Part shown: one piece after another, positions 1-64,000 of the stretch | How the letters are laid out: every line of letters begins with the position of its first letter | How positions within the stretch are numbered: position 1 is the first letter of the stretch | DNA from: Octopus sinensis | Lineage: Eukaryota | NCBI RefSeq assembly: GCF_006345805.1 | Contig: NC_043003.1 | Coordinates: forward strand, 96,906,001 to 96,970,000 | DNA length: 64,000 bases | Reading direction: 5' to 3' | The notes under the pieces: model-generated | Seen by the model: only the letters and a program-made list of their open reading frames with translations | The model's database searches: none | What the model was told of the DNA's origin: nothing | Made by a program: the position numbers and the translations under genes

Positions 1-403
1 TAGTATCATACATTATTGAGGTGTTTTAATGCTATTATGAGACTTAAATGAGGCTAATGGAGTTTGTAATAAAACAAGATTTTGAACACCCGTGGACATG
101 TTTACAAAGTAAGAAAACAGCACAGCTCCCATGACTTCAGGAAGCATTTTTTCACGCTGAGAGTTGCTGAAGCGTGGAACAAACTGCCGGCATCGGTTGT
201 TAGTTGTCGGAGCACTGCATCCTTCAAGACTTCCATGCTTCCTGAGATTCGCCAACACTACACTTGATTTTCTCCCCTCCATACACACACAAGCATGTTC
301 ACTTTCCAGACATTTCTACATTACTGCATGTACTTTATATGCACTTTCTGACAAGTTGTGGTGCACCTGAGCACTGTATACAATAATTTCATTATTATTA
401 TTA
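1..403 (+). mobile_element. 3' end of CR1/L2-like LINE
   Basis: ORF 82-267 reads TRGHVYKV..FRKHFFTLRVAEAWNKLP, the typical CR1/L2 ORF2 C-terminal motif; it is followed by a 3' UTR ending in (ATT)n. Confidence 0.7.
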
Positions 404-834
404 ATAGTCAATTTGTGTGAATATATAATTTAAAGCCATATTGTTACAGGATGAAAAACATATCATTGTGTCAAGATTTAATTAAGATTTTCTAAAACTG
501 CTCCACAAATCACGCTTATGTGATTATATCTTGCAGTTGGAGGGGCTTTCATGATAACTGTCAATAAACATCAATGTCAATCATTAAATAAATGTATCTA
601 TTTTCCTAACACTTGTATTTGTACATGGGCAACTGTATAGCGTTCTAACAAGAACTTTACAGAATACTGCAGTTATACTGACAAAGCTGAATAAATAGTA
701 TCCAGTATTTTGTGCAGGAACGTTGTAAAATATTAAAACCTATTATTACTTTTATGTAATTTGGATATTAATAAAGATTTAATTTATATAGTACTTATTT
801 ATTTGTTGTGCTATTTTATTATTTTGACTATCAT

Positions 835-1232
835 TCTTCTTCTTCGTCTTCTTCTTCCAATCATGACTCACTCCATTAGCCACAAAGAATAATCTCTAAT
901 TCAAGCCTACTCTAAGGTACTAAGAATGCGTGTGGCAACTTGAAGATCCACTCACCACACGCGATAGACTGGCGGTTGCACGGGCGCAAAAGCTACGCTG
1001 TTATCCTCATTCCGTAAACGGTGAAATGCTGAACCATCCTGGGGTACAGAGGATTCGCAATCTAGACCAGGGTCTGAAAGTTTACCACACCATGGTGGGT
1101 TACACCATGGTGGGTTACACCATGGTTCCTCTGCTTTGTGGCAGAAGTAGGAAGAAAGAGTAAGAGAAAGTTATGGTGAAAGAGTACAGCGCGGTTCACC
1201 ACCACCCCACCGGAGCCTAGTGAAGCTTTGCT
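835..1232 (-). mobile_element. 5'-truncated tRNA-derived SINE (tail type B, (GAA)n end)
   Basis: Near-identical to 54176-54590; lacks the tRNA head. Confidence 0.8.
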
Positions 1233-1654
1233 CGAGCAAAACGAAATTGAACTCTCATCCCCCACTCCCGTCTTTTAAGTCACTACTAACTGTAGATAAC
1301 ATTTTCTTATTCACTCAATATTAATTCTGTTTCATCAATAAATAATGTTGAGCCCAAACTTTTGTTTTAACAGAAACTCTTCAGAAAGACAGCTTATCAC
1401 TTCATTCTTATTATGTATATTGTGCCTATATAGCACAAACGTCTTGTATGATATAATAGTAAAATTTCGGTGAGTAAAATTCTGTGATTGGGTTTCAAAT
1501 TTCGGCTGATCTCGATTTGTATTCACATCACTCACATCGCTACTGCATTTGAGCAAGTCACCAGTGGCAAAAATATGTCTAAATTTGATGTACGCATCCT
1601 TCCCAATCGATCACATGACCTGATGAACAATCTAACTCATTATTAAACGTACGC

Positions 1655-1870
1655 AAGGCAGTGAGCTGGTAGAGTTGTTAGCACACCGGATGGAATGACT
1701 AGCGGTTTTTCGTCTGCCGTTACGTTCTGAGTTCAAATTCCGCCGGGGTCGACTTTGCCTTTCATCCTTTCGGAGTCGATAAATTAAGTACCAGTTGTGT
1801 ACTGGGGCCGATCTAATCCACTGGTCTCTTTCCCCAAAATTTCGGGCCTTGTGCCTAGAGTAGAAAAGCT
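1655..1870 (+). mobile_element. tRNA-derived SINE with Meta-like central domain
   Basis: B-box GAGTTCAAATTCC followed by GACTTTGCCTTTCATCCTTTCGGAGTCGATAAATTAAGTACCAG; more than 10 related copies in the window. Confidence 0.8.
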
Positions 1871-1924
1871 TATTAAACTTATGTGGCTAATACTTCTATA
1901 TTATTTGTAGTACTGCAACATTTA

Positions 1925-2253
1925 AGATCCCCTTTGGTCACGAATGAACATGGGATTATACCTAGAAAGTTCTCCTCCGAGGCACAAGTCTGAGATAGAT
2001 TGTTTGTGGAAGACCAGCCGTCGCCCATGCATATCAGTCTCCCCCCTCAACCGATGTTGTCCAAGGGAAAGGCATAGGTCAATACAGTTTGGCACCGTGA
2101 CGTCGCAACTCAGTTCTGCAGCCGAGTAAACTGAAGGGAGGTGAAATAAAGTGACTTACTCAAAAACGCAACACACATCCCGGTTCAGGATTCGAACTCA
2201 CAACCACATAACAGTAAGCTCGGCGATCTAACCACTGAGCCATGCGCCTTCAC
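1925..2253 (-). mobile_element. tRNA-derived SINE (V/CORE-like body)
   Basis: Minus strand starts GTGAAGGCGCATGGCTCAGTGGTTAG (A box) and has GAGTTCGAATCC (B box); a degenerate relative lies at ~19680-19830 (+). Confidence 0.65.
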
Positions 2254-4068
2254 TACTAGTATATTAAATATATTACACAAACATGGGAATCCTTTTCGAG
2301 AAGCGGGTCGCATGACATGACTCATCTGAGGGTGGGCTTCACTATTAAAACATTCAAGGTAACATTTTGTTAGGCTTACCATAAAGAAAATCCTGCCGCA
2401 ATTTTTTCATACTGTATTATGCTATAAAATGTTGTGTGTGTGAATGCATTTCTAATTATTTCATTTTACGAAAACTAATTTTGTAAAGCGAAATTACGTA
2501 AATCGAAAACTAATTTCGGTTTACGTATAATGCGTCGTTGTACTAGCATACTATATAATACTAGAATGCTATATCTGGATATCGTTGGGCCACATAAATT
2601 TACCACTCCATTTGCTGAATAAAATTTTTAAAAGTAGTAAAAATCACCCGTTTTAAAAGATATAATTTGCTTATTAATGCTTCAATAAAAAAATAATAAC
2701 CTTCAAGTTTCAATAATTTCTCGGAACGGACATCCAAGGAAGGTTGCAATCAATCATGTAAATACGCAGATTAAAATTTGTGACACAATATCTTGACAGT
2801 TCAATATATAGAATAAGGGAAATGATGATGCTTATTTATTTTTCCCTAGCACTAAATAGATTAATGGACGGAATTGATTACGGAATGCCAAACGGTAAAA
2901 CAAACTGCAATTTATTACATTTATGTGAAATAAATATGCTATATTAGTAAACATAAATAGACTTATATTTATATTTTTGCTATATCTAACAAGTATACAA
3001 GATAAATACGATTTAATGTTAGCCATGCAAATAATATATGTAATAAAAATCACGGACATAATATCTCCGTCTTATACAATCAAACGAAGCGTAATGCGAT
3101 GATATGATCAGGCAACACTAAGTCTAAAAGAAGTATTTAGTGGGGAGACATTTTGAATTATAAATATAAGCTATTACTTTAATTTGACCTGTCTTAGCAA
3201 ATTTCTAAGCTATCTAAATTACAGATTTGTCGTTTATATTTATGAAAACATGCGTTAACATATTTATCTTTATATAATCATGTATATTTATATGTATGTA
3301 TGTATGTTTGAATGTATGTATATTAGCACATAGGTATATAGATAAATAGTTAGACGGATAGATCGATAGATATATACATACATACACATGCATAAATATA
3401 TATCCTCCTTCTTCTACACACACGCACACACACACACACGCGCGCGCACACACACAGAACAAGATTTATATTACAGATTGTGGATGAGTGAGTGTATGTG
3501 TGTGTGAGTGTATGTGTGTGTGTGTGTGTGCGTGTGTGTGTGTATGTGTAAAAGACTATAACGGCCGTATTTTTCAACTGATTTTCTCCAAACTGGGAAC
3601 ATACATTACTTATGTTCCATGGATGGTTTACGACTCTTAAAATTTTTCACATAATGAGTAACGGGCCCTATGCGGGCAGAAAACATCCGGTCCTGGGTTA
3701 CGTGGAAAAGGGATGTGAGTCTTTAGGATTGTCTCCCTTATATCTATTGGTCATAAAAATTGAAAATATTGTTTTTTATATCAAATTCACGTCTTTGAAA
3801 GTTTTTGAAAATATTTACTTCCGCTTTTCTAGTTTCAGGGACGTCTATATCTCTCTATCTATATCTCTCTATCCATCTCTATATCAATATTTGTCTATCT
3901 CTCCGTATCTATGAGTCTACATCTTATTTATATATATCTATCCAGCTCTCTCTCTCTCTCTCTCTCACTCTATATCTCACTCACTCTCTGTTGTTTTCAC
4001 TTTAAGTTCAATCGCTTTTGCGACTGCCAACTTCGACCGTTTACGCTCGTTGTCAGTATGTATACAAT

Positions 4069-4124
<56 letters not shown>

Positions 4125-4172
4125 ATATGTATATATATAAAAAACATACATTCATAGATACATACATATAAC

Positions 4173-4544
4173 TTTTTTACTTGTTTCTGTCATTTGACTG
4201 CCGCCATGCTGGAGCACTGCCTTTAGTCGAGCAAATCGACCCCATGACTTATTCTTTGTAAGCCTAGTACTTATTCTATCGGTCTCTTTTGGCGAACCGC
4301 TAGGTTACAGGGACGTAAGCACACTAGCATCGGTTGTCAAGCGATGTTGTGGAGGACAAGTACACACACATATATATATATATATACATATACATAGTTT
4401 CCGCCTACCAAATCCACTCACAACTGTTTGGTCGGCCCGAGTGTATAGTAGATGACACTTGTCCAAGGTGCCACGCAGTGGGACTGAACCCGGAACCATG
4501 TGGTTTGTAAGCAAGCTAAATACCACACACCCACTCCTGCGCCT
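4173..4544 (-). mobile_element. abundant tRNA-derived SINE with internal microsatellite
   Basis: Head AGGCGCAGGAGTGG..GGTTCAGTCCC, then ACCTTGGACAAGTG, internal (TA/TG)n and 3' end ACAAGTAAAA; many copies in the window. Confidence 0.85.
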
Positions 4545-7310
4545 ATGTTTATATATATATATAATGCTGCGTTGAACACTCATTCACATTGTCCGATATT
4601 AACGCTTATACACACACACACATACACACAGATAGACAGATAGATAGATAGAATTCGACCAGGTGATCACAGTAATCAGGAATAAGAACTTGATGAAACA
4701 CAGTGATAAGGATCGCTGATGTCGTTTTTCCTCTTACTACATGACAACAGGTGTGGTATGACCTAATGGTTAAGTAGTTCGTCTCACAGCTACGGGACAC
4801 CGGTTTCGATTCTCATTGCATGGCATCCTGCGTAAATATCTTTTTGCATAGCTTCGATTTTACCAATGATTTGTGATCAAAATTGGGTAGAAACCTGCCG
4901 AGTGGATTGTAACTGCAATTCAAATAAAGGTACAGCCCTGTCACACTTTGTGTCACACAGGTTCTGCCATAGTATTACTTTAAGGGTATTTATGTCTGTG
5001 GAATACTAAACCACTTGCTCGTTTATTCAGTAGTAGGTACATTTAGTTGACCCAATAATTGAATCCTGCTTGTAGTCGAACGACAGCGATCTACTGCCAC
5101 AACTTAACAAAATGATTAGATTCGCCACCTCGAAAGAGACGGAAGCTGTACTATTCAGGTCACATGCTTCGTACGAGAATTCGGCGTCTCTGGTATAGAA
5201 AAATGTGAGTTTATGGCTACATGCTTTTATGCTAAGGTTTACAGAGAGAATAATATAAGTGTAACCCTTTAAATAATGAACGAAATGATGGAGTAGCGAA
5301 ATTTAAAAAATCGCAAAGTATTAAAAAAAACCAGTGCTTTGTAATTTGTTTGATTATGAATCAGTCATTTACAATTTCGGAAAAAAATTTCTTTGTCGAG
5401 TTTTACTGTTAAAAAAATATTTCATGACATCTTTTCAACACAATTTTAGATTACATTGGTGATAAGTCAACGAATCCAAACATCTGCTTCGATACGGGCC
5501 TATGTCTGCTAATTTAACTATAATAGGCATTCTTCCTCTATAGTTAAATTAGTTTAATCTGTATTGGACCTTATTTAATGACAGTTATCTTAACAGTTGA
5601 GTCAAAATTTATCTTTCAGAAAAGGCATCATTCATTCACTCGGAAGTGTTTTGCACTTTAATTGCATTAAAGAAAATTAGAAACGTCAACTGGGTTGTCT
5701 CGCTAAAGCGAGCATTTTCCTCCTTGACAAACTGCAGTGAAAGGGACTCTTTTACAAGCCAAATATATTCCAAACATATTTGAATTATATTAGATATGTT
5801 TAATTCACAACATTATTTTCCCGTGCTTTTTACGTATTTAATTCTAGCCTACCTAGCGTCGCACGTAATCAGTTTGCAGTTTATGCTGATTTTCCATTAA
5901 GGAAGCTATGAGTCATTACAGGGTTGTCTCTCTTGTTGTACACGATGCTGATGATAACCAAATAGGTTGAAATACTTTAATCGTTCTACCAAGGGTGGCG
6001 TTAGATGACTAGCTGTTTTGACATCTATTGTCTCAAGCATGGATTTTTCTTTGTGGCAAACGGTAGTGAAAATTGTTTTTTTACAGATCAAATATGTTCA
6101 AAATATTTTTGGACTAATTAAAATGTTTATTTAATTCATAGCACTGCTTTCAGTTGACCCCTACACATTATTGTGTTTGATTTTGCGGGATGAACGAGAA
6201 GTCTTTAACAAAACAATATAAAGATATTTTCCTCGCCTACCACAGGCTATTTCTACTTCTAGGTATTAACCAACAACAATAAATAAAGATCAAAGTTTAC
6301 TATTCTAGCATAACGTGCAGGCACGTTCGAGTATTTTAAAAGGATTACACAATTTTTATAGAACTACAGGAAAGCGTGTATCCAGCTAAACAAGTGATGA
6401 AGCAAAATCGCCTATTCGTGTTGATTCTCAATTACACGTCTAATGACCATGACAAAATTAAGCAAAAATGTACTACCAATTTCTCTGTGCTAATGTCTTC
6501 GCAAAATACTATTTTACTGACATATAAGTCAAATTTTTCGAACCAAAATTTACAAATGATAAGTCGATTTATACTGCAAGAGGACTTTAGAGGATTGAAT
6601 ATTTCATGTGAAATGCAGCAGTATTTAGAATGCTAGTGGCGATGTTTGAATGTTTACGCTACATATTTATACTATATATTACGTCGAATTGTATGTTGGA
6701 AAATACGGTATAGAACAAAGGAAGATGTACTCTGTAAAATTAAACAGTTGATTAGGATGCTTATTTGAAGTTTGAAGATTTCAGTTCGGAATTTAGATAA
6801 GCATCAGAATTTTCAGTTCGATACCAACCAACAAATCAATAAACAAAGGATATACTTTCATTTTCTTATTTCACAGAAATACGAAAATGAAAATGAGTTA
6901 ATTAATTAAATTAAATAAACTTTATTTTCAGAATCAGTTTACTTTTGTGAAGCATTCCCTGGTATACATACGTGTGCTTTATTACTTTCTATATCTATGG
7001 GTAGGATTGCGTGCACGTGTCTTCTTACCGCTATATAACATCAATTAAGTATAAAATGAACGTGCTTCATATAACCACTTGACATAACAGGTCAGAGTCA
7101 AAAACTTGAGACTTCATACTTCCGGCATTTATACGAAGAGTCTTCAGATAATATTGAAGGATTTTCTATTCCACTTACCACTTTCAATATTTTCATGAAG
7201 TGGTTCTAGGAGTAAATGCATCTAATGGCCTCTGAAATTTTACTACTTGTATTTCTTTTACTTCCTTTCGGTTTATAATTATACAATGCCTTTCAAATAA
7301 TGCTCATCCT

Positions 7311-7338
7311 CATTCTTCTTCTTCTTCTTCTTCTTCTT

Positions 7339-7400
<62 letters not shown>

Positions 7401-7432
7401 CATCATCATCATTGCTGTTGTTGTTGTTATTA
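7311..7432. repeat. compound (CTT)n(ATT)n(CAT)n(GTT)n microsatellite
   Basis: Read directly from the sequence. Confidence 0.95.
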
Positions 7433-7439
7433 TTTCTTC

Positions 7440-8905
7440 GATAGTTTCATGCTAATTTCTTCAGCACCGCCTAAGATATATACATCATAGTGTGTCCTTA
7501 ATTTTTGTAAGGATGAAGGGAGTAAAGCCTCTTCTGGTTACTGTACTGCATCACTTTGTTTTATTATTTGTTCTTTTGTATATGGTACGTGTAATGTGAA
7601 TTTTATTATCTTATTGGGCATTAATCTTCATTGAGTATATGTTACGTTAGTTGTTCTTTTATTGGGTGTTTAATGTATAGGGTGTATGTTGTGTTTGAAA
7701 ATTGTTATGTATGAAAATTGCTGATTTGGGCCTTGCTACAAAATTAATCAATAATGTCTTGCTCAGGATGTAGGCTTCTCCTGGCAGAGCTATTTTTGGA
7801 CATTCTGTAGTGTTCTAAGTTTTGGTATGATTTTTATAGATTTGCTCATTTTTTATCATACCAAATGCTCCAATAATTGTTGGTACTGTCTTCACTTTTA
7901 TGCCCCACATTTTAAATATTCCAGTTTCAAGATCCTTCTATTTTGAAAGTTTTTACATTATTATAGCGCAAGTTTGGTCAGAAGAGATTGAAATCTCTAT
8001 GAGTGTGCATATGGTTTTTCCAATCCTTGATTACTTTGTCTGACGGGTTTGTTTTGATCACTTTGCCAAACTTGGAAGGACTTAGCCCAGATGACTGTAG
8101 CCAGGTCGTTGTCTCGTACTGTATTTGGTGCATGTGTGAACCATTTCTTGTATGTTTTCCTACTGAAGGGATGTAATTTAGCCCAATGGGTACAGATGTC
8201 CACTCGACCACGTCAGTGTATATATTCAAATTTGGCAAAGACTAGGATACTAAAGATGATGTGGTCAACAGTCGTATTGTACCGGTTTGAATCTATTCTG
8301 ATGTTAGGATCTATTTTTTCATTATTTTGTCCTTATACGTGACTAGTTTTGTAGTGGTGGTGTATAACCAAAATCAGTCCTTCAGTTTGTGGTTTTAGCT
8401 TGGAGCTTTTCAGCCAGTCTTGCTTTTGACTTTGGCATACTTCTCCTCTACCGAGCGTTGAAGAATATTGGTCGCGGACTGGTTTTTCTTTCCGTTTCGT
8501 CCTTAGCATGATTTGTATTTTTCTTTTCATGCTGTTGTTTTGCCTCTTTTATCATCTCTATTACATTGCTGTATAAATTTATTATCTCAACCTAGTTTGT
8601 TTCTGCTTTTGTACTTTGTTGATTTCTTGTGTATTCCGTCTTCCTTTATTTCTAAATATTTTCCGTGTCCGGCTGTTGTTATTTTATTTCATAGTTGTTT
8701 TCTATTTGTATCAAGCGTTGAACTCCTTCTGTGTGGGGTAGGTACATTCTGTCTATACCTGCTTTTGGGTGGTGATTTCGATACGCTGTCCGTAGTTTTC
8801 TTGCTTCTCCGTGTAAATTTTCAAATTGAGTCTCTAGTCTACCATTTTGAATTTCTTATATATTACTGGTATGACTGGTGTATTTATACCTATTATACCT
8901 AACAG
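7440..8905 (-). mobile_element. degenerate R4/Dong-type (RLE) non-LTR retrotransposon, 3' part
   Basis: Fragmented minus-strand peptides LKPQTEGLIL, IHTR..VV..IC.HWA and KVIKTNKP, plus a TVPTIIGAFG-like RLE end; abuts an (AAT)n-type array. Confidence 0.65.
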
Positions 8906-9434
8906 TACCATGGAAGTGTTCTTTTGGAAAGGATGTGTAAGACAGCTTCACAACCAGTATTGGTTTGTTCTATTATCTCCGTGTTCGACTAAATATATCG
9001 AAAGAATAAGTACTAGATTTAAAAATAAGTTTGATAATTATTGATTTGTTTGATTAAACCCTTAACGGCGATGCTCCAGCGTGAGCGCAGTCCAAAGACT
9101 GAAGCAATAAAAGATATAAAGATAGAGATTAAAAATTTGGGGCTTATTTAACAAATGAAGTTATCTTGTTTGTATCTTCTTTCATATGATCTGTATATAT
9201 CAACATATTTTGTTTCTATTTCAATAAGAATTTTCCGATCAACAAATTTAATTGTTTTCTTTCGATATGACTAACTGTGATTGAGCAAACAAATGGCGTA
9301 TATGTAACCGACTTACAAACGAGTAGCGATGACTGTTTATCTGTGATTTAGACAAACCAATGGAGACTTAGTTGTTTGCGTAATTCTCGCACCCTTTTCA
9401 TTCAACAACAACATCAACAACAACAACAATAATC

Positions 9435-9849
9435 TTACTCTTTTACTCTTCTACTTGTTTCAGTCATTTGACTGCGGCCATGCTGGAGCACCGCCTTTAA
9501 TCGAGCAACTCGACCCCGGGACTTATTCTTTTGTAAGTCTAGTACTTATTCTATCGGTCTCTTTTGCCGAACCGCTAAGTAACGGGGACATAAACACACC
9601 AGCATCGGTTGTCAAGCAATGATAGGGGGACAAACACAGACACACAAACACACACACGCTTATATATATATATATATACATATATACGACGGGCTTCTTT
9701 CAGTTTCCGTCTACCAAATCCACTCACAAGGCTTTGGTCGGCCCGAGGCTATAGTAGAAGACACTTGTCCAAGGTGCCACGCAGTGGGACTGAACCCGGA
9801 ACCATGTGGTTGGTAAACAAGCTACTTACCACACAGCCACTCCTGCGCT
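9435..9849 (-). mobile_element. abundant tRNA-derived SINE, full length
   Basis: High identity to 4173-4544 and 21983-22391. Confidence 0.9.
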
Positions 9850-9856
9850 AATAATG

Positions 9857-9889
<33 letters not shown>

Positions 9890-10189
9890 GCTACAATAAA
9901 TTTTCTGCTCAATATGCCCTGATGAAATACCAGGCACTGGTTTTCATGGCTCTGATCTTCAGTGATTGAAAGTGTTAACACGTACATGTTTTATCTTGAT
10001 ATAAAAGATGGGCTACAGCTCAATGCCACATATTTATTTGTCAGTTGCTTGACCTTAACCAGATGAGCATGTCCTTCAGTGGCTGACGATATGTGCATCT
10101 CTGATCACGAGCAGAAGTAGTCGGGGTGCATCATAGCCATGTGTTGAAAGGAATTCTTAAGAGCTTTGAATAATTCACCCCTGGAAACA

Positions 10190-10632
10190 AGACTTAAACA
10201 ATACCTGTTGTCATAGGTACCTTAGGAATGATAGCAAAAGAGTTTGACTGCAACATAGCTCAGATACCAGGAAATTAAAAAATGGCAGAAATTCAAAAAA
10301 TAATGTTCATGGGAACTGCTTATATCCTACGAAAAATATTGTCTATGCAATCCCCAAAATATTTCAATCCGTAAACAAAGTCAAAATACTTTTAAATGTA
10401 CATAACAGCAAATACCTTTTACGGTCATTTTAACATCACCCTATCATCTTATAATAAAATTACTTTTAAAACCAACTTATAATTTACTTATGTTTTGACA
10501 GAAATTCTCTAGAGCAATACTCTGTGCAAACCCAAATATATGGCATCCTAGTCATAACACCATCTTGTCTCTTGAGGTCTCTGGGTGAGACTCGGAATCA
10601 ACTTGTACAAATACAAAGTAAAAGCCAAGTAT
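10190..10632 (+). mobile_element. R4/Dong-type LINE 3' end
   Basis: LKTIPVVIGTLGMI..EIQKI..MGTAYILRKILS, then a 3' UTR ending in (AAC)n(AAT)n. Confidence 0.7.
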
Positions 10633-10653
10633 AACAACAACAACAACAACAAC

Positions 10654-10714
<61 letters not shown>

Positions 10715-10734
10715 TCAAAAATGCTGACAAATAA

Positions 10735-11015
10735 TTCAAGCACCATACTGAGGCTGTAACTAAGGGAAGAAACGTAACGATTCTTTTGGGCTTTCCAGTA
10801 CAGACAGACCAGACCATCAAAGCTAATAAACCAGATATTGTTGTGAAAGACCAAAACAATAAAATATGTTCATTGATTGACATGAGCATGCCTTGTGGTC
10901 ACAAAGGTTTGCTGATTGAAATCAAAGCAGTGTGGCGTCTCAAGACAGTTTCAATACCAGTGATTGTAGGAGCACTTGGAATGATCAAAAATGGAACTGA
11001 CAATTCTTTGTAAAA
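10735..11015 (+). mobile_element. R4/Dong-type RLE endonuclease fragment
   Basis: ORF 10786-11013: QTDQTIKANKPDIVV..LIDMSMP..IPVIVGALGMI (PD-(D/E)xK RLE motif). Confidence 0.75.
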
Positions 11016-11070
11016 ACATAAATCCCAAAAAAGAAGCTACACTCTAAGTTATAAAGCAGTACATATTAAA

Positions 11071-11260
11071 GTTAGATAAGCCCGGTTTGTGGGATTAAAT
11101 TAGGCTTCACGTCCATAAAGGACTTAGCTTTATGGCGTATCATTAGATCCCAAAACCTGTTGGCTTAAGGCCTAAGGTTTTGAGATCAGATGATACGCCC
11201 TAAAGCTAAGCCCTTTATGGACGTGAAACTCAAGGTAATCTCACAAACAGTCTTAGCTTT

Positions 11261-11263
<3 letters not shown>
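11071..11263. mobile_element. palindromic foldback element / MITE
   Basis: ~90-bp imperfect inverted arms (TTCACGTCCATAAAGG..GGCGTATCAT / ATGATACGCC..CCTTTATGGACGTGAA) around a short spacer. Confidence 0.7.
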
Positions 11264-11313
<50 letters not shown>

Positions 11314-11501
11314 CAATAGAAATGGTAAATAATTTTTCAGTGGTTTTTCATATAACCAACAATTATTTACCGGTAAATTTCGGTATGTAAATATGACAAA
11401 TTCATCGTCAGGAACTTTTGTAAAGTTCAGTATATAGTCCCACTATCTGATGTCGCTTGGTCAGAGGTGAGGGCTTGTGGCATTTGGTAAATCTATCGAA
11501 T

Positions 11502-11563
11502 ATAGTGTTGACGAAGGAAATCAAGCTATTTTCGAGCTTGTGATCTAGAAACATGTTCACTAT
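11502..11563 (+). ncRNA. type-I hammerhead ribozyme-like motif (C3U variant)
   Basis: ATAGTG-TTGACGA-stem II (AAGCT/AGCTT)-GAAA-CATG-TT-CACTAT, within a ~430-nt island flanked by (TA)n. Confidence 0.55.
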
Positions 11564-11735
11564 TAACGGTAAGAGATTGTTTTCGTTTATTCGCTACTCC
11601 GATTTTGCGTATGTGAATCGCGGGGTCCGTCGTATATGGAATCTCCACTTATAGAAAATGGAAAAAACAGTCTTTGACTGCCATTTCTAATTCCTTCGGT
11701 ATGCGGCGAAGCAGCCTGTTGCTTGCCCTTTTAAT

Positions 11736-11799
<64 letters not shown>

Positions 11800-11902
11800 C
11801 CAGTCTTAGCTTAATATATATATATATATATATATTAAAGCTAAGACTGGTTATATATATCTTTCAAGCCTACGTTTTTCAACAGAAAAGGATGAAAGGA
11901 AA

Positions 11903-11944
<42 letters not shown>

Positions 11945-12994
11945 TGATCAGTATACATGCATCTCTCTCTCTCTCTCTATCTATATATTATATATATGTG
12001 TATGTATGTAAATATATGCATAAATGTTTGTGTGTGTGTGTGTATTTGGTTAAGTAACCCTGAATATGTTTTGCCAGAACAGGAGTCATACTGATCACGA
12101 CTTCAATGCGGATCGAACGATAAAGAATCATCACACAAACAGTATAATTTGATTCTAACCGTATTCAAAATGGTAACTAGCATATCGTGCTTGTACAGCT
12201 ATATGAAACTACCGAGGTTTAATTTAACGTTGTCGATTTAACTAATTCAAGATTTTCCTAAGCATAGCAAGCGAATCCGTATATTAATCTTCACTGATCT
12301 TCTTTGCTTTTAAGAGTAGCATTACCGGTTCTGATTTCCAATATTGCGATCTTCATGATCGTGATCAATGCTATTAGTTACCAAAACCAGCAGTTACATT
12401 TAATTATCATGCCAAAATTAAAGTATAATTCCTGAGTCCTTGTCAAATTTATTTTCAATACGCATATAAAATAGTATACATACATAAATCTATATGTATA
12501 TCATATGTACATATATCTATATAAAATACGCACAGACACACACACACACATAGACGCACACACAGATACGCACACAAACACGCACACATATTCAATTATT
12601 CTCTGTTTGCGTAAGAATACGTGAAATGGGATGAAGGGAAATAGCAAAACTTGCAACAGGAATTGGCGATTAAGTTGCATGATTAATAATTAACAACAAT
12701 AACGTGACAATAGTGATAATATTGAAAGTAATGACTGATAAATTTGGTAATGATGATGATGACGGTGGTGGTAGTCGTGGGGATGATGATGATGATGATG
12801 ACGACGACGACAACGACGACGATAACGACGTGGATCAGAAATTCTGATCTGTATCCAGTGGTGACCTGATGTCGTCCAGTAGGTAACCATGCTTCCCCAG
12901 GCTTCGTGCATTTACACTACCCATGCTTCTTTCAACTCTCACTTTCTGTTGTTGGTGATGGCAGAAGGCACTGAAATGATTAGTGTTTGAACAG

Positions 12995-13232
12995 TTATAT
13001 GTTTCTTTATTTTTCTTTATTGCCCACAAGGGGCTAAACATGAAGGGGACAAACAAGGACAGACAAAGGGATTAAGACGATTACATCGACCCCAGTGCGA
13101 AATTGGTACTTATTTAATCGACCCCGAAAGGATGAAAGGGAAAGTCAACCTCTGCGGAATCTGAACTCAGAACGTAACGGCAGACGAAATACTGCTAAGT
13201 ATTTCGCCCGGCGTGCTAACGTCTCTGCCAGT
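12995..13232 (-). mobile_element. Meta-like SINE
   Basis: Reverse complement of the unit at 32575-32758. Confidence 0.85.
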
Positions 13233-13624
13233 TAGCAACAAGGCTGTATACCTTCCACTATATTCCTGGAATCTCTACTGCCCAGTATCTCAGGTTTCAC
13301 TTAAATCAAGACTTTCAATACCATCCCAACCTTTCAAATCTTTTTTCAAATCTTTTTCAATTTTTTTTCAAATCTTTTTCAATTTTTTTTCAAATCTATT
13401 TTCCTTTCAAATCTTTTTATCTCTATTAACTTGTAAACCCTGCCCCCACTGAAATCGCACATTTCATCAACCTTCAAGTTCTAGTGGCATGTTTGAAATT
13501 TTTATTTGGCTCGCGTTGAGAGGCAAACATGTTAGGAAGTTGTAGTTCACTTTTAGTATTACACTAACGGATAAGATCCGTAGAGTTGAAACACGCTACA
13601 GATTTTAAAATATATTCCTTATAT

Positions 13625-13890
13625 GAAGTGTGTTTAAAAAGTATCCGACCTTTGGACATAAAAGAAATTGTACATTTCATAAATTTTATTTAATCACCTT
13701 CAAAATACTCCCCTTGTCAGTTCACACACTTCTTCCACCGATTCTTTGGAATGCCTTCTCTGGAATGCTATCGACCTCCACCGTCACCTTCCTCATTATT
13801 TTCTCTCGCGACCCAAATCACTTCCCCTTCAGCGTGGTTTTCAATTTGGAGAAGAACTAAAAGTCACACGGCGCCAAGACGGTGGGTGAG
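13625..13890 (-). mobile_element. mariner 3' fragment
   Basis: TIR-like GTGTTTAAAAAGTATCCGAC; minus strand reads ..FFSKLKTTLKGK.F.. Confidence 0.55.
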
Positions 13891-14122
13891 GTTTAGGGAC
13901 CGATTGAACAAGTGATGTGTTTATTTACATTATTTGTCCTCATCTTGTTTGTTGTTAACACAGCGTTTCGGCTGATATATCCGCCAACCTTGGAAATTTC
14001 GAACCTGAGTTATAATTACTAATGTATTTTCCGATGATATTATTATTATTATTATATTATTATTATTATTATTATTATTATATTATTATTATTATTATTA
14101 TTATCATTATTATTATTCGGAT

Positions 14123-14190
14123 CACTGCTTGGAAACGAATTCGGAATCTTGGGATTAGTAGCCCGCGCTCTTAACCACTATGCCATAGTG
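14123..14190 (-). pseudogene. tRNA-like sequence inside the PLE 3' region
   Basis: A box TGGCATAGTGG, degenerate B box GAATTCGTTTCC, 7-nt loop CTACTAA, and CACT/AGTG acceptor-like ends. Confidence 0.55.
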
Positions 14191-14342
14191 GTTATGGAGT
14201 GAATTTTAGGGCTTATACATCTAATATTCTCCTATCCTTCCTTAATACCGGTTCCCATATACTATTCATATCTGCACTCGGTCTGCTTAGGAGGTTGTGT
14301 CCTAGCATATGTGCTACTTCTTTTAGTTTTCGTACTTTCCAG

Positions 14343-14681
14343 CCGATATACAGCCGCCTCCGATCGGAAGAGGAGCGGCCCGTTTCGCCCGTTCCGAGTT
14401 CGAGAGTAGATCGAGGCCGTCAACGTCCCGGAGCCTCCAGTCGTTAACTTTACCGGACAGAATTGCGTGTCGTTCTCCCGCTGGCGCCAGCTATCTTGAG
14501 GGAAACTTTGGAGGGAACCAGCTAATAGACGGCTCGATTGGTCTTTTGCCCCTACACCCGGTTCCAACGATCGATTTGCACGTCAGAGGTGTTTCGGACT
14601 TCCACCAGAGTTTCCTCTGGCTTCGTCCCGACCGGGCGTGGATCGCCATCTTTCGGGTCCACGGCCTCCTGCTACACCTGA
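14343..14681 (-). pseudogene. dispersed 28S rRNA fragment
   Basis: Conserved LSU blocks GACCCGAAAGATGG, GAAGCCAGAGGAAACTCTGGTGGA, CTGACGTGCAAATCG, AGCTGGTTCCCTCC.AAGTTTCCCTCA.GATAGCTGG and CCGGTAAAG. Confidence 0.9.
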
Positions 14682-15978
14682 GCTGCATGGGATGGAGTAC
14701 ACGCAGCCTTTGGTTATATTCTCTTCTATTGGTGGTTTTACACGAAGGAGATATTTGCGAAGTGTTGTATTACTCTTGAATACTTTCCTGTTGTCATATG
14801 GGCCGCATATCTTTTGTATCTTATCGAAGAGGATAAATAGGGTATAGCTGATCATGTATGAAAAAAAAAAAGATAGTTGAACGTGCATCTAAATGCAGTC
14901 ATTGCAGTGTAGTATATACATCATACAAAAAAACAAAAAACAAAAAAAAAAACAAATAAGAGAAATAAACATTAGTTGGTAAAGATACAATATGATGCAG
15001 AATACGCATTTCCACCCCAATTCAATATTAGTTATAGTGACTAAATTTATACCAGAATAAAATGCAATAGAGAAGGTAAGTGGAGGTGTAAGTGGAGAAA
15101 GCAGGATACAAGAGTAATAACACGTGGAAAATAACTATTCCCATGGTATAAATTTTCAGAGTACATGCTTGTAACAAATGGTGGTACAAAAATAATTCAA
15201 GAGCCTTATGCTTGGGACGTTGGTGTAAACTTTTATAATGAAGAGATGATATTAGTTTGTTAAACCATGTGTATTAATATGGTATTCGTACTGTCCCTTT
15301 ATAAAAGATAAAAATAAACGTCTAGAGAATTTGAGCTTAATTTGAGCGATAAAGTGTAAAGTCTTCTATCGTCTTCTTTCATCGCATCCATATTCATTAT
15401 GTGAAGGTAAACCCCCGAATCTGATATAACTGATAATGGTCTTATTTGGCAGCAATTACTCAATAAGAGGCTTTGGTAAATTCACTCGCCGTGAACCAAG
15501 TAGAATGTAACCTTTGGAGTACTTTATTTTCATCTGAGAGTTAGAAAAATTGGGGTTTTGTCACTTAAACTAAAGTCGAGCAAAAGAAAAGTATTGAAAT
15601 GGTAAGGCGATGGTAAGGAAGTTAAAAGCCGAAAGAAACTAATGATGTGCGAGTTGAAGAGGAGGAAATATGAAAATTAAAGTGAGGAGATAGAAAGATC
15701 AGCACTGCAAACAAGGCAATATGGAAAATAGATATATTAAATAAAAATGGCGGAAAAGAGGATTGGTAAAAATAGAAGGATCAGTAGACAATGAACAACT
15801 TCACCTAAAAAAAAAAAATTGCTATTTGTGTATAAGTTTTCTTTTAGAATCATTCAAATTATATTTTCAAGGCGTAAATACGAGACAGTGTAATAATACT
15901 GCAGTTGTCAGATGTTCTAACCGTGTAAGTTCAGAGAAAAACCTTTAAATGATTATGGAAACTGCGTCGTTAGGTTAA

Positions 15979-16198
15979 CCCTTTGCCTGTCCAAAGCATT
16001 TTCATAAGTATATCTTAAACGTTCATGCTTGCTTTCAGACATTTAGTTAGCTCTTATTTTATACGTTCTGAGTAATACAAAGCTTTCCTTTCGAAAGTAC
16101 CAAGTTATTCTAATGGCTGAAAACTGGGAATGTGGATCATATATGATGCATGGACGCCAAGAAATATATCCAGTGTATCAAATATGATAGGCAAAGGG
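15979..16198. mobile_element. piggyBac-type MITE
   Basis: TTAA on both sides; TIRs CCCTTTGCCTGTC / GATAGGCAAAGGG; related copies at ~34270-34890. Confidence 0.75.
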
Positions 16199-16663
16199 TT
16201 AAATTTGGCTCTGCAAATCGCCACGCATTTTTCTTCATATCAAAATTAATAACTTAACTGTGTCCGTTCAAATAAATAATGACACGAGACTCCTACTCAT
16301 GGTTGAAATAACTTCATCGCCAGTACTTCATGCTTGGAGGAATACAAACATGAAATGAACAAAGCAAAGATTAGTATTTAAGAATTTGTCATCTGTGACT
16401 AACAAGTAGGAGAATCAATCTGTGTACGAAGATAAAACATGCAATATTTGCATCATTTCTGGAACGATGGGAATTAGCATTACTACTCGAAGATTTTGGT
16501 CAGAAAGCATTTTGCAAGCAACTACATTGCAGCATTACACGAACGATAGGTACCTTGAATAAGATCTTCCTTTAAAAGAAATCTTCCTTTGTAAAACTAA
16601 TCGAATTCTTGTTAAATGAAATGGATTATACATTGTGCTGCAGTTTAAGTCCTCAAGTTGTCC

Positions 16664-16920
16664 TTCTTCTTCTTCTTCTTCTTCTTTCTTCTTCTTCTTC
16701 TTCTTCTTCTTCTTCTTTTCTTCTTCTTCTTCTTCTTCTTCTTCTTCTTCTCCTCCTCCTCCTCCTCCTCCACCACCTCATCATCATCATCATCATCATC
16801 ATCGTCATCATCAACATCATCATCATCATCCTCATCATTATCATCATCATTATCATCATCATCATCGTCATCGTTGTTGTCGTCGTCGTCGTCATCATCA
16901 TTTATTACAATTATTATTAA
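16664..16920. repeat. compound (CTT)(CCT)(CAT)(CGT)(ATT) microsatellite
   Basis: Read directly from the sequence. Confidence 0.95.
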
Positions 16921-17379
16921 TAGTAATTTGCAGAATTACAAATGCATCGGACAAAATTCTATGCGTCCTTTCTCCCGGATCTTTACGCTCTGAGTTTAAA
17001 CAAATCCCAAGGAACTCAACTTTGCCTTTCATTCTTTCGTGGTCGATAAAATAAAGTACTAAGCAAGTAATGGAGCCGAAATCAAGTACTGCGAGTTGAA
17101 AAGACGGGAGTATTAGAACCAGTGAGAAATATGGGAGTTAGTGCCGCAAGCAAGACAATATGAAAAATGAACATATTTAATTAAAGGAGCAACAAAAGGG
17201 GCTGGTACAAATACAGGGATAATAAGCAGGTGCACCTGCTTATTCACATATTAATTTCCTTTGCCGTGGCTATAAGAAAAATCCGCTTCATTGTACCTTA
17301 ATTTTTTATGACTTGTTAGTGAACCGTTGCCGTTCACATATGAGTAATGACGAACATTCTCATCCTCATAGCCACGGTT

Positions 17380-17740
17380 GTGGAGCATCAGGTTCAACAA
17401 CCACTCCACACCACACACTGTAGCCATAGACACCACCAGGATCCTCCCTGTCCGCTACTTGATGTCTACGATCCATCTTCGTCTTTGACGCTGGTGATCC
17501 CGTTTTCTGTCAAGAAAAGAAAGAAGTTCGGTAAGAAGGTTATGTTCCACCTGTCTGCACCAACAAAGGAGATGATGCGGAGGTTAGTAAATGATCTCGG
17601 TTGGACTGCTGCATACACCAGCGGCCAGTAGCTAAATAACTTTCGTTATACTGATGAAGTGCTGATTGCTACTTCGTTGGCTGAGTTCCAAAGATTGATT
17701 GGCAAAGTTACTGAAGCCTGTTGCGATTTTCAGCCAAAAA
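17380..17740. mobile_element. RTE-like LINE fragments
   Basis: Plus strand gives LNNFRYTDEVLIATSLAEFQRLIGKV (YADD region); the minus strand has an RRWI..DR..W-like 3' motif. Confidence 0.5.
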
Positions 17741-18764
17741 CAAAAGCACCATATGGATCAAGACCCTGGTAGCCACCAGAGAAGCATAGCAGCTTACCAT
17801 ATGATGTCAATAAGTAATATTCCTTTGATTATACCTAATTATTATTGTCTTTTGATTATACTTAATCATGATTGTTTTGTATTACAATCCAAACGTATTT
17901 ATTTTTTCGAATCCACACTTCATTGTAAAAGGATATGATAATGGAAAACTTGAGAACATACTACGTTTAGTTTCATTTGTCTTCCTAACAGACTTTGAGC
18001 TGATTACTTTAGCTGTAGTTTAGGCTCAGGTATAAATTTTTTCGGCTTTTTTTTTCTTTTTCTTCTTTGACACGTAGAACAATTTCTTTGAGGAAATTTT
18101 TTATCTCTCAATAATTGATATATCACTTTCCATGCCTTCATATTTCGCAATTATCCTTTGAGGACAAAATAGAAAGTAACAGGCAGAGTTAATAACTGCC
18201 TTTATAAATTGATGTTTGATTGATATCTTACTAACGAATCTGAATGAATTTGAATAAACCAATTAGTAAGTTGTCCTATATTTAATTTCCTAGTCCATTT
18301 CGCCCCTATTTCGCTGACACAATTCCTTGAAAACAGCAATCTACATGTGATGTGTCAATTTTTAACTATCTTATTCGAGTTGCTTTATAATAGTTATTGC
18401 ATCTTAGATTTCAGAATGTTTGTCTAGTGTTTTTTTTTTTTTTTAAACAGGTCTCTACGCCTCTTCTATTTAATTGGTTAATGTACTTTAAAATGGACAG
18501 AGAATTGAGAAGTGTGATGTGTAAGAATGTTGTATGTTACATACCGGAAATTGGTCAGTCAATCTCTATTTAGATAGGAGTAACACAATTATTAGGGAGG
18601 AAAGTAATTTTATATTTAGCATATTTTCTGGCTTGTAATGATCTCCTTTAGTGCAAGGTGTAGATTCAAGGGTTTCAATTATTTTTTTTTATGAGAAACT
18701 TTTCCTGTTTATATCATAGTATATTATACCGTTTCAATATATGTTTCAATATTGGTAGTGAACG

Positions 18765-19440
18765 TAAGGCGGCGAGCAGGCAGAAACGTTAGGCGATATG
18801 CTTAGGGTTATTTCGTCTGTCTTTACATTCTGAGTTCAAATTCCACCGAGGTCGACTTTGCCTTTCATCTTCTCGGGGTCGATAAATTAAGTACCAGTTG
18901 CGTACTGGAGTCGGTCTAATCGGCTGGCCCTTCCCCCAAAATTTTGGCCTTGTGCCGAGAGTAGAAAAGAATATTTTAAAGGGGGCGAGCTAGCAGAAAC
19001 GTTGGCACGCCGGGAGAAATTTCAGTCCTTGTGTCTAGAGTAGAAAGGATTATTGTTAATAAATTTTTCTTTGATCTGAGTTCAATTTCCGATGAGGTCA
19101 ACTTTACATTTTATCCTTTCGATAAAACAAAGTACCACTGAAGTACTGGGGTCGATGTAATCGACTTGTCCCGCTCCATGTCTCAAAATTATGGCCTTGA
19201 ACCATAATTAGAAAGAAATTATTATGAGTGAATAATGACAGTGAATAACCAGGAGTAGCGAAAAAAATGATTTACAGTATTTCTTCCGACTCCTAACATT
19301 CTAAGTTCAAATCTTTCTCAGCTCAACTTTTCATTTTATCCTTTCGGGCGTTGATCAAATATGAATCACATACTGAGATCTGTGTAATCAACTAATATCC
19401 TATACTTAGTTTTCTAGTCCTGTGCTCTAGCTACAAATAA
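18765..19440 (+). mobile_element. cluster of Meta-like SINE copies
   Basis: One well-preserved copy (18765-18970) and three partial or degenerate copies in the same orientation. Confidence 0.75.
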
Positions 19441-19942
19441 GTCAGAAATGTTTTTCATTTTTTTTCAACTGTAATTTTAAGGTTCCGTCGTCATATTTTA
19501 AATTGACTGAGAATTATCTCCAAGAATCATCTCCACTTTTCTAAACGTAGTCTTGAGTATCTTTTCTTCTATCGTATCACTTCTTATACCTTTTCTTGGG
19601 TACCTTTTCTTCTGTCGCTATTTTCTATATTTTACATAGTTTCTTGTAAATCCGTTATGGATTTGCTTAGAACATTTCAATATGGCTCAGTGGTTGCAGT
19701 GTTAGGGTCACAATCGTAAGGTCGTTGGTTCCATTTAAGGTTTGGATGAGGCTTTATGTGTCCTTCAGCAAGGCACTGCATATTATGTTGCTTTAGTCTA
19801 TTCATCTGAAATGAAAATCAACTGAGTGCTATTGCAGCTCTCTCTCATTTCAGCTATCGCGTCCTAGAGTCTCCGGATTAGAAAGGCATGTCAAGCAATT
19901 AGTGAAAGCATGGTACATTCTACCAAATCATACACACCCAGT

Positions 19943-20126
<184 letters not shown>

Positions 20127-20189
20127 ATACATTGTAGCTGTCTACTCCTTATGCAGAGTTTGACCACCTCCTGTACCTACACGTTAGAA

Positions 20190-20495
20190 CCATCATGACA
20201 TCTGATGTGGCTTTTTAAACCAGACAATGTTTTGAAAAGACACCCGCATACATTGCATATCCGATTTGGACCATCAAGATCTTCAGTTAAGTTCTGATCT
20301 TTGTGGATCTTAAAATGTCTTTTAAAGCCTCCGTTACATTTGCAGACCTTCCGGCATACATTGCATTGAAAGGTGTGTACCTACATATAGGCAGAGTAGT
20401 TGGTGGAAGTTCGTTTTCCATGGGCTCGCAAATGAAATTTGAGCCCAGAAAAAGAAAGGCACGGTCTATCACAAACTGTGCATCTACATACATGC
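20190..20495 (-). mobile_element. LINE (probably RTE) C-terminal double C2H2 zinc-finger fragment
   Basis: Minus frame [45 protein letters not shown]; a second copy is at 62335-62472 (+). Confidence 0.6.
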
Positions 20496-20497
20496 AT

Positions 20498-20850
20498 TCT
20501 TTTACTTGTTTCAGTCATTTGACTGTGGCCATGCTGGTGCATCGTCTTAAAGGGTTTTAGTTGAAGAACTGGACCCCAGGACTTATTCTGTGTAAGCCTA
20601 GAACTTATTCTATCGGTCTCTTTTGCCGAACCGCTAGGTTACGGGGACATAAATATACCAGCATCAGTTGTCAAGCGATGGCGGGGAAACAAACACAGAC
20701 ACACATTCACATAAATATATACGACGGGCTTCTTTTAGTTTCCGTCTACCAAGCCCACTCACAAGGTTTTGGTTGGTCCCAGGCTATAGCAGAAAACACT
20801 TGCCCAAGGTGCTACCCTGTGGGACTGAACCCAGGACCATGTGGTTTGAA
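20498..20850 (-). mobile_element. abundant tRNA-derived SINE
   Basis: Homologous to 9435-9849. Confidence 0.85.
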
Positions 20851-20930
20851 GCAACACACACACACACGCATACACACATTTCACTAGATAGAGTGTTTTT
20901 ATTGATCTTACTTTAATGGAACAGTAACCC

Positions 20931-21127
20931 ATACATACATACATACATACATACATACATACATACATACATACATACATACATACATACATACATAAAT
21001 ACATGCATGCATGCATACATACATACATACATACATACATACATACATACATACATACATACATACATACATACATACATACATGCATGCATGCATACAT
21101 ACATACATACATACATACATACATACA

Positions 21128-21155
<28 letters not shown>
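20931..21155. repeat. (ATAC)n repeat
   Basis: Read directly from the sequence. Confidence 0.95.
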
Positions 21156-21162
<7 letters not shown>

Positions 21163-21982
21163 GTGTGCGTTGATATAATATGGTTTCTCGTCCACTTGTA
21201 TGTTGTTGCCGGCACTGTAGTACTCTTGTCGCCACTACTATGTTGTGGCGGTATTCCGCGTCTTCTTACCTTTAGCTGGTCCATCGTGTTTTCGCTAATA
21301 GCTCCGCTAAACAATGACTTTGAAACGTCTACCTTGACGGTAACTCGAACCCGTGTATAACACATAACTGACACTAGATGCAACTGAGAAACTCTTACTA
21401 TGTATGTGGACAGATAGGTAAGAAGGTAGGTAGGTAGGTATGCATACATTCATGCATACATAGATATATGTATGAATATATCTATGTGCGTGCCTTTATG
21501 TTTCTGTTATGTCTGTCTATCATCATCATCACCACCACCACCACCACCACCATCACCGCTTGATAACCGGTGTTGGCTTCTTTACGTCCACCTAATCTGG
21601 CGTTTCTGTAAACAAGAAGCAGATAGAGTAAGTACAGGGGTCGATTTATCTAAGTAAACTCTTGAAGATGATGCCCCAGCATGACCACTGTTCAATGAGT
21701 AAAACAAGTAGACAACAGAATGCATTGGTCTATTAGGAGTATTTATCTTGAAAGAGATTTACTACAGCGAAGGTCTTTGTCAATAGCTTTATTTTAATCA
21801 TCGCTGATTACTGCTTTAATCACTTTCTTGAATAATTGTATTAACTCTGTTTCCCTAATTACTCGCTTAGAGTCACCTTTTATGAGGATCATCGTGTGAA
21901 CTGCTTATTTTTACAGTTTATTTTATGTGAACATTTGGTTTGATACGACAGTCTCAAGTAGATGGAAATATTATAAGATAGT

Positions 21983-22391
21983 TACTCTTTTAAACTTTTA
22001 CTTGTTTCAGTCATTTGATTGTGGCCATGCTGGAGCACCGCCTTTAGTCGAGCAAATCGACCCCAGGACATATTCTTTGTAAGCCTAGTACTTATTCTAT
22101 CGGTCTCGTTTACCGAACTGCTAAGTTACGAGGACGTAAACACACCAGCATCGGTTGTCAAGCGATGGAGGGGGAACAAACACAGACACACAAACATATA
22201 CACACACATACATATATACATATATACGACGGGCTGCTTTCAGTTTCTGTCTACCAAATCTACTCACAAGGTTTTGGTCGGCCCGAGGCTATAGTAGAAG
22301 ACACTTGATCAAAGTGCCACGCAGTGGGACTGAACCAGGAACCATGTGGTTGGTAAGCAAGCTACTTACCACACAGCCCCACCTACGCCTA
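21983..22391 (-). mobile_element. abundant tRNA-derived SINE, full length
   Basis: Homologous to 9435-9849. Confidence 0.9.
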
Positions 22392-22419
22392 ATTGTTTAA
22401 ATGTCTTTCATGATTATGT

Positions 22420-22530
22420 TTTTTCTACACATGGTTCCGGGTTCAATCCCTCTGCATAGCACTTTAAACAAGTGTTTCCTATTTTGAATTTTGATAGTCG
22501 GAAACTGAAAGAAACCCATCAGATATGTAT

Positions 22531-22567
<37 letters not shown>

Positions 22568-22880
22568 CACATACACACACATGTGTGTGTGCATATATAC
22601 ATATATTTGTTTGTGTGTGTGCATATATCTATACATGCACACATACACACACACACACATACATATATGTATGTATATATCTATCTGTGTTTTTGATTCT
22701 CCGCAACAACCGGTGTTAGTTTGTTTACGTCCACGTAACGTAGTGGTTCGGCAAGAGAAACCAATAGAATAAGTACCATCTTTAAAATAAATTAGTAGTA
22801 GGATCGATTAGTTCGACTAAAAGCCCTGAAGGTGGTGCCCTAATATGGCTGCATTCCAATGACTGAAAAAAGCAAAACAA
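22420..22880 (+). mobile_element. abundant tRNA-derived SINE, older copy with expanded internal microsatellite
   Basis: CATGGTTCCGGGTTCAATCCC..GGAAACTGAAAGAAACCC, then (CA/TG)n, then CAACCGGTGTT..ATGACTGAAA. Confidence 0.7.
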
Positions 22881-23834
22881 AAAAAAAACAACTTAAAATG
22901 AGATAATTTTATATTAGGGTATTTCTCTTTGAGGGCATTTATGGCAGCAAAGGTCTTTGTACATACTTTGCTTTAGTCATCATTGCTTAGTTTGTATTCA
23001 ATATATTTCTTCAAATAATGATATAAATCGATTACTCTAATTATTCGTTCAGACTCACTGTTTTTTTAATGATTTTTGCCATGAAATTTTCTTGTATATT
23101 TCCTTTTACTTGTTTCACTTATTCGACTGTAAAAAGGTCGAGAAACTCCCTTAAAAGGTTTGGTTGAACAAATCAGCTCCAGTGGTTATTTTAAAAAAAT
23201 CCAAGTACTTATTCTATCAATCTTTTTCTCGAATCGCTAAGTTACGGGGGCGAAAGCAAATTAGCACAAGTTGTGAAGCAGTGATGGGAGACAAACGATA
23301 GACATTAAGACACAAATACATAGATACACACACACACACACACACACTTGCACGCACACACACGCACACACATAGATGCATGTCTATATGGATGGAATCA
23401 TTAGTTGATTGTTTAGTCGTCCCGCATAATTTCCTTTTCTTTCTAGATGCTTCCATTTCCCTGTTGTTCCTATTATTTATGAGAAGCTTGAGATATCTGT
23501 AGTTGTCTCTATTATTATTTCAAGTCAACTCAGGTCGAAAAGAACCTATGTCATGCACTTAGTCAACCAAACGATAATGAGCAGCCATATTGTTTGTACG
23601 TCATTGTTGTTTTCTGCTTTCAAAATCTGGTAACTGTTAGAGTGGTCTAAATATATTCGTGTCATGTTTCGTTGTTTTCTTTACTCTCTCTTTCATGTGT
23701 GCTGCGAATGATGTAGGGATATTGTAGTCAAGTACTAATATTTTTGGCTTTTCTGCGTGCAGTATATATACATACCCAAACACACACACGTACATATGTA
23801 TGTATACCTGTGTGTATATGTGCGTATGTATGTA

Positions 23835-23899
<65 letters not shown>

Positions 23900-23910
23900 A
23901 TGTATATATA

Positions 23911-23972
<62 letters not shown>

Positions 23973-24112
23973 TAGGCTGAGTATATACATATAGGCGCAT
24001 GTACGTGGTTGTGCGGGCCCGCATGTGTATCTATGGACATGCTCGCTTACGCGATTACTATGAGCATTTTACTCCCTTACCTTACTTAGCGGTCATTTTC
24101 ATAGAATCTTTT

Positions 24113-24157
<45 letters not shown>

Positions 24158-25364
24158 CATTGTGCGAAGTAGTTAAGAAAGGAGACTTGATTTGGTTGGA
24201 GCTATTTAACTCCCTTGTTTGGTAGTCAGTTTTCTGGGTGGTTCGTGAAAAACTGGAATTATTGTGCTGCTGCGTCTGTAGGTATATGAGTAAAAATTTA
24301 GAATGACGTGCTTGTGGGGCTTTGTGCAACTTAATGTGGTTTGAGAATATCATGTTATCGGTGGGAAAGGAAAGGATAAAATGACAAATCTGCACTGCAC
24401 TATGCAGAACAAGTGTAAATTCTGGAAGTGGTGTAATTTTGTACATTGGTGACCTGACAGTTGTTTACAAGCCAGCGCTTTGTGTTGTTTCTTAAGATGG
24501 TTTATAAGCAGATAATGAGAAATGGACTTGACTAGTTTATTGATATCGAAGGTAGACTAGCATATGCGGAAGTTAGCTTTTGTTGTTGAGACCCACATGT
24601 GTTAACTTCTTGAGATGTGTAGTGGTTATGCGTAATGATCCGAATCGGTGTTTTCATTGCAAGAGAATATTGTCGTGGATTAAGGGTGTTGTGTATTAAC
24701 GTTTTAAAATATTTTAAGATGTGCATACTAAGGAGATAGGGCTGTAAGAAGTTAATTCACCTGGAGATTTGTTGGGCGTTACAATTATTGTGATTTTTCC
24801 TACTTCCTATACTCAAGGGTTTCAACAATACTGACACGATTTGTCGTAGTTGTTATTACTTTGTAGCGACATGTCATCTCTTGTTGAACAGTCCTGTAGG
24901 ATGCAGATAATCAACTAAATGACGTAACGCAACACATAAAGTTATCAACTCAGTTTAATTGTTTTTCCTTGTAGCTGAAGAGTATGCAGCTCACTCCGAT
25001 ATGCAGTACTGAATTGAACAGAAGTTAATTTGACAATTTAGAGAAATTTCTCCTTTTCTCTCCCTCTAACTTTCTCCCTTCCTCCTTACCTCTCTCTCTC
25101 TCATTCTCTCGATTTCATCTTACTGCTCAGATTATCTCTACACTCCCATCAAGTGTGTTCAGAAATACATTTCGGCCTTAGGTATTCTCAGTACACTTTT
25201 GTAATTTTTATCTTGCATTGCAGCTTTTGAGAAGGTTGTGCCTGAGTAGCGGAGTAACTGCATACTGCCAGTGGCTTCATGAGATATGCGTAGGGGCTGT
25301 ATTGTTTCATATTAACTCATATTAACTCATATGTTATATGTATCAAAAATTAGTTGTTAGGGTG

Positions 25365-26520
25365 TATTGACACCATCATCCAGAACATTCATTTACTAAA
25401 AAGGGACCATAGAATGGTTCAAATCCTCCAAACGCACACCGCCATAAAGAGCAAAAGACAATCCAAGTCAATGAAAAGTTTTCTAACACTCGTCAACAAC
25501 ATCGAAACTAACAGTAAGAAAAATGTGGCAGACCTAACTGTGGTATATATGTCAATTTAATTGAAGGATCGGAATTCTCTTTCAAACTGGGTCAACGTTT
25601 TACAGTGAAAAACAACTTCACATGTGCTTCGGAAAACATAATACATATATGAACTTGCTCAGAGTGTCGAGAACAATATACTGGTCAAACTAAAAGCACT
25701 CTACGCCAGAGGATGGCGGTTCATACATCCCAGATTAAAATACGAGAATACAGAAACATAGGATTAAGCGAGGACATCGATATTTGCGCCACTAACGAAC
25801 AACCCAACTTTAGAATCTTTTTCCTCTATAAACTCAGGGACAATGCAATCTATAATCAGCGCATTAGCAAAGAAGCATATCTTATCGCAAAATATAAACC
25901 TATTTTAAATGCCGCCACCTCCATAGATAAAACTACTACAATAATTTAGAACAATTTCAACCACTAATGCTACGACAACAACAGGTCACTTTTAGGTCAT
26001 TGACCATTAAAGAAAATTCTACAAACAATTTACTGTGTCACAGCACTCTGGTATGTTTCTCTTCTTTGTCCTTCTCCCTCTTCTTTCCCTATTCGTACTT
26101 CTCTTCCTCCTTCATCTTCTTCTCCTCCTCCTCCTCCGCCGCCGCCTCCTCCTCCTTCTTCTTCTTCTTCTTCTTCTTCTCCCTCAGTTGTTCCTGCTTC
26201 AACCATCAATTCTCTGCACCCAAACTATTCCTTCAGATTTACTACGAGGCATTCACAAAGAGAGAAAGACAGAGACAGAGAGACAGAGAGAGACAGAGAG
26301 ACAGACAGACTGAAGACTGTGGAAATATTTACCTATTTAAAGACTTTGGAAATACCTACAAAGTATTTCACTTGATTTTTTTTCTCCAATTTAATTGTTT
26401 TTCTTATTTTACTCTCTTAGTTGAAAATGTCTAAAAGGCTGGATCTGGTACTAAAAATGTACTTCATGAAAAATTATTTTACCATTTTCTACATAGTATT
26501 ATTTTCTTTATATATATACT
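25365..26520 (+). mobile_element. Penelope-like (Neptune-type) element, 3' fragment
   Basis: NFTCASENIIYI*TCSECREQYTGQTKSTLRQRMAVHTSQI..KEAYLIAKYKPILN (GIY-YIG endonuclease with a CxxC insert). Confidence 0.75.
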
Positions 26521-26525
26521 ATAGC

Positions 26526-26588
<63 letters not shown>

Positions 26589-26893
26589 TATGTTTATGTT
26601 TATGTTTTCCAGTTTCAGCTCTTGAGCTGTGGCCATGCTGGGGCACGTATATATATAGGTACACTATAGCTGTATGGTAGTATATATATGTATGTGTCTG
26701 TGCATGTATATGCATTTGCATATATACATATATGTGAATTAATGGAATAAAAAGGAAATAGAAATTGCGTAATCAGCTTCTGTGGCTTACATCTGTTTCT
26801 GTTATAAGGTAATTACATAAGCACTCAGCTTCGAGAGCAAAAGCTTCTTATAAACATACACAGACGCAAGCTCGTGCATAGACACGCACGCAA

Positions 26894-26951
<58 letters not shown>

Positions 26952-28419
26952 TGTCAGTGGGTTAGCCTGCCGAAATTCCGAAGTTACTGTCAACAACATT
27001 CCTGTTTAAGAATAATAAATTTGTATTCTACAAAACTATGGAGTAACCCATCAGATTAATGCAAGATTTTTATGAGCATAAGACCAAATATTTGTATGTT
27101 TGTGTGTAAGTGTATGTGTGTAAGTGTCTGTGTGAGTGAATGTGTGTGTATCTGTCTGTATCTATCTACACACACAAATTTATATATATTTCACGTTGCT
27201 GGCTTTTTATTTATCTTTATTATTTTTATTTTTATTTGAAAACCCACATTTCTTGTGAATGTTGATACATTCGTTTGCGAATATCATTTCTGAAATATGT
27301 CCTGGATATATGGTGGAACCTGTTTAAATTGAATGTAGTGACCCTGTGCTGTGATTGAAAATATGTTCTAGGATGATGGCTACGCAACTTTCACGTCTGA
27401 TGTTAAACTTTGTAGTTCCATAAAAGTGTTTTTCTTTGTTTTCAAGTCGTAAATGTAATATTGTAGTATAAATATCTTTCAGTGAGTCATATATAGGAGG
27501 TTTAGGTTTTTTTCATGTATAAAACTCTTTAATCTGCTTTGTGAGAAGGTGTGATGTTTTGAAATGATTTATTGACAAATCTCCATTGTTTTATTGTTTT
27601 TTTTATTACTTCTGAAGTATCGTATGTCTTCGTGGTTCTATTTTATGTTGTTTTTTATGTCTGTGTCTAAAAATATTGTAGCTTTTTAAGAACTTTAGTG
27701 CTTGTTAACTGCAATAACATTGCGTCTGTAATATTCTGATATCTGATATCTATAACAACATAGATCGTTCGACCAGCATTCAAGCTGTGACCATCTCGTC
27801 ATTTTTGTGGCATATATTTAGGATTACCTTATCCAGTATAATCAGTCATTTAAAAACGGCAAGGTAAAATTTGAAAAAAGATTTGGCAGGCTGAGCGATC
27901 ACATGGAGACTTCTTTATTGATATCGATATCACTCCTCCGTAATGTTCACCGTCATTTTCTATATCGTCTGTATCACGAATAGCAACCTTTTCACGCCTG
28001 CTAAATCATTTATTAATATTGTCATTGTTATTCGCAAGAGAATTCTGAGAAGTCACAATCTTTTCAATATTATATATTACTACAGCTATTTCGTACTGTG
28101 TCAAAATTAATTAAGTGTTTTACAATATAAACGTGGACTCTTACTCTTGATTCTCGTATGGTATCATGATTTTCGCACGCTATCATTGTCTGTTCGTTGT
28201 ATATCTGTCCAACTGAATTTTCTACCTCTATTTTCGACATTTCATTTTTGTGCGTGATCAATCTATGTGTATTTCTAAATTTGTTCTAGTCTGAAAGTTT
28301 CTAATATTCTAAATTTGTGTCATAAATAATAATTCTATAATGATGTAGAGAGAGGTTATTTACTATAAATCTAATTTAGTCATGACCTTGTGCTTCTAAA
28401 TGCTCTGCTTTTATCCCTC

Positions 28420-28509
28420 CTCTTTCTTCTTCTTCTTCTTCTTCTTCTTCTTCTTCTTCTTCTTCTTCTTCTTCTTCTTCTTCTTCTTCTTCTTCTTCTT
28501 CTTCTTCTT

Positions 28510-28578
<69 letters not shown>

Positions 28579-28622
28579 GTTGTTGTTGTTGTTGTTGTCG
28601 TCGTCGTTATTGTTGTTGTTGT
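28420..28622. repeat. compound (CTT)n(ATT)n(GTT)n microsatellite
   Basis: Read directly from the sequence. Confidence 0.95.
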
Positions 28623-28861
28623 TTAGAGCCGTCACTTGGCAAGCCACTCTTGGCTTCGCACCGTGGTTTTTGTAAGGAAGAGCGCATATTACGTGTGTTT
28701 ACACCATTGGAATAAATACTATCGTAGACAAGTTCCTGTTTTGTCCCTCGGTTTGGGGGGACGGGTCAGCTGAATTAATTTTCAACAAAAAATTGTTTTC
28801 GTTTTTCCCATCAACATGGAGAAAAGTAAACTGAATGTAGTGACACACATATGTGTGTATA

Positions 28862-28901
<40 letters not shown>

Positions 28902-28989
28902 GGAGGAAGTGAGGAGCGTCACCATATTGGGCTGCTGCCGTTCTTTAAGATATTGGCCTGGTAGCTTCTTGTAGGTAGGCATTGGTCCT

Positions 28990-31230
28990 GGGCAACTATG
29001 ATAACCTATGTCTCTGTTTTTAAGCCAGAAGAGAGCAACTATTGATGTGTAAGAGTTTTGTCAACATCAGCATTATCAGCTCTCTTTCAGTATTTGCCAT
29101 TGAGAGGTTTTTCTTGCGATTTATTCCTGAGAATAGTTAGGGCAGTAGCTTTATCAAGGGTTTTCATATGTTTGGTTTTCTTCTGTGCTAGTTTCCAGAA
29201 CATCTGTTATTGAGGAAGCGATTTTCTTGTTTTCATGCTTTAAGACACGTTTTAGCATCCAGTCATCCGAATTTTTCAGATAAGTGTTTAGGCCAATTGT
29301 GGCAATATTCATTGTCAATTCAAGATGTAAGAATCCACGACCGCCCCCTTTTCATGGCAAGTAAATTCGTTCTACAACTGCCTTAGGGTGGTGCATTCTG
29401 TTCACTGTCGACAGTTTTTGAATTTTTCGGTCATGCTGGCATATTTCAGTATTTGAGCAGTTAACAACATTGAAACTGTAAGTTACGACCGGTATTTCTA
29501 AAGTATTAATTGCTTTGATCTTGTTTCTTGCTTTTATCTCTGTCTTGAGTATTGCCCTTATCCTGCGATGACATTCTTTTCTGATCTTTTCCCTCATCAT
29601 TGAATATTTAATTCGATCTCCCCCATATACCCCTAAGTATCTGTAACCTTCTTCTGGTTCTAACTCCTTTATACCATTCTCTTGGACAAGTTTAACGTTG
29701 GATGTTTCTGTCATTTTCCTTCTGGTAAAGATAGCTTTTGCATATTTATCTAGGCCAAATTCCATCCTTATGTCTTCACTGAACTGTTTTACAAATGCTA
29801 GTAAACTCTGTATATGCTGGTCATCTTTTCATAAAGATTTAAAGCATCCATGTAAAATAGGTGATTTATAGATTTGTCAAAACTTTTTATAGCTACACAG
29901 AGCAATTTGGAAAGAAGTATTAAGGCTTGACAAAAAAGGAGTGGTGATAGAGAGTCACCCTAGGAAATACCACATTAAATTCTTACATCCCCAGCATTCA
30001 ACAATTCATTCTCACTATTCAGAGTCTGTAATTTTCCATGATTTCATACTTACAGACAAGGAGTTTCGCAAAGTAGGAGCTATTTTATAAATTTCCTGAC
30101 ATTTCTTTACCCAGCTACGTGATCGACTATCAAAAGCTTTTTTATAATCTATCCAGGCTATTGACAAGTTCTTGTGCTGTTTGTGATAATCTTCCAAAAT
30201 CATCTTATTAATGAGACGCAGCCATAGGACCTACGTTTACATCTTTTTAAGTTATAGTTATTCGGTCAAGACAGATATTAATATATTGTACATTGTTAGG
30301 GTCTATAATTAGGGTTAATATCTTGTACAGGTTATGGGTTTACAATTTTTTTGTTCATTTATTTCCTCATCTTTTGAAATAGAAATGTAACATCATTAAC
30401 TAGCCAAGAGGGCATCATATTATCTGCGGCAAAACATTGTTGTAAGGTCTAGTCAGTGACTTTCTGAAAAACCATTCAACCAGAAGCTAGGAATTTTATC
30501 CTTTCCTGGAGACTTCCATTTTCTGAGAGTAGATTTTACATCTTCTACTTTGATACCCTCCCATTTTTGCTTTTCCGTGGAAGCTGAATCAGTAGATATT
30601 CTATCAATTCAAGGGGCTTTTTTACTGTGCGATTATTCTTCTGCCCAAATTTTACTCCAGAATCCCTGCACTTCTTTTGAGGAGCCATATTTTACTGTAA
30701 CTGATATTTTATCTATCTTCCTGTAAAAATTATCCTAGATTATTTTTAAACATGCTGTTGTCCTTGCGGGCAACTTTAGCAGATACCTTTTACTTGATGG
30801 TTTCTACAGTGACATTGGTGTCAAGAATGGATTTCATATTATACTATTTCTTTAATTCTCATATTTTTGTTGGTTTGAAGCTCTCATCAGACTTAAGGTT
30901 TTTTAAAAAATTCTATGTCAGAACTAAGTGAATTCGTTGTTGAACTCGCTCTTGCTAAACAGACATTTTGTGGGAATGTCTTCGTTTTCTAATTTTTTCA
31001 CCACATAGAGTCGTTAAGATCTTAGTAGGTGATTGATATCTGTAATATCAACATCATTAACTGAAATTATTTCTTTAAGGGTAAGGCAAATTTTACCAAT
31101 TACTTTCAGGTTTTGGTTAGAGTTGCGAATTTTGGGGAGTGTGTCACGTTCATCTATACTGGTTTCCTAAATTTACAGCCATTAAATCATGATTTGATTT
31201 TTTAGATTATTTAGTCCAGTTGGGTCAATT
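28990..31230 (-). mobile_element. degenerate R4/Dong-type LINE, RT region
   Basis: KSPGKDKI..FW, AWIDYKKAFDS, GDSLSPLLF, MEFGLDK.AK, YRYLGV and NKIKAINT.IPVVTYSF, with frameshifts and stops. Confidence 0.85.
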
Positions 31231-31777
31231 TCTGTATGTATACACACACACACACTACACACACTTTATGCATTAATTCTTCAAGCAATTCGCTTGAGAA
31301 TGCTGGCAATCGTCTCCACTTTCGGATGTGAATACACGATGTTACGCCATACTATGAGGGACCTCAAAATAAATACACAGACCAGTTGAGCGGAGGAAGC
31401 AGGCGTGTAATCGACAAGCACATTCTACAAAATTTTAGTCTTTGCGCCATTTGTTGAAAGAGTTACTATCATTATTATAATCTTTATTAAACACATGAGG
31501 TAAAATCACGATCGATCTTAGCTCTGTCAAATTAAAGAAATCATCTTCATTTACACCTGAACAGGAACGTTGCTTTTGTTGATATTTATTATGAAGTCTA
31601 CAGAGAACTAATCTGATTCTTTCTGGCAAGTTTTTATTTATTTATTTATTTAGTTAGTTAGTTATTTATTTATTTCATTCTGTCTGATTTCCACCTTCGC
31701 GGAAGGATTGTTTTGATTTAAAAGTTTTGTCGAAGAGCTATCATTTTATTTTGTGAAAGACAAACATTGGCTCTGGA

Positions 31778-31845
<68 letters not shown>

Positions 31846-32152
31846 TGATGATGATGATAATTTTTGTGAGATAGAATCGTGTGAAAGAGAGGGAGAGTGG
31901 GCGATTCAAAAGTTGAAAGTGAAAACAATGGAGTTAAATGTTTTGGCGTGTCGTCTTCGACTTTGATGAAAGACGCCAACGTTATCAGCAAAATAAAAAG
32001 ACATACCTCGATACCTCATAGCCAGAAAACAACAACAGCGGCAACAAATACGACGACAGAAGCATCTACAGTAGCCGCAGCAAGGATAATGAGAATAGAA
32101 AAAGAAACAAGAAAAATAATGTAAGTAGTGACTGCACTACTGCCACCGCAAT

Positions 32153-32378
32153 TAACCCTTTTGTTACCAACCTGTCTCAGACTGTTCTTGGCTCTTTGTT
32201 GCAAACTTCTTTTTCAGTGATCTAAATTAAAATCTTCTATCAAAATTTCCTGTTAATTTATGTTCCGAATACTAGCTTAATAACGACAAAGTTATTTTAT
32301 AAAATTCTTCATTGTTTTAAAAATAAATGGAAACAAATGTAGTGCATTTAAACACAAATATAGTAACGAAAGGCAATA
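32153..32378. mobile_element. piggyBac-type MITE (second family)
   Basis: TTAA-CCCTTTTGTTACC at the left end and AGTAACGAAAGG at the right end. Confidence 0.55.
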
Positions 32379-32437
32379 AGAAATATCTCATCGGATCGAC
32401 GGTCCAAATACAGCTAGGCTGCCAACATTTCTGAAAT

Positions 32438-32915
32438 AAGGCGGCGAGGTGGTTTCGGGGTCGATAAATTAAGTACCAGTTATGCACTGGGGTCGATATA
32501 ATCGACTTAATCCGTTCGTCTGTCCTTGTTTGTCCTCTCTGTGTTTAGCCCCTTGTGGGTAGTAAAGAAATAGGTATTTCGTCTGCCGCTACGTTCTGAG
32601 TTCAAATTCCGCCGAGGTCGACTTTGCCTTTCATACTTTCGGGGTCGATTAAATAAGTACCAGTTACGCAATGGGGTCGATATAATCGACTTAATCCGTT
32701 TGTCTGTCCTTGTTTGTCCCCTCTGTGTTTAGCCCCTTGTGGGTAGTAAAGAAATAGGTATTTCGTCTGTCTTTATGTTCTGAGTTCGAATTCAGCCAAG
32801 GTCGACTTTGATTCTCATCGCTTTCGATAAAATAAATACTAGTTGAGCACTAAGGTCAATGTAATCGACTTACCTCCACCCCCGAAATTATCGGTCTTGT
32901 GCCAAAACTTGAATC
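32438..32915 (+). mobile_element. head-to-tail array of Meta-like SINE units
   Basis: A ~183-nt unit repeated about 2.5 times, with junction AAAGAAATAGG|TATTTCGTCTG. Confidence 0.85.
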
Positions 32916-33481
32916 TACTATTTCTGAAATAACAACGGAGAGGTAAGCTTTCAGAGATATCAAAGGCCCAGTGAAAACAGAAAGCAAAAAAGACTTTTTA
33001 TAATTCTCAGCAGATCTACTGGAGCATGTAGAGAATTGCAGTTTTATGTACGGGTGCATAAAAAAATGGTGCGTTGAAGAAACCGACACAAGTACAGCGA
33101 GAGAGGTGTCTAAGAGAAACGGAAGAACTCGCCATTCGCGATGGACATTTCAGTACGATGAACTCAAGATAGGAAAACGAAAACGAGGTGATTAATTACT
33201 GTACTGTCCCTTTGACAAATTAGGATTCTCTGCTGATATCTTCTTCTTACACAGGGAAAAGGTCTGAAAGAGGTAGGGATGAACATGATCATCAGTATCA
33301 TTATCATAGTCGTCGTCACTGTCATAATCATCATCTACTACAACAACCACAACAATGATGCCGACGATGGTGATCATAATAACAGCATAGCGGCTGAACT
33401 ACTAGAACAAGAACAGAAACAAGAGACACAATATCAATAACTCAAGAAACAACTGTAGCAGTAGTAGCAACAACAGCAGCA

Positions 33482-33940
33482 GTGGAGGCGCAATGGCCCA
33501 GCGGTTAGGGTAGCGGACACGCGGTCGGAGGATCGCGGTTTCGATTCCCAGACCGGGTGTTGTGTGTGTTTATTGAGCGAAAACAGACCGGGCGTTGTGA
33601 GTGATGGTGATCACAATAACAGCATAGCGGCTGAACTACTAGAACAAGAACAGAAACAAGAGACACAATATCAATAACTCAAGAAACAACTCCGGCAGAG
33701 GGTGGTGGCGACCCCTGTTGTACTCTTTCGCTCCAACTTTCTCTCACTCTTTCTTCCTGTTTCTTGTACCCGACTCCCTACGCACCCGCTGAGCCTGGAT
33801 GCGCATTCATCCATCCGTCGATGCTCTCGGTGTCGGAGGTTGACCTGCTTTCTCTTCTACTGGTTTTACGAATAGCAAAGGACCACGTTTCGGACTTCTC
33901 CCATCTAGCGAGCTCTGGGACGAAGACCGTTCGCTCAACA
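33482..33940 (+). mobile_element. tRNA-derived SINE (tail type C) with internal rearrangement
   Basis: Head GTGGAGGCGCAATGGCCCAG..GGTTTCGATTCCC is shared with 50606; the tail is distinct and ends in (CAA/CAG)n. Confidence 0.8.
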
Positions 33941-34079
33941 GCAACAGCAACAGCAGCAGCAACAGGATCATCTTCGTCACCATTATCGTCGTCGTCATCA
34001 TCATCATCATCATCGTCGTCGTCATCATCATCATCATCGTCGTCGTCGTCATCATCATCGTCGTCGTCGTCATCCCCAT

Positions 34080-34127
<48 letters not shown>

Positions 34128-34269
34128 CACACTTCCACTGTTAATAGAAAGGAGAACAACAAAACAAATCAACGAATTTAAATGATTAGATAGGTTGAAG
34201 TTTTTAATAGCCGACGAGCGACTCCTAGCTAGAAGCATAACGGAGGTTAATTCTGGCTTAATTAATTGC

Positions 34270-34890
34270 GTATTCAGTGTATCACATGTAATTCAAAGCA
34301 CATATTTCTTTGACGTCCATGCATCATCTGCACATTCCTAATGGGTTTTTTATCCGCAAGAGTAAGTTGGAACTTAAGAAAGGGAAGTTTTATATTATTC
34401 AGAATGTAAGAAACAAGGGCCAAGTAAAACTCTGGAAACAAACATGGATGCTTAGAACAAAATTATGAAAATTGCGGTTGTTTAGATGGTTGTTTAGATG
34501 GCAGTGGTTTTTATTGTTGTGGTTGTGGTAGTAGAAGTGGAGGTGATGACGACCCTTATTAACACTTTACCTAAATTGTGTATCACGTGATAAATATGGA
34601 CGCCAGGAAATATGTCCTGCTGTAGTGGCGGTAATGGTTATGGTACTTGATAACATTACCTGTCCTGTGTATCAATCACATCTGAGACACGTGATATATT
34701 TTCCTTGCATCTATGCATCATATATATTACACGTTCCCTTTTTACAGTAACCAGTGTAACTTAGGAATTATGAAAGGAAAGTTTTATATTGCAAAGAACG
34801 CATGAAACAAGGCCTAGATAAAAGTATGAAAGCACGTATGTGGGTTTAGGACAACCGAATGAAAATACTTTGGACGGGCAAAGGGTCAAG
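34270..34890. mobile_element. cluster of piggyBac-type MITE copies
   Basis: 34655-34889 is the reverse complement of 15979-16198; further partial copies at ~34270-34470 and ~34560-34620. Confidence 0.6.
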
Positions 34891-35037
34891 GCATTGGTCT
34901 TTCGCATGAACTAAAGACACTGAAAAATTATCCTGGATGAACTGGAAAAAGCTTTCAAGAGATTCCGAACAAGAATTAACTCTAGAGCAAAGTAAGTGAT
35001 CCTTTCCGTCATTCTTCTCCTTAAGCTAACATGGCAT

Positions 35038-35392
35038 GAAGAAGAAGAAGAAGAAGAAGAAGTAGAAGAAGAAGAAGAAGAAGGAGGAGAAGGAGGAGGA
35101 GAAGGATAAGGAGGAGAAGAAGAAGAAGAAGAAGAAGAAGAAGAAGAAGAAGAAGAAGACGAAGATGAAGAAGAAGGAGGAGAAGGATAAGGAGAGAAGA
35201 AGAAGAAGAAGAAGAAGAAGAAGAAGAAGGAGAAGGAGAGGGAGAAGGAGGAGAAGAAGAAGAAGAAGAAGAAGAAGAAGGAGAAGAAGAAGGAGGAGAA
35301 GGAGGAGGAGAAGAAAAAGAAGAGGAAAGAGGAGGAGGAGAAGAAGAAGAAGAAGAAGAAGAAGGAAAAGGAGGAGGAGGAAGAGGAGAAGA
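35038..35392. repeat. (GAA)/(GGA) purine-rich microsatellite
   Basis: Read directly from the sequence. Confidence 0.95.
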
Positions 35393-37168
35393 ATGACTGG
35401 TGGTGGAGGTTTTTTTTACAAAGTTTCTATTTTCGTTTTGGCTTCCTCGTTATTTTTGTTTTAGTTGTTATAGCATTTCTTGTTATACGAACATCATGCA
35501 CTCGATTGATTTTAGCATTTTTTCTTGGTTTATATTTTCGGTCTTTCCTTGAGTTTACCTTAACAAGAGAATACACACTTAAAACTGAATTGAATGCTAC
35601 AATTTAGGTGCTAGCACAGTAATACGCCAGTTCCAGCCTTCAATCCTCAGAAGAGATTGGTAAAAAGCCGAACTTGCAATCTTCAGTTCGGTTTTCGTTC
35701 CTATCATCACGTATGATCTTAAATGTTGCATATGAGTCCGATCATGTATGCAAGTAGCCGAAATGGGTTTCCTCTGAAGCATGTCTGGAGAAATGCTACT
35801 CGACAAATGAGAACCTCGGAGAGCAGGGCGTCTCTCCATGTCGAGTCATTTTTTTCTCTGCATTGATAGATCATATGTTGCAGGAACGAGTCGCAAGAGG
35901 GGTACTTTAAGCCGAACCCACCGGCAAGAGATGTAAAGGTACATCCCGAGCGAGATGGTTGGTTAACATCCCTTGTCTCAGTTGGCCACGCTATGGAATC
36001 CAGTTGAAAAATGTAATGATACTTGCTTCCGATAGGACCCTGTGGAGGAGGTGTCTGAGAACTCTACCCCTACTATCCTCCTAAGAATAGGTGGCGGAGA
36101 AGATGGTTGGATATTTAAAACTTTCATTTTAATGATGATCATCATCATCATTGTTCGACCGTGGTCGAGACAATGAAATTTACTGTGTTACGCCAGACTT
36201 CAGGGTTCATCATAGCATTACGGATGTCCTGTTGCTGGATGCCTGTATCCCTGGAGATTACATCAGGGTAGGAGAGTGTGTAGTAGCGACGCGCGCACAC
36301 ATTATTAGCCATTTGAAAAGACTATGGAATTTACAATTAATGATCATAATGTATAGGATATTCTAAATTTGGAAGTAATGTTCCATCCATATAGACACAC
36401 ACGCCCCAGTTGAAACAGGATACTGCTTCTACACCCTTTTCATGTTATAGCTTACACTTTTACTTCATTCGTTCCAAACCATAACTATATTTTTGTTACT
36501 TCACTACTTTTACGTCTTCTAATAATTTCCAATTCATGGTCCGCAGATAACACACATCATATATATATTGACGTATACGTGTGCATATATGTGCGTGTGT
36601 ATATGTATAGCTGTATGTATGTGTATGTCTGTGCGTTACATATACACACACAGGTTTTCATAGCTAAAAATGTACTTCAATGTCGGATTCATTGATCTCA
36701 ACAGTGAATTCACTAAGCTCTTATAATTCATATTAAGCTGATGTTGTCAAAAGAGATTGATTCATTAGTCCGACCGTATTGATTACCATCAATAATACCT
36801 AATTTGTTCACTTTTACCGCCACTTTATCAACAGATATTCTTCTACTTTACCTGCTATGTCGTGTCTTTATTCTCGGCATCTCCATCATACCGACGTTTT
36901 ACATAATTAACAAAAAGACACTTAAGCTTAGATGCACACTCACGCACACACACACAGGCCCCCACACACACACAAATATATATATATATACATAAATGTC
37001 AGGTCCTTATTTTCTTGTTATTGTAACTAAAGTATGATGATAATAAAAATATGTTCCGATAGAGAGGAATCTGTTCTGAGAATAATCAAATTTATTTTAC
37101 TATTTGTGTCGGCAGGGACTTTGAATTCGCCCGACGGCTTATTTAACCAATTAAGTTGAATAAACTGC

Positions 37169-37217
<49 letters not shown>

Positions 37218-37365
37218 CACACACACGTATATATGTGTATATATATATGTATATATATATATATATAGATGAGTGTATTTTACCTTGTTAAGTATCAGTG
37301 GAATTTTTGAAACATATGTAGAAAGTAAAAATACTTGTTTAAACGTGCGTTAACTCCATTTTTTA

Positions 37366-37412
<47 letters not shown>

Positions 37413-37464
37413 TATATGCATATATAAATATATGCATATTTATATATGTATGTGCGTGTGTGCC

Positions 37465-37502
<38 letters not shown>

Positions 37503-37534
37503 TGCATATTTATATATGTATGTGCGTGTGTGCC

Positions 37535-37570
<36 letters not shown>

Positions 37571-37719
37571 TATAATTATTAGGGAATATTACTTTCGAGT
37601 ACACAGGAAAAAGACATTCAAATTAGATGTACTAAAATGAACAATGTTTATTTCGTATATATAAAAGTAGTTTTAGAGACAGAAATACCAACGGAAAATA
37701 CGGGATTCAGAATAGATAT

Positions 37720-39223
37720 AGTTAGTATAAGATATAATTTTTAACATTTTATGGAGTGAGGACGTGGAACAAGTATAGAGTTATTGTGTTATTCGAAAAT
37801 TTAGTCATCAGTGTCAACAACCATATCCAATTTACTATGAAATATAGTCAAAACCTACTTCCATTTCTAGACATTCTTATTATAAAAAAGGCACCAAAAT
37901 TTAAACTAATATCCACTACAAACCAAATGATTCCAAACAATACCTCCTGTCAACCTCTACTCACCCAAAGTATACGAAGACAAACATCCCCTTCAATCTA
38001 GCGAGAAGAATCTGTACATTGTCTCAAATTAAAGAACGCGAAATAAAAGACTCCAAGAACTAAAGGCAATTTTTCTCGAAAGGCAGTACCCAGCATCATT
38101 AGTTGACAATGGAATAGAACGGGCCAAGACAATCGATATCCAAGACTTGTGAAAACCGAAACACACTCAAGGTCCATTACACAGCCTTCCATATCTCTCA
38201 ACACACAATCCAAGAAATACAGAAGCTTACATGATTATATACAAGAACACCCCACTTCTGAGTGAAGACCCACGTCAAAAAAGTACTCGAAAGCCTTAAA
38301 ATAATAAAAAGCAAGAGACAACCGAAATCCGTAAAAAACTTACTCACCAATGCAAAATTACCCAACACTCACCGTCAACAAATTGGGTCGATCTAACTGC
38401 AGGACTCGCATCCTCCTCATTCAAGGAACACTATACAAATTCCAGTCAGGACTCACTTGTAAAACAAAACTTCACCTGTGCATCAAAAAATCTACTTTAT
38501 GCCATTAGGCGTGAAGGGTTTCACAAAGACTACAGAGTGCAGACTAGTCTTACCCTCAGAGATAGGATGACAGTCCACCGCCAACAATTGAGGGACCCCA
38601 TCACAAGACAGATACCACTTAGTGGCCACTTAGATCTCTGTGCACAAAACAAGTCCCTAGTTTTCCCACTGTACCAATGCCCAGACAACACCACTGACCA
38701 AATACGAATGAGGAAAATATACTTATTCAAAAATACAGACCACAACCCAACATACTCTAACATACCCCCAGGTACGCATCCACAACAAACACACTCAGGA
38801 ACATACACAGATGTACAAACACACACACAAATACAATGCAAACCTCCCACACAAACATACACACATACATATTCACACACGCGCAAACACAATATCCTTA
38901 CGCTCGAGCACAAACCCACACACATTCCAAGAAAAAAACACATACGTATATACACATGCAATACGACTCTAGTAATCACAACCAACACTCACATACACAC
39001 GCACACACACTGACACACATACACACACACGTACAAACACATTCACACACATGCGCACACACAGTACATAGACAAATACAAATCACATACATACACACAC
39101 ACACACAAGTTCACACATATACACGCACCATCCTGCTAAATATAAAACACACATATACACAGACCCATGCATAGACCTCGCTGAACTCTAATACCTATCC
39201 CCCAAAAATCCCTCACACAAACA

Positions 39224-39268
<45 letters not shown>

Positions 39269-39269
39269 A

Positions 39270-39305
<36 letters not shown>

Positions 39306-39921
39306 AATAGAAACGTGCACACTATTTTGAACTCTAAGACCAGACCCAAAAACCAGTGAACCATGACAGACTAGCCCAGAAACAAAAAACTCCTTTTGAT
39401 TCCACAATGCTCTCCTCCACCAACCAACCTCCCACACTATTTCTAAAAATAGCAAACATTTCTCATACACACACTACAAGACAGGAGATGATGAATGGAA
39501 AGGTTGGTCATTCCTCTAAAATCCTGTATAAATACTTAAATATGATTCCTTCTGTATATATACTTCTATACAACCATGATATTTGATGAACTTAAAATAA
39601 TTATAAATTTATTTTACAACCCATTTTGAACACTTCCATGTAAACTATTTAAACAAAAAGCTCCTCTTAAACATTTTCCTATTATTGTCAAAAAATTCTA
39701 CTTTTTAACATTTTCTTATCATTTTCAAAGACTGTATAACTGTATTTTAATACAACTATGATAATCATTTTGTAAAACAAAGTTTATACAAAGCTTTACA
39801 TTTTACTTTTGATAATATTTTTTTTTTAAAGTGAAACCGGTTAAATCAATAAACATCTTTAAAAGACCTCTGCATTTTCAAACCCTCTTTCACTCGTGCA
39901 GTACCTTTCAAGTTTACTTTG

Positions 39922-39925
<4 letters not shown>
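37720..39925 (+). mobile_element. degenerate Penelope-like (Neptune-type) element
   Basis: IQFTMKYSQNLLPFLDILI (RT motif 7), HPKYTKTNIPFNLARRIC (thumb), NFTCASKNLLY..QTSLTLRDRMTVHRQQLRDP..PLSGHLD (GIY-YIG), then a low-complexity 3' region. Confidence 0.8.
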
Positions 39926-39966
<41 letters not shown>

Positions 39967-40001
39967 TATATATATTTATATGCCAATTGCCTCCCCTGGC
40001 T

Positions 40002-40109
40002 TCTTTGCCGATGAGATGGGCCAGTGGTAAATTGATTTAATTAAATTAAATTTAATTTAATTGAGCTGGTTTGCCAAAAAGTACGTCGAAACTATGCATA
40101 GTCCAAAGA
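40002..40109 (+). ncRNA. type-I hammerhead ribozyme motif (U4C core, GUC site, palindromic stem III)
   Basis: TCTTTG-CCGATGA-GATG..CGTC-GAAA-CTATGCATAG-TC-CAAAGA, in a ~265-nt island (39980-40245) between (TA)n tracts. Confidence 0.75.
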
Positions 40110-40313
40110 TGATAAGGGTAAATGTTTTTAACTTTCCTTTGATTTCTGAATTACTACTATTTAGCGGTTTGAGTATGGCTGCTCATTTTAGTGAGTTGAA
40201 TGGCCTGTTAAGGCCATTCCTTAATATTATTGTTGAATGTACATTATATATATATAAAGATGTACTATATATATATATATACATATATAAAGATGTATAT
40301 ATATAATTATATA

Positions 40314-40344
<31 letters not shown>

Positions 40345-40545
40345 AAGGAAGAACAACAAGATGTATTAAGCTTGATGCTCAGGAAAAATGGAAGAGTCTG
40401 TGATGTATTGCGCCTACGCGCCTCTACAGAAGGAAATGAAGAAAGAAAAAGGATGGAGAGAGAAAAAAGAAGAGAGAGAAAAAAGGAGATAAATATAAAT
40501 GCGACTGGATTAACGGTTGCGCATGTTGAACTGACCGGAAGGATA
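40345..40545 (-). mobile_element. degenerate solo pLTR of a Neptune-like PLE
   Basis: Resembles 55440-55600; has a decayed hammerhead CTGTAGAGGCGCGTAGGCGCAATAC. Confidence 0.5.
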
Positions 40546-41209
40546 GAATATGAAAACAGTAACAAACCATTATAATCTAGTTATCGTCATGTACTTTCTG
40601 TGGCGGAAATCCGCCTGAGAAAACGCATGCTTCCCACCTAAAAATCTTATGCCAATTGCCTAGTGGTAAAATTCGTTGCTGTCGTTGAAATGATTTACTC
40701 GAAAAATATAAGGGAAATTGATATATCATTAATTCTATCCTCACATTGTGAGAAGCTCTGCACATGATCTTCTTTCTTTATCATTTCAATTTGCTTCAAG
40801 CGAACAATCTCGTTCTTCCCTAAAATCATATGTTTTAAAAACCGTTGGTGCATAGCTAGGTAGCCCTTTTAGTATCACAAGTGGAATCTATGTACATTGT
40901 TTGAGAACCACGGACACAAATGGTTGCAGAAACTGGCGCACCATCACAGCATTATAGAATTGAAAAAACTCCAGTAAACAGCATTAGGAACAAGCAACAA
41001 CTACAATATTAGCAAGTGACACGAGTTAAGTCATGACTCTCAATGCTATTTCAGTGGTTTGTCAGTGTCAGTTATAACGTGATCAAACTAACTCCCTACT
41101 TCCTTCCGTACAATCATAGCAAGACGTTCAAGCGTTTGAAGTGCACATCTTCAGGCATGCAAACTTAAAAGAAACTTTGCAACAACAACAACAACGGCAA
41201 CAATAATGA

Positions 41210-41257
<48 letters not shown>

Positions 41258-41415
41258 CAACAACACTTACAGCAACAGCAACCAACATGCATTAATGCCA
41301 ACAAATGATATTGTCATAAGAATTTTCATTCTCAGTAAAGACTAATAAATGATTAAAAAAAATTATAAAACGGTTTGTGACACTTGCAATTATATGCAAA
41401 TGACAATATTGTTTT

Positions 41416-41486
<71 letters not shown>

Positions 41487-42789
41487 GCTGCTGCTACTGC
41501 TACTGCTACTGCTTCTGTTGCTGCTACTACTACTACAAGTAGTAAATTTATGATATAACTTGTTAGTTTGACTTATTTTCTTCTATATTTTGTTTCTTGA
41601 GTCTTTCTATTCTCTCTCTCTCTGCTCATCTCTCTTTCTCTCTGCCCATCTCTCTTTCTCTCTGCCCATCTCTCTTTCTCTCTTTCTATCTATCTCTCCG
41701 CCTATCTTTTTATACAATCTAAGCCATTTATATGCCTCATCTTTTCCACCAGTAGACTTGACCACTATTTATTTGATTTTCGTTCATTACACCTTCATTT
41801 ACTTCCACAACTCACTGCTATCTTAACCCTTAATTTTCTATCTTTCATCGTATAATTATCAATTTTCTTCATCATCAAGAGTAAATATATTGAAATTTTT
41901 CTTTTCCTGCCATCTGTACCTCTAATGATTTATTCATCAATCTTAGATTAATTCTTATACTTTTCATATTCCTACGATTATATAGTTTCTAACAACATGT
42001 ATGTTATCAATTATATCAAGCAAATCGTTTGCTGAAGAGCAGAACAAAATATTATTTTCATGCTCAACAAATTAGTCGACATCATATTATATTTATATCT
42101 TCCCCCAGTAATCTTACAATCATTTTGAAATATCTGGATGAATATTTGATATGATCTCAATTTTCGCCCAGTCGACGAAACTTCCAGTCTTCATAGTTGA
42201 AGAAATATTCAAAATATGAATAGTTTAACAATATGTTTATATTATATTTTTAATTAATTTATATTACTTATGATAGATATTATCACCCATTGAGCCGGAT
42301 TATAGAGGTAGTCAAATGAATTTATTTTTAATGGTAATTTCTATATACTCCGACACTACATTGTGTTATTTACACACCATTTTGTTGTTGTTTAAAAGCT
42401 ACAATTTAGATTGCAGCAAATAAATATTATTATTAGTTGAAGCTCACCGCTGTAATCTGTGATTCCACAGCCATGGTTGTCAGATCTATCATTATCTTCA
42501 GTAGAGACTATAACTTGGAGATGTTAGACGCTGTTAGATTGCTTTTTCCTAAAATTATTGGAAGATGAACATAACTATAAAGTAAGGGGATAAGGCAAGA
42601 TCGTTAGAGCGTGTAACAAAAGGCATTGCTATATTTATTAATGATCTCTTACGTTCAAGATTCAAATCCGGCTCAGGTCAACATTGCTTTTCATTCCTCT
42701 GGAGTCTATAACAAATAACAGTCAAGTTCTGAGGTTGATACATTCGACTGCTCCATTTTGATGCAAGTCCTTTGCTCAGATACAAAAAT

Positions 42790-43170
42790 AGCATTAGTCG
42801 TAAAATATCAGAACCACATTGAAGATTTGTTGGGTGTAAAGAAATAGTGAATATGCATAGCTAATTTGATAATCATCACTGAAAGGTCAATGAAATTACA
42901 AGAGCTGTATCTATGTATCATTGATTGTATAAAAGTATTTGATAACAGTAAACCATGAAGAAATCATTTAGAAGATATAAATTTAGATAGAAAAGACTGA
43001 TGAATAATCAGATATATTGATATCAAATTAACCGTAATCAAGATTGAAACGAGATAAAGAAAGGTGTACAACAGGAAAGTGTTATCGGCAAACCTGTTTT
43101 CATTCTCCTGTAAAATGATTATGCGATCCGTCAAGTATCTCCCAGGCCCAGTTATCGACGAAGGTTAGCA
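42790..43170 (+). mobile_element. degenerate RTE RT fragment
   Basis: LYLCIIDCIKVFD and GVQQESVI..LF..IMR-like remnants. Confidence 0.5.
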
Positions 43171-44212
43171 TGCAGATTTGCCGTTTACTGAGGTGAGTAG
43201 CAGCAGCAGAACATTATATATTAACAAATATCCTATTATCATTCAATATTTTAATGAAACACTCGTAAGGGTAAAACATGTCAAAGAAAAAGCCACTGTC
43301 GTCGCTTGACCTGCTAGAGATTTATAATCTATTAGCTACTGATATTTGTCTTGTTCCTTCAGTGAATAAAATATAGATTTCTTAGATAGACACGACCGGG
43401 AAATGTTAATAATTCGGTGCGTATGCTTTCATAATCAACTGAAATGCATAATGGATGTTATTTTATTAATTATGAATCTTTCAAGACTAAAACTTATTAC
43501 AATCGGACAATCTTCTGTTTCCGGCACTCAACCTCCCTATTTAATTCTAACTTAAAGATTGATTATGTAAACAAGTTCCAAATTAATTAGAGTTAGGGAG
43601 TTGGTGAATTGGCATAACTAATCAAACACCGTCTGCCTTATAGTATTTAGTTCGATCCCACTGCATTCGAGAATTTCAATGCCACCGACAGAACTTTCTT
43701 TTGCTCGGTGTTGATAAGGATCAGAAATATAGCGACATTGCATTCTCCTTATCCAAATAATTTAAAATAAAGTGAATTCGATCGCACCTCGAAGTTTCTA
43801 TGTCATTCATTTTAATTCTCATTTGTCTCTCTTTGACTTATTGTATAGCCACGTAATGTCATTTGCAGTAATATCTGACTTGAAATGATTTCACATGGAG
43901 TCTGGAAGAAAGCAATGCACGTGGATAGCCAGTTGCCCCCTCCCCTTTATCTATGGTGCAAAAATCCCTTTGTTATGCTTTGCAGTAGATATGTATTGTC
44001 CTAAACATAGTTTCTGTAATTAAAGGATTATGAGCTACTGAAATGCTTCTATATGTATGCTTCAACAACTAGTCTTTGTGTTTAGAGAAAAACACAAAAA
44101 CGGAAAAGTACACGCTGAAGCGAATATTACCTTCCCAATATTCACACCATTACCTCCTGTCTTTTTTGTAAATATATGTTTTATTTCTTTATATTTTTCT
44201 TATTGTTTTTAT

Positions 44213-44565
44213 TTTTTACTTGTTTCATTCATTAAACTGCGGCCATGCTGGAGCACTGTCTTGAAGAGTTTTTAGTCGAACGAATCGACCATAGTACTTT
44301 TTTAAGCCTAGTACTTATTCTTTCGGTATCTTTTGCCTTAACGCCGTTGTAAAGCAGTGGTGAGGGACAAACACAGACACACAGACGCACGCGCACGCAC
44401 ACATATAACGGGCTTCTTTTTGTTTCCGTCTACCAAATCCACTCACAAAGCTTTGGTCGACTCGAGGCTATAGTAGAAGACAATTGCTCAAGTTGCCACG
44501 CAGTGGGACTGAACCCGAAACCATATGGGTGGGAGGCAAACTTCTTACCACACAGCCGCTCCTAC
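44213..44565 (-). mobile_element. abundant tRNA-derived SINE
   Basis: Homologous to 9435-9849. Confidence 0.85.
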
Positions 44566-44859
44566 ACATTTGCGCACAAATACTTGTATCTATACATTCA
44601 TATTTATTCTCAGGATTGATTCCTTTGTCCTTCACCTCATTGCAGGCATGAGGTTTTATGTACAGGGTTGTCGCTCTTTTAGTTTGGTAACCTACTAAGT
44701 ATGCGTAGGTGAGACCCACCGCCCCATTATACCGTCGATGTAGAGACAAACTTTCACAAAAGTTAGATGTGTCTGTCCGTCTATCTATCTCTGTCTGTCA
44801 CTCACACACACTCTCTCTCTCTCTCTCTCTCCTTCTCTCTCCTGCTGCTCATTCTCTAC

Positions 44860-46170
44860 ATGCGAGAAATTTTGGAAGCTGAAGTCAAAGAATCAATTTA
44901 GTACATACCTAGCAACAGCTGTCTACGATTTTTCTACGCAATATGATTACGAAAGTTCTCACCAAGTTGTGCATGAGACGGGCCAGTAGCTTTCAAACTA
45001 AAAGCAATCTTCATTGCTCTGTATAATCTTGCAGACACTACTGACTGTGCGGAGATCAGATTCACTGGAAATATCTTACAGAGAATTCTGCTGGAATGAA
45101 TGAAACGCCTCGAAGGACAACTCGCGCGAGTGCAGACGAGATTTTGTAAAGTGGTGAAAACTAAAGACTAGATGTTAATAACATGTTCCTCATGAAGAAA
45201 ACCGTGGAAGATAATGCTCCATTATACGTGGTGCTCGTTAATTAAAGTCTTTGAAATCAGTTCGACATTCCACACTGGGAGAGTTTGCTGATAATGGGAA
45301 TTAAGGGCTTAAGTTTGATTGGAACGCGAGATTACGAACTGATCTGGTATCAAGAAAGGAATTTGATAAAGGGTGTCTTGTTTTACCTACTTGCTTTAAC
45401 CTTTACTCTGAGGAAGGGCTGTGGCGGTGAGCGGATGATCTCCTTTGAATCGGTGTATAAATCAGCTGCTGGCTAATAAATATTCATCGTTATTCTGATG
45501 ACGTTGTGCTGATCTCCACTTGGATTAAGATTCAGAGACTGATTAACAAGGTTAGTCGAGTCTCTACCGAGTCTTAACAAGAAGTGAGCACGAAAATGAC
45601 CTACGTCTTGGCAGCCACTAGGAAACAAAAGGAGCATGTTCGATAATGCCAAGTCATCAATATAGTTTAGGTTGACAAGTTCAAGTACATGGAATCCAAC
45701 GTTCGCTCCGATCTCTCAATACAATTTAGAAAGTTTGCGCTCTCAGCAGTTTCATCAAAGTAAAACTTCTAAAACCCTTGTTGTGGAAAGTAGTGTGGTG
45801 TGGGTGTGAGGCATGGAACCTAAGGGTGGTAGGTACCAAACTACTAAGGATGTTCAATATGACGTGGTATAGGTGAGCTGTGCGATTCAATTGTTTGACC
45901 CGATGTACGAACGATTCAGTCTTGCAGGAGTCCAGATCAAATGGCTAAATATGTTATATTTTCGCCACGTTGTTAGAACCAGAACACCTGTACTGAGATC
46001 GTTAGGAGATGGATGAACAAGAAATGAGCTCCCTACAGACAAAGACAAAGAGTAGGCGATGAGCAAGAAGGAGCGAGCAAGAAGGAGTTTGGGTGTACGG
46101 CTGCAGTACGAGACCACAGTGTGTGCTGAGGATGGATGGTTGTGTCAAAATCTATGTGGCACAACCATTA
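44860..46170 (+). mobile_element. degenerate RTE-clade LINE, 3' half
   Basis: RYSDDVVLI, QVDKFKYM and LWKVVWCGCEAWNL motifs in broken frames. Confidence 0.65.
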
Positions 46171-46261
46171 ATCCTCAGCATATAGCTTTATAGCAAAGCC
46201 ATACCAGGATTTATATATATGTACATATAAATATATACATAAATACATACATACATATACA

Positions 46262-46305
<44 letters not shown>

Positions 46306-46307
<2 letters not shown>

Positions 46308-46692
46308 CGTGGCACTCCGTTGGTTGCGACGACAAGGGTTCCAGTTGATCCGATAAACGGAAGAGCATGCTCGTGAAATTAACGTGCAAGTGGCTGAGCA
46401 CTTCACAGACACGTGTACCTTTAATGTAGTTCTCGGGGAGATTCAGCGTGACACAGAGTGTGACAAGGCTGGCCCTTTGAAATACAGGTACAACAGAAAC
46501 AGGAAGAAAGAGTGAGAGAAAGTTGTACAGTGTTGAAAGAGTACAGAAGAGTTCGCCACCACCTCCTGCCGGAGCCTCGAGTAGCTTTAGGTGTTTTTTG
46601 CTCAATAAACATATTCAGAACGCCCGGTCTGGGAATCGAAACCGCAATCGCACGACCGCGAGTCTGCTGCCTTAACCACTGGGCCATTGCAC
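46306..46692 (-). mobile_element. tRNA-derived SINE (tail type A)
   Basis: Reverse complement of 50606-50994; duplicated at 47216-47602. Confidence 0.9.
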
Positions 46693-46816
46693 CCCCCCCC
46701 CACACACACACACATAATATAAAAAAAAACGAAGAAAAAACATGTAAAAAGACAACAACGCAAAGACGTGGTACATGCAAAGTATTAACAGACGCTCAGG
46801 GAAAGAAAGAAAGGTA

Positions 46817-46851
46817 GTTTTACGTTTCGAGCAAAGCTCTTCTTCAGAAAG
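46817..46851 (-). ncRNA. minimal hammerhead motif in a solo-pLTR-like island
   Basis: TTT-CTGAAGA-A-GAGC-TTT-GCTC-GAAA-CG-TA-AAA; a second copy is at 47730-47763. Confidence 0.6.
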
Positions 46852-46943
46852 AGAAGACAGAGGAAAGTCCAAGAGAAAAAGAAGACGAAAAAAAAAATCG
46901 CCAACGATCCACATGTCGTTAAATTTTTGAAATAGTGATTGCT

Positions 46944-47060
46944 GGTGCATTGTAGCACCTATATTGCTAGAAATAACAGTCAAAGACCCTTCTAGCCACA
47001 AACATAGCACATAAGGGTCTTTGACTTTTATTTCTAGCCATGTAGGTGCTACAATGTACC
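46944..47060. other. 48-bp-arm hairpin
   Basis: Arms 46944-46991 and 47013-47060 are 44/48 complementary, and two of the four differences are G-U compatible on +; duplicate at 47854-47969. Confidence 0.85.
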
Positions 47061-47113
47061 CTCGGTCACTATTAGTGACAACTGAATTCTTCCCTTTTGG
47101 TTTTATATTGCAT

Positions 47114-47188
<75 letters not shown>

Positions 47189-48025
47189 ATATATATATAT
47201 TATATATATATATAATCGTGGCACTCCGTTGGTTGCGACGACAAGGGTTCCAGTTGATCCGATAAACGGAAGAGCATGCTCGTGAAATTAACGTGCAAGT
47301 GGCTGAGCACTTCACAGACACGTGTACCTTTAATGTAGTTCTCGGGGAGATTCAGCGTGACACAGAGTGTGACAAGGCTGGCCCTTTGAAATACAGGTAC
47401 AACAGAAACAGGAAGAAAGAGTGAGAGAAAGTTGTACAGTGTTGAAAGAGTACAGAAGAGTTCGCCACCACCTCCTGCCGGAGCCTCGAGTAGCTTTAGG
47501 TGTTTTTTGCTCAATAAACATATTCAGAACGCCCGGTCTGGGAATCGAAACCGCAATCGCACGACCGCGAGTCTGCTGCCTTAACCACTGGGCCATTGCA
47601 CCCCCCCCCCACACACACACACACACATAATATAAAAAAAAACGAAGAAAAAACATGTAAAAAGACAACAACGCAAAGACGTGGTACATGCAAAGTATTA
47701 ACAGACGCTCAGGGAAAGAAAGAAAGGTAGTTTTACGTTTCGAGCAAAGCTCTTCTTCAGAAGAGAAGACAGAGGAAAGTCCAAGAAAAAAGAAGACGAA
47801 AAAAAAAATCGCCAACGATCCACATGTCGTTAAATTTTTGAAATAGTGATTGCTGGTGCATTGTAGCACCTATATTGCTAGAAATAACAGTCAAAGACCC
47901 TTCTAGCCACAACATAGCACATAAGGGTCTTTGACTTTTATTTCTAGCCATGTAGGTGCTACAATGTACCCTCGGTCACTATTAGTGACAACTGAATTCT
48001 TCCCTTTTGGTTTTATATTGCATCT

Positions 48026-48057
<32 letters not shown>

Positions 48058-48071
48058 CTCTCTCTCTCTCT

Positions 48072-48145
<74 letters not shown>

Positions 48146-48375
48146 GGTAGTCAAGATAAAACTCTGAGTTTCAGATGCCGAAGTGGAAATCCACAACACC
48201 ATCTCTTCGGTTATCTGGCTATTTGAAAACGTTATGAAAAAATACCGTTAAAAATGAAGGGAAATTACTCTGTTATAACTCTGCTTTGCCTGCGTACTTA
48301 TACATCGCTCGCATTTTTCGTCATAAAAATTATATAAAAATACATAAAAATATATAAAAATATATAAAAATATAC

Positions 48376-50114
48376 AACTCTTACACAACAGCATCATTAA
48401 TAATTATACTAAGGCTAGGGCACAGACATATAACGAAATTAATAAAGAAGCTAGCGTCATCGCCGCTAAACTTAAATTAGATAAAAAAATAGAAACCCTC
48501 CCCCAAAAAGAGGCCTTTATTACTATTAAAGACCACAAAGAAAACTTCTTTTCCAACCCTAAATGTAGGCTTATCAACCCAGCCAAGTCAGAACTAGGGA
48601 TTATTAGCAAAGAAATTTTAGATAAAAATAATACGAAAATTAAGACCGATACTAGGCTAGTGCAATGGTCCAATAGTATAGAAGTCGTAGACTGTTTAAA
48701 GCTATTAAGAATAAGAAAAAAGCGAGGTTTACACAATTCGATATTGTTGATTTTTATGCCTCTATCTCTAAAGAACTGCTAGATAAAGCCCTAATCTTCG
48801 CTAGTGACTTCATAGAAATTAGTACCAATGATAAGGATATAATCTTCCATGCTAGAAAGACATTACTTTTCAGTGAGAATGCAAAGTGGGTAAAAAAACA
48901 CCGACACGGAGGGCGCTTTCGATGTGAGCATGGGTTCATATGATGGGGCAGGTATCTGTGATCTAATTGGACTCTTTCTCCTAGATACCTTCGGTAAGAC
49001 ATTCCCTAACGTACATTTCGCCATCTACAAAGATGATGCCCTCGCCTTAACAGCTAATACAAATGGACCAGCACAAGATCGTTTTAGGAAGGATATTATC
49101 CAGTTAATGAAACACTTCGGACTTAGTATAACTATAGACACTAACCTGACGGTTGTCAATTTCTTAGACGTTTCCTTAGATCTTAATAATAATATTTATA
49201 AGCCTTATAGGAAGCCCAATGATAGACTAAGTTATATTAATGTAGGTTCATGCCATCCCCCTATAGTATTCAAAAATTTAGTTAAAAATATTAGTAAGAG
49301 GATTTCTAGCCTCTCATCTAATGAGGACATCTTTAATAGCGTTGCCCCAGTTTATAATAAAGCTTTAAAAGATAGTGGTTTTAGCGAAAAAATAAAATAT
49401 ACACCTATCACCAGCCCAACAATAAGGAAAAGGAATAATAGAAATAGGAAGGTCATCTGGTTTACGCCCCCTTACTCACCCGAGGTGGCTTTTAATATAG
49501 GTAAATACTTCCTAGCACTGATAGATAGACATTTTCCAGTTAACCATGCTTATAGGAAACTCTTCAATAGACACAATTTAAAAATTAGTTTTAGTTCAAC
49601 TACCAATTTTAAAAACATAATCAATCATAACATACAAAAAACACAAGAAGAAAACAGCTGTTCATGCAGGAATAAAGAATGTGCCCGCTAAATGGAGCTT
49701 GCATGTCCAAGACCATCATATATGAAGCTACCGTAAACTCTATAACCAAAAGACACCGTTTCGACGAAGAAATACGTGGGCCTGACAGAGGGTAATTTCA
49801 AGGCCAGGTTCAATAACCACACTTTGAGCTTTAGGCACTGGAACAAAAGAAAAGCGACACAATTATCCAATCATATTTGGTCTTTAAGAGATAAAGGTGT
49901 CGATTATAACATACAATGGAAGATTTTGGCCAGATGTAAGCCCTATACTAACGGCAGCGGAAGGTGCGGTTTATGCGACATGGAGAGATGGCTTATCTGG
50001 AAAAGCAGCTTAGACCCTACCACATGTCTAAATACAAGAACAGAGCTTTTCGGATCATGCCCACATGTGACTAAATTTCTGTTACGTTTTTGGTCCCCTA
50101 AAGAAAACGGATAG
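48376..50114 (+). pseudogene. PLE reverse transcriptase + GIY-YIG endonuclease, frameshifted
   Basis: ITIKDHKENF..CRLINPAKSELG, FDIVDFYASI, MGSYDGAGICD, YKDD, NFLDVSLDL, CSCR..CPL..C..IIY..YVGLTEGNFKARFNNH..CGLC..C..H; about three frameshifts. Confidence 0.9.
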
Positions 50115-50308
50115 AACATGCTTTCTGTGTTATGTCCCAAGAAGATTTTATATATTTTTATATATTTTTATATATTTTTATGTATTTTTATATAATTTTT
50201 ATGACGAAAAATGCGAGCGATGTATAAGTACGCAGGCAAAGCAGAGTTATAACAGAGTAATTTCCCTTCATTTTTAACGGTATTTTTTCATAACGTTTTC
50301 AAATAGCC

Positions 50309-50371
50309 AGATAACCGAAGAGATGGTGTTGTGGATTTCCACTTCGGCATCTGAAACTCAGAGTTTTATCT
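50309..50371 (+). ncRNA. hammerhead ribozyme-like motif in PLE pLTR (U4C core)
   Basis: AGATAA-CCGAAGA-GATG..CATC-T-GAAA-CTCAGAG-TT-TTATCT; identical copies at 48154-48216 (-) and 60878-60940 (+). Confidence 0.6.
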
Positions 50372-50577
50372 TGACTACCGAGTAATGTAACATATTGTAT
50401 AGATAAATTTCCTCTATTTACATAATATTGAGGTCTCTTTCTTTCTTTTGTTATCTTACCGTTTTATCAATATATATATATATATATATATGTACTATCA
50501 TGTAATATGATATAAGTTCAAATTCCGCTGAGGTCGATTTTGCCGTTCATTTTTCGCCGTCGACAAAATAAATACAT

Positions 50578-51188
50578 ATTTCTTTACTACCTACAAGGGG
50601 CTAAAGTGGAGGCGCAATGGCCCAGTGGTTAGGGCAGCGGACTCGCGGTCATAGGATCGCGGTTTCGATTCCCAGTCCGGGCGTTGTGAGTGTTTATTGA
50701 GCGAAAACACCTAAAGCTCCACGAGGCTCCGGCAGGGGATGGTGGTGATCCCTGCTGTAGTATTTCACCACAACTTTCTCTCACTCTTACTTCCTGTTTC
50801 TGTTGTACCTGTATTTCAAAGGGCCGGCCTTGTCACTCTCTGTGTCACGCTGAATATCCCCGAGAACTACGTTAAGGGTACACGTGTCTGTGGAGTGCTC
50901 AGCCACTTACACGTTAATTTCACGAGCAGGCTGTTCCGTTGATTCGGATCAACCGGAACCCTCATCGTCGTAACCGACGGAGTGCTTCCACTCCACAAGG
51001 GGCTAAACACAGAAGGGACAAACAAGGACAGACAAACGAATTAAGTCGATTACATCGACCCCAGTGCGTAACTGGTACTTAATTTGTCGACCCCGAAAGG
51101 ATGAAAGGCAAAGTCGACCTCGGCAGAATTTGAACTCAGAACGTAACGGCAGACGAAATACGGCTACGCATTTCGCCTGGCGTGCTAT
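50578..51188 (-). mobile_element. Meta-like SINE interrupted by a younger SINE
   Basis: The host sequence resumes after the insert; target duplication ACAAGGGGCTAAA at 50593-50605 and 50995-51007. Confidence 0.85.
50606..50994 (+). mobile_element. full-length tRNA-derived SINE (tail type A)
   Basis: A box TGGCCCAGTGG, B box GGTTTCGATTCC and a 13-bp TSD. Confidence 0.92.
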
Positions 51189-52402
51189 AGATATGGTATG
51201 TGTGTGTGTATATAGTATGTGTGTATATAATTTGTGTGCTACATTAACTGCGACATATTTATCATGATGATTATAGTTCCTCCATTTATCAAGTTCCATT
51301 TATCTTGTTAGTAATATTAAACCTTACACACACACACACACACACACACATACACACATACATACACACACACATACACACACACACACACACCCGTACA
51401 TATATGATACATACATATATTCATATATACTTACCTACTTACTCACCAACCATCCCTTATACATACACACACACGTAAACATTCACTAGTGTTTAAAACT
51501 TTAAGCCATGCTCTGAAAATTATTTCGTTTTTTATATTATATGAAAACAGGCAAATTGAATATAACAAATATGAAAAAAAATCTACTAAATATGGAGAAT
51601 AAAATGGTAAATACGAAGTAAAAAGAATGGTAATCTTTAATTATTTAAACATTAATATATATGACCTATTGTTGCAGTTATCCGTTTATGTTACTTGTAT
51701 ACACACGGGTATAAAATAAAGTTCTAAAACCGTTTTAGCATTGTCACTTCTTTGCATTGTTTCCTGCAGAACTTCCAACAACTCTATCGTAATGTTACTT
51801 TTATTCAGTGTTTTGAGTGTCAGTCTTTTGTAGCTTCAACTACAGCTAACAGCTTTATAGCTTCAACTTTAAACACCTTGTTCATTAATATCGTTATTAC
51901 TGACAATATAATCCATTCGCTTGATGCTTATTAAAGTGAAACTTTGTTGGTTTGGCGAAATTTTATCGCAATATAATTTCTTTTACGTAATATTTCGATT
52001 ACTATATCGTTAGCAATAAAGTGTTAGTGCATTTCTCTCCCTCTCACCCTCTCTCTCTATCTTTCTCTCCCACTCTCTTTCTCTGCACACCACCCTCTCT
52101 CTTTCTCTCTATTTGTGTCTGTGGATGTTTATTTTATTAATAAAAATTTGCCTTAACGACATTAAATTTTAAATTTGTTATTTCTTTGAAGGCGAAATTA
52201 AAAGGAAAAAATTACATGTGATTAATTTGGGGAGGGTTTACAAATAGATAAAAAGTTATTTGGAAAACTTTTAAATACGAAATAATAAACTAAAACGTAT
52301 CAACATAACGATTAAAAAGAACCAATATTGACAGTGCCCTTCTAAGGGCACTGACAATATATATATATATTATATATATATATATATATACTTATGTGTG
52401 TG

Positions 52403-52487
<85 letters not shown>

Positions 52488-52500
52488 GCGTATGTGTATG

Positions 52501-52537
<37 letters not shown>

Positions 52538-52950
52538 GAACAGTTGGAATGAATTTTCGATGGGAATAAAATTATGAAAGTACAGAATATTTTTTTTTTA
52601 TAAAAATACTTAATCGAATAATAAATTTAAAACAACAAAATAATAATAATAATAAATCATATTGTTAGAACATTAGAAGCATTTGCTACTTCGATTTAAA
52701 GCGAAAAGAATGACAAAGATAAACGGAATACCCAGTGAATACAATTTTGTTGAATATGCAAGAAAACTGTGTTTCACAAAAACTATCGGCGGCTGAATTA
52801 AGTATAGGAATCGGCTGGCAGTTATAAATATTGTATATAGGTCGCGCAATTTAACTGACATTTCTAACCGTCATCATCACAACTTAGGCCTTCCTGGTGT
52901 GCGTATTATCACCATCCTGTCTGTTAGAGAACCCAACACCTGAGTGTATG

Positions 52951-53012
<62 letters not shown>

Positions 53013-53278
53013 TGTTTATTTCGCTTATTGTGGTGCTATCATTGCTTCTTTACTGTCCACCAAAGGATGTATATAAAAAGACTGCAGAAGCTTCGATCTC
53101 CAGTTGACGAATATAAAAGTAAGTTCAACTCTTAAATGATATTTCTCTATTGTTTGTTTGTTTCACTACTTGTCTTTGTTACCATTTGTATGTATGCCTG
53201 TATGTATGTATGTAGTATGTATGTATGTATGTATGTATGTATGTATGTATGTATATATATATATATATATATATATTA

Positions 53279-53363
<85 letters not shown>

Positions 53364-53490
53364 CGTATGTGTGTGTATGCACATAAATGGTTTGGTAATA
53401 CAAATAGGAAAATAGGACTCAAAACAATTATATACAGAAGTATATGTATATGTATGTGTGTGTATACAAATAGATATATACTTACACACA

Positions 53491-53536
<46 letters not shown>

Positions 53537-54175
53537 CACACACACTCGCACATTGTACAACATACGTCTTATTGAAGTGAACAGTTTTACTTTCAAACAT
53601 TCTATGGACGGCACGGCTATGTTCGAGTTTAATACTTTTTCATTAATGCTCTTAATTTAATAAAGCTTTGTGTTTTGTTTGAGACTATAATGTCCCTGTG
53701 TTTATCGACATTTACCATGTGAATAAAATTACATTGGTGGACTGACAGAATCGTTTGAGCATTGATAAAATATATTGCGGCTCTATTCGTTCCGTTCTGA
53801 GTTGAGGTTTATCTTGCCTTTTCTCTACTGTGTTCGATAAAATAAAATAAAATAAAAAACAGAGATATTTATACTTGGCAGTGTATAAACGATTACCTGC
53901 TCCTCCAGTTAAATTTCAGGCCTGGCACCTGTATTAGGAACTGTGTTTTCTAACACAGATACAAGGCTAGAAACAGTGGATTAAATTTTCTCCAGAATTT
54001 GGACTGGTACCGTATTATATCGCAGAGGATGAAAGACAAAGTTTACCTCGGTGCTATTTGAACTTAGAACGCAAAGAGCTAGAATAAATATTGCAAGTGC
54101 TTTTTCAGACGATTTAATAATTCTGTCAATCAAACAATCTTCTAATGGTAAACCGTTCCTGTTGCGTGTTGTTGT

Positions 54176-54696
54176 CTTCTTCTTCTTCTTCTTCTTCTTC
54201 TTCTTCTTCTTCTTCTTCCAATCAGGACTCACGCCATTAGCCACAAAGAATAATCTCTAATTCGATCCTACTCTAAGCTACTAAGAATGCGTGTGGCAAC
54301 TTGAAGATCCACCCACCACACCCGATAGACTGGCGGTTGCACGAGCGCGAAAGCTACGTTGTTATCCTCATTCCGTAAACGGTGGCTTTTAAAGGGTGGA
54401 GAGCTGAACCATCCTGGGGTACAGAGGATTCGCAATCTAGACCAGGGTCTGAAAGTTTACCACACCATACTGGGTTACACCATGGTTCCTCTGCTTTGTG
54501 GCAGAAGTAGGAAGAAAGAGTGAGAGAAAGTTGTGGTGAAAGAGTACAGCGGAGTTCACCACCACCCCCGCCGGAGCCTCGTAGAGCTTAGGTGTTTTTG
54601 CACAATAAACACTCACAATGCCCGGTCTGGGAATCGAAACCGCGTTCTTACGACCGCGAGTCCGCTGCCCTAACCACTGGGCCATTACGCCTCCAC
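54176..54696 (-). mobile_element. full-length tRNA-derived SINE (tail type B)
   Basis: Same head as 50606; its ~330-nt tail is different, is shared with 835-1232 and ends in (GAA)n. Confidence 0.9.
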
Positions 54697-54884
54697 ACGT
54701 GTTGTTGGCAGCGAATGATCGGCGGAATAATGATGTAACTAAATTAATCGTTATCGCCCGATTTAAAATTAACTGTTTCCTTTTATTACTTTTATGTATT
54801 ATTTCACATATGCCGTATCGGTCTGTTGAAATTTCGTCTGTAATTTCCTATTGATAAACCTTGCATGGTTATCTTATATACGTT

Positions 54885-55115
54885 ATCTTTTATCCTTTAC
54901 TTGTTTCTGTCATTAGACTGCAGCCATGCTGGGGCACAGTCTTGAAGAGATTTTAGTCGGATGAATCGACCCAGTACTTATTCTATTAGTCTATTTTGTA
55001 GAACTGCTAAGTTACAAGGACGTAAACAAACACCAGTAGTCAAGCGGTGGTGGGGATCATCCTCAGAAACAAGAAACAAGGGCACACACATCACGCATAT
55101 ATGTAGTATATATAT

Positions 55116-55187
<72 letters not shown>

Positions 55188-55337
55188 CGGGCTCTTTTTA
55201 GTTTCCTTCTACCAAATCCCCTCGCAAAACTTTGGTCAGCTTGAGGCTATAGTTGAATAAACTTGCCAAAGGGCCCACACAGTAGGACTGAACCTGGAAT
55301 CTTGCGATTGAGGAGCAAATTTCTTACTACACAACCA
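54885..55337 (-). mobile_element. abundant tRNA-derived SINE, degenerate
   Basis: Homologous to 9435-9849. Confidence 0.75.
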
Positions 55338-55394
55338 TATATATATATAATATATATATATATAATATATATATATATACACAGATACACATAT

Positions 55395-56785
55395 ACATAA
55401 CGGGAAGCTTTATGAAAATAAACAAAAGACGAAGGCAGGTGGAAAACAAACGAACAATTGTATTAGTATGGCGCTCAGGAAATATAAATAAAACAAGTCT
55501 TTAACGTTTCGAGCCTACGCTCTTCAACAGAAAGATACACAGAGAGAGAAAAAACACAGAAAGAAGGAGAGAAAAAAAATGCGTGCAGTAGAACGAATCA
55601 ACATGGCGATCTGATTTCGGCCAGAGGTCAAAGATCAAACATGAGACGCGAGAGCGCGAAATAAGGGGAGATAATAGGGTTGAAATGGGTTGAGGGACCA
55701 GCTAAAAGTGCGTGGGAGGGGTCTGGATGTGTGTATGTATAGGGTTGGTGTATGTATTAGTATGTATAAGGGTGTGTGTGTGTGGGTGTGTGTGTGTGTT
55801 ATGAGAGAGTATTAGTGCGTAAGATTGGTCTGGACGTGCGTATGTATGGGGTGGTGTATGTATTAGTATGTATTAGTATGTATTAGTACGTATTGGTATG
55901 TATAGGTGTGTGTGTGTGTGTGTGAGAGAGTATAAGTGCGTATGCGGGGTCTGGACGTGTGTATGTATAGGGTTGGTGTAAGTATTAGTATGTACTAGTA
56001 TGTATTAGTACGTATTAGTATGTATTAGTTGGTGTGTGTATTAGTATGGCACATCATATGTGATGTGATGTGTAAAGTCATGTGGTGTAGTGAGGAGAAG
56101 AGGGGGACGGGGAGAAGAGGGGGAGGGGAGAAGAGGGGGACGGGGAGAAGAGGGGGAGGGGAGAAGAGGGGGACGGGGAGAAGAGGGGGAGGGGAGGAAG
56201 AGGGGGGGGGGAGAAGGGGAGGGGAAGAAGAGGGGGGAGAGGAGAAGGGGGGGGAGGGAGGAGAGGATGGGGAGAAGGAAGGGGGGAGATGAGGGGGAGA
56301 GAGAAGGGGAGAGAGGGAGTGAGGGAGCAGAGGGAAGGGAAAGAGGGAGGGAGAAAGAGGGAAGAAGGGAAGGGGAGTAGGGGTGTGAAAGGATGAAGGA
56401 CTGAAGAAGTAGGGGTCGGGGGGGAGAAAGGATAGGTGAGGAGGGGGTGAGGTTAGATGAGGAGGGGGGGAGAGTTGAGACCAAATGGCGTATAAGAGAG
56501 AGAGAGAGAGATTAATTCCTGTTCACGGCGCAAACGGGAATCCGGATGGCCTCTGTGTAAGGACAAACCGAACACAGATAGGTGTTGCAAGGAGTGACCG
56601 GTGGAGCGGAAATGGCGTGAGACCGGTGTGTCGTTCGCAAGGTGGATGTCACGAAGGTGTTCCGCGAACCGGTCAGCCAAGCGGCGTCCCGTTTGTCCGA
56701 TGTACAAGGAATTGCAGAGAGAGCAAGAGATGCAATAGATAATATTGCTGGAGGTGCAGGTGAAGGAGTGGATGATGGGATACAT
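55395..56785 (-). mobile_element. Penelope-like (Neptune-type) element, 3' part
   Basis: ORF 56453-56785: HSFTCTSSNIIYCISCSLCNSLYIGQTGRRLADRFAEHLRDI..VSRHF..REQELI..PFGLN; then a low-complexity spacer and a pLTR with a hammerhead motif. Confidence 0.88.
55498..55535 (-). ncRNA. minimal hammerhead-like motif (A6U) in pLTR
   Basis: TCTTT-CTGTTGA-A-GAGC-GTAG-GCTC-GAAA-CG-TT-AAAGA. Confidence 0.55.
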
Positions 56786-57640
56786 GCATATGTATATATA
56801 TATAGATATATAATTTTTTTAAAGATTATATTTATATATATATGTATTTATATATGAAGCGCGCGCGTAGGTGTGTCTGTAAGATCCAGGAGTGTGCAAG
56901 GTTCATGAGTGTGTGTGTGCGTGTGGAAAGTTCATAAACTGGGAACGTTAGTAACAGCCTAACGATAATTATTATACACGGCATGAGAAAATGGAGTGAT
57001 TTGAAGAAATTAGAAATATTCCTCAAAGAAATAACAACATACTATGGAATTTTGATTTGGCAGCAAGGGACAACAATGAGAACATGTCTATCCCTCATTT
57101 GGTGCTTCCGAATCAAATGTAGGATTTTCAATGATAAATATAAATTTCATAAAACACTACACCGTTAAGTTGCATAAATAAAATGAGACTCAAGAGCTAA
57201 GAAAAAATAGCTAAAAAAGGCTAACGCTCTGCATGGAATTTGATAACAAACTCAATGATACTGAAGATATATATTTGTACAAGACTTCATACTACCTCCT
57301 CCTTTTCTCTCTCCCTCACTCTCTCGGTAAGTATTTGTAGGGGTCTGAATTATAGCTGTAAGGTTGAAGTAGGCGCAGGTATGTGTGTTTTGTAAAGAAG
57401 TTTGCTTCCTATTAACACAGTTTCGGGTTCAGTTCCACATATCCCCTTGAGCAAGTGTCTTCTATAGCCCCGAGCCTTGTGAGTAAATTTGGTAAACAGA
57501 AACTGAAATAAGCTGGTTTTATATATATATATATATATATACCAGAGTAAGCACATAAATGCGAAACAAGGTGAAAAAAGGTGTACTCGAATAACAGAGG
57601 TAAAGAAATATGCTTTATTAAAAAGCAACAAAAATATAAA

Positions 57641-57686
57641 AAAACTGTTACTCAGAGTTTCACGTTCCCGTTCGTCGGACAGTTTT
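57641..57686 (-). ncRNA. compact type-I hammerhead ribozyme motif (U4C core, GUA site)
   Basis: AAAACTGT-CCGACGA-ACG-GGAA-CGT-GAAA-CTCTGAG-TA-ACAGTTTT, in a ~195-nt island (57541-57735) flanked by (TA)n. Confidence 0.8.
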
Positions 57687-57746
57687 GTTTACAATGGAGC
57701 AAGATAAAGTTATATGCAGAAATACAATTACTTTGATATATATATA

Positions 57747-57781
<35 letters not shown>

Positions 57782-57782
57782 T

Positions 57783-58190
57783 TCCCACTGCGTGGCACCT
57801 TGGGCAAGTGTCTTCCCCGGGCCGAAAAAAGCCTTGTGAGTGGATTTGATTGACGAAAAGTGAAAGAAGCACGTCGTATGTGTGTGCATGTAGGGTGGGG
57901 GGCGTGCATGTGTTTCTATATTTGCCCCCCCTCCCACTATCGTGTGACAACTGGTGTTGCTGAGTTTACGTCTCCGTGCCATTGTATTTGAATCTGTTCC
58001 CCCATTGCGCGACAACTGGTGGTGGTTTATTTACTACCCTGTAACTTAGCAGTTCGGCAAAAATAGCCGATAGAATAGATAGAAGAAATTAAAAACTGAA
58101 GTAGTGGGGTCGATTTGTTGGACAAAAACTATTCAGAGTGGCGCCCCAGCATGGCCGCAGTCCAATGAATGAAATAGGCAAAAGGTAACA
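57783..58190 (+). mobile_element. abundant tRNA-derived SINE, 5'-truncated
   Basis: TCCCACTGCGTGGCACCTTGGGCAAGTG..CCCCAGCATGGCCGCAGTC; another 5' piece at 57369-57518. Confidence 0.75.
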
Positions 58191-58569
58191 GATAAATGAT
58201 ACTAAAAGTCACACATGGTAGAAATACAATTTGTTCGCGTTCTCTATTAACATATAACCATTTTCCGATATTTTGCAATCTCACTTATACGCATGTTTGG
58301 CAATATAAAACTGTGACTGTTATACCTGGGTACATGTGCACCTGAGAGAACCAGCATGATTATTTATTTTATGTGTGTAGCTATAAACATTTATGTTTTC
58401 ACCACTGTCTCTTTCTCTACAGACACACGCAAGCACACACCCACACGCACAACAGAGGTTGCGGTGAATATATTGTTGTCCAAATTACGCAAAATGAAAA
58501 TAACACTGGCATCTCAGTTTAAGAGATATATTTACCAAAATTACATAAAAATATCTTGAAATACTAAAG

Positions 58570-59170
58570 GGTAAATTTGTTGAATAAAAACGCAATGGCT
58601 TCAACCACGGCCTCCAGACGACTTCGGAATCTCCTGCAACTCTTCTGGACTGTCTCCTTGTTTAAGTTGGTGAATGCTGCCATAATACTTGCCTTCAGTT
58701 CATCTTTGATGTTACAAGGAGTTTTGTCTCTTGCTCAGCTCCATCCCACTGATAATAATCAAGGGAGCTGCAGTCTGGAGAGTTAGGTGGCCAGGTATTA
58801 GGGGTGATGTGGGCGTAGAAATTGTCTGACAGTCATAACTGGGTTCTTCTGCTTGTGTGGCATGGTGCAGGGCCCTCTTGCCAGACATAGGGTCATCCAG
58901 CAGCCACCCTCATGGAGCAGGACAGGACTTTGATTTTCATCACTCTCGATACATGCATTGTTCTCAGATTGATATCCAAACACTCTGAAACGTGCGTATT
59001 GAAGGTTCCGGCGCGAATGCCAAGCAGTATAGCATGTCGTTTCCAAAATTCTGGCATAGTGAATTGCGTCATATTGGTGTTTCTCCAACAGACGGTGCCC
59101 ATCAGACCCTACTATACTGTGTAGTCGAGAAAATCAAGAACAAACAATGCAGATGCTCAAAATTGAATCC
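58570..59170 (-). mobile_element. Tc1/mariner (possibly maT/DD37D-like) internally deleted relic
   Basis: Minus strand reads ..NFYAHITPNTWPPNSPDCSSLDYY.W.., plus N-terminal remnants. Confidence 0.6.
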
Positions 59171-59224
59171 CAAAACTCTGCATGTGTGTGTATGTATATA
59201 AGAAAACAAAGTGTACGTACGCCG

Positions 59225-59277
<53 letters not shown>

Positions 59278-59362
59278 TATATACACACACACACAGGTAT
59301 GGTAATTAAGCATGAAAAATAGAACTCAAAATATGAGTATGTGCATATTTTTATTAATATTC

Positions 59363-59497
59363 AGCAGAAGTAACAAACTGGCTCAAGGTCCGAGAATTTC
59401 GTGCGTTAGCATTCATGAAATTTGCGTTTCATAAGTAAACTAGATAAGCGCCAAAGCACGAAACTCTCAGACCTTGAGTCACTCTGTTATTTCTGCT
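59363..59497. repeat. ~42-bp inverted repeat containing a hammerhead 3' half
   Basis: AGCAGAAGTAAC..TTTCGTGC / GCACGAAACTC..GAGTCACTCTGTTATTTCTGCT. Confidence 0.7.
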
Positions 59498-59500
59498 AAG

Positions 59501-59559
<59 letters not shown>

Positions 59560-59582
59560 CTGTGTGTGTGTGTATGTGTGTA

Positions 59583-60482
59583 TAGGGGTTTGATCAACAA
59601 GTACATGAACTGCTGCCATAGTAACAAAGCTAAAGCATGCAGAGTGAAGCCACTTGACTCAGATTCATCTGAAACTCTGCTGTGCATATGCACTAAGTTT
59701 GAACGTTCTAGCTCACTTACACTGTTTACAGCAGTGCTTGGAAGGAAGGTATATAGCATGTGATCGTCGCATTGACCATGACAGATAAAGTTGAGCAGAG
59801 AATTTACATCAAAGTTTGCCAAAAGCTTGACGATACCTGCTCAGAGGCCAACGCAAAGGTTTTAAAAAGTCTTCATCGTCCTCGACACCATCATGAAAAT
59901 CTTGTGAAACTGAAACCCGAGTGTCTTTTTGGTCAGCTGAAAGCAGTTTTGGCACAACCTTGCAGACACGCGTCTCATACCTAAATCCAAATCTTCAATG
60001 ATAATGAACTGAACTGAACCATAACTAATCTTCACATCCTCTGACAACTCATGGATGGTGATTCGACGATTTCCCCTCAAAGCTGCACACACATCTGCGA
60101 TGTTTTTCTCAATTCTGCTGGTTGCAGGTATCCTAGGACGTTCGTCAATATCGACATTTTTTACTAACTTGGAAACGTCTGAACTACTCGTACACTTGTG
60201 TACGGCTCATACACTCCTCTCCATACACTTTCTGCAACTTTGCGTAGGCCTCTGAGAAGGTATCGCCATGACAACTTTATTTGTCATGGTCAATGCGACG
60301 ATCACTCGCTACACACATTCTTTCCAAGCACTGCTGTAAACAGCGAATATGAACTAGAAAGTTAAAACTTAGTGCACATGCACAGCAGGGTTAAAGGTCA
60401 ATCTTTGCTAAGCGGCTTCACTCTACGTGCTTTCGCTGTGTTACTATGGCAACAGTCCGGATACTTATTGATGTGACCTCGT
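59583..60482. mobile_element. non-autonomous mariner made of two inverted 5' ends
   Basis: ~270-bp inverted arms, both containing MTDKVEQRI.IK.C / MTNKV; the minus arm continues with NRRITIHELSEDVKISYGSVQFII.EDL.MRRVSAR. Confidence 0.8.
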
Positions 60483-60483
60483 G

Positions 60484-60562
<79 letters not shown>

Positions 60563-60673
60563 GTATGTATATAGATATGTATATTTATATGTATGTATAT
60601 CTATATATATGTATGTATGTATATATAATATATATATATGTATATATACATATATATACGTATATATGTATTT

Positions 60674-61036
60674 AACATGCTTTCTGTGTTATGTCCCAAG
60701 AAGATTTTATATATTTTTATATATTTTTATATATTTTTATATATTTTTATGTATTTTTATATAATTTTTATGACGAAAAATGCGAGCGATGTATAAGTAC
60801 GCAGGCAAAGCAGAGTTATAACAGAGTAATTTCCCTTCATTTTTAACGGTATTTTTTCATAACGTTTTCAAATAGCCAGATAACCGAAGAGATGGTGTTG
60901 TGGATTTCCACTTCGGCATCTGAAACTCAGAGTTTTATCTTGACTACCGAGTAATGTAACATATTGTATAGATAAATTTCCTCTATTTACATAATATTGA
61001 GGTCTCTTTCTTTCTTTTGTTATCTTACCGTTTTAT

Positions 61037-61039
<3 letters not shown>
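60674..61039 (+). mobile_element. solo pseudo-LTR of the 48-50 kb PLE
   Basis: Identical to 50115-50470 except for one extra TATATTTTTA unit; flanked by (TA)n. Confidence 0.95.
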
Positions 61040-61083
<44 letters not shown>

Positions 61084-61120
61084 TGTATGTATATATATAG
61101 AGAGAGAGAGAGACAGACAG

Positions 61121-62280
61121 ATTTGGCAAGAAAGTAATTGCGTTTTTTAGTGTGAAATAAAAGACTTTTTCATACAAAAAATTAACTTTATTCGATTATA
61201 TGTTTTCCATTTTGTTAGATGATCTGTTGCCATCTTTCTGGCGAGTTCATGATCCCGCGCTCATAGAATTTATCAGTCAAAAACTGAAGCAAGTGTGATT
61301 TCAGGTCATCATCATTATTGAAAGTTTTTCCATTCGAAGAATTTTGCATGCTTCGAAAAAAAATGGTAATCTGATGATGCAAGGGCTGTATTGTGGATCT
61401 AACATCACTTCCCAACCATGCTCCAATAATTTTTCACTTATTTGCAAAGGCGTGTGTGGCCTAGCGTTGTCATGATGGAACACGATTCCTTTACTATTTG
61501 TAATCCCACCAAATTCCTTTACCTTTGTAATCCCACCAAATTGACAGCATGGCCTTTTTTTAATGCAATTCAGTTTTCGATGTGGTTTGTGCTGGTTCAT
61601 TACGCTTGGACCATGATCGTTTTCGACTGATGTTATTGTAGACAATCAATTTTTCATCACCAGTGATGATTCGTTTCAAAACAAGGTCAATTTCATTCCG
61701 TTTGAGAGGCATATCGCAAATATTGATCCGTTGTGTTAATTGAATCTCTTTCAATTTATGTGGAACCCAAATATCAAGAAATTTTAAGTGATTTTCAATT
61801 GCTGTGTGTAACACATTTAATCTCTCTGCAATCTCTTGCACAGTTAAATGACAATCAGATTCAATTATGGCTTTGATTTGGTCATCATCGACTTCAATAG
61901 GTCGACGAGAACGTTGGTCATCTTTGAGTGAAAATCTCCAGAACGGAATTTTTAAAACCATTTGTGACATGTGCGTTCTGATAAGCAATCAACATCATAA
62001 ACTTCACATATCTCTTTGTGAGCCTCAACAGATTTCTTGCCTTTACAGAAATAAAAAAAGTTAAATATGGCGAAAATGTTCGTTTTTGCACTCCATGTTA
62101 AAACTGACACTGAACTAGCAGCTGTAAACAAAATTACACACTATTTGCTTCTAAAGTAAGCTAAAGAAACGGCTGTCAAATGTCAATAGGAAAAAAAATC
62201 ATAACATTGACAAAAGTCTTTCAAAATAATTGCAACTCTAGCTATTTGAGAAAAACAAAAATTACTTTTTTGCCAACCCA

Positions 62281-62283
<3 letters not shown>
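61121..62283 (-). mobile_element. near-full-length degenerate mariner (Hsmar1/cecropia-like TIR)
   Basis: TIR TTGGGTTGGCAAAAAAGTAATT; broken transposase with WVPHKL, IITGDEKLIVYNN..RKRSW, HDNARPH and QYSP. Confidence 0.9.
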
Positions 62284-62315
<32 letters not shown>

Positions 62316-62494
62316 TGCCATAAGCAGTACAATTCTAAAGGAGGCCTCAAAAAACATTTTAAGGTCCACAAAGATCAGAAGCTTACTGCAGCTCTTAGTG
62401 GTCTAAATCGGATATGCAATTTATGTGGATGTTTTTCAAAACATTGTCTTGTTTAAAAAGCCACATCAGACGTGTGTGTGTGTGTGTGTGTATG

Positions 62495-62610
62495 TACTGG
62501 GGCTGCCCAAAATAATGGAAACACCTTAACATTTCAAACAAATTTATTTTGATATGGGGTTGGACCGCCTTCGGCAGTAATTACAGCTTGAATTCTAAGA
62601 GGTACGCCTT
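62495..62610 (-). mobile_element. Tc1 3' terminus fragment
   Basis: PLRIQAVITAEGGPTPY followed by a TIR-like end. Confidence 0.65.
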
Positions 62611-63230
62611 CAACGTCGATATGTAAGATGGTACCATCTGGCAGTTTTATCTGATCTGGTATACTTTCTATCGTCTCTTGATTTGCTAAAACCAAGATTT
62701 TGAAAGCCTGGCCTATCCAATTCTGTTGATCTAGGACGGCAATTTCCCAGATATTAATAACTTCAAAATTGTAGCAGATGGCTGACACCAGCCATTGAGC
62801 TTCACTTTCAGAGAGCACATCTTTGATTTTTATTTTTGTGACCCTACGGTCTAGGTACGTAGGGATCATTACTATTTCATCAGACTCAAGTGATTCTATA
62901 GAAAACGCTTTAGTTTGCTCCTCTGATTCAAATCTGACTTCGATTGTGGTAAATTTTTTGTCCCTTGTAATGTATTTTTTGTGTGCCCGTATGAGCCTTA
63001 AACATTTTTCAATTTTTTTGTTGATTTATGTTTTGGGAGTTTGTCGTTTGTAAATCTATTGTCTTGCATATAATTGTTTGTTTTTGTTTTGTTAATATTT
63101 TCCAAAATGTGTTGTGGTGTGTTTAGCTTTATTGTATTAGCCTCCTTAGATAAAAGGTGTCTTGTTTTCATTAATTGTTGTGGTGCAAATGAAACAGCTC
63201 GTTTTCTTTGCCTCGAAACTGAAGCAAAGT
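62610..63230 (-). mobile_element. probable LINE ORF1/gag-like fragment
   Basis: IPTYLDRRVTKIKI..IPDQIKLPDGTILHIDVEG resembles the region preceding the zinc knuckle of LINE ORF1 proteins. Confidence 0.45.
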
Positions 63231-63619
63231 TACTTTGTTCATGGTGGTGGTGGTGATGGTGGTGGTGGCAGTAGCGGAGACAGTGGTGGTGGCAATGGTA
63301 GTGGCAGTAGACATTTGTTCATTCTTCTTGCTTTCCCTTCCCACTTGCTTCCTTTGTTCGACTGTGTGTGTGAATGTGATTCAATGCATGGCCGCTTCAG
63401 CCAAGTTATCCATTTCTCAAGACAGACTTAAAAAATGTTTTCAAAATGGAATTTCAAATTCGAAAATACACTCGCAGGGGCTGGATTTTCGGAAGACCGA
63501 ATCAATCACATGAAAGCTGATGTTGTTAACCAACTGTTGACAAAAATTCAATATAACAAACATAAATGAATACAAGAAACTGTTTAGACTTACGCAGACG
63601 AAAACGATGCCGCCCAATC

Positions 63620-63701
<82 letters not shown>

Positions 63702-63918
63702 AGGATGGATGGATGGATGGATGGATGGATGGATGGATGGATGGATGGATGGATTGACGGATGGATAGATGGATGGATAGAGGGATGGATGGATGGATGG
63801 ATGGATGGATGGATGGATGGATGGATGGATGGATAGATGGACGGATGGATGGATAGATGGATGGATGGATGGATGGATGGATGGATGGACGGATGGACGG
63901 ACGGATGGATAGATGGAT
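63620..63918. repeat. (GATA)n/(GGAT)n tetranucleotide repeat
   Basis: Read directly from the sequence. Confidence 0.95.
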
Positions 63919-64000
63919 CAATTGTAGAGTTCTATTACCATAGGAACAATCTGTGGATATAGAGATTAGCTGCTTCTCGGCTAACAAAATGATGTGTACC

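What the first reader, a model, noticed from the sequence alone, without database searches (positions are those of the whole stretch)
14343..14681. 28S rRNA fragment replaces the middle of a Penelope GIY-YIG domain
Seen on the minus strand: PLE coding sequence up to CVYSIPCS, then ~340 nt of LSU rRNA in the same sense, then PLE coding sequence again at WKVRKLKE. The YIG..R..H core is missing, and there is no TSD or poly(A). Inference: a double template switch (PLE to rRNA to PLE) during reverse transcription, or RNA-templated break repair. If multicopy, it is a new rRNA-containing non-autonomous family.
Basis: partly seen in the sequence, partly recalled or inferred. Interest (0 to 1): 0.72.

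Follow-up and report, generated by a model that had tools for sequence, protein, structure and literature searches.

The report
rDNA scrap patching a dead Penelope
A 339-base piece of the animal's own 28S ribosomal RNA gene sits in place of 176 bases in one dead copy of a Penelope retrotransposon; it is real but single-copy, likely a filler patch from DNA-break repair like the many other ribosomal-DNA scraps scattered through this genome, so it is ordinary debris rather than a new element.

Summary
A 339-bp 28S piece (window 14682-14344, minus strand) replaces 176 bp of the GIY-YIG region in one copy of a Penelope-like element (PLE) family with at least 1,389 copies. Both flanks are one family, both junctions occur in short-read contigs, and there is no TSD or poly(A). 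It is single-copy, so not a new family. The donor was an older rDNA variant, and patch and PLE copy are of indistinguishable age. Short rDNA scraps are scattered genome-wide: 0 of 52 other 28S/ITS2 scraps touch this PLE, many carry spacer (ITS2, 5'ETS, IGS), and a 305-bp IGS scrap interrupts another retroelement's RT gene in the same way. About 0.4-1.9 scraps are expected inside this family by chance. Best reading (0.55): end-joining repair with captured rDNA filler. A double template switch stays possible (0.28): same sense, same age, a 5' inverted piece taken from inside the deletion, and a second family copy carrying an antisense 18S piece that ends at the mature 5' end (1 of 141 unselected copies, P about 0.06-0.09). 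Earlier notes of this scan describe similar rDNA scraps elsewhere in this genome.

The parts
14832..14866 (+). 35-bp inverted PLE piece at the copy's 5' end, taken from inside the region that the sense arm has lost; abuts a T-run (14861-14871 on the minus strand)
   Evidence: 91% match to family copy L041 in opposite orientation; junction spanned by a 159-nt contig with 0 differences
14682..14832 (-). 5' sense arm of the PLE copy: end of linker and start of GIY-YIG domain, to CVYSIPCS
   Evidence: 92-95% to top family hits; 7 of 141 non-CpG sites differ from family majority
14344..14682 (-). 339-bp 28S rDNA piece of an older rDNA variant, same sense as the PLE; first 2 nt shared with the PLE; replaces 176 bp
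14343..14343 (-). one base that matches neither the PLE majority nor the older 28S variant (untemplated or later mutation)
14213..14342 (-). 3' sense arm: rest of the GIY-YIG domain (WKVRKLKE...) to the stop codon
   Evidence: 6 of 140 non-CpG sites differ from family majority
13921..14212 (-). PLE 3' UTR/pseudo-LTR: tRNA-like A/B-box stretch (about 14185-14131), (AAT)n run, and a hammerhead-like remnant whose CTGATGA core is deleted in this copy
   Evidence: shared with family copies; motif reading only, Rfam and ARAGORN found nothing in family copies

Best explanation
A stray piece of the host's rDNA was likely captured as filler when a break inside this Penelope copy was closed by end joining, with 176 bp lost. 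Shown: the replacement, its junctions (2-nt and 0-nt microhomology, no TSD, no tail), single-copy status, an older rDNA donor, and a genome-wide background of similar scraps that include spacer DNA. Inferred: the break, the end-joining pathway, and that the filler was a DNA fragment rather than a cDNA. The age data cannot tell whether this happened during the repair step of PLE integration or soon afterwards. The copy is dead and the patch has no predicted function.
For: rDNA scraps are common and not tied to this PLE: 56 hits to a motif inside the insert (the typed pattern differed from the rDNA by one letter), 53 scraps of 37-1697 bp delimited, 0 of 52 others PLE-flanked. None of the 53 has an A-tail; 4 have an exact direct repeat of 6 nt or more, two of them in microsatellites. 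Spacer DNA is scattered as often as mature-rRNA sequence: an ITS2 21-mer has 29 hits against 24 for a current-type 28S 21-mer, with short ITS2 scraps and inverted ITS2/28S patchworks; 34 of 46 dispersed 18S-start pieces keep 5'ETS; 3 of 7 IGS-subrepeat sites checked away from the sequenced units are 113-305-bp scraps. One of these, 305 bp of IGS, sits in the RT-coding region of another retroelement with only a few bases lost. Chance expectation inside this family is 0.4-1.9 scraps (rough, from counts). Internal deletions of 50 nt or more occur in 18 of 133 other copies. No rDNA at the 5' end of any of 141 unselected copies, although two-part chimeras outnumbered three-part ones 33 to 1 in Magnaporthe (PMC2104539, passages). 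Known parallels: rDNA capture at breaks in yeast (PMC11372161, passages); TSD-less, tail-less insertions with target deletions in 18 of 21 human loci (PMC1920257, passages).
Against: Same sense as the PLE, as for 83% of 18 human 28S/LINE-1 chimeras (PMC13174262, passages). Insert and flanks are of indistinguishable age (relative 0.56 vs 0.69, p=0.67; likelihood ratio for same age only 1.4). The 5' inverted piece comes from inside the deletion (chance about 0.25; 2 of 4 other copies with both features show it, P=0.08). A second copy, L035, carries an 83-bp antisense 18S piece ending at the mature 5' end; 1 in 141 copies has P about 0.06-0.09 under chance. 10 of 46 dispersed 18S-start pieces begin at or near the mature end (P 0.33, 0.03 or 0.0003 for assumed mean extensions of 30, 50, 100 nt), so some scraps may be RNA-derived. 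ITS and ETS could come from pre-rRNA, and IGS may be transcribed from spacer promoters (recalled). No allele without the patch was seen.
Confidence: 0.55

Rival explanations
1. Double template switch during PLE integration: the PLE reverse transcriptase copied the 3' arm, jumped to a 28S RNA fragment, and returned to PLE RNA 176 nt upstream, perhaps because a second priming event (the 35-bp inverted piece) occupied the skipped stretch.
For: Same sense; same age; inverted piece inside the deletion; second rRNA-bearing copy L035; one unassigned base at the first junction. PLEs capture host sequence, with template jumps proposed (PMC3846280, passages); the anole PLE protein extends both DNA strands in vitro (PMC11167929, parts 1-2 of 4 read); three-part LINE chimeras exist (PMC2104539, passages).
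Against: No two-part rRNA-PLE chimera among 141 copies or among the 28S/ITS2 and 18S-start scraps. L035 is antisense, which a first-strand switch on sense RNA would not give. 5' inversions are a family trait (60 of 133 copies, 8 short and internal). No TSD delimits the copy. The parts of PMC11167929 that I read report no template jumping.
Confidence: 0.28
2. RNA-templated repair in trans: a break in the existing copy primed a reverse transcriptase (PLE, LINE or R2) on a 28S fragment, and the cDNA was joined back with loss of 176 bp.
For: L035's 18S piece stops at the mature 5' end with microhomology on both sides; 10 of 46 18S-start scraps begin near the mature end; an R2-like element sits in one 28S unit (read by eye); endonuclease-independent insertions have this anatomy (PMC1920257, passages).
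Against: The window insert has no mature-rRNA end and no priming homology at its 3' junction; most scraps tested carry spacer.
Confidence: 0.14
3. A multicopy rRNA-bearing non-autonomous PLE family, or an assembly chimera.
For: None for the family. Raw reads from one run gave no cover at about 3% sampling.
Against: Left junction occurs once at up to 2 mismatches; among 18 hits to the motif at the insert's 3' end only the window's is PLE-flanked; both junctions are in read contigs, one from a second study.
Confidence: 0.03

Closest known systems
Templated/captured insertions at double-strand breaks, including rDNA fragments (yeast Break-Ins; PMC11372161 passages, PMC11724301 abstract)
   Same: Few-hundred-base foreign piece, little microhomology, trimmed target, no TSD; rDNA is a frequent donor.
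   Different: Those are induced breaks in yeast; here the break and pathway are inferred from one old fixed or common allele.
Non-classical (endonuclease-independent) L1 insertions (PMC1920257, passages)
   Same: No TSD, no poly(A), target-site deletion, occasional capture of other RNA or DNA.
   Different: The insert there is L1 RNA; here it is 28S sequence and an RNA origin is not shown.
28S rRNA/LINE-1 chimeras (PMC13174262, passages) and three-part chimeric retrogenes (PMC2104539, passages)
   Same: 28S piece of similar size (median 269 nt in human), same sense as the element.
   Different: There the RNA piece sits at the element's 5' end, or three different RNAs are joined inside one TSD; here the 28S is internal, both flanks are the same element, and there is no TSD.
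Host-sequence capture by Penelope elements in Adineta vaga (PMC3846280, passages)
   Same: Foreign sequence inside a PLE, 5' inverted arms, microhomology-mediated internal deletions.
   Different: Those inserts are N-rich coding linkers or spacers, some in intact ORFs; none is rRNA (0 hits for 'rRNA' in that text) and this one destroys the endonuclease.
SINE28 (PMC4994717, search listing and abstract start only)
   Same: 28S-derived sequence outside rDNA.
   Different: SINE28 is a multicopy family; this is single-copy.

Membership tests
Penelope-like element, C-terminal EN (host repeat) | [quoted passage not shown] | tested here: met
   RVT_1 hit 38 bits in L041; VY-SIPCSC-GRL-YKG..R..EEH..ADH in intact copies; 18 of 18 longer homologues carry PF26215, 17 PF00078, 1 PF01541. 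Pfam and NCBIfam gave no GIY-YIG hit on the family proteins themselves.
Penelope-like element, C-terminal EN (host repeat) | 5'-truncated copies with an inverted arm at the 5' end | tested here: met
   60 of 133 other copies, and the window copy
Penelope-like element, C-terminal EN (host repeat) | Hammerhead ribozyme motif in the pseudo-LTR | tested here: inconclusive
   Core motif matched in 13 of 36 copies by pattern; Rfam 0 hits and no folding signal in L074; core deleted in the window copy
rRNA-containing non-autonomous family (SINE28-like) | Several independent copies sharing the junctions | tested here: not met
   1 hit for the left junction; 0 of 52 other scraps PLE-flanked
Three-part template-switch chimera | All parts in one orientation | tested here: met
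   (sense arms and 28S all on the minus strand)
Three-part template-switch chimera | One TSD around the whole unit | tested here: not met
   Best repeat is a non-terminal 6-mer; PLE copies do not always have TSDs (PMC3846280 passages), so this is weak
Three-part template-switch chimera | All parts arrived together (no allele or orthologue with the element but without the insert) | tested here: inconclusive
   Ages indistinguishable; contigs too short to phase alleles
Break-repair filler insertion | No TSD, no tail, target deletion, little or no microhomology | tested here: met
   176-bp deletion, 2-nt and 0-nt microhomology
Break-repair filler insertion | Pre-insertion allele at the same locus | not testable with these tools
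   No relatives held for this genome; only short contigs in public runs

The most novel reading that the evidence does not exclude
Penelope reverse transcriptase grabs ribosomal RNA in vivo on either strand while integrating or re-cutting its own copies: a sense 28S piece inside the endonuclease gene here, and an antisense 18S run-off copy beside the hammerhead motif in a second copy. These would be genomic footprints of template jumping and two-strand extension by a PLE enzyme.
Probability: 0.28. Interest if true: 0.5.

Novelty: new member of a known kind. Interest (0 to 1): 0.22.

Why it matters
As a repair patch it matters little: it is one of an estimated 1,400-2,100 rDNA scraps in this genome (rough). 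The scrap population is a usable record of how this animal patches breaks and of past rDNA variants. If rRNA pieces prove enriched in PLE copies, the locus and L035 would be in vivo evidence on PLE integration, whose later steps PMC11167929 describes as not yet validated. My searches found no paper on rRNA capture by a PLE (open-licence PMC and bioRxiv only, supplements not read).

Tried and rejected
Assembly chimera: rejected by junction contigs. Different families on the two sides: rejected. Multicopy family: rejected. Donor being today's rDNA: rejected, the 3' end matches the older variant. Donor being one particular dispersed scrap: L026 shares 3 of the insert's substitutions within its aligned span, more than most, but ends before the insert does; not resolved. 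An 11-nt 28S-like filler in L083 was set aside as too short; the rDNA search did not report it. My early impression that 18S scraps mostly start at the mature end (6 of 19) weakened once older ETS variants were counted (10 of 46). Raw reads of run X21 gave 1 read at about 3% sampling and are uninformative. No contig showed an empty site or an unpatched allele, which proves nothing given contig length. Rfam and ARAGORN did not confirm the hammerhead or tRNA-like motifs. Earlier-findings look-ups by sequence and by words returned nothing. Rows dropped before counts: 5 near-identical duplicate PLE loci (L044-L046, L085, L086); 11 long rDNA units and 4 loci with a foreign 18S among 61 18S-start loci fetched of 67 hits.

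Full report
Setting. The window is G000:C7:96906001-96970000 in a 2.72-Gb genome. The organism is not given; from recall the repeats look cephalopod-like, which I did not test.

Observation. On the minus strand the sequence reads PLE coding to CVYSIPCS, a GC-rich block, then WKVRKLKE to a stop. Rfam calls the block eukaryotic LSU rRNA (150 bits). It is 95% identical over 14682-14353 to rDNA units of the same genome, one of which Rfam annotates as 18S-5.8S-28S (L112). Its last 9 nt match not the current rDNA but an older variant found in 17 other places, mostly decayed scraps. The insert is therefore 14682-14344, 339 bp, from an rDNA type since replaced.

Host repeat. Both flanks belong to one family: 39 of 58 other loci hold them colinearly, 23 of the 39 with exactly 176 bp between them. 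The lost part encodes the second cysteine, the YKG motif (not YIG) and the R, H, H residues. [quoted passage not shown] A 23-mer occurs 1,389 times at up to 1 mismatch. Of 133 other copies, 60 have a 5' inverted arm, 8 a short internal one, and 18 an internal deletion of 50 nt or more. The window copy runs from about 14866 to 13921, has a 35-bp inverted piece from inside the deleted region, and has lost its hammerhead-like core.

Junctions and reality. Left: 2-nt microhomology; right: none, with one unassigned base. No TSD or tail. A 77-nt contig bridges the left junction in run X1 (0 differences; possibly the assembly's source) and another the right junction in run X5 of a different study (1 difference). 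Each was seen in 1 of 4 runs in a cut table. The left junction occurs once in the assembly at up to 2 mismatches. It is real and single-copy.

Age. With rates per base class pooled from 132 family copies and 13 subfamily columns masked, the flanks show 10 changes (relative age 0.69) and the insert 14 (0.56); p=0.67. The likelihood ratio for same age against a later patch is 1.4.

Background of rDNA scraps. A motif inside the insert has 56 hits (my pattern carried one wrong letter, so the tolerance was in effect 2 mismatches). I delimited 53 scraps of 37-1697 bp with scattered ends. None has an A-tail, 4 have an exact repeat of 6 nt or more at the junctions (2 in microsatellites), and 0 of the 52 others have this PLE within 300 bp. 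Several abut or interrupt SINE-like repeats or microsatellites (read by eye). The scraps are not limited to mature rRNA. An ITS2 motif has 29 hits against 24 for a current-type 28S motif, and unpaired hits are short ITS2 pieces or inverted patchworks. Of 46 dispersed pieces covering the 18S start, 34 keep 5'ETS, 10 start at or near the mature end and 2 are unclear. Three of 7 IGS-subrepeat sites checked are short scraps; one, 305 bp, sits in the RT-coding region of another retroelement with a few bases lost, the same anatomy as the finding. A rough estimate gives 1,400-2,100 scraps and 0.4-1.9 expected inside this PLE family by chance.

Result against that reading. A second family copy, L035 (G000:C23, near 27.07 Mb), holds 83 bp of 18S in antisense, ending at base 2 of the mature 5' end, replacing about 15 nt beside the hammerhead-like motif, with 3-nt and 6-nt microhomologies. 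No rDNA was found in 88 further copies, so the rate is 1 of 141 unselected copies, P about 0.06-0.09 under chance. In 2 of 4 other copies that have both an inversion and a deletion, the inversion starts in the deletion (0.5 expected, P=0.08). Both are weak hints that the PLE machinery is involved.

Mechanism. I favour capture of an rDNA fragment as filler during end joining (0.55). The junction anatomy fits it, spacer-bearing scraps show that DNA-level capture likely operates here, chance accounts for one or two such events in the family, and no simple two-part rRNA-PLE chimera was found, though template switching should give those more often (33 to 1 in PMC2104539, passages). A double template switch (0.28) has same sense, same age, the nested inversion and L035 in its favour. 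RNA-templated repair by a reverse transcriptase in trans (0.14) explains L035 well but has no direct support at this locus. Family or artefact: 0.03. These weights are my judgement, not computed.

Comparison. It works like captured insertions at breaks (PMC11372161, passages; PMC11724301, abstract) and non-classical L1 insertions (PMC1920257, passages). It resembles 28S/LINE-1 chimeras in size and sense but those carry the RNA at the 5' end (PMC13174262, passages). Tailless retropseudogenes have TSDs (PMC5322556, passages). Dispersed rDNA debris is described in human (PMC5381670, passages). PLEs are known to take up host sequence (PMC3846280, passages). I found no report of rRNA inside a PLE (in-paper look-ups), in an open-access library only and without reading supplements.

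Verdict. Real, single-copy, dead, and most likely ordinary repair debris. Interest 0.22. The remaining value is a cheap genome-wide enrichment test on PLE copies.

Noticed in passing
L035:2053-2135 (G000:C23:27072662-27075812), same place as L194: Second copy of this PLE family with an rRNA piece: 83 bp of 18S, antisense, ending at the mature 5' end, microhomology on both sides.
   Followed up: yes
L146-L151 and L105 (C10, C11, C17 x3, C6 x2): Seven loci share one junction region between an older-type 28S piece (0.6-1.6 kb, variable 5' ends) and the same downstream non-PLE repeat; six match the junction pattern, L105 joins about 100 nt earlier. A small multicopy 28S-bearing family or dispersed copies of one old rearranged unit.
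   Followed up: partly
window 14185-14131 (-) and most family copies: The PLE family carries a tRNA-like A/B-box stretch and an (AAT)n run between its stop codon and the hammerhead-like motif, perhaps a SINE head taken into the master copy; ARAGORN finds no tRNA.
   Followed up: partly
L328:1292-1596 (G000:C4:90529828-90532848); related repeat at window 29900-30417: 305 bp of rDNA intergenic spacer inside the RT-coding region of another retroelement.
   Followed up: yes
L113 from about 735 (G000:C18:17535000-17544999): An R2-like retrotransposon begins right after the 28S site ending TGACTCTCTT (identification by eye and recall).
   Followed up: no
L110-L119: rDNA units lie on several chromosomes, some inverted or rearranged, with about 350-bp tandem repeats in ITS1 and 141-bp IGS subrepeats.
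   Followed up: partly
L279, L280, L282, L297 (contigs C1618, C1794, C12762, C8223): A different, AT-rich 18S gene, 75-78% like the host's in three of the four, likely a co-sequenced organism.
   Followed up: no
L193 (G000:C21:7196319-7199340): Four tandem copies of a 128-bp unit that starts at the 18S 5' end.
   Followed up: no
L168 (G000:C1:15748411-15751432): A 212-bp 18S-start scrap, 100% identical to current rDNA, flanked by inverted copies of the same host sequence.
   Followed up: no

What the first reader, a model, noticed from the sequence alone, without database searches (positions are those of the whole stretch)
39980..40245. Stand-alone ribozyme island: CCGAUGA core, GUC site, 12-nt palindromic stem III
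Seen: a perfect 6-bp stem I (TCTTTG/CAAAGA), stem II extended by a long AT palindrome, and self-complementary ACTATGCATAGT next to the canonical GUC triplet, with no ORF. A palindromic stem III suggests dimeric cleavage between tandem copies, as known for minimal PLE and retrozyme hammerheads.
Basis: partly seen in the sequence, partly recalled or inferred. Interest (0 to 1): 0.72.

Follow-up and report, generated by a model that had tools for sequence, protein, structure and literature searches.

The report
Hammerhead retrozyme spread by Penelope elements
This is a well-conserved hammerhead ribozyme fold, predicted to cut its own RNA, inside one cut-short copy of a protein-free repeat of about 486 bases that occurs hundreds of times in this animal genome and was likely pasted in by Penelope-type jumping genes: a new family of a known kind of element.

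Summary
The motif is real and the coordinates are right: a type I hammerhead at 40002-40109 (core CCGAUGA = U4C, cut predicted after C40103). All three stems covary over 81 genomic copies. It is not stand-alone: it is a 259-nt, 5'-truncated solo copy (39992-40250) of a non-coding 470-496-nt unit, with four subfamilies (70-93% alike) and 553 matches to one terminal motif. Copies have two fixed 3' ends at (TA)n, ragged 5' ends, head-to-head inversions (26 of 64 sites) and rare tandems up to about 3.9 units: Penelope-type anatomy, i.e. an animal non-LTR retrozyme. Added here: a likely 5-bp tail/loop-II pseudoknot kept in all subfamilies, and 5' ends piling up just 3' of the cut site (18 of 61 sites, 6.7 expected; window chosen after looking). 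Dimer cleavage is plausible but not needed (4-bp stem III), and this copy has no tandem partner. The autonomous partner was not identified; cleavage, expression and circles are untested. The scan earlier noted similar, possibly the same, families on other DNA of this genome and in other genomes.

The parts
39992..40250 (+). 5'-truncated solo copy of the 486-nt retrozyme unit (unit positions 375-486 plus 1-147, counted from the cut site), subfamily A
   Evidence: 93.8% identical over 259 nt to the natural unit of L013; only copy in the window
39996..40000 (+). 5' tail CUGGC, predicted to pair with loop II (pseudoknot)
40002..40007 (+). Stem I, 5' strand
40008..40014 (+). Catalytic core CCGAUGA (C3-A9, U4C variant)
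   Evidence: 42 of 84 parsed copies have this core
40015..40018 (+). Stem II, 5' strand
40020..40024 (+). Loop II GCCAG, predicted pseudoknot partner of 39996-40000
40025..40076 (+). Long AT-rich hairpin extending stem II
40084..40087 (+). Stem II, 3' strand
40088..40090 (+). G12-A13-A14 of the core
   Evidence: GAA in 79 of 84 copies
40091..40102 (+). Stem III: 12-nt palindrome (4 bp plus UGCA loop as monomer, 12-bp duplex as dimer)
40103..40103 (+). C17, predicted cleavage 3' of this base
   Evidence: hammerhead numbering is established knowledge
40104..40109 (+). Stem I, 3' strand
40198..40219 (+). Hairpin just upstream of the first family 3' terminus; compensated in subfamily C
40220..40250 (+). 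Family 3' terminus I (unit position about 128-147), merging into (TA)n by a TATATA overlap; likely start of reverse transcription
39923..39981 (.). (TA)n tract, 5' side of the target
40245..40344 (.). (TA)n tract, 3' side of the target
39979..39992 (+). 14-nt junction sequence identical to 40648-40661; templated filler or duplication

Best explanation
The stretch is a dead-end, 5'-truncated copy of a non-coding 470-496-nt repeat family that carries a conserved type I hammerhead fold and is likely copied through RNA into (TA)n tracts by the enzyme of an autonomous Penelope-like element, that is, an animal non-LTR retrozyme. Steps: (1, inferred) rare tandem loci or read-through give multi-unit RNA; (2, predicted) the hammerhead, likely braced by a 5-bp tail/loop-II pseudoknot and able to work as a monomer but helped by pairing of two palindromic stems III, cuts after C17, and units may be ligated into circles; (3, shown as anatomy, enzyme inferred) reverse transcription starts at one of two fixed internal sites, about 147 and 233 nt 3' of the cut, primed in (TA)n; (4, shown) it often runs across the cut site into the preceding unit, stops at variable points with an excess just 3' of the cut, and often leaves a head-to-head inverted second arm. 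This copy stopped 10 nt before stem I, holds one ribozyme and cannot release a unit.
For: Repeat family: 48 matches from 40 scored of 1730 candidates; 21 exact intact-core patterns, control 0; 553 matches to terminus II at up to 1 mismatch, control 0. Natural tandem units of 486, 470, 477, 496 nt, 70-93% alike; GC 34-36%, longest sense stop-free frame 37-82 aa, no tRNA; circular fold z = -5.4 against 40 shuffles. Covariation in stems I-III; family D has different stems I and II around the same core, stem III and CUGGC/GCCAG helix. Of 281 arms from 213 loci: 234 end 3' in two zones, 208 have TA-rich 3' flanks against 60 for 5' flanks, 183 cross a cut site; 26 of 64 motif-selected sites are head-to-head. 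These are the PLE marks described in PMC8557442 (passages, section 11) and the two start sites of PMC11167929 (parts 1-2 of 4). Two autonomous Hydra-type PLE families of this genome show the same layout: hammerhead, two 3' termini, (TA)n. 5' ends in unit positions 1-40: 18 of 61 sites, 6.7 expected, p = 6e-5.
Against: No autonomous partner found: the unit shares only a 25-nt motif (84%, E 0.17) with one of two PLE families examined and scores below shuffles in local alignment. The distance between the two termini (about 86-90 nt) is longer than the 30-40-nt PLE tail. U4C lowers activity in vitro (PMC3088659, passage). With the 5' tail included a competing hairpin is 5.8 kcal/mol more stable than the ribozyme fold when the pseudoknot is not scored, and the ribozyme is not formed in the circular minimum-energy fold. 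Only 1 of 9 predicted Xenopus retrozyme dimers cleaved in the 2026 preprint, and PAc inserts mainly from uncleaved RNA (PMC11167929). The 5'-end excess was found after looking at 13 bins, comes mostly from lineage B (26 of 49 arms, 6.0 expected) and is not significant in the window's lineage A (3 of 18, 2.0 expected; A against B p = 0.14). No A>G strand bias as a mark of an RNA stage. Loci were picked by similarity searches, so counts are not a random sample.
Confidence: 0.8

Rival explanations
1. The unit is only the pseudo-LTR of an autonomous PLE whose ORF-bearing copies were not sampled; the window holds an ordinary 3' fragment.
For: Most PLE copies are 5'-truncated 3' ends; autonomous Hydra-type families here have the same layout, one with a long stem II and palindromic stem III.
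Against: 183 of 281 arms run 5'-ward across a cut site and continue into the same unit, up to 1838 nt, with no ORF; long ORFs near sampled loci belong to other repeats.
Confidence: 0.07
2. The family is PLE-mobilised, but from uncut multi-unit RNA; the hammerhead, especially the U4C form, is a slow or inactive passenger, and 5' ends pile up because RT stalls at its structure.
For: U4C fixed in lineage A (42 of 84 copies); no excess of 5' ends at the cut in lineage A; PAc does not need cleavage (PMC11167929); competing hairpin.
Against: Core, three stems and the extra helix are kept through rewiring across subfamilies only 70% alike, which implies selection on the fold; a young autonomous Hydra-type family carries U4C in 43 of 43 parsed ribozymes (CCGAAGA 42); the excess lies 3' of the cut, not inside the long hairpin.
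Confidence: 0.25
3. The ribozyme is an obligate dimer, cutting only when two units pair through stem III.
For: Perfect palindrome kept in all subfamilies; central UGCA in 77-80 of 81 copies; duplex -15.9 kcal/mol (-12.5 without end pairs) against +0.4 to +2.1 for the hairpin; dimers known for animal type I hammerheads (PMC4209133, PMC7229834).
Against: Stem III has 4 pairs and a tetraloop, longer than the 1-2-bp stems that block monomer cleavage (PMC4209133, part 1); hairpins of subfamily C variants are stable alone (-1.6, -1.7); central pairs never covary; only 7 of 281 arms hold two ribozymes.
Confidence: 0.3
4. A stand-alone, host-adopted ribozyme with a local role.
For: The copy is intact from the 5' tail to stem I.
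Against: It is one of many 91-96% identical copies, begins and ends like other insertions, and lies among microsatellites and other repeat remnants.
Confidence: 0.03

Closest known systems
Animal non-LTR retrozymes (Cervera and de la Pena 2020, PMC7229834, parts 2-4 of 6 read; Li, Clavereau and Pollet 2026, bioRxiv 10.64898/2026.07.22.740005, parts 1-3 of 5 read)
   Same: Non-coding, low-GC unit with a type I hammerhead, found as monomers and short tandems, predicted self-paired circle, alongside autonomous PLEs.
   Different: Unit 470-496 nt (150-450 in the 2020 paper, 51-972 in the preprint); 4-bp stem III; stem II with a 50-70-nt insert and a likely pseudoknot instead of canonical loop contacts; U4C lineage; mostly dispersed truncated copies with PLE-type ends rather than long arrays; RNA not tested.
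Hydra-clade PLEs and their pLTR hammerheads (Craig et al. 2021, PMC8557442: passages, section 11, rows of supplement file 1)
   Same: (TA)n targets, partial tandems, 5' truncation, inverted 5' arm, alternative 3' termini, canonical hammerhead.
   Different: No ORF; no significant DNA similarity to the two Hydra-type families checked; the published Hydra-1_Obim hammerhead has an 8-nt loop II and a different stem III.
Minimal PLE hammerheads (Cervera and de la Pena 2014, PMC4209133, parts 1-2 of 4 read)
   Same: Type I, palindromic helix III region, retroelement context.
   Different: This one has 6-bp stem I, 4-bp stem II without the extra 5' nucleotide, and a full stem III: not minimal.
Pseudoknotted and core-variant hammerheads (Perreault et al. 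2011, PMC3088659: passages, sections 7 and 8)
   Same: Stem I/II contact by a Watson-Crick pseudoknot (about 40% of their set); U4C is a known natural variant with reduced activity.
   Different: Here the partner strand lies in an internal loop at the base of a long hairpin, in an animal repeat.
PAc of Anolis (Frangieh et al. 2024, PMC11167929, parts 1-2 of 4 read)
   Same: Two internal start sites of reverse transcription in AT-rich targets, downstream of a hammerhead.
   Different: Starts here overlap the (TA)n target by short homology; PAc showed no RNA ends at the cut site, whereas copies here show an excess of 5' ends near it.

Membership tests
Type I hammerhead ribozyme | Three stems around the core, stem I closing the motif | tested here: met
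Type I hammerhead ribozyme | Core CUGANGA, GAAA, NUH | tested here: inconclusive
   All met except U4C in this copy and lineage A; 37 of 84 copies have CUGAUGA or CUGACGA; U4C is a known, slower natural variant
Type I hammerhead ribozyme | Stem I/II tertiary contact | tested here: inconclusive
   5-bp helix, first pair C-G 51 / U-A 28 of 84, kept in family D; one covarying pair only
Type I hammerhead ribozyme | Self-cleavage | not testable with these tools
   needs in vitro assay
Animal non-LTR retrozyme | Non-coding unit of a few hundred bases, GC under 50% | tested here: met
Animal non-LTR retrozyme | Head-to-tail tandem units each with a type I hammerhead | tested here: met
   Family level: 7 of 281 arms with 2-4 ribozymes. 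The window copy itself is a truncated monomer and fails the preprint's 'active' rule
Animal non-LTR retrozyme | Highly self-paired unit RNA | tested here: met
   Predicted only: z = -5.4, 62-67% paired
Animal non-LTR retrozyme | Expressed as linear and circular RNA | not testable with these tools
   Only assembled contigs were available
Animal non-LTR retrozyme | No LTR, PBS or PPT; long target duplications when present | not tested
   PBS/PPT not searched; (TA)n flanks hide duplications
Non-autonomous PLE derivative | 5' truncation, partial tandems, inverted 5' arm, alternative 3' termini, microsatellite target | tested here: met
Non-autonomous PLE derivative | Sequence kinship with the pLTR of an autonomous PLE | tested here: inconclusive
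   Two of many PLE families checked; one 25-nt motif only
Minimal PLE hammerhead | Absent or tiny helix III, short helix I, extra nucleotide before helix II | tested here: not met

The most novel reading that the evidence does not exclude
The family's insertions record both halves of the proposed retrozyme cycle in vivo: copies that stop just 3' of the cut site come from ribozyme-cut linear RNA, copies that run through it come from ligated circles, and both were written by a Penelope-type enzyme starting at two fixed sites. A pseudoknot into the base of the long stem II would make this a monomer-competent animal hammerhead, and the U4C lineage a natural slow-cutting mutant, giving a ready test of whether cleavage matters for PLE-driven spread.
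Probability: 0.35. Interest if true: 0.55.

Novelty: new member of a known kind. Interest (0 to 1): 0.33.

Why it matters
Papers propose, but those read here do not show, that animal retrozymes are moved by PLE enzymes and that their hammerheads act in the cycle. This family gives anatomical support for the first point and a weak genomic footprint for the second, plus natural variants (U4 against C4 core, four stem III palindromes, rewired stems) for cheap bench tests. The element type, the palindrome, the pseudoknot and U4C each have precedent, the window copy is a dead end, and the scan has noted similar families before, so the surprise is modest.

Tried and rejected
Rfam, whole window and local E-value scan: no hammerhead hit. 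Short-stem-II CCGAUGAG pattern in the genome: 0 matches. Partner search: 30 loci plus 14 longer stretches of one PLE family and 30 loci of another: no kinship beyond one short motif; I first labelled the former Neptune-type from memory and dropped that after checking Hydra motifs (DKT in both; RWK and CxCx5C in the 717-aa family). A>G editing scars: none (156/24809 against T>C 262/39092, p = 0.55). tRNA-like promoter: none. 'U4C lineage cuts less' is not supported at this sample size (Fisher p = 0.14-0.19). Dropped rows: 9 of 93 ribozyme regions could not be parsed and 3 more of 84 with irregular ends were left out of the alignment; 11 of 108 arms with other 3' ends were left out of the 5'-end test. 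PMC5785218 (dimeric PLE hammerheads) is not held; known only from a review passage. Literature: searches 'hammerhead ribozyme + octopus', 'retrozyme + cephalopod', 'octopus + Penelope + non-autonomous + tandem' showed no description of this family; Repbase and Dfam could not be checked, nor the preprint's supplements or the 2020 paper's supplement, which may list it.

Full report
Observation. The sequence shows the motif as described; coordinates: stem I 40002-40007/40104-40109, core CCGAUGA 40008-40014, stem II 40015-40018/40084-40087, GAA 40088-40090, palindromic stem III 40091-40102, C17 at 40103. For 40002-40110 the fold forced to the hammerhead is within 0.6 kcal/mol of the minimum. A descriptor written for this shape hits once in the window and never in 30 shuffled windows. 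Rfam misses it.

It is a repeat copy. A genome search returned 48 matches from 40 scored of 1730 candidates, full-length ones 91-96% identical. Exact patterns: 21 intact ribozymes, 43 5' halves with CCGAUGA, 1 with CUGAUGA in the same context, 553 matches to a terminal motif with up to one mismatch; reversed controls gave 0. Flanks show a unit that continues on both sides and repeats head to tail. Four subfamilies have natural units of 486, 470, 477 and 496 nt, 70-93% alike, GC 34-36%, without long frames or tRNA. The window copy is 39992-40250, unit positions 375-486 plus 1-147, between two (TA)n tracts, and is the only one in the window. The genome (2.7 Gb) is likely an octopus; this is inference from its repeats and from earlier notes, not tested.

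The ribozyme fold is under selection. Of 93 ribozyme regions from subfamilies A-C, 84 were parsed and 81 aligned. 96.5% of pair cells are standard; 6 of 16 pairs change on both sides, two in each stem; covariation 0.229 against 0.103 in shuffles, at most 0.058 slid. Copies are related, so this reflects a handful of events; the count of covarying pairs alone is not beyond shuffles (91 of 500). Cores: CCGAUGA 42, CUGAUGA 25, CUGACGA 12, other 5 of 84; triplet GUC 58, GUA 24, AUC 2. Family D keeps core, stem III and cut site with different stems I and II. U4C is a known natural variant that lowers activity in vitro (PMC3088659, passage); a young autonomous PLE family here has it in 43 of 43 parsed ribozymes.

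A likely pseudoknot. CUGGC (39996-40000) can pair with GCCAG (40020-40024), compatible with stems I and II. First pair C-G 51, U-A 28 of 84; the other four pair in 78-81 of 84. In family D the helix persists in 24-32 of 34 per pair though its neighbours differ. Such contacts are common in hammerheads (PMC3088659 section 7). Against: the same helix is also the base of a competing hairpin that beats the ribozyme fold by 5.8 kcal/mol when the pseudoknot is not scored; its inner pairs are not kept in C and D, which favours the pseudoknot reading.

Monomer or dimer. The palindrome is kept by paired changes at positions 3 and 4; the central UGCA is nearly invariant and so uninformative. Energies favour the duplex (-15.9, or -12.5 without end pairs) over the hairpin (+0.4, +2.1), but a 4-bp stem III is longer than the 1-2-bp stems that force dimers (PMC4209133). 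Only 7 of 281 arms carry two or more complete ribozymes, 131 carry one, 143 none. I judge monomer-capable, dimer-assisted; this copy has no cis partner.

How it spreads. Over 281 arms from 213 loci (chosen by similarity or motif, not at random): 234 have 3' ends in two zones near unit positions 147 and 233; 208 have TA-rich 3' flanks, 60 TA-rich 5' flanks; 183 cross a cut site; the longest is 1838 nt. 26 of 64 motif-selected sites have head-to-head arms. These are PLE marks (PMC8557442) and match two internal start sites shown for PAc (PMC11167929). Two autonomous families with Hydra motifs share the layout but not the sequence, apart from a 25-nt motif at 84%; the partner is unidentified.

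A footprint near the cut. In loci picked only by the 3' motif, 5' ends fall in unit positions 1-40 in 29 of 97 arms (11.1 expected) and 18 of 61 sites with one arm each (6.7 expected, p = 6e-5); flanks there are varied, so it is not an unmapped upstream variant. The window was chosen after seeing 13 bins, the ends are spread over 40 nt rather than at position 1, and the excess comes from lineage B; lineage A shows 3 of 18 (2.0 expected), A against B not significant. Cut linear templates explain it; stalling of the enzyme at the ribozyme does too. No A>G bias was found. Crossing of the cut site fits circles or uncut multimers equally.

RNA data. Only assembled contigs were available; they say nothing on expression, ends or circles.

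Comparison and verdict. It works like, and on all testable features belongs to, the animal non-LTR retrozymes (PMC7229834; preprint 10.64898/2026.07.22.740005); it is not a minimal PLE hammerhead. Three paper searches found no description of this family; repeat databases were not available. Earlier scan notes describe similar families in this genome (about 480-500 nt, long stem II) and others; they are unverified leads, reached after my reading was set, except that they led me to the Hydra label and the editing test. Verdict: real motif, ordinary copy, new member of a known kind; interest 0.33.

Noticed in passing
window 39979-39992 and 40648-40661: An exact 14-nt repeat: the sequence between the 5' (TA)n and the start of the copy recurs about 400 nt beyond its 3' end, there followed by 9 nt that also occur in loop II. 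Templated junction filler or a duplication around a composite insertion.
   Followed up: partly
window 40351-40466, minus strand: Decayed copy (70-73% identity) of another, abundant repeat end with a minimal hammerhead-like core, seen intact beside L008, L013, L123, L210.
   Followed up: partly
window 48348-50111, plus strand: Frameshifted copy of a young 717-aa Hydra-type PLE (84% over 591 aa to L149) whose terminal hammerhead has a U4C core (CCGAAGA) in 42 of 43 parsed copies.
   Followed up: partly
L092-L105: Autonomous PLE family with ORF of about 900 aa, a long low-complexity insert before the endonuclease and no CxCx5C match; terminal hammerhead with about 50-nt stem II, 8-nt palindromic stem III and 3' termini about 60 and 217 nt after the cut.
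   Followed up: partly
L113 2200-3024 (minus-strand numbering): Family D copy inserted directly beside a family B copy in the same (TA)n tract; family copies often sit next to other PLEs (L013, L022, L036), consistent with a shared target.
   Followed up: yes
window 14518-14659, minus strand: Isolated fragment of large-subunit rRNA (Rfam RF02543, E 2e-36).
   Followed up: no
window 37765-38284 and 56456-56818: Further PLE remnants: RT fragments (plus strand) and a GIY-YIG fragment (minus strand).
   Followed up: no
L061 1480-1953: A family copy whose ribozyme is split by an insertion of about 345 nt inside the stem II hairpin.
   Followed up: no
window 32453-32810: Two tandem 184-nt copies of a common interspersed repeat.
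   Followed up: no

What the first reader, a model, noticed from the sequence alone, without database searches (positions are those of the whole stretch)
57541..57735. 46-nt hammerhead with CCGACGA core in a 195-nt mini-element
Seen on the minus strand: a perfect 8-bp stem I, a 3-bp stem II capped by a GGAA (GNRA) tetraloop, quasi-palindromic ACTC-T-GAGT stem III and a GUA site. The stem III design matches the 50309 family (ACTC-A-GAGT) although the flanks are unrelated. It is the cleanest test case for the U4C core.
Basis: partly seen in the sequence, partly recalled or inferred. Interest (0 to 1): 0.75.

Follow-up and report, generated by a model that had tools for sequence, protein, structure and literature searches.

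The report
C4-core hammerhead in Penelope tail stub
This is the cut-short tail of a common jumping gene whose small self-cutting RNA motif has a C where such motifs nearly always have a U; the C was already in the parent element and recurs in other families of this genome, so it is likely a tolerated, slowed cutter rather than damage to this one copy.

Summary
The motif is real and sits exactly as described (type I hammerhead, minus strand, 57686-57641, core CCGACGA). The 195 nt is not a discrete mini-element. It is a 5'-truncated 3' end (pLTR) of a Hydra-clade Penelope-like retroelement in a (TA)n tract; relatives run on into RT/endonuclease remnants. C4 was in the master: 87 of 100 listed copies have it, and the rest fit CpG decay. 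Position 4 has switched between successful masters. This lineage's youngest, intact family reads CUGAUGA, whereas the 50309 family went from U to C and is itself young (0.4% divergence). All 26 published Hydra-clade rows read CUGA; U4C is known from viroid variants. Copies do not start at the predicted cut (4 of 144 that reach it), but pile up at the hammerhead's 5' edge, in C4 and U4 families alike. So templates are intact across the site, and no in vivo cleavage is shown. Best reading: a slow, dimer-dependent ribozyme with relaxed constraint at position 4 (cleavage untested). The scan noted the same C4 core before, here and in other genomes. New variant of a known kind; interest 0.45.

The parts
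57541..57735 (-). 5'-truncated 3' end (pLTR, ending at the 'long' 3' end) of a Hydra-clade Penelope-like element, subfamily 'A'
   Evidence: 40 scored copies at 86-93% identity, 2781 candidates; shared 3' end and variable 5' ends; upstream ORF remnants 52-76% identical to intact sister ORF P0003
57679..57686 (-). Hammerhead stem I, 5' strand
   Evidence: sequence
57672..57678 (-). Core CCGACGA (U4C at 57677; N7 = C)
57662..57671 (-). Stem II (3 bp) with GGAA GNRA loop; sister subfamilies have GCAA and a mismatched closing pair
57650..57661 (-). GAA core plus quasi-palindromic stem III ACUC-U-GAGU (predicted intermolecular)
   Evidence: same design in 5 of 26 published Hydra-clade rows
57649..57649 (-). 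H17 (A of GUA); predicted cleavage between 57649 and 57648
   Evidence: by hammerhead consensus (established knowledge); cleavage not tested
57641..57648 (-). Hammerhead stem I, 3' strand
   Evidence: sequence
57581..57606 (-). Decayed copy of a bulged hairpin about 40 nt 3' of the hammerhead; intact in the family majority, broken here by three substitutions
57519..57540 (.). (TA)n target tract at the element's 3' end; a (TA)/(CA)n tract also borders the 5' end (57736-57779)
   Evidence: (TA)n preference of the Hydra clade
48160..50465 (+). Comparator, not part of the finding: 5'-truncated copy of Hydra-clade family 'B' (ORF remnant 48360-50084, HHR core CCGAAGA at 50315, inverted arm with HHR at 48210-48160 on minus); another copy has its core at 60884

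Best explanation
The 195 nt is the 5'-truncated tail of a Hydra-clade Penelope-like retroelement whose master copy carried a type I hammerhead with C at core position 4, and this ribozyme is likely a slow, dimer-dependent cutter that the element can afford because its copies are made from RNA that is intact across the cut site. Shown: PLE origin, C4 in the master, recurrence of C4 in other families, no pile-up of copy ends at the cut site. Inferred: two pLTR hammerheads on one tandem transcript pair through the palindromic stem III and cut slowly, trimming or circularising the RNA; constraint at position 4 is relaxed while the other core positions are kept. This solo, old copy likely has no partner and does nothing in the cell.
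For: PLE origin: sister ORF P0003 (727 codons, L062) is flanked by two pLTRs 82% identical to the window piece and has RWK, DKT, CxxC/CxH and (TA)n targets, as Craig et al. define the Hydra clade. C4 in the master: 87 C, 9 T, 2 G, 2 A among the first 100 of 400 matches (hand count); 16 of 21 copies picked by their 3' end alone; both CpG decay products occur (CUGA and CCAA), with CpG sites at 18% against 5.5% elsewhere. Recurrence: subfamily D 9 of 9; family B 39 of 40, 0.4% diverged, with a 703-codon open frame and a partial tandem carrying CCGA in both pLTRs, nested among older CUGA subfamilies; family E 83 of 100 (hand count). Dimer: the designed double hammerhead scores -22.9 kcal/mol against -23.9 for the cofold optimum, while the monomer fold has P = 0.007. 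Intact template: ends within 3 nt of the site in 0 of 39 (A), 3 of 61 (C/D), 1 of 44 (B) copies that reach it, and 1 of 30 upstream pLTRs. Literature: U4C lowers in vitro activity yet leaves a viroid infectious (PMC3088659); another paper says it did not affect self-cleaving capability (PMC9608096); PLE minimal hammerheads are weak and need dimers (PMC4209133).
Against: No cleavage was measured and no raw RNA reads were available. [quoted passage not shown] My test for selection on the other 16 fixed positions while C4 was held is not significant (P = 0.19 for A-D, 0.41 for B, 0.076 joint). Stem II's closing pair decayed from A-U to A.G to A.A along A, D, C. In the 195-nt context the hammerhead helices are not predicted to form. 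The lack of ends at the cut site holds for the canonical U4 family too, so it does not show that either form cuts.
Confidence: 0.58

Rival explanations
1. Dead ribozyme: U4C abolishes cutting, and Hydra-clade elements spread without it; the fold lingers as a relic or serves only as a structural or protein-binding signal.
For: Low activity of CUGA-turn mutants. No copy ends at the cut site in any family. Naiads amplify without canonical hammerheads, and Craig et al. suggest hammerheads may merely ride on PLEs. The selection test is not significant.
Against: In every master seen (A, D, C, young B, E) the only core positions that differ are 4 and 7; D, E and the older B subfamilies were partly picked by patterns that fix those positions. 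A dead motif should sooner or later lose G5, G8, G12 or A13. U4C is a change a viroid survives.
Confidence: 0.27
2. Adaptive attenuation: C4 is favoured because slower cutting leaves more intact template (or more re-ligated circles), so masters tune position 4.
For: C4 arose at least twice, probably three times (A/D, B, E), against the direction of CpG decay; the U-to-C switch in B lies on the branch to the youngest family (98/94 support); every copy must be read through the site.
Against: The most abundant young family (C) reads CUGA and appears to derive from C4 subfamily D (87/89 support only). U/C transitions are the commonest changes, so drift at a tolerant site explains the pattern. All 26 published Hydra-clade rows have CUGA.
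Confidence: 0.1
3. SINE-like short element: an internal start site just 5' of the hammerhead yields a 150-170-nt RNA that the Hydra RT copies in trans, so 'mini-elements' are a real class, though not of 195 nt.
For: 5' ends pile up within 20 nt upstream of stem I at 14, 26 and 9 times the background rate in A, C/D and B; 40 of 48 family A copies are under 230 nt.
Against: Ends spread over 40-50 nt and many are fold-back junctions with microhomology to the hammerhead's own stems. Upstream pLTRs of long copies show no wall there: 20 of 30 exceed 300 nt. RT stalling or fold-back at a structured region explains the pile-up. The window copy runs 35-45 nt past the zone.
Confidence: 0.15
4. Chance look-alike, or U4C as a private mutation of this copy.
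For: Relaxed patterns hit shuffled windows about once each; monomer fold z = 0.10; no Rfam hit.
Against: 400 exact genomic matches against 0 control; canonical CUGAUGA at the homologous place in the sister family; the same stem I and stem III letters in published Hydra-2_aMil.
Confidence: 0.01

Closest known systems
Hydra clade of C-terminal-endonuclease Penelope-like elements, closest hammerhead Hydra-2_aMil (Craig et al. 2021, PMC8557442; seen: passages, section 11, supplement parts 2, 52, 53 of 59 and searches in it)
   Same: RWK and DKT motifs, CxCX5C linker, CxxC/CxH around E and N, (TA)n targets, type I hammerhead near the 3' end with stem I ctgt/acag, stem III actc-N-gagt and GUA site.
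   Different: All 26 Hydra-clade rows of File S2 have a ctga core; here whole families have CCGA. The published octopus element Hydra-1_oBim has a different hammerhead (long stem II, acca-a-tggt). 3' region after the ORF is about 1.15 kb in the sister family.
[quoted passage not shown]
   Same: Type I, in pLTRs, mostly solo truncated copies, small palindromic helix III, predicted dimer action, weak activity.
   Different: They describe larger helix II, a G10.1-C11.1 pair and U3-A8 as the core variant; here stem II is 2-3 bp, closed by A-U or a mismatch, and the variant is U4C, not mentioned in the parts read.
U4C (CCGA) hammerheads of viroids and viroid-like RNAs (Ambros and Flores 1998, not held, known only from passages in PMC3088659 and PMC9608096)
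   Same: Same core change; reported to keep some function.
   Different: There it is a sporadic variant in a tertiary-stabilised ribozyme; here it is the majority state of several multi-copy animal retroelement families with no evident loop-loop contact.
Non-LTR retrozymes (PMC7229834, passages; bioRxiv 10.64898/2026.07.22.740005, part 1 of 5)
   Same: Type I hammerhead in a short non-coding animal repeat related to PLE pLTRs.
   Different: Retrozymes are tandem arrays of about 300-nt units; this is a dispersed solo 3' fragment with variable 5' ends that joins an ORF in longer copies.

Membership tests
Type I hammerhead ribozyme | Three helices around the core in type I order | tested here: met
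   stem III has a 1-nt loop, so 4 bp only in a dimer
Type I hammerhead ribozyme | Core C3 U4 G5 A6 N7 G8 A9 / G12 A13 A14 / A15.1-U16.1 / H17 | tested here: not met
   All met except U4, which is C in this copy and in the family master. This lowers 'canonical member', not 'works like'.
Type I hammerhead ribozyme | Site-specific self-cleavage after H17 | not testable with these tools
   No raw RNA reads; no genomic footprint at the site
Type I hammerhead ribozyme | Match to an Rfam hammerhead model | tested here: inconclusive
   No hit, but none for the canonical CUGA sister either
Hydra-clade PLE | Single ORF, RT then C-terminal GIY-YIG-type endonuclease, with RWK, DKT, CxCX5C, CxxC, CxH | tested here: met
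   Read by eye in sister ORF P0003 and in L069/L071 against section 11. Family A's own ORF is seen only as broken remnants covering residues 190-727, and 5-275 in inverted pieces of L037. Pfam gave no significant hit.
Hydra-clade PLE | pLTR / partial tandem structure, inverted 5'-truncated arms, hammerhead in the pLTR | tested here: met
   L062, L063, L065, L073 carry the pLTR on both sides of the ORF; fold-back arms in family A copies
Hydra-clade PLE | Insertion into (TA)n | tested here: met
Hydra-clade PLE | Placement in the clade by RT phylogeny | not tested
   No RT tree against published sequences was built; assignment rests on motifs
Non-LTR retrozyme | Tandem array of short hammerhead-bearing units | tested here: not met
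   Single copy at this locus; relatives are dispersed truncations
Discrete non-autonomous mini-element of 195 nt | Fixed 5' and 3' ends shared by copies | tested here: not met
   3' end fixed; 5' ends range from 36 to over 430 nt in 48 copies, none at 195

The most novel reading that the evidence does not exclude
Hydra-clade retroelements use hammerhead position 4 as an evolutionary rate switch: CCGA is an active, deliberately slowed core fixed several times in successful masters, and descriptors that demand CUGA miss thousands of working animal hammerheads (about 41 of 100 listed matches in this lineage alone, of 8203).
Probability: 0.2. Interest if true: 0.72.

Novelty: new variant of a known kind. 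Interest (0 to 1): 0.45.

Why it matters
The role of hammerheads in Penelope-like elements is still open (Craig et al.). Natural pairs of closely related masters that differ at core position 4, in both directions and in one genome, make that question directly testable: if C4 is inactive, young autonomous elements spread without cleavage; if it is active, the core consensus used in ribozyme searches is too strict. The locus itself is an ordinary dead fragment.

Tried and rejected
Rfam: no hammerhead hit in the window, in the 195 nt, or in the canonical sister. Pfam: nothing significant on three proteins. RNA evidence: no RNA holder listed and only contigs were offered, so start and end sites could not be read. 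Contigs laid show the motif in runs of several coded organisms (7 of 8 runs laid something); position 4 was mostly U in X16 (56.5 of 63.1 depth), C in X17 and X18, and showed no U row at the 10% threshold in X1, X13, X19, X20. Family C is near the likeness cut-off, so these shares are not family frequencies. Cleavage footprint: looked for in upstream pLTRs and in 168 copies picked by their 3' end; none found. Selection on the core while C4 was held: not significant. The apparent higher conservation of the hammerhead among family A copies was set aside because the copies were BLAST-selected and the T-run alignment was offset. The first lineage-B tree was distorted by flanks and redone on the homologous stretch. 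The pattern for family B's pLTR-ORF junction missed it; it was found in L195. Two key papers were not held: Lunse et al. 2017 and Ambros and Flores 1998; the first may list core variants that bear on novelty. Look-up of earlier findings by sequence gave nothing.

Full report
1. Observation. The minus strand of 57686-57641 reads as a 46-nt type I hammerhead: 8-bp stem I, core CCGACGA, 3-bp stem II with a GGAA loop, GAA, ACUC-U-GAGU stem III and a GUA site with A17 at 57649. A strict scan hit once in 20 locally shuffled windows; a relaxed one hit 0-3 times per shuffle. The same scan found three copies of the 50309-family motif (cores at 50315, 60884 and 48210 minus). The monomer is no more stable than shuffles (z = 0.10). 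Rfam has no matching model, but it also misses the canonical sister.

2. What the 195 nt is. The window lies in a 2.7-Gb animal genome; the repeats look octopus-like (recalled, not from a call). The stretch has 2781 candidate relatives; the 40 scored are 86-93% identical apart from itself. They share the 3' end, followed by (TA)n, but most run on upstream. Long copies reach broken ORF pieces 52-76% identical to P0003, a 727-codon open frame of a young sister family 'C'. That ORF is flanked on both sides by a pLTR 82% identical to the window piece. It has RWK, DKT, a CxCX5C-type linker, CxxC and CxH, the marks of the Hydra clade in Craig et al. 2021 (by motif, no RT tree built). Among all 48 genomic copies with the exact family A 3' end, lengths run from 36 to over 430 nt and none is 195. 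The finding is therefore one 5'-truncated pLTR.

3. Is C4 inherited? Yes. A pattern free at positions 4, 5 and 7 matches 400 places (control 0); of the first 100 listed, position 4 is C in 87, T in 9, G in 2, A in 2, and G5 is A in 6 (hand count). In 32 aligned copies it is C in 22, T in 8. In copies picked only by their 3' end it is C in 16 of the 21 where the core could be read. CUGA and CCAA are the two decay products of a CpG, and CpG sites diverge 18% against 5.5%. The window's 46 nt equal the family majority throughout.

4. Position 4 across masters. A wider pattern matches 8203 places; of the first 100, 41 have C, 56 U, 3 other (hand count). Three subfamilies appear: A (CCGACGA, 6.2% diverged), D (CCGAYGA, 1.9%) and C (CUGAUGA, 1.3%). 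C sits inside D at modest support (87/89; bootstrap not settled), so a C-to-U return is likely but not firm. The 50309 family B went the other way: 8 of 9 C4 rows form a 98/94 clade among U4 rows (25 rows). Its youngest form has C in 39 of 40 copies, 0.4% divergence, a 703-codon open frame (L195) and a partial tandem with CCGA in both pLTRs (L190). A further family E has C in 83 of 100 matches (hand count; its ORF was not traced). In contrast all 26 Hydra-clade rows of File S2 read ctga, and 5 share the actc-N-gagt stem III. Only positions 4 and 7 of the core differ among these masters, but the formal test of constraint while C4 was held gives P = 0.076, and D, E and the older B copies were partly picked by patterns that fix core letters.

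5. Does it cut? Folding favours a dimer: the designed double hammerhead scores -22.9 against -23.9 kcal/mol for the best cofold; the monomer target has P = 0.007; in the whole 195 nt the helices are not predicted. I looked for a genomic footprint in 48 of 48 A copies, 70 of 3115 C/D copies (the first 72 listed, two tandem neighbours skipped) and 50 of 650 B copies (the first listed); a few are duplicates and were not removed. Ends within 3 nt of the site: 0 of 39, 3 of 61 and 1 of 44 that reach it (P = 1, 0.08, 0.33); two of the three are fold-backs through stem I. Upstream pLTRs of 30 of 53 long family C copies end from 35 to over 1490 nt, one near the site. So cDNA is made from RNA that is uncut or re-ligated, in U4 and C4 families alike. 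Instead, 5' ends pile up within 20 nt upstream of stem I at 14, 26 and 9 times background (the interval was chosen after seeing the data, so the P values are optimistic). RT stalling or fold-back at the structure, or an internal start site, could explain this. No raw RNA reads were offered.

6. Literature. Cervera and De la Pena 2014 (parts 1-2 of 4 read): PLE minimal hammerheads are inactive as monomers and weak as dimers; the core variant named is U3-A8. Perreault 2011 (section 8 and passages): U4C lowers activity in vitro but leaves a viroid infectious. PMC9608096 (passages): CCGA in four variants of a viroid-like RNA, said not to affect self-cleaving capability in the viroid case. PMC9901934 (passages): CUGA-turn mutants have low activity. 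PMC6765202, PMC6155905, PMC7229834 (passages) and the 2026 preprint (part 1 of 5) added context only. Searches turned up no report of family-wide U4C in PLEs. Lunse et al. 2017 and Ambros and Flores 1998 were not held, and the 2014 supplements were not opened, so the absence is not firm. This scan's own notes report the same C4 core in this genome and in others; they are unreviewed and are not independent support.

7. Verdict. Shown: a real type I hammerhead in a truncated Hydra-clade pLTR; C4 inherited from the master; C4 recurrent; templates intact across the site. Inferred: slow dimer-dependent cutting with relaxed constraint at position 4 (0.58), against a dead motif (0.27) or adaptive tuning (0.10); a short-transcript origin of the small copies (0.15) is a separate, compatible question. 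New variant of a known kind. Interest 0.45; about 0.72 if CCGA proves an active, selected rate switch (probability 0.2).

Noticed in passing
window 57581-57606 (-); L006:1537-1562 (-), L058:3231-3256 (-), L074:1680-1706 (+), L134:405-431 (+): A bulged hairpin 40-50 nt 3' of the hammerhead (NCUC, 3-5 bp upper stem, 2-3 nt bulge, GAGN) is kept with different letters in families A/C/D, B and E (z -1.2 to -1.9, weak alone), and by eye in published Hydra-2_Amil and Hydra-2_Ajap. Candidate RT-recognition signal; not seen in the passages read.
   Followed up: partly
L210-L377: 5' truncation and fold-back points pile up at the 5' edge of the hammerhead in three families whose hammerheads differ in length.
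   Followed up: partly
L051, L061-L068, L094-L130: Two fixed 3' ends: a long end about 109 nt past the cut site and a short end about 37 nt past it, the short one typically on the inverted arm; the difference is larger than the 30-40 bp tail described for PLEs.
   Followed up: partly
window 57650, run X1 record 8: One contig has a loose end resembling a template-switch adaptor (recalled) joined one base from the predicted cut, on the antisense strand. Single contig; not evidence.
   Followed up: no
L132:300-360, L133:297-352; A third C4-core family (E) with a long stem II and its own stem I; 100 exact-pattern matches; parent ORF not traced.
   Followed up: partly
L137:308-355: A family B subfamily with a 3-nt deletion in stem II that would give a clean 7-bp helix, arising in the C4 background.
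   Followed up: no
window 14352-14659 (-): Fragment of eukaryotic large-subunit rRNA (150 bits).
   Followed up: no
window 57400-57490 and 57780-58170: SINE-like repeats flank the insertion on both sides; they match flanks of many other loci. Family name not determined.
   Followed up: no
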